A DNA stretch of 17,013 bases from an uncultured archaeon (GTDB taxonomy: Archaea > Asgardarchaeota > Lokiarchaeia > Sigyniarchaeales > SOKP01), in contig CAZGJX010000091.1 of NCBI GenBank assembly GCA_964525635.1, forward strand, positions 1 through 17,013, given 5' to 3'. Every line of letters starts with the position of its first letter. Position 1 is the stretch's first letter. Made by a program: the position numbers and the translations under genes. Positions 1 through 17,013 of this stretch are shown one piece after another. The notes under the pieces were generated by a model. It saw only the letters and a list, made by a program, of their open reading frames with translations, did no database searches and was not told the origin of the DNA.

Positions 1-588
1 TTCTTTTCCTAATGTTCTTATCTCGCTGATTATCTCTTTTCTGCCGAGAGGATCTAAATTGGACGTTGGCTCGTCTAAAATCAGTATTTCTGGCTCTCTA
101 ATCAAGGCAGAAGCTAAACCAATCTTTTGTTTCATTCCTCTTGAATAGGTTCTTATCTTTCTGCCTTTTGCCCCTTCCAGATCATATCTTCTCAATAGTT
201 CTTTTGCCTTTTCTTGAGCTTTTATCCATCCAAAACCGCTTACTCTTCCGAAATATTCCAAATATTCTTTACCCGTCATCTTTCCGTAAAACGCGGGATC
301 TTGTGGTGAGAATCCAATTAACTTTTTTGCTTCCATTGAACCCGCTTTAAGCCCTCTAATTTTAGCTTCTCCTTTGGTAATTGAAATTGCTCCAATTAGC
401 ATATTAATGGTCGAGGTCTTTCCTGCCCCATTTGGACCTAGATATCCATGAACTCCCTTTCTTACAGCTAAATTAATTTCATCGACGGCAGTAATTTTAT
501 TGTCTCTAAGACCATATACTTTGGTTAAGTCTTTACTCCATATTTCAAACTTATGTGGATTCACATGACGGATTTTTGCTTTTATCAT
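1..588 (-). CDS. ABC transporter ATP-binding protein (ABC-2/drug-resistance type), runs off the left edge; missing from the ORF track
   Basis: Manual translation from ATG 588 gives MIKAKIRHVNPHKFEIWSKDLTKVYG... with Walker A GYLGPNGAGKT, Q-loop FSPQ, signature YSRGMKQK and Walker B/D-loop ILILDEPTSNLDP. An in-frame TGA at 598-600 fixes the start. Confidence 0.96.
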   Translation of the reverse strand, partial: MIKAKIRHVNPHKFEIWSKDLTKVYGLRDNKITAVDEINLAVRKGVHGYLGPNGAGKTSTINMLIGAISITKGEAKIRGLKAGSMEAKKLIGFSPQDPAFYGKMTGKEYLEYFGRVSGFGWIKAQEKAKELLRRYDLEGAKGRKIRTYSRGMKQKIGLASALIREPEILILDEPTSNLDPLGRKEIISEIRTLGKE

Positions 589-824
589 TATTTTTGGTCA
601 AGATATTTTTTTTCTTAATAGTTAATTTACACTAATATTTAAATAATAATTATATATAAAGGAAAAAAATAGAGAAATTGGAATTAAATGAATTGAATTT
701 GAGTCTAACTGTGTTAAGTAGCTCCTTTCTATCAAATTTCTATTTATTATTAAATCTTTCAATACTTTACATCTCGTTTTATTATTTTAAATTAATTATT
801 TATTAAATGTAAATAGTACTTAGC

Positions 825-1166
825 TTAGAAAGTTAGACTTAGATTTTTTTCAAAATATTTTTCGGCATTTTTTTCATCATGATTATTAAAGAAACTAGTA
901 CATAATATTTTATAAAAGTCCTCCAAAAATCTTGGATCTCTTGCATATGCTCTTTCAAAGAATCGAATGAAAATCCTAAAATGAGATGGTCTTAATTTTT
1001 TTCTTACATAATCCTTTACAGTAGTTTGTATAATTAGTTCTAAAGAAATATTTTCAATTTCTTGAATGGTATTAAATTCTTGAATCTTCTCTCTTAGATC
1101 CTTTATAGTTTCAATAGGATAATTTTCTCCTGATCTACTTTTCTTTATTATCATATTTCGGAACAT
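825..1166 (-). CDS. Hypothetical helical protein, probably the C-terminal remnant of a 5'-truncated gene (frame stays open to 1226)
   Basis: 113-aa ORF with protein-like composition. The frame continues upstream (FNERFCKDFSRTAPQ-MFRN) into the giant ORF's frame, leaving no room for a promoter. No family recognised. Confidence 0.55.
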   Translation of the reverse strand: MFRNMIIKKSRSGENYPIETIKDLREKIQEFNTIQEIENISLELIIQTTVKDYVRKKLRPSHFRIFIRFFERAYARDPRFLEDFYKILCTSFFNNHDEKNAEKYFEKNLSLTF

Positions 1167-1502
1167 CTGAGGTGCTGTTCTTGAAAAATCTTTGCAAAAT
1201 CTTTCATTAAAAATGATGGAAATGAATTAGTATCTGGCGAGCTTAACAATGGGGAATTCTATATCTCATTTCTCTCAAATAAAGTAGATGAGGAGCTTAT
1301 TAGTTATAAATTTACCTATGATCCAACAGATAATATCGCTGAGACAATTGATTTAACCTATTGGAATATAAAAGGTGTTGATGGAGTTGATGTTTTTCCA
1401 AATCTTGATGCCTATTACTATCTTAATGAGGAAGAATCAACCTTAACTAACGTTGTTTGTCATGCTTCTCAGATTGCCGTATATCTTAATGATGGAAAGG
1501 AG

Positions 1503-4500
1503 TTGGAATTTGATATAGCAGGAGAATTAGGAGAATATGATTCTCAACTGCTTGATAAAATTCACGCAGGTAATTATGCGGCACTCCATATAGATACAAA
1601 TATCAAGAATTTGGAGAGTTTGGAGTATCTAAAGATTGAACTGCACGATGTCTCGGGAAACATGCTCACATATACTCAATATATTTCAAAAGAAGAGCTT
1701 GAAATGTATGACAATACTATAAAAATCAATTTACCTGATGAGATAAATACACTGCAAAAAATAGTGTTTATACCTATTTTTAGAAGTGATCAAGAATATT
1801 CAAATGATAATGATATCGGTATTACAAGAATTCAAACAATTGAGGTTAATGGTGATTTACTTTCATACTCTGGAAACGATATTGAATATATTGATATTGA
1901 GTTAGAGTATGATTTAATTATCAATAATACAAATTCTGGATATGAACTCGCTTATGTTTTCAATGAAAGGTTAGAGCACCTGATATTTCCAGAAAGCACC
2001 CCAATTGTATATGATACTCTTAATGATGATAATGGTGATATTTTATCCTATATATTGAGGATACCAAAGCAATATATAAAATCTATTACAAATGAGACAA
2101 CATCTTTTAAAACTGGTGAAATTTTTGCAATCCGTTATAATTCCCCAGTAAAAAAAGGAATTTCTATGGCAATAGGGAAAATGTATTTTGAGAATAATTA
2201 TCATCCAGATATTAAGAAAGCACAACTTATGTTTATCAATGCTGATACATCCCAATCATATTCACAATTTACAGAAGATTATTATTATAGTGTGCCACTA
2301 CGGCTAACTCCATATGATACTGAGACTTCGGGACGATTTAAAGCAGTTAGGATTGATCTTAATTTCACGTCGCTTTATGAATTAATAGGGGAGGATACTG
2401 TAGATTTCAGCAATCTTGTATTTTCGGTACCTAATCCTTGTTATGAATTAACGATTAACGAGATCGTTATCATTAAAGACGCTTATGAACCTACTCCTGA
2501 GTATGGATCAGATGAAAGTAGAGTATGGCAATATAGCGAAATTGAGATGTTTCAAGCAAGTAATAATCCTACCCAAGATTGTTATCAGCTTTCTTTAGAA
2601 ACTGAACCCTTATTCTATCCCAATACTGAATGGATTGAATATTTGAACATATTTGACGAAGATGGTAATTATTATAGTGCGGGTATTACAGGAGATCAAT
2701 ATCAGCTTCTTTACAACCAAGATAACCAATCATTTACATGGAATCCAGAGTTCAACCAATTTCCATCCTATTTTGGGATGGAATGGGAGGAACCTCTTAT
2801 GATTGCCCCCAATAAATCATTATACTTCCAATATTGTACTCCCAGCTCATGGACAGAGCCTATCCGAATTGATAAGGAAAACATCGATCTTGAGTCAATT
2901 CGAGTTGTATATCAGTATAACAATCTTTTGAGACCTGAGCATTATGACTGGTATCATAATTATTTCAAACCATCCCATTCCTATGAAAATATTGCCTATT
3001 CATTTAGAGATGAGGTTGATTATAGTGTTACCCAATATTATCATGAATCATTTACCGTATATAGAAACGCATCTATATATACTCATACGTTTGATATAGG
3101 AGATCTAAACTTACAAGAGGATTTTATCAATTTAGGATTATATAAAATCGTGGGATTAACTCCTACGTTTGAGACAGAAATTCTAACAAATAATGAAAAT
3201 TATAATATTCATTTTAATAAAAATAATAATTCTTTGACTGTTGAAAATATCGAAAATACTGGTCTAAATAAATTTGATCTTATAACAGTAGTTCTAAATT
3301 ATAGTCATGGTCCAATTTCAAGTTATAGTGAGATAGAACTTAATGGTTATTTCAATGAGACCTATTTACAAGATCCTATGCAAAGTTTCTATGGTCATGT
3401 CGATATTGATTTTAACTATATAAATCCAGCAGGACAGGTTTTATTTGCTGAAAATTCTGATATTATTACAAGTGAAATTACCAGTTTTATTCCAATTTCC
3501 TACTGTCCAAATCCAGATATTAGCAATAATTATGAATTAATGAAATATCAATTGGATATATATGATAAATTTGAACTCTATTTAGATGATAGCTCCGTTA
3601 TTTATGAAGCTGATTTGAATCTTGATGGAGAACCTGAATATAAACACGAAATTGATCTTGATCAAGACTATATTGTGGATGTAATTAAATATGGAATACC
3701 CGATCCTGAGAATGAAGGACAGATAATTTGGCATACCATAATTCAGAAGTCAAAAGGATATGAATCAAAACTTACCAGAGAATCCGAACCAAGAGAGATA
3801 ACAAAATGGTTTGATATTGACGATAGAATATTTGCAACCTATGAGTTTAATTTAGCAAAGCTAATTCCAATGCTTTTACTTCCTACTGCCTTAATTGAGG
3901 GAGTTGCAAAAATGATTCTTCCTGATGTTGATTATTGGGCTCAGAAATCTGAACAGAGAGAGGTTACAAGAGAGGAATTTATACAATATAATTTTTATAG
4001 TATTACAGTTGATAACGATTGTGATGGATATAGTGATCAACAAATGAGCTATGAAAGAAATGATGTTTCAATTGATTATGAAGTTAAGACATTTAAAAAG
4101 ACAATCCTTGCCGCTAAAAATCAAAATCTTTATAATTTCATCACAGCATACATTGAAAGGAGTGTTAAAAGTTTTATAACAGATTCTCGAGAATCACTTG
4201 TCTTTAACGATGGACTTACAGAGGATATTCTTGATTCTGGTGATTTTAGTGAGTGCAATTGGCATGTAAGATATAATGAACAATATCTTGAGGCAACATA
4301 CAGGAAATTTACAGAAAATATTAGTACAATATACACAGAATCATATTCTCAAGAAAAGCTAACAATTACCGATTATAATGAAGAAGAAATTGAAGAACAA
4401 CGTGTTTATATTGATGATTTCAAGAGTAATGAGGTTGATGAACTTGATCAATATTTTAAGATTGCTGTTTTACAACACCAAATTACCAATGTAGATACAG

Positions 4501-7500
4501 GAGAAGCCCTGAATATTGAATTTGATCCAATTCTTCCCTATACAAATCCCTTAAATATTACATGGACAGGAGAGACATGGGGAAGTGATGATGTGCCTAT
4601 AAAATTAGATTCACTTCATGTCTTCAGGTTAAACGGTTCCTATACAACAAATTATTTTGAAAAGCAACTATATATTAGAATTCCCAATCGATATAGCCTC
4701 TATAATGATTACGGTATTCAATCCAGAGATGATACTTATGACAGTGGATATGCTCAATTTCTAACTAAGGGAATATTAATTACACCTCAAGATGGAGAGG
4801 TCTACTATACGGGAGATATAGAAGCGTTTATTGATGGAAGTGCCAAGACAGAAGGGCATTATTTCTTTGTTGATACTAATGAGGATGGATTTTTTGAGTC
4901 TATTTATATACTTAGTGCGCTTAATTCAACAGCAGAGGATGGAACTCCTTGCTATGATGTAATTAGTATTGGTTTTAATTACGATGGAATTCATGATTTT
5001 GTCCCATACGAGAAAATAAAGGAAAACAGCTATTCTCGAACCGATATATATGGTTTAAGTCAGGAAAGGGTAAGTTTTGGCTCAGATTGGCTTTATAACT
5101 TTGGAAAGCTTAAAAATGTAAAATTACTATTTCCAAATAATGATGAGATATGGGAGAATTACAGACCTAAAGATCATATTTTTGAAATCTATAAACTGAT
5201 TGATATTTCAAAAAATCCAAAATTCTCAGCTCTTTTTTACGAAGTTCGACATAAAACATACTCTATGGCTTGGAACAGCTACTTCAACCAATTAGCGAAT
5301 GATATTGCCGAACAAGTATTTACTGTTACTCTTACAGCTACAATATCTGCTTGTGTTGAGTCTGTTATGCTAGTATCTGTAATCTTAGCACCATATGCCC
5401 ACATAACAGCAACAGCGACGTATTTTGCGATTTATACCCTCCTTACCAAATTTTTTATCGATGGGGAGATTCACGAATCTGATTCGCGTACTAGAGCATT
5501 CAAATTCTATCCAGTGGACAGAGAAAGAAAAGGGACAACGTCTCTAAATGAGAGGAGTTATTGGGATCGTATTCTTAAGGATTCAACAATCGCCGCAATG
5601 ATAGGTCATCCTGGAGGATATTATCGAACTGTGAGCGGAGGTCCTCCCGAAGAACGATATACGGCTCAATTACTTGTTTCTCCTGATAATGGAGATCGTA
5701 TAGAGAGATCCCTTGGAGGATTTTTTGAGTTCTTGGCAGAAAATCTATTTAGCATGGGAGAATCTGATCCAGATACCTTTACTGCCCTTGATTTTGATGA
5801 CTTTAATATTGATTATTTCCTGCTTTCAAATGAATTATATGCCTATAATGGAAGATCCCATTATACCTTTAGAATATCTAACTTTACCTGCTCTGATTAC
5901 AATGATTATCGCGAGAATACATTGGGAGCCCTTCAAGATATGGTTAGAACCGCTTCAAATGGAGAATTAAACGCAATACGCCCTACTTGCGTGAATGGAG
6001 TCCCCGAATATGAGTTTATTAATAAAGATTCTCAACAATATCAGGGAATCTTGCCTTTAACATCACTTTATCGACCTATTGTTGTAAGTGAGGAAAGATA
6101 TAGCCAAATTATCGCAAGATCGGGACACCTTACAATAAACGCTCAAGGGATTGATTATAACAATTCATTAGGCATATATGCCTATGATTTAAATTTAATT
6201 GAATCTCAATTCTACAGAGCAAAAATTCCAATTAACGAAAATGGATTTGATTATCCCATTACAAATATCTACATTGATGTTGTTGAAAATTTTGCGGGAT
6301 TTGGAGATTCTTATCTGTGTAGATACCTTATGGTTAATACAAGTTATTTTGTAGTAGATGATGGAAACCTTTATCTTACCAAATCACTTGAAGAAATTGT
6401 CTCTGAGCAATACGGTGAAATTGAGGATCTTACTTCCTCTGAATATTCTCAAATTTACTATAAAATTCATATTATTTTTGATTTAATTGTTGCCGACACC
6501 TCAGAGGAAACTCATCAATTAGCCTTAGCACAGGGAACAACCTATGCAATCATGGATTATTTCAATCAGTATACCTATGCTGAAGTGTCAGCAAATATGA
6601 TTGCTGAAATTGCTTATACTGAGACCTTAACCTTCTGGTCTACATATATAAGCGCTCCTGCGGCATATTTTGCCTCCACAGTAGCTTCAGCAGCAATGTT
6701 ATCTGGACTTGCTTCGGCAGGAAGTATGCTAGCAAAATCTGCATTGGAAGCTTTGGTTATTTCTTTTAAGAGGAATTTGATTAAGACCTTATTTACCATG
6801 TTTGTTGCCGCCCCTATAAAAGAAGTGTTTGAAGAGATTATAAAGGATGGACTTATTGAGACATTAGCAGAAAGTTTTGTTGATTTCATGGGAGGTACAG
6901 AGGATATGGCATATTGGTTATCCTCACTGGGAACTTCATTTAGAGAGGTCAAAGGTCCAATTGGGCAACTGGTTTTAGGAGGTGATACAAATCTCCAGAC
7001 GCAAATTGCACTCGTACAGGCAATAGAACAGGGCGATATTGACACGATCCTTGAAATAGAGGAGAGACTTGAGAAGGAACGTGAAGACCAATTAGCCTTA
7101 GAGTCAGATCAGGAGGAAATGAAATACACTTGGAAGAAAATTCTCAGTTCTAAATTCTTTAAGTGTGCAATTCTTGCCATTCCAACCCTTTTCTACGCTC
7201 CACTTGGATTAGGTACGATAAATAAAATGTTTGATACCATGGGAAAGTGGGTGTCTAAATCCGCTTCAAATATCTATGGAAAAATAGAGTCAAAAATACA
7301 AGCATTTAGGAAAAACCGAATCTCATCTCATAGTTCAATTTCAATCGGACTTGAGCAACAATTATCTGTAGAAAATCTGTTCCTTCGAAATATGGAAGAG
7401 CAGATGAAAAAGCCTTCCGAACTTGATGACGTTCAGCTTAATGCCCTCTTTAGAGGGCAGCAAGAAATCGAGGTTGATAATATGCCAATTTGTATTATAT

Positions 7501-10157
7501 TTCCAGAAATAAATCCAAATCCTAAAGAGATTCAAAAGAATGAATTGGTGGATAATTTCAACGAGATTAGAGCAGTAAATGATAAAATAAAGCTTAAGAC
7601 AGAAAATATAGTAGATCCATATTCAAAACAGAAACTGATTACTACACATAATAATATAGATACTATAAAGCGAGTAGGGAAATATTCTGAGATTGTAGAT
7701 ACAGGAGATTATGAATCTTTTACTGCAGAAAAGATTATGACTGTTAAAGAATTCTTAAAGGCTAAGCATTTATTTGGCACAAATATTAACCTTGGAGTCT
7801 TGGTCAACGGTAAAAAAGTAAGTCTTGATTACATCATATCTCCAAATGATGATGTTGCTATTATGCCTCACATTGGAGGGAATGCTCATAACAATGTAAA
7901 TATAAACGATCCAAGGGTAAATGAGATAATTGATAAAATAAATAGAGTTTTAGATTCTGGATCATCAAAGAAATGCTTCATATTTTTAACTGAAGAGGAA
8001 AGAGAATATCTTTTAAATTATTATAAAGGATTATCTTCTGGATTATTCCAACAAAATGAATGGAATCCAAATGAGCCAAGTCCTTATGTTCCTCATTTGA
8101 AGTTTTTAATTGATGAAATGGTTATTCTCTTATTTGAATTAGAAATCATTGATAAGAAAACATATACAGCAATCGAAGATCTTAAAATTTATGGAAATAG
8201 AAGATTATCTTATGTTATAGACGGATTAAAAAGTACAAGTGATATTAGTAAATTTAAAGTTGGAGAAGAGACATTAGATAAATGGTTTGTACGAATTGAG
8301 AATATCATAAATACATATTATGAGACTCAGTTTAATATGTTAGAAGCGGAATATAATATTGGACTTCAAATAGAAAAAGAAAACAAATTATTTGCTGTTC
8401 ATGATTTCTTCAATTCTTTTTATTCATTATTTGGATTTACTAAAGAAAACAGATTCTATAGAGATGCTAGAATAATGTTGATAAGTTGGGGAGAAATTTT
8501 AAGATTAGCAGATTTACCTGAATTTAAGGATAATAGACTTCAAAATTTAGAGGATTTTATCGGTCGTGATACTCATCAAATATATAGATCATTAGTCCGA
8601 AATCCTTTTGCTATACCAGATATAAAAGCAGTAATTAGATTAGAATCAGATATTGAGACTGCTTTAAATACTAAGACTGAATTCTCACCTCAAGAAATAG
8701 AAGCTATTATGAATGAAATTCAATCAATAACTCAACAATATATAAATATTATACAAAATTATTTAAAAGGAGAAGATCTTCTGAAGAATCTTCCTGACGG
8801 TCCAAGAAAAAGATTACTACAAGATATTATTCATTATCCATACAATAATATTCTAGAAGGAATTCAGGATAGAAAGATACTTTCAAAATTGCTATTTGGA
8901 GGAGAATACGATCAAATTGGTAAATTTACCCACGAGAAAAAAAGGGTAGAATTGAAAAAATTGTTCCAAATAAAAATAATGGTTGAACAATGGTCTCTTA
9001 AGACATTTAAAGAATTAAAGATTGATATTACAAAGAATCTTTTAATTGATTTAAAACTCTATATCAATAATATAATTGATGATTTTATATTTAACAATCC
9101 GGAATATGATTATGTCAGCGATTCTGTCTTGCGATTTGGGGTATTTCATAATAAAGATTTTCTAAAAAAGGAATATAGGATGATTTATAATATTTGGAGA
9201 GTTTTTGCTATTTCCTACGAAGATCCTAAGATTTCTTTTAAAAAAATTCAAAAAGAGGTAGATATCGGTTATGGTTTAACACGGAGATTAAGGGGGGAAG
9301 GTGCAAATTATAATATTGGTACGGGGATATTGCTAAAATATTTAAATAAGATCCAAGGATTTTTGAGTTCTGAGAATGATATCCAAAAGAGAGAGCTATA
9401 TCAAGAAGCTATTGATACGATTAAGCATTATGCTGCTGACCGTCATTTAGGTTATGAATTCTATCAAGAGACTAAAGATATAAGGGGAGATTATAATCAT
9501 CTTTGGTATCAAAATTGGTATAAATCCACTCTGATTATTCTTGGATTGGCGAGATTAGGAGGTATTAATCCTCTGACATGTGAGCCGATTGAAGCGACGT
9601 TATTTGATAGCGATCATAATACAGAAGGCGGAGTTTTTCAACCGCATCATTTTAGTGTCAGGGAAAAGCATCTTCTTCTTGTAGGAAGAATATTTATTCT
9701 TAATAGTCAATGGCATGGACGTTTTAACACTCTTGCGCAGACAAGCATGGGTGTTCAATTGCAGCTACAATTGAGGGATGCAATTCTTTCTTTAATGGAA
9801 TCTGATAAGAAATTCATTGATGAGAATGATATACGACAAGCGTTTGGAGACCTTGAAATCTTTGGTAAAAGAGTTTCAGATTGGTGGATAAAAGATGATG
9901 ATTATGTAAAAAATATAGCACGATTTAATCAAAACAGAGAGTTAATTAAACAAGGTAATATATTTGAATTCATTGACAAGAATTTCGAATTAGAAGATGA
10001 AAGCAATCCCGTTTTAGAAAGATTTTGGAATGCTATGAAGGAGACGATGAGTGGATTTTTAATGCTTCATGATGATTTTGACTTCTCATATCTATTTACT
10101 CAGAAAGATATGGAGTTTATCAGAAAGACCTTCAAATTAGAAAATATAAGCAGTTAG
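1503..10157 (+). CDS. Giant multidomain protein (2884 aa from TTG 1503; frame open from 1185), putative polymorphic toxin: Ca-binding acidic stalk, hydrophobic region, internal Ubl-GG, HTH repeats, HNH-like nuclease
   Basis: Uninterrupted ~9-kb frame. Motifs DLNLDG (3612), DNDCDG (4011) and DTNEDG (4872). Hydrophobic segments at 3852-3923, 5316-5459, 6627-6767 and 7155-7220. MoaD-like ...VNGKKVSLDYIISPNDDVAIMPHIGG. C-terminal HH...H-x3-N motif. The CDS itself is certain, the function is inferred. Confidence 0.9.
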   Translation: MEFDIAGELGEYDSQLLDKIHAGNYAALHIDTNIKNLESLEYLKIELHDVSGNMLTYTQYISKEELEMYDNTIKINLPDEINTLQKIVFIPIFRSDQEYSNDNDIGITRIQTIEVNGDLLSYSGNDIEYIDIELEYDLIINNTNSGYELAYVFNERLEHLIFPESTPIVYDTLNDDNGDILSYILRIPKQYIKSITNETTSFKTGEIFAIRYNSPVKKGISMAIGKMYFENNYHPDIKKAQLMFINADTSQSYSQFTEDYYYSVPLRLTPYDTETSGRFKAVRIDLNFTSLYELIGEDTVDFSNLVFSVPNPCYELTINEIVIIKDAYEPTPEYGSDESRVWQYSEIEMFQASNNPTQDCYQLSLETEPLFYPNTEWIEYLNIFDEDGNYYSAGITGDQYQLLYNQDNQSFTWNPEFNQFPSYFGMEWEEPLMIAPNKSLYFQYCTPSSWTEPIRIDKENIDLESIRVVYQYNNLLRPEHYDWYHNYFKPSHSYENIAYSFRDEVDYSVTQYYHESFTVYRNASIYTHTFDIGDLNLQEDFINLGLYKIVGLTPTFETEILTNNENYNIHFNKNNNSLTVENIENTGLNKFDLITVVLNYSHGPISSYSEIELNGYFNETYLQDPMQSFYGHVDIDFNYINPAGQVLFAENSDIITSEITSFIPISYCPNPDISNNYELMKYQLDIYDKFELYLDDSSVIYEADLNLDGEPEYKHEIDLDQDYIVDVIKYGIPDPENEGQIIWHTIIQKSKGYESKLTRESEPREITKWFDIDDRIFATYEFNLAKLIPMLLLPTALIEGVAKMILPDVDYWAQKSEQREVTREEFIQYNFYSITVDNDCDGYSDQQMSYERNDVSIDYEVKTFKKTILAAKNQNLYNFITAYIERSVKSFITDSRESLVFNDGLTEDILDSGDFSECNWHVRYNEQYLEATYRKFTENISTIYTESYSQEKLTITDYNEEEIEEQRVYIDDFKSNEVDELDQYFKIAVLQHQITNVDTGEALNIEFDPILPYTNPLNITWTGETWGSDDVPIKLDSLHVFRLNGSYTTNYFEKQLYIRIPNRYSLYNDYGIQSRDDTYDSGYAQFLTKGILITPQDGEVYYTGDIEAFIDGSAKTEGHYFFVDTNEDGFFESIYILSALNSTAEDGTPCYDVISIGFNYDGIHDFVPYEKIKENSYSRTDIYGLSQERVSFGSDWLYNFGKLKNVKLLFPNNDEIWENYRPKDHIFEIYKLIDISKNPKFSALFYEVRHKTYSMAWNSYFNQLANDIAEQVFTVTLTATISACVESVMLVSVILAPYAHITATATYFAIYTLLTKFFIDGEIHESDSRTRAFKFYPVDRERKGTTSLNERSYWDRILKDSTIAAMIGHPGGYYRTVSGGPPEERYTAQLLVSPDNGDRIERSLGGFFEFLAENLFSMGESDPDTFTALDFDDFNIDYFLLSNELYAYNGRSHYTFRISNFTCSDYNDYRENTLGALQDMVRTASNGELNAIRPTCVNGVPEYEFINKDSQQYQGILPLTSLYRPIVVSEERYSQIIARSGHLTINAQGIDYNNSLGIYAYDLNLIESQFYRAKIPINENGFDYPITNIYIDVVENFAGFGDSYLCRYLMVNTSYFVVDDGNLYLTKSLEEIVSEQYGEIEDLTSSEYSQIYYKIHIIFDLIVADTSEETHQLALAQGTTYAIMDYFNQYTYAEVSANMIAEIAYTETLTFWSTYISAPAAYFASTVASAAMLSGLASAGSMLAKSALEALVISFKRNLIKTLFTMFVAAPIKEVFEEIIKDGLIETLAESFVDFMGGTEDMAYWLSSLGTSFREVKGPIGQLVLGGDTNLQTQIALVQAIEQGDIDTILEIEERLEKEREDQLALESDQEEMKYTWKKILSSKFFKCAILAIPTLFYAPLGLGTINKMFDTMGKWVSKSASNIYGKIESKIQAFRKNRISSHSSISIGLEQQLSVENLFLRNMEEQMKKPSELDDVQLNALFRGQQEIEVDNMPICIIFPEINPNPKEIQKNELVDNFNEIRAVNDKIKLKTENIVDPYSKQKLITTHNNIDTIKRVGKYSEIVDTGDYESFTAEKIMTVKEFLKAKHLFGTNINLGVLVNGKKVSLDYIISPNDDVAIMPHIGGNAHNNVNINDPRVNEIIDKINRVLDSGSSKKCFIFLTEEEREYLLNYYKGLSSGLFQQNEWNPNEPSPYVPHLKFLIDEMVILLFELEIIDKKTYTAIEDLKIYGNRRLSYVIDGLKSTSDISKFKVGEETLDKWFVRIENIINTYYETQFNMLEAEYNIGLQIEKENKLFAVHDFFNSFYSLFGFTKENRFYRDARIMLISWGEILRLADLPEFKDNRLQNLEDFIGRDTHQIYRSLVRNPFAIPDIKAVIRLESDIETALNTKTEFSPQEIEAIMNEIQSITQQYINIIQNYLKGEDLLKNLPDGPRKRLLQDIIHYPYNNILEGIQDRKILSKLLFGGEYDQIGKFTHEKKRVELKKLFQIKIMVEQWSLKTFKELKIDITKNLLIDLKLYINNIIDDFIFNNPEYDYVSDSVLRFGVFHNKDFLKKEYRMIYNIWRVFAISYEDPKISFKKIQKEVDIGYGLTRRLRGEGANYNIGTGILLKYLNKIQGFLSSENDIQKRELYQEAIDTIKHYAADRHLGYEFYQETKDIRGDYNHLWYQNWYKSTLIILGLARLGGINPLTCEPIEATLFDSDHNTEGGVFQPHHFSVREKHLLLVGRIFILNSQWHGRFNTLAQTSMGVQLQLQLRDAILSLMESDKKFIDENDIRQAFGDLEIFGKRVSDWWIKDDDYVKNIARFNQNRELIKQGNIFEFIDKNFELEDESNPVLERFWNAMKETMSGFLMLHDDFDFSYLFTQKDMEFIRKTFKLENISS
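7650..7880 (+). other. Internal ubiquitin-like beta-grasp domain (ThiS/MoaD/SAMP family) ending in di-glycine, aa ~2050-2126 of the giant ORF
   Basis: IKRVGKYSEIVDTGDYESFTAEKIMTVKEFLKAKHLFGTNINLGVLVNGKKVSLDYIISPNDDVAIMPHIGG follows the MoaD/SAMP pattern along its whole length (TV.e.L, V.VNG, l...D.VaI.P.i.GG). About 77 aa, with GG at 7875-7880. Confidence 0.85.
8160..9353 (+). repeat. Four degenerate ~110-125-aa helical repeats with XRE/Cro-like HTH cores inside the giant ORF
   Basis: Cores start at ~8160 (TYTAIEDLKIYGNRRLSYVI..VGEETLDKW), ~8535 (RLQNLEDFIGRDTHQIYRSLVRNPFAIPDIKAVIRL), ~8868 (DRKILSKLLFGGEYDQIGKFTHEKKRVELKKLFQI) and ~9234 (SFKKIQKEVDIGYGLTRRLRGEGANYNIGTGILLKY). Spacings are 375, 333 and 366 nt. 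Confidence 0.5.
9558..9728 (+). other. HNH-like (beta-beta-alpha-Me) nuclease motif near the C-terminus of the giant ORF
   Basis: GGINPLTCEPI...FQPHHF...RIFILNSQWHGRFN, with HH at 9645-9650, H at 9714 and N at 9726. The spacing fits HNH/HNN nucleases, but the central Asn position is Arg. Confidence 0.6.
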
Positions 10158-10185
10158 ATAAAATATATATGAGGAAAAATATATT

Positions 10186-10566
10186 ATGAGTATGATGAGT
10201 ATGAAAAAGTATAGAGAAATTAAAATAAAAGACTCAAGATTGCGAAAAATTCGAAATGAATTTCGGAAATTAATTAATCTGGAATGTAAAAAAAGAGAAG
10301 TTGAAATTGATAATAAAAAATGGGCAATAGGAAAAGATTCAGATGGTAAATATAGACCTACAGAAGAAGATAGAAAATTAATTGGTCAATTAAATAGTCA
10401 ATATTGGGCAATAGAATCCCCTCGTAGAAGGTCAATAATTAGATGTAATATTTGCCATGAATTAGAAAGTGATAGAATTTATTACCCAGAAACGGGAGAA
10501 TGGTACTGCCCTGACTGCTATGACAAATTTTATGTACATCCCGAACAATTTGTACCTCAAGGATAA
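10186..10566 (+). CDS. Small basic protein with a C-terminal C4 zinc finger, candidate immunity/partner protein
   Basis: CNIC-x17-CPDC. Starts 28 nt after the giant ORF stop on the same strand, with GAGGA at 10171-10175. The start could be any of the clustered ATGs at 10186-10201. Confidence 0.85.
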   Translation: MSMMSMKKYREIKIKDSRLRKIRNEFRKLINLECKKREVEIDNKKWAIGKDSDGKYRPTEEDRKLIGQLNSQYWAIESPRRRSIIRCNICHELESDRIYYPETGEWYCPDCYDKFYVHPEQFVPQG

Positions 10567-10705
10567 ATCATATCATATCAATTTTATTTATATTATTACT
10601 TTTATTGTTAATATCAGATTAGATACTATTATATTTTCCATTTAAATCTAAGAGTAATTGTAACTTGAGAAATGTAAAATTATAATTAGATGCTTATAAG
10701 TTTAA

Positions 10706-10897
10706 ATTCTTATTTCATTTGCGGGAAATACCGACGCCAATTTAAAAGATCTTCTAACTAAAGCTAAGAAAAAAATTGGTGCTGGCGGTACGATAAGAGG
10801 GAAAAGTATAGAACTTATGGGTGATCATCGCTTTAAAATGAAAAAATTTCTCATAGATATGGGATATGATGAAGATCGAATAAGAATTAAAGAATAA
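10706..10897 (+). pseudogene. sui1: 3' half of translation initiation factor aIF1/SUI1 (5'-truncated); missing from the ORF track
   Basis: Translates to ILISFAGNTDANLKDLLTKAKKKIGAGGTIRGKSIELMGDHRFKMKKFLIDMGYDEDRIRIKE*, containing the SUI1 hallmark GGT...IEL.GDHR. In-frame TAA at 10703-10705, no start codon before the conserved core, N-terminal part absent. Confidence 0.88.
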
Positions 10898-10932
10898 AGG
10901 GAGAATAAATAACTTTTTAAAAGTTATTCAAA

Positions 10933-10954
10933 TTTTTTTTTTCATATTTTTTTT
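10933..10954 (+). terminator. Archaeal-type oligo-T terminator (T10 + T8) downstream of the sui1 fragment
   Basis: T10-CATA-T8 about 35 nt after the TAA at 10897. Confidence 0.45.
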
Positions 10955-11063
10955 AAATGTAGATGTTATGTAAACTTAAAAAATATAGTTGAAATTCGTC
11001 ATCAGTTTTAATTTTATAGAATAAAAATGTTGATAGAAAAAAAAAAGAAGTTTAATTTAATAT

Positions 11064-11342
11064 TTATGCAGGTCCACCATCAGTAACAATCTAACCATAG
11101 ATACTAGTAAGATTCCCTCTAGCCCAAGTAGCAGGTCCCATGCTGTATCTAGAATTACCACCATGAAATGTTACTCCATATTGTAAAGAAGGTAAACTCA
11201 CCCATCCAATTAAAAAACTATCATAAATCACTGTAGATAATGTAATTCCTTCAAACATACTAACCATATTTGTCACACTTGATACGTCCCAACTACCAAT
11301 AGATTGATTGAATGAAAGTGCATAATAGAACATATAAATCAT
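11064..11342 (-). pseudogene. DUF285/BspA-like surface-repeat protein remnant, 5'-truncated with an internal nonsense codon
   Basis: [27 protein letters not shown] is the DUF285 repeat, and ...YDSFLIGW...[11 protein letters not shown]...ARGNL...YG*IVTDGGPA* is its usual C-terminal cap. The W of the GW.ITDGG motif is TAG at 11091-11093. Only ~1.5 repeats remain and there is no signal peptide. Confidence 0.85.
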
Positions 11343-11444
11343 GCTATTTTATATAAACATTTGTACAAAAGATTACATTTAAATTATTTTTAAAAATACA
11401 ATATCAATATTCCTTTATTTTAACTAAAATTAATAATTCAATTT

Positions 11445-12107
11445 CTATAATGTATTATGGTCAATATAATTTTTAATAAATTTATCAATCTCTTTAGCTG
11501 GTTGAATTACTCCAAAGTGTCCTTCACATAATATATCAGCTTCTAATATAAGAAGTTTTTCCATAGATTTTTGGTATTCTTTTAAATTAGAACCAAATTC
11601 TGATGAAAAAGGACCATGTACATCTTGAGCAAATAATATTTTTCCATTATTAATTTCTAATAATACGGAAATTGAACCTGGTGTATGACCAGGAGTATGA
11701 ATACATTGAAATTCATTTTCTCCAAGTTTTAAAATTTCAAAATCTCCTTTAAATTGTTGAAATAATTCAATAGGATTATAAGATATACCATACCAAGAAG
11801 CTGCAGTTTTATTATCATGTCCTTTCTCTTCAATTGCTTTAGCATCTAATTCATGAGCATAAAATTTTACCAAAGGTTTAAGCATTTTAAGTTGATAACA
11901 TGCAGCGATATGGTCAATATGACAATGAGTTATAATACAATGATTGATATCTAATGGATCTAATCCTTCTCTATATATCTCTTTTATTAAATCTATACTC
12001 ATTCCACAATCTATTAAAACAAGCCCATCATTACTTTTAGTATCAATTAAATATATATCGCATCCAGAACTTCCTATATGATATACATTTTCAGTAATTT
12101 CTTTCAT
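11445..12107 (-). CDS. MBL-fold metallo-hydrolase (glyoxalase II-like)
   Basis: LIDCG, THCHIDH (HxHxDH), HTPGHTPGS, LFAQD and CEGH motifs. Confidence 0.95.
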   Translation of the reverse strand: MKEITENVYHIGSSGCDIYLIDTKSNDGLVLIDCGMSIDLIKEIYREGLDPLDINHCIITHCHIDHIAACYQLKMLKPLVKFYAHELDAKAIEEKGHDNKTAASWYGISYNPIELFQQFKGDFEILKLGENEFQCIHTPGHTPGSISVLLEINNGKILFAQDVHGPFSSEFGSNLKEYQKSMEKLLILEADILCEGHFGVIQPAKEIDKFIKNYIDHNTL

Positions 12108-12157
12108 TTCTAAATCATTTCCTTGTTTTTTTCAAGAAAGTTTTTTAAAATAGCTAA

Positions 12158-12185
12158 TTTTTATAATCAAAAAACATTATAAAAA
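12158..12185. promoter_or_regulatory. Back-to-back TATA boxes or palindromic operator between divergent genes
   Basis: TTTTTATAAT-CAAAAAAC-ATTATAAAAA is a perfect 10-bp inverted repeat with an 8-bp spacer. It reads TTATAAAA on each strand toward each gene. Confidence 0.55.
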
Positions 12186-12206
12186 CTAAGTAATTTTATT
12201 CTAATA

Positions 12207-13058
12207 TTGATTATAATGGAAGATACAATTAACCATGTTCAAGAAAAGGAGAAAAGATCTCTTTCTAATAAAATAAAGAAATATGTTAAGAATCTAATAG
12301 ATTTTTCATCATATAGCAAGAAGACTATCCTATTTATTATTTTTATTATCATACTACTGATAATTTCATTATATTTAGTTTATTATAATGTGTTTATTGA
12401 TTCTACAACTTTATATAGAATAGTTATTGATTGGTTTGTTAATCCAATTTATAATTTGGGAATATGGGGTATTTTTTTATTTATTGGTATTATGGCAATT
12501 CAAGGATTAATTATTCCACTCCCTTCTGAGGTTGTGTTATTAGCAACTGGAATGATATGGGGATGGCTTGGGGGAGGAATTATGGGAGTTATAGGTTCAG
12601 TTGCAGCAGGTACTTTATGTTTCTATATAAGTAGAAAAGGAGGGAGACCACTTGCTGAAAAGTTCGTTGGAAAAAAGGCAATAGATCTTGCTGATAGGTT
12701 TATTCATAAATATGGTACTTTTTCAATTCTAATTGGTCGCCTAATACCATTTATTCCATTTGATGTTGTAAGTTATGCAGGAGGAGTTGTTGATATTGAT
12801 GCAAAGAAATATACCTTTACAACATTTATCGGATCAATCCCACGAGCTTTCTTCTATTCGGTATTAGGGGCTTCTTTTGGACTTCAACCACCAATAACTC
12901 TTAGTGAGTTACCTTTAGATGAAATAGAAGCTCAAGCGGCTTGGTTTAATTTAATATTAATTATTTTAGTAATTGTTCTAGTAATAATTTTTATTGCTTA
13001 TTATTTAACTACTTTATATTTACAAAAGAAAATAACAAAAGAAAATAATGAAAAATAA
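12207..13058 (+). CDS. TVP38/TMEM64 (DedA superfamily, VTT/SNARE_assoc domain) membrane protein; ATG 12216 is an alternative start
   Basis: IQGLIIPLPSEVVLLATGMIWG, FYISRKGGRP, GRLIPFIPFDVVSYAGG and TFIGSIPR motifs. Confidence 0.93.
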   Translation: MIIMEDTINHVQEKEKRSLSNKIKKYVKNLIDFSSYSKKTILFIIFIIILLIISLYLVYYNVFIDSTTLYRIVIDWFVNPIYNLGIWGIFLFIGIMAIQGLIIPLPSEVVLLATGMIWGWLGGGIMGVIGSVAAGTLCFYISRKGGRPLAEKFVGKKAIDLADRFIHKYGTFSILIGRLIPFIPFDVVSYAGGVVDIDAKKYTFTTFIGSIPRAFFYSVLGASFGLQPPITLSELPLDEIEAQAAWFNLILIILVIVLVIIFIAYYLTTLYLQKKITKENNEK

Positions 13059-14850
13059 AATAAAGTCAATAAATAAAATCATTGAATATAACAGCAAGTT
13101 AAATATAATTCTTAATTTTCTGACTATTTGTTTTATTATTCCTTTTTATTTTTATCATTTTAGTATTATTTTATTTAATATCTTTGGAATTATCATATTA
13201 TTGTCTTGGTTGTCCAATTTGATATTTTCTTATTTAATTGACAGATTTCTTATTAAAAATATCCAAGATAATCCTAGATTGATTAGAAAATCCTATCGAT
13301 TTCTTATTTTCTTCTCTTACAGCATTTTATTGATAATGATAAGTATAGCCATATCTAATATAATTATTGAAGGGCTCACTTTTACCATCGGTCTTGTATT
13401 TTCTTATGTTTTACAGTTGCTAGGATTCTTTGTAATATCAATTTCTAGTATAGAATTATCCTATATTGTATTAAAAGAAATAAACAATAAAAATAAGAAA
13501 TCTAAAAAAAAAAAAACATTAAATATCTATAAAACAAGAAAAAAAATTGTAAAATTAGCTTGTTATATTCTTCATAGTATTGGAATATATTTTGTATTTA
13601 TTTTTTTAATCCCACATGATTCTTTATCACCATCATTAGCTTTTATAATTCCCCAATTTTCTCTATTTTTCGGTTTTATATTTTTGAGTAATACTTTAAT
13701 TCTACTAAAATTAATTCCTATAAATAGAGAAGAGTTTGCCAAATCCTTTTTTTCTTTTTTAAAAATTAAGTCATTACAAAATAGGAAAATACTTCGAAAA
13801 TCTATTGCATCAATTGGTTTAACATTGTCTTTTATTTTTATTTTACCTCTTCTCTCTACTCCATATTGTATTTTACATGCGGAAAATGAATTTAATAAAG
13901 CATACGGAGAAAATTGGAGAAATTTAATTCCTTCTAGGATTAATGATTTTTTTTTACCATTTCAATTTAATTTTTACAATTATTTCTTAGGATTACCCCA
14001 TAGAGATTGTAATATTGAAACAGATATTAAATATTATGAAAATCAAGGTATTCAATTATATTTTGATGTATATTATCCTAAAAAACCAGGAGAAAAACTA
14101 CCCGGTAATAATAGTATTATAATAATGATACATAGTGGAGGTTGGAAAGTTGGAGATAAAGGAATAGGTAATACTCCAATCATTAGTAAATATCTCGCTA
14201 ATCAAGGGTATGTTGTATTTGATATTCAATATGGTTTAATGATACCAGAAGGAGAATTTGGAATAGATCTAACTCCTCAATATGTTAGAGGCGATTTTAC
14301 ATTACATGATATGATTTACCAAATTGGCAATTTTACAAAACAATTGGAGATTAAATATGCTTTAGAATATAATGGTAATTTAAATTCAGTTTTCATAATG
14401 GGTAGATCAGCGGGAGGGCATCTTGCGAGTATTATTGGACTTGGATATGATGATCCTTACTTTTTTGGAAATTTTTCAACTGCTATAAATATTAAAGGAG
14501 TTATTCCGCTTTATCCCCCGAATTTTGCAGGTTATTATTTTAATAACTTAGATTTTGAAGATCTAATTCCAGGTGATCCAGAAACAAATCCACTCGCTTT
14601 TGAGAAGTTCACACCAAGTAATTTAGTATCATTAAATGATCCTCCCGTGTTAATATTTCAGGGAACTCAAGATAGATTAGTACCTCCAGTAAATACAGAA
14701 AAAATTGAAAATTCATTAGAAACTATGGGGGTTGATTGTATTCGATTAATTTTCCCATTTGCTACTCATGGTAATGATATGATTACTCATAATTTTTTTG
14801 CTCAAATATGGTTGTATTATTTAGAACGATTTTTATATTTGAATACATAA
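13048..14850 (+). CDS. Membrane-anchored alpha/beta hydrolase (HSL-like esterase/lipase) with an N-terminal multi-TM domain
   Basis: Oxyanion motif HSGGW (14131), nucleophile elbow GRSAGG (14401), acid in GTQDRLVP, His in ATHG. The first ~270 aa are multiple hydrophobic helices. Overlaps the upstream gene by 11 nt. Confidence 0.92.
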   Translation: MKNKIKSINKIIEYNSKLNIILNFLTICFIIPFYFYHFSIILFNIFGIIILLSWLSNLIFSYLIDRFLIKNIQDNPRLIRKSYRFLIFFSYSILLIMISIAISNIIIEGLTFTIGLVFSYVLQLLGFFVISISSIELSYIVLKEINNKNKKSKKKKTLNIYKTRKKIVKLACYILHSIGIYFVFIFLIPHDSLSPSLAFIIPQFSLFFGFIFLSNTLILLKLIPINREEFAKSFFSFLKIKSLQNRKILRKSIASIGLTLSFIFILPLLSTPYCILHAENEFNKAYGENWRNLIPSRINDFFLPFQFNFYNYFLGLPHRDCNIETDIKYYENQGIQLYFDVYYPKKPGEKLPGNNSIIIMIHSGGWKVGDKGIGNTPIISKYLANQGYVVFDIQYGLMIPEGEFGIDLTPQYVRGDFTLHDMIYQIGNFTKQLEIKYALEYNGNLNSVFIMGRSAGGHLASIIGLGYDDPYFFGNFSTAINIKGVIPLYPPNFAGYYFNNLDFEDLIPGDPETNPLAFEKFTPSNLVSLNDPPVLIFQGTQDRLVPPVNTEKIENSLETMGVDCIRLIFPFATHGNDMITHNFFAQIWLYYLERFLYLNT

Positions 14851-14904
14851 TCTTAATTTATTATTTAACCAACATAAATAGAATATGATATAGTGTAAAC
14901 ATAA

Positions 14905-15834
14905 TTGAGTTTTGTAGAAAAATTTCAGAGATATTTTATTTTATTATTAGCTGTTTTTACTTGGTCGTTTAGTGAAATTATTGTAAAGCTTCTTCAGAAC
15001 AATGTAGGTGCTCTTTCATTATCATTTTTCAGGTTTTTTATTGGAGGTTTATTTTTATTGTTAATACTTCTAATTAAAAGGGACTTAAATGGAATAATTA
15101 GAATTATAAAAAATAATTTTGCACTTTTTTTAATCTCAAGTTGTTTTGCTCTTGGTTTTTCAAATATTATTTATTTTATTGGAGTTACATATTCAGAAGC
15201 TAATATTGCAGCAACAATTTATACAACATATCCTATCTGGATAACAATATATTCAATATTTATTCTGAATGAAAGAAATAATCTTAAATATAAATTAATA
15301 GGATTTATTTTTGGATTTTTAGGAGTTATTATTCTGATGACTAAATTTAATTTTTCTGATTTTATTTTTTCAGAATATATTTTAGGTAATTTATTGGTAC
15401 TATTAGGTTCTATAATTTGGAGTTTATATTCTGTTCTAGGAAAAAAAATACAATTGAATGAAAAAGAGATATCAAATTGTGCTCTGAAATTTAGTATGTT
15501 ATCTTTGATGTTTGCTTGCATTCCAATGATTTTTATCCTTAACTTTACACCTGAAACAAATGGATTTTTAAATTATGATTTAAATGAATGGTTTTTGATT
15601 TTATTTATTGGAATTATTTGTACAGGATTTGGTATATGGCTTTTATTTGAAGGCATTAGCCATCTCGACGTATCAAAAGGTATGTCTCTAGCTTTCTTTA
15701 AACCCGTTTTCGTTGTATTATTATCTTTTTTTATCTTATCTGAGAAGTTATCCTTATTTTTATTAATTTCAATAATATTTATTATTGTTTCAATAATTTT
15801 AATTAATTTGAACGCAAATAGTAATAAAAAATAA
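14905..15834 (+). CDS. DMT/EamA family transporter
   Basis: About 10 TM helices in two EamA repeats, with motifs SFFRFFIGG, AATIYTTYPIW...ILNER, GNLLVLLGSIIWSLYSVLGK and KPVFVVLLSFFILSEK. Confidence 0.93.
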   Translation: MSFVEKFQRYFILLLAVFTWSFSEIIVKLLQNNVGALSLSFFRFFIGGLFLLLILLIKRDLNGIIRIIKNNFALFLISSCFALGFSNIIYFIGVTYSEANIAATIYTTYPIWITIYSIFILNERNNLKYKLIGFIFGFLGVIILMTKFNFSDFIFSEYILGNLLVLLGSIIWSLYSVLGKKIQLNEKEISNCALKFSMLSLMFACIPMIFILNFTPETNGFLNYDLNEWFLILFIGIICTGFGIWLLFEGISHLDVSKGMSLAFFKPVFVVLLSFFILSEKLSLFLLISIIFIIVSIILINLNANSNKK

Positions 15835-15856
15835 TATTTTAATTAAAGAATTAGTC

Positions 15857-15899
15857 TTTCAAGTAGTAAAATCTCTTTTCAAGTAGTAAAATCTCTTTT
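15857..15899. repeat. Perfect 20-bp tandem duplication (TTTCAAGTAGTAAAATCTCT x2 + TTT)
   Basis: Read directly from the sequence, just downstream of the EamA stop. Confidence 0.95.
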
Positions 15900-16061
15900 G
15901 GATTAGTTATTATTTATGAATATTAATTTGTTTTCAACATATATTTTTGTTCGTTACATCAAAAAGAACTTAGTCAATTATATCGAATTTTTAATATTTA
16001 TTCTATTATAATATTTTTGGTATAATTTATATTAACAGAGTTAAGGGGATTGTTTTAAATC

Positions 16062-16316
16062 ATGGAATTTTTAGAAAATTTTAAAGAATTGTTAGAAAAG
16101 AATATTGTAGAGGATTTAAACTGGTTAGAAGAAGAATTTAAAACTTTGTTCGGAGAACTTGATATAAATAATAATTCTAAAAGGAACGATTTAGCAAAAA
16201 GAATTTTAGAAGTCTTTGTGAACAATTTAAATTTAAATAACAACCAAAAAGTTTTAGATCTTTTAAATCAAACTATAAGAAGAATAGATATGAATTTCCC
16301 TGGCATATTAATTTAA
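16062..16316 (+). CDS. Small helical hypothetical protein (84 aa)
   Basis: ATG start preceded by a purine-rich AAGGGGA. Amphipathic helical pattern. No family recognised. Confidence 0.7.
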   Translation: MEFLENFKELLEKNIVEDLNWLEEEFKTLFGELDINNNSKRNDLAKRILEVFVNNLNLNNNQKVLDLLNQTIRRIDMNFPGILI

Positions 16317-16730
16317 AATAATTAAATCTTTCTGTTTTGAATACTTAAAGCCAAAAATTCATATTTACTTCTATATAGTTTCAAAAGGTTTTTGCATTTT
16401 TGTTAATATTATCAATATTTTAATTATCTCTTTCTCAAGATAATCAATTCTTAATAAAATTCTCAACATTATGTTTTTATTATTAAATTACCATACCCTA
16501 AAGAGTAATGGATTCGTACTCCCTAATATGATATTAGACAATACAGGATGGTTTCTCCAACCTATACATTTATAAGATTTATAGATATATAAATGATAAT
16601 AGAGTTTTAATTTATTAAATAATCATACGATTCATCACCTTCCTAAAAGGAGATACTTTCTCACATTTAGTTGGTAATAAATATAAAAAACAATAGATAG
16701 ATAATACTATAATTATAAGAATAGATAAAT

Positions 16731-17013
16731 ATGGAAAGAATTGTTATTGTTCATTGGAATAAGAGTACAGGTCCTCAATCATTAATTCAATATCCCCCTG
16801 AAAAAGAATCATTACCGAAAGAACTCTTTCTGAAAATTTGGACAATACACGAATTAAATAAGGAAGACAAAATGATTGAATTAACTCTTGATGATATGAA
16901 TACACGATTTATTTCAATTATTCATAAATATGAAGGAGAAATTTATTTCCTAATTCTAGCTTTTGATAAAAAAAATAATATAGAGAATTTAATCAATGAT
17001 TATCCAGATATAT
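16731..17013 (+). CDS. Longin/uDENN-like domain protein, runs off the right edge; missing from the ORF track
   Basis: MERIVIVHWNKSTGPQSLIQYPPEKESLPKELFLKIWTIHELNKEDKMIELTLDDMNTRFISIIHKYEGEIYFLILAF... shows the hydrophobic strand-W/F-D/N-x3-GP-x5-YP start and beta-beta-alpha-beta-beta-beta order of longin/uDENN folds. No stop before the window end. Confidence 0.65.
   Translation, partial: MERIVIVHWNKSTGPQSLIQYPPEKESLPKELFLKIWTIHELNKEDKMIELTLDDMNTRFISIIHKYEGEIYFLILAFDKKNNIENLINDYPDI

Follow-up and report, generated by a model that had tools for sequence, protein, structure and literature searches.

Bacterial polymorphic toxins are the closest described systems in layout. As surveyed by Zhang et al. 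2012 (PMC3482391), CdiA/CdiI and Rhs systems combine a giant conserved N-terminal part with a variable C-terminal nuclease and an adjacent, co-varying small gene. These systems also have orphan tip cassettes, LRR partners (Imm-LRR), a peptidase-like pre-toxin domain in some cases and His-Me tips that include Tox-HNH-HHH and LHH; in its available part, the survey mentions ubiquitin-like proteins as JAB substrates only. SAMP/MoaD/ThiS modifiers and JAMM-cleaved Ubl-MoaE fusions (PMC4443979; PDB 5lda, 2q5w) offer a second comparison, in fold, sequence family and the internal position of a ubiquitin-like (Ubl) domain before another domain. In nuclease bacteriocins and T6SS effectors, the IMT domain is a small domain just upstream of the nuclease, with AAA+-dependent entry through FtsH (PMC9040868; for colicin processing, see PMC4026351). 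Finally, the ciliate BUBL loci (PMC8616854) encode Ubls in a processed polyprotein with BIL intein-like domains flanked by Ubls, and include a non-conjugatable Ubl associated with ADP-ribosylation; they are eukaryotic, rely on intein-like processing and have neither a giant stalk nor a partner gene. Our analysis of the Asgard locus found no HINT domain.

Here we analyzed a 17,013-nucleotide stretch of DNA (the window) from an uncultured Lokiarchaeia archaeon. The family of its giant gene resembles the bacterial toxins in layout, and differs from them in an archaeal scaffold that matches no Pfam family, a multi-helix N-terminal anchor and a beta-grasp pre-toxin slot. The new result is this slot, which follows the stalk and holds three ubiquitin-fold classes in 33 of 61 non-redundant tips. 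Giant Asgard proteins have been counted and left unexplained (bioRxiv 10.1101/2023.11.21.568195), and in the literature outside subscription papers we found no description of this family, of its architecture or of Asgard polymorphic toxins built in this way.

The locus is a 5'-truncated giant gene

The window contains the following features:

1185..1502, + strand: open in-frame stretch lacking a start codon, at the broken 5' edge of the giant gene
1503..10157, + strand: 3' portion of the giant gene (2884 aa; an anchored paralog frame has ~14,260 aa)
1503..5312, + strand: remnant of an acidic stalk of extracellular type, which has three DxDxDG loops and contains 13 N-glycosylation sequons (cargo: 1)
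5331..7220, + strand: hydrophobic-helix region (helices at aa 1277-1295, 1726-1744 and 1888-1906) that contains the conserved block by which the family is defined (aa 1661-1916)
7509..7592, + strand: final motif shared by the family, INPNPK (aa 2003-2008), with the first of the exchange points; paralog C9 is homologous at the DNA level up to 7592, short of the Ubl
7674..7880, + strand: beta-grasp domain of the SAMP/MoaD/ThiS type (aa ~2058-2126), related to the free modifier that the lineage has in single copy
7875..7883, + strand: G2125-G2126-N2127, a di-glycine displaced by one residue, with Asn in the place of the canonical terminal Gly
7881..10157, + strand: 758-aa cargo, mostly helical
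9645..9716, + strand: putative His-Me finger site (H2715-H2716 ... H2738), assigned by motif
10186..10566, + strand: 126-aa partner that shows a zinc-finger pattern of four Cys and lacks a signal peptide

A preliminary description of this DNA had read one giant polypeptide followed by a small gene. Both the open reading frame and the 126-aa gene 28 nt downstream are real, as are the acidic N-terminal stalk and the hydrophobic helices (aa 787, 1277 and 1888). The polypeptide is not complete: upstream of 1503 the frame stays open back to 1185 and contains no start codon, and homology to paralog C9 sets in abruptly at nt 1202 (C9 aa 2660), indicating that the 5' part and its membrane anchor are missing. 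Because of this truncation, the window copy has no export or anchoring signal, and a multi-helix anchor is present in the frame of paralog C5. The helices of region 5331..7220, a candidate membrane-insertion region, are weakly hydrophobic (peak 1.3-2.0; the N-terminal anchor in the C5 frame reaches 2.3-3.0).

An assembly chimera was ruled out, since contigs from three other runs cross the stalk-Ubl-cargo junction with zero differences; these runs are all from 2019 salt-marsh samples and may represent one campaign. The junction at the 5' edge is likewise bridged by contigs of two runs (X1 and X3). A scan with a sigma-70 model, which is unsuited to archaea, found no promoter upstream. The locus is a headless and probably silent cassette of a Promethearchaeota family of giant membrane-anchored proteins that are likely toxins.

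A family of giant proteins with exchangeable tips

The conserved block retrieved 77 loci with unrelated tails, in which we found Pfam matches to LAGLIDADG, GIY-YIG, HTH, S24/S26, ThiS and ubiquitin; EndoU-like tips occur in other members. The closest paralog, C9, is 70% identical through aa 2057 and unrelated beyond, with no Ubl, and an orphan cassette in the same genome (C109) carries a 63% identical cargo together with its partner. In this genome the window copy, C9 and C4 are truncated at the 5' end, and the family also includes tandem partner genes. The window locus is thus a 5'-truncated member of a Promethearchaeota (Loki) giant family with a stalk, exchangeable tips and co-varying partners. 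The polymorphic-toxin layout suggested earlier is supported by the conserved stalk, variable tip, co-varying downstream gene and orphan cassettes, and we consider it likely that the family consists of polymorphic toxins.

The tips could instead be selfish modules akin to homing endonucleases that promote their own transfer from one copy of a giant adhesin gene to another, with the Ubl as an accidental passenger. The tip nucleases do come from families of homing enzymes (LAGLIDADG, GIY-YIG, HNH-like with HTH), and truncated copies are scattered across the genome. Yet the tips are terminal in-frame fusions outside any intron or intein context, they have dedicated co-varying partners, and other members bear S26-like domains or EndoU-like tips; we regard this explanation as highly improbable.

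An internal beta-grasp domain with a displaced di-glycine

The MoaD/SAMP-like Ubl proposed for the window protein is real, and it belongs to the ThiS/MoaD/SAMP group by fold and profile. It matches Pfam ThiS (PF02597) with 24.9 bits (cut-off 22.5), is 41% identical to the same genome's free SAMP/MoaD-like protein on contig C60, and its model aligns to a Promethearchaeota ThiS cluster with a TM score of 0.81. Against MoaD (2q5w_D), the Foldseek probability was 1.00 but the E value 0.22, and the VIA Z score was 5.4.

The preliminary description had further read an "intact GG" followed by an Asn-rich linker. Residues and linker are present, but the register is not canonical. Free copies end in P-x-x-x-G-G and the window reads P-H-I-G-G-N, which places N2127 in the column of the terminal Gly (P+5); correspondingly, the Pfam alignment ends at position 75 of 76 for the window and at 76 of 76 for the free copy. 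An in-register GG (P+4, P+5) was found in 30/30 free SAMP-type copies vs 0/19 fused ones, ruling out a conserved cut site, and was also absent from the third-class (0/20) and ubiquitin-type (0/1) fused domains. The canonical terminal Gly is therefore missing from all 40 toxin-fused ubiquitin-fold domains; lack of the GG in homologs is one of the outcomes that the original proposal had named as refuting it. Cleavable Ubl-MoaE fusions, by contrast, keep P-x-x-x-G-G (PMC4443979). Judging by these alignments, the apparent GG cut site of the window is a register artefact, and a canonical cut there is very probably excluded. The penultimate Gly (P+4) is retained in 11 of the 19 fused SAMP-type copies, which a pure handle does not explain.

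We also considered independent origins of the fused SAMP-type copies; their tree does not reject a single clade (support 68/78). The copies may stem from one fusion, and the loss of the Gly may thus be a single neutral event.

These results bear on the proposal that a JAMM or Atg4/UfSP-like protease of the target or host cuts after G2126 and frees the nuclease, either at GG or at a single-glycine variant. A literal GG occurs in the window and in one other fused SAMP-type copy (P0012), the cargo boundary lies behind the Ubl, and the genome encodes eight JAB proteins, six with an intact JAMM motif. Most free copies have one further residue after GG and so need processing, and HvJAMM1 cuts linear SAMP1 fusions, though not those without GG (PMC4443979). 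Against release, the GG lies outside the canonical register and occurs in 2/19 copies only, 8/19 lack even the P+4 Gly, and a GG is absent from all 20 domains of the third class. A profile made from these eight JAB proteins found no JAMM gene linked to the toxin loci (86 loci, L021-L106). Deubiquitinase release at an intact GG is unsupported because homologs lack an in-register GG, and we consider protease release in either form very unlikely. As the apparent site is a register artefact, the idea of deubiquitinase gating should be taken further only once cleavage has been seen in vitro.

One slot, several ubiquitin-fold classes

Across the 61 non-redundant tips, the slot was filled by a SAMP-type domain in 12, a ubiquitin-type domain in 1 and a third class of predicted beta-grasp domain in 20; two classes never occurred in one tip. 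The remaining 28 tips had no recognized Ubl (10 with an unclassified, fourth slot domain, 6 with an S26-like peptidase and 12 with neither), so a slot Ubl is not universal. The position is fixed, beginning 34-91 aa past the NPNPK motif. The six S26-like tips never also bear a Ubl, an exclusion that would suit a protease-release role for the slot, in kin that are not independent.

The third class likely folds as a beta-grasp, according to a structural model of pLDDT 66 whose Foldseek E values lie above 0.001 and Z scores under 8. Nearly all of its best 50 VIA rows were ubiquitin-like folds (best Atg12, Z 6.3, rmsd 2.8 over 79 aa), and its best 50 Foldseek rows were Atg8-family chains or complexes. 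Profile-profile comparison between the slot classes gave no significant match. Two of the three classes are related to free modifiers that the cell itself encodes.

All 14 stalk-linked relatives of the window cargo are preceded by a beta-grasp domain. In the cargo tree the slot class switches at least three times, and a one-clade constraint was rejected (p-AU 1e-38). The slot between stalk and tip is separately exchangeable and often filled by a beta-grasp domain; in these slot Ubls, the fold is retained and the cut site is lost.

A passive role, with the beta-grasp domain serving a toxin system as folding nucleus, spacer or easily unfolded leader with no specific partner, would account for the interchangeability of three sequence-distinct classes, the high divergence of the fused copies and the many tips without one; Ubl fusions are well known to aid folding. 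Any small stable domain would serve such a role, yet the recognized fillers share one fold, and two classes are kin to free modifiers of the cell. We think a passive module unlikely.

Cargo and partner gene

The cargo boundary lies right behind the Ubl, as had been proposed, with homology to a locus of a different Ubl class (L058) starting at aa 2134. The earlier reading of the cargo as helical and HNH-like stands in its first part, and the second depends on the motif H2715/H2716/H2738. H2716 and H2738 are invariant in 17 homologs, H2715 is nearly so, and the spacing fits a His-Me finger; the loop Asn is not conserved. A Pfam search of the cargo gave no nuclease match, the site was modeled at pLDDT under 50 (845-aa model), and with this model Foldseek, VIA and Atlas returned generic helical matches only for the cargo. 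ESM Atlas feature searches with the nuclease region and the partner scored under 0.9. From its sequence motif, the cargo is a probable DNA-cutting tip of a putative His-Me type.

The zinc-finger partner family was found only behind such tips: it follows 14 of the 18 tips scored as His-Me, and the sole other tip is that of C9, which has the same His pattern by eye. Other family tips are followed by LRR and other partner genes. The 126-aa protein is a candidate immunity protein.

A possible docking handle for target machinery

Since the slot Ubls lack a normal cut site, a docking handle is more likely than a protease-released fuse. Integral non-cleavable UBLs, as in Rad23, Parkin and midnolin, are beta-grasp domains without a cleavable GG that act as docking handles; these proteins are eukaryotic intracellular adaptors rather than toxins.

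In the full reading, to which we assign a probability of about 40%, the locus encodes a giant polymorphic toxin whose Ubl is a non-cleaved handle for Ubl-binding unfoldase machinery of the target and whose tip is a nuclease. In a full-length copy, the stalk would reach a neighboring cell and the hydrophobic helices would insert into its membrane. Machinery of the target that recognizes Ubls, such as a Cdc48- or PAN-type AAA+ unfoldase or a ubiquitin receptor, would then engage the Ubl as a mimic or a handle and pull the cargo into the cytoplasm, where the His-Me-type tip would cut DNA unless the zinc-finger partner were there. Without the terminal Gly, the fusion may escape cleavage by JAMM proteases of the producer itself. 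The model for entry is the IMT domain and FtsH, whose sequence is unrelated to the Asgard slot domain, the AAA+ link of the latter being an analogy. Whether the Ubl is an active handle rather than a passive domain is, in our estimate, an even call.

Alternatively, the protein may stay with the producer as a sensor at the cell surface, with the Ubl and the nuclease tail on the cytoplasmic side. The partner would restrain them until a trigger sets them free, in suicide defence, kin recognition or DNA-binding regulation. The helices do precede a tail of cytoplasmic composition (one sequon, 13 in the stalk), the partner has no signal peptide, and a cytoplasmic Ubl would need to shed its GG to escape the producer's JAMMs. 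The weak hydrophobicity of the helices relative to the C5 anchor argues otherwise, as do tip polymorphism, orphan cassettes and tandem partner genes, which are hallmarks of conflict between cells (PMC3482391); a sensor is distinctly unlikely.

If the docking-handle reading is true, it gives a job to the giant genes and some LRR genes of Loki genomes, and as three beta-grasp domains seem to serve one slot, it offers a practical way to test what the Ubl-binding machinery of Asgard archaea recognizes. A broader version, which we hold to be somewhat doubtful, is that Asgard contact toxins repeatedly co-opted ubiquitin-fold mimics without a cut site, so that the victim's Cdc48, PAN or ESCRT receptors import or extract the nuclease; such mimicry would amount to prokaryotic hijacking of a proto-eukaryotic ubiquitin system. 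The docking-handle reading has precedents: SAMP1 weakly binds a PAN2 peptide and turnover of sampylated TBP2 needs Cdc48c and PAN2 (PMC4895103), and ubiquitin is bound by Asgard UEV proteins (PMC9192718).

Locus structure and state of the window copy

The window's contig (C91) derives from a Promethearchaeota (Loki-type Asgard) genome, G000, and the homologous loci are likewise from Promethearchaeota. Both genes reported in the preliminary description are present:

1503-10157: giant-gene ORF, 2884 aa
28 nt 3' of the giant-gene ORF: partner gene, 126 aa

The hydrophobic helices, G2125-G2126 and the Asn-rich linker also lie where that description placed them. Contigs of three other sequencing runs cover the junction of stalk, ubiquitin-like (Ubl) domain and cargo with zero differences, and contigs in two runs bridge the 5' edge of the giant gene. 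There, the open frame extends upstream to nt 1185 but offers no start codon ahead of 1503, and DNA homology to a paralog on contig C9 sets in abruptly at nt 1202, which corresponds to residue 2660 of C9. The anchored form, on C5, has a multi-helix N-terminus and ~14,260 codons, broken once by an in-frame TGA (G000:C5:63999-64001), possibly a nonsense mutation, an assembly error or recoding. The same genome holds other truncated copies and, on C109, an orphan tip with its partner (63% identical). Headless, and accompanied by truncated copies and an orphan tip, the window gene is most likely either a remnant or a silent donor cassette.

Several neighboring features were recorded. Directly behind the partner gene is a 5'-truncated SUI1-like translation factor remnant (10709-10955), 91% identical in DNA to G000:C144:7004-7251, which may mark a cassette insertion edge. 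A short DUF285 (BspA-like repeat) fragment at 11091-11342, with paralogs on C157 and C99, is probably a gene remnant. In three loci (window 1-588; G000:C9:61379-63329; G000:C5:69628-71557) an ABC ATPase lies beside the giant gene's 5' end, divergent in the window and co-oriented, with a permease alongside, on C9 and C5; it may have a part in export.

A giant family with variable tips and matching downstream genes

We used the conserved block aa 1661-1916 of the window ORF as the family query, which matched 27 genome and 50 metagenome loci; after removal of redundancy, 61 tails of 600 aa or longer remained. Past the last NPNPK motif of the stalk these tails are mutually unrelated, with LAGLIDADG, GIY-YIG, HTH and S24/S26 matches among them. 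A selfish homing-type tip is an improbable account of the window gene. Which gene comes downstream depends on the tip: members of the four-Cys family to which the window's partner belongs lie behind 14 of the 18 tips scored as His-Me type (LRR-like genes follow the other 4) and, outside these, behind only the C9 tip, which shows the same His pattern by eye. Polymorphic toxins are recognized genetically by variable tips with matching downstream genes (PMC3482391), a pattern that this family shows. At the level of sequence, the window system behaves genetically like a polymorphic toxin system, export excepted in this broken copy.

The window cargo is largely helical. In 17 homologs, H2716 and H2738 never vary and H2715 hardly does; the residues are spaced as in a His-Me finger, as defined previously (PMC5714182). 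The cargo had no Pfam or fold match and the putative His-Me site was modelled below pLDDT 50, so we regard it as no more than a probable nuclease. The partner matched none of the known families searched.

Elsewhere, an EndoU-like motif closes the tips of L026 (G000:C147:4228-6028), L036 and L092; the genes behind them form a partner family of their own, present on C147 as three copies in tandem. In L028 (G000:C43:22735-28195) a distant cargo homolog is attached to an N-terminus of another, low-complexity kind and has two partner genes in tandem. The neighboring ORFs listed for a partner homolog at G000:C151:1652-2260 include no giant gene. The shared tip may have a second means of delivery.

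The Ubl domain lacks the canonical terminal glycine

The proposed beta-grasp domain was borne out. Residues ~2058-2126 are a true member of the ThiS/MoaD/SAMP family: the excised domain scored 24.9 bits against a Pfam cut-off of 22.5, shares 41% identity with the free modifier that this genome encodes on C60, and gave a model with TM 0.81 to a Promethearchaeota ThiS cluster. It is a ThiS/SAMP member by fold, yet its GG is not the canonical one. All 30 free SAMP-type copies end in P-x-x-x-G-G, as do MoaD and SAMP2, and 25/30 free modifiers of this order (L003-L020, L143-L198) carry a single extra residue after GG, implying routine maturation by a protease. In the window the junction reads P-H-I-G-G-N, with G2126 at the penultimate Gly place and N2127 at the terminal one; the GG described as intact is out of register and arises from a Gly one place too early. 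Independently, the Pfam alignment stops at 75 of 76 for the window Ubl but reaches 76 of 76 in the free copy.

Nor is GG conserved among homologs: of 19 fused SAMP-type copies, 11 keep the penultimate Gly and none the terminal Gly, and only the window and the protein P0012 have the shifted GG. The terminal Gly may have been lost just once, in an ancestor, since monophyly of the fused copies was not rejected. HvJAMM1 cleaves SAMP1-MoaE precisely past the terminal Gly and leaves a delta-GG fusion uncut (PMC4443979). Deubiquitinase gating as first proposed is not supported, and cleavage past G2126, or by a single-Gly protease, is unlikely. The closest paralog, C9, diverges at nt 7592, ahead of the Ubl, and has no Ubl.

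Among related proteins, P0020 (275 aa) has four tandem ThiS-like domains, each ending K-N-G with no GG. The genome's free ubiquitin-type gene (G000:C105:6189-6486) is frameshifted in the assembly and intact in relatives.

Beta-grasp domains are exchanged within the pre-tip slot

The slot between NPNPK and the tip begins 34-91 aa past the motif and holds a SAMP-type domain in 12/61 tails, a third class of beta-grasp in 20/61 and a ubiquitin-type domain in 1/61; no tail has two. The ubiquitin-type domain (L051; PF00240, 37 bits) sits at a similar offset, is akin to the lineage's free ubiquitin and has a disrupted GG. Third-class domains lack GG (0/20) and showed no significant sequence link to other slot domains. 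Their model (pLDDT 66) matched almost only ubiquitin-like folds, with a best VIA Z of 6.3 to Atg12 and a Foldseek list that was Atg8-family throughout (E above 0.001). All 14 stalk-linked homologs of the window cargo have a slot beta-grasp immediately ahead; slot class shifts three or more times along the cargo tree (one clade rejected, p-AU 1e-38); and in L058 a third-class domain precedes a cargo that shares 37% identity with the window cargo, starting at aa 2134. Therefore, the slot is exchanged apart from both stalk and cargo, and the fold is what persists. Among alternative accounts, a passive folding or spacer module is rather unlikely, and a producer-side sensor with a cytoplasmic tail is less likely still.

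We observed the layout, its polymorphism, partners that co-vary with the tips, a Ubl fold without the canonical cut site, and repeated swaps that stay within one fold. We tentatively favor (probability about 0.4) a toxin whose full-length copy would deliver by contact, with hydrophobic helices inserting into the membrane, the uncut Ubl offering a handle to the machinery that reads Ubls in the target, the cargo cleaving DNA and the partner conferring immunity. There are precedents for a handle: SAMP1 weakly binds a PAN2 peptide, and turnover of a sampylated protein needs Cdc48c and PAN2 (PMC4895103); Asgard UEV proteins bind ubiquitin (PMC9192718); and an IMT domain acts with FtsH in nuclease bacteriocins (PMC9040868). 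A literature search of incomplete coverage turned up no account of the giant family, nor of a Ubl occupying a slot ahead of a toxin. That Asgard toxins should converge on ubiquitin folds lacking GG would be unexpected, and the idea is open to direct testing.

Of the other 28 tails, 10 hold an unclassified domain, 6 an S26-like peptidase and the rest neither. The S26/S24-like domain, ahead of the tip in L026, L036, L037, L054, L092 and L101, retains Ser and His, never co-occurs with a Ubl, and is a candidate autoprocessing module. The unclassified domain, the fourth kind in this slot, is ~100 aa long (L022, L024, L025, L036, L055, L056, L093, L099, L100, L102), occurs mainly in a subfamily with ~1,900-aa tails, and is possibly another beta-grasp.
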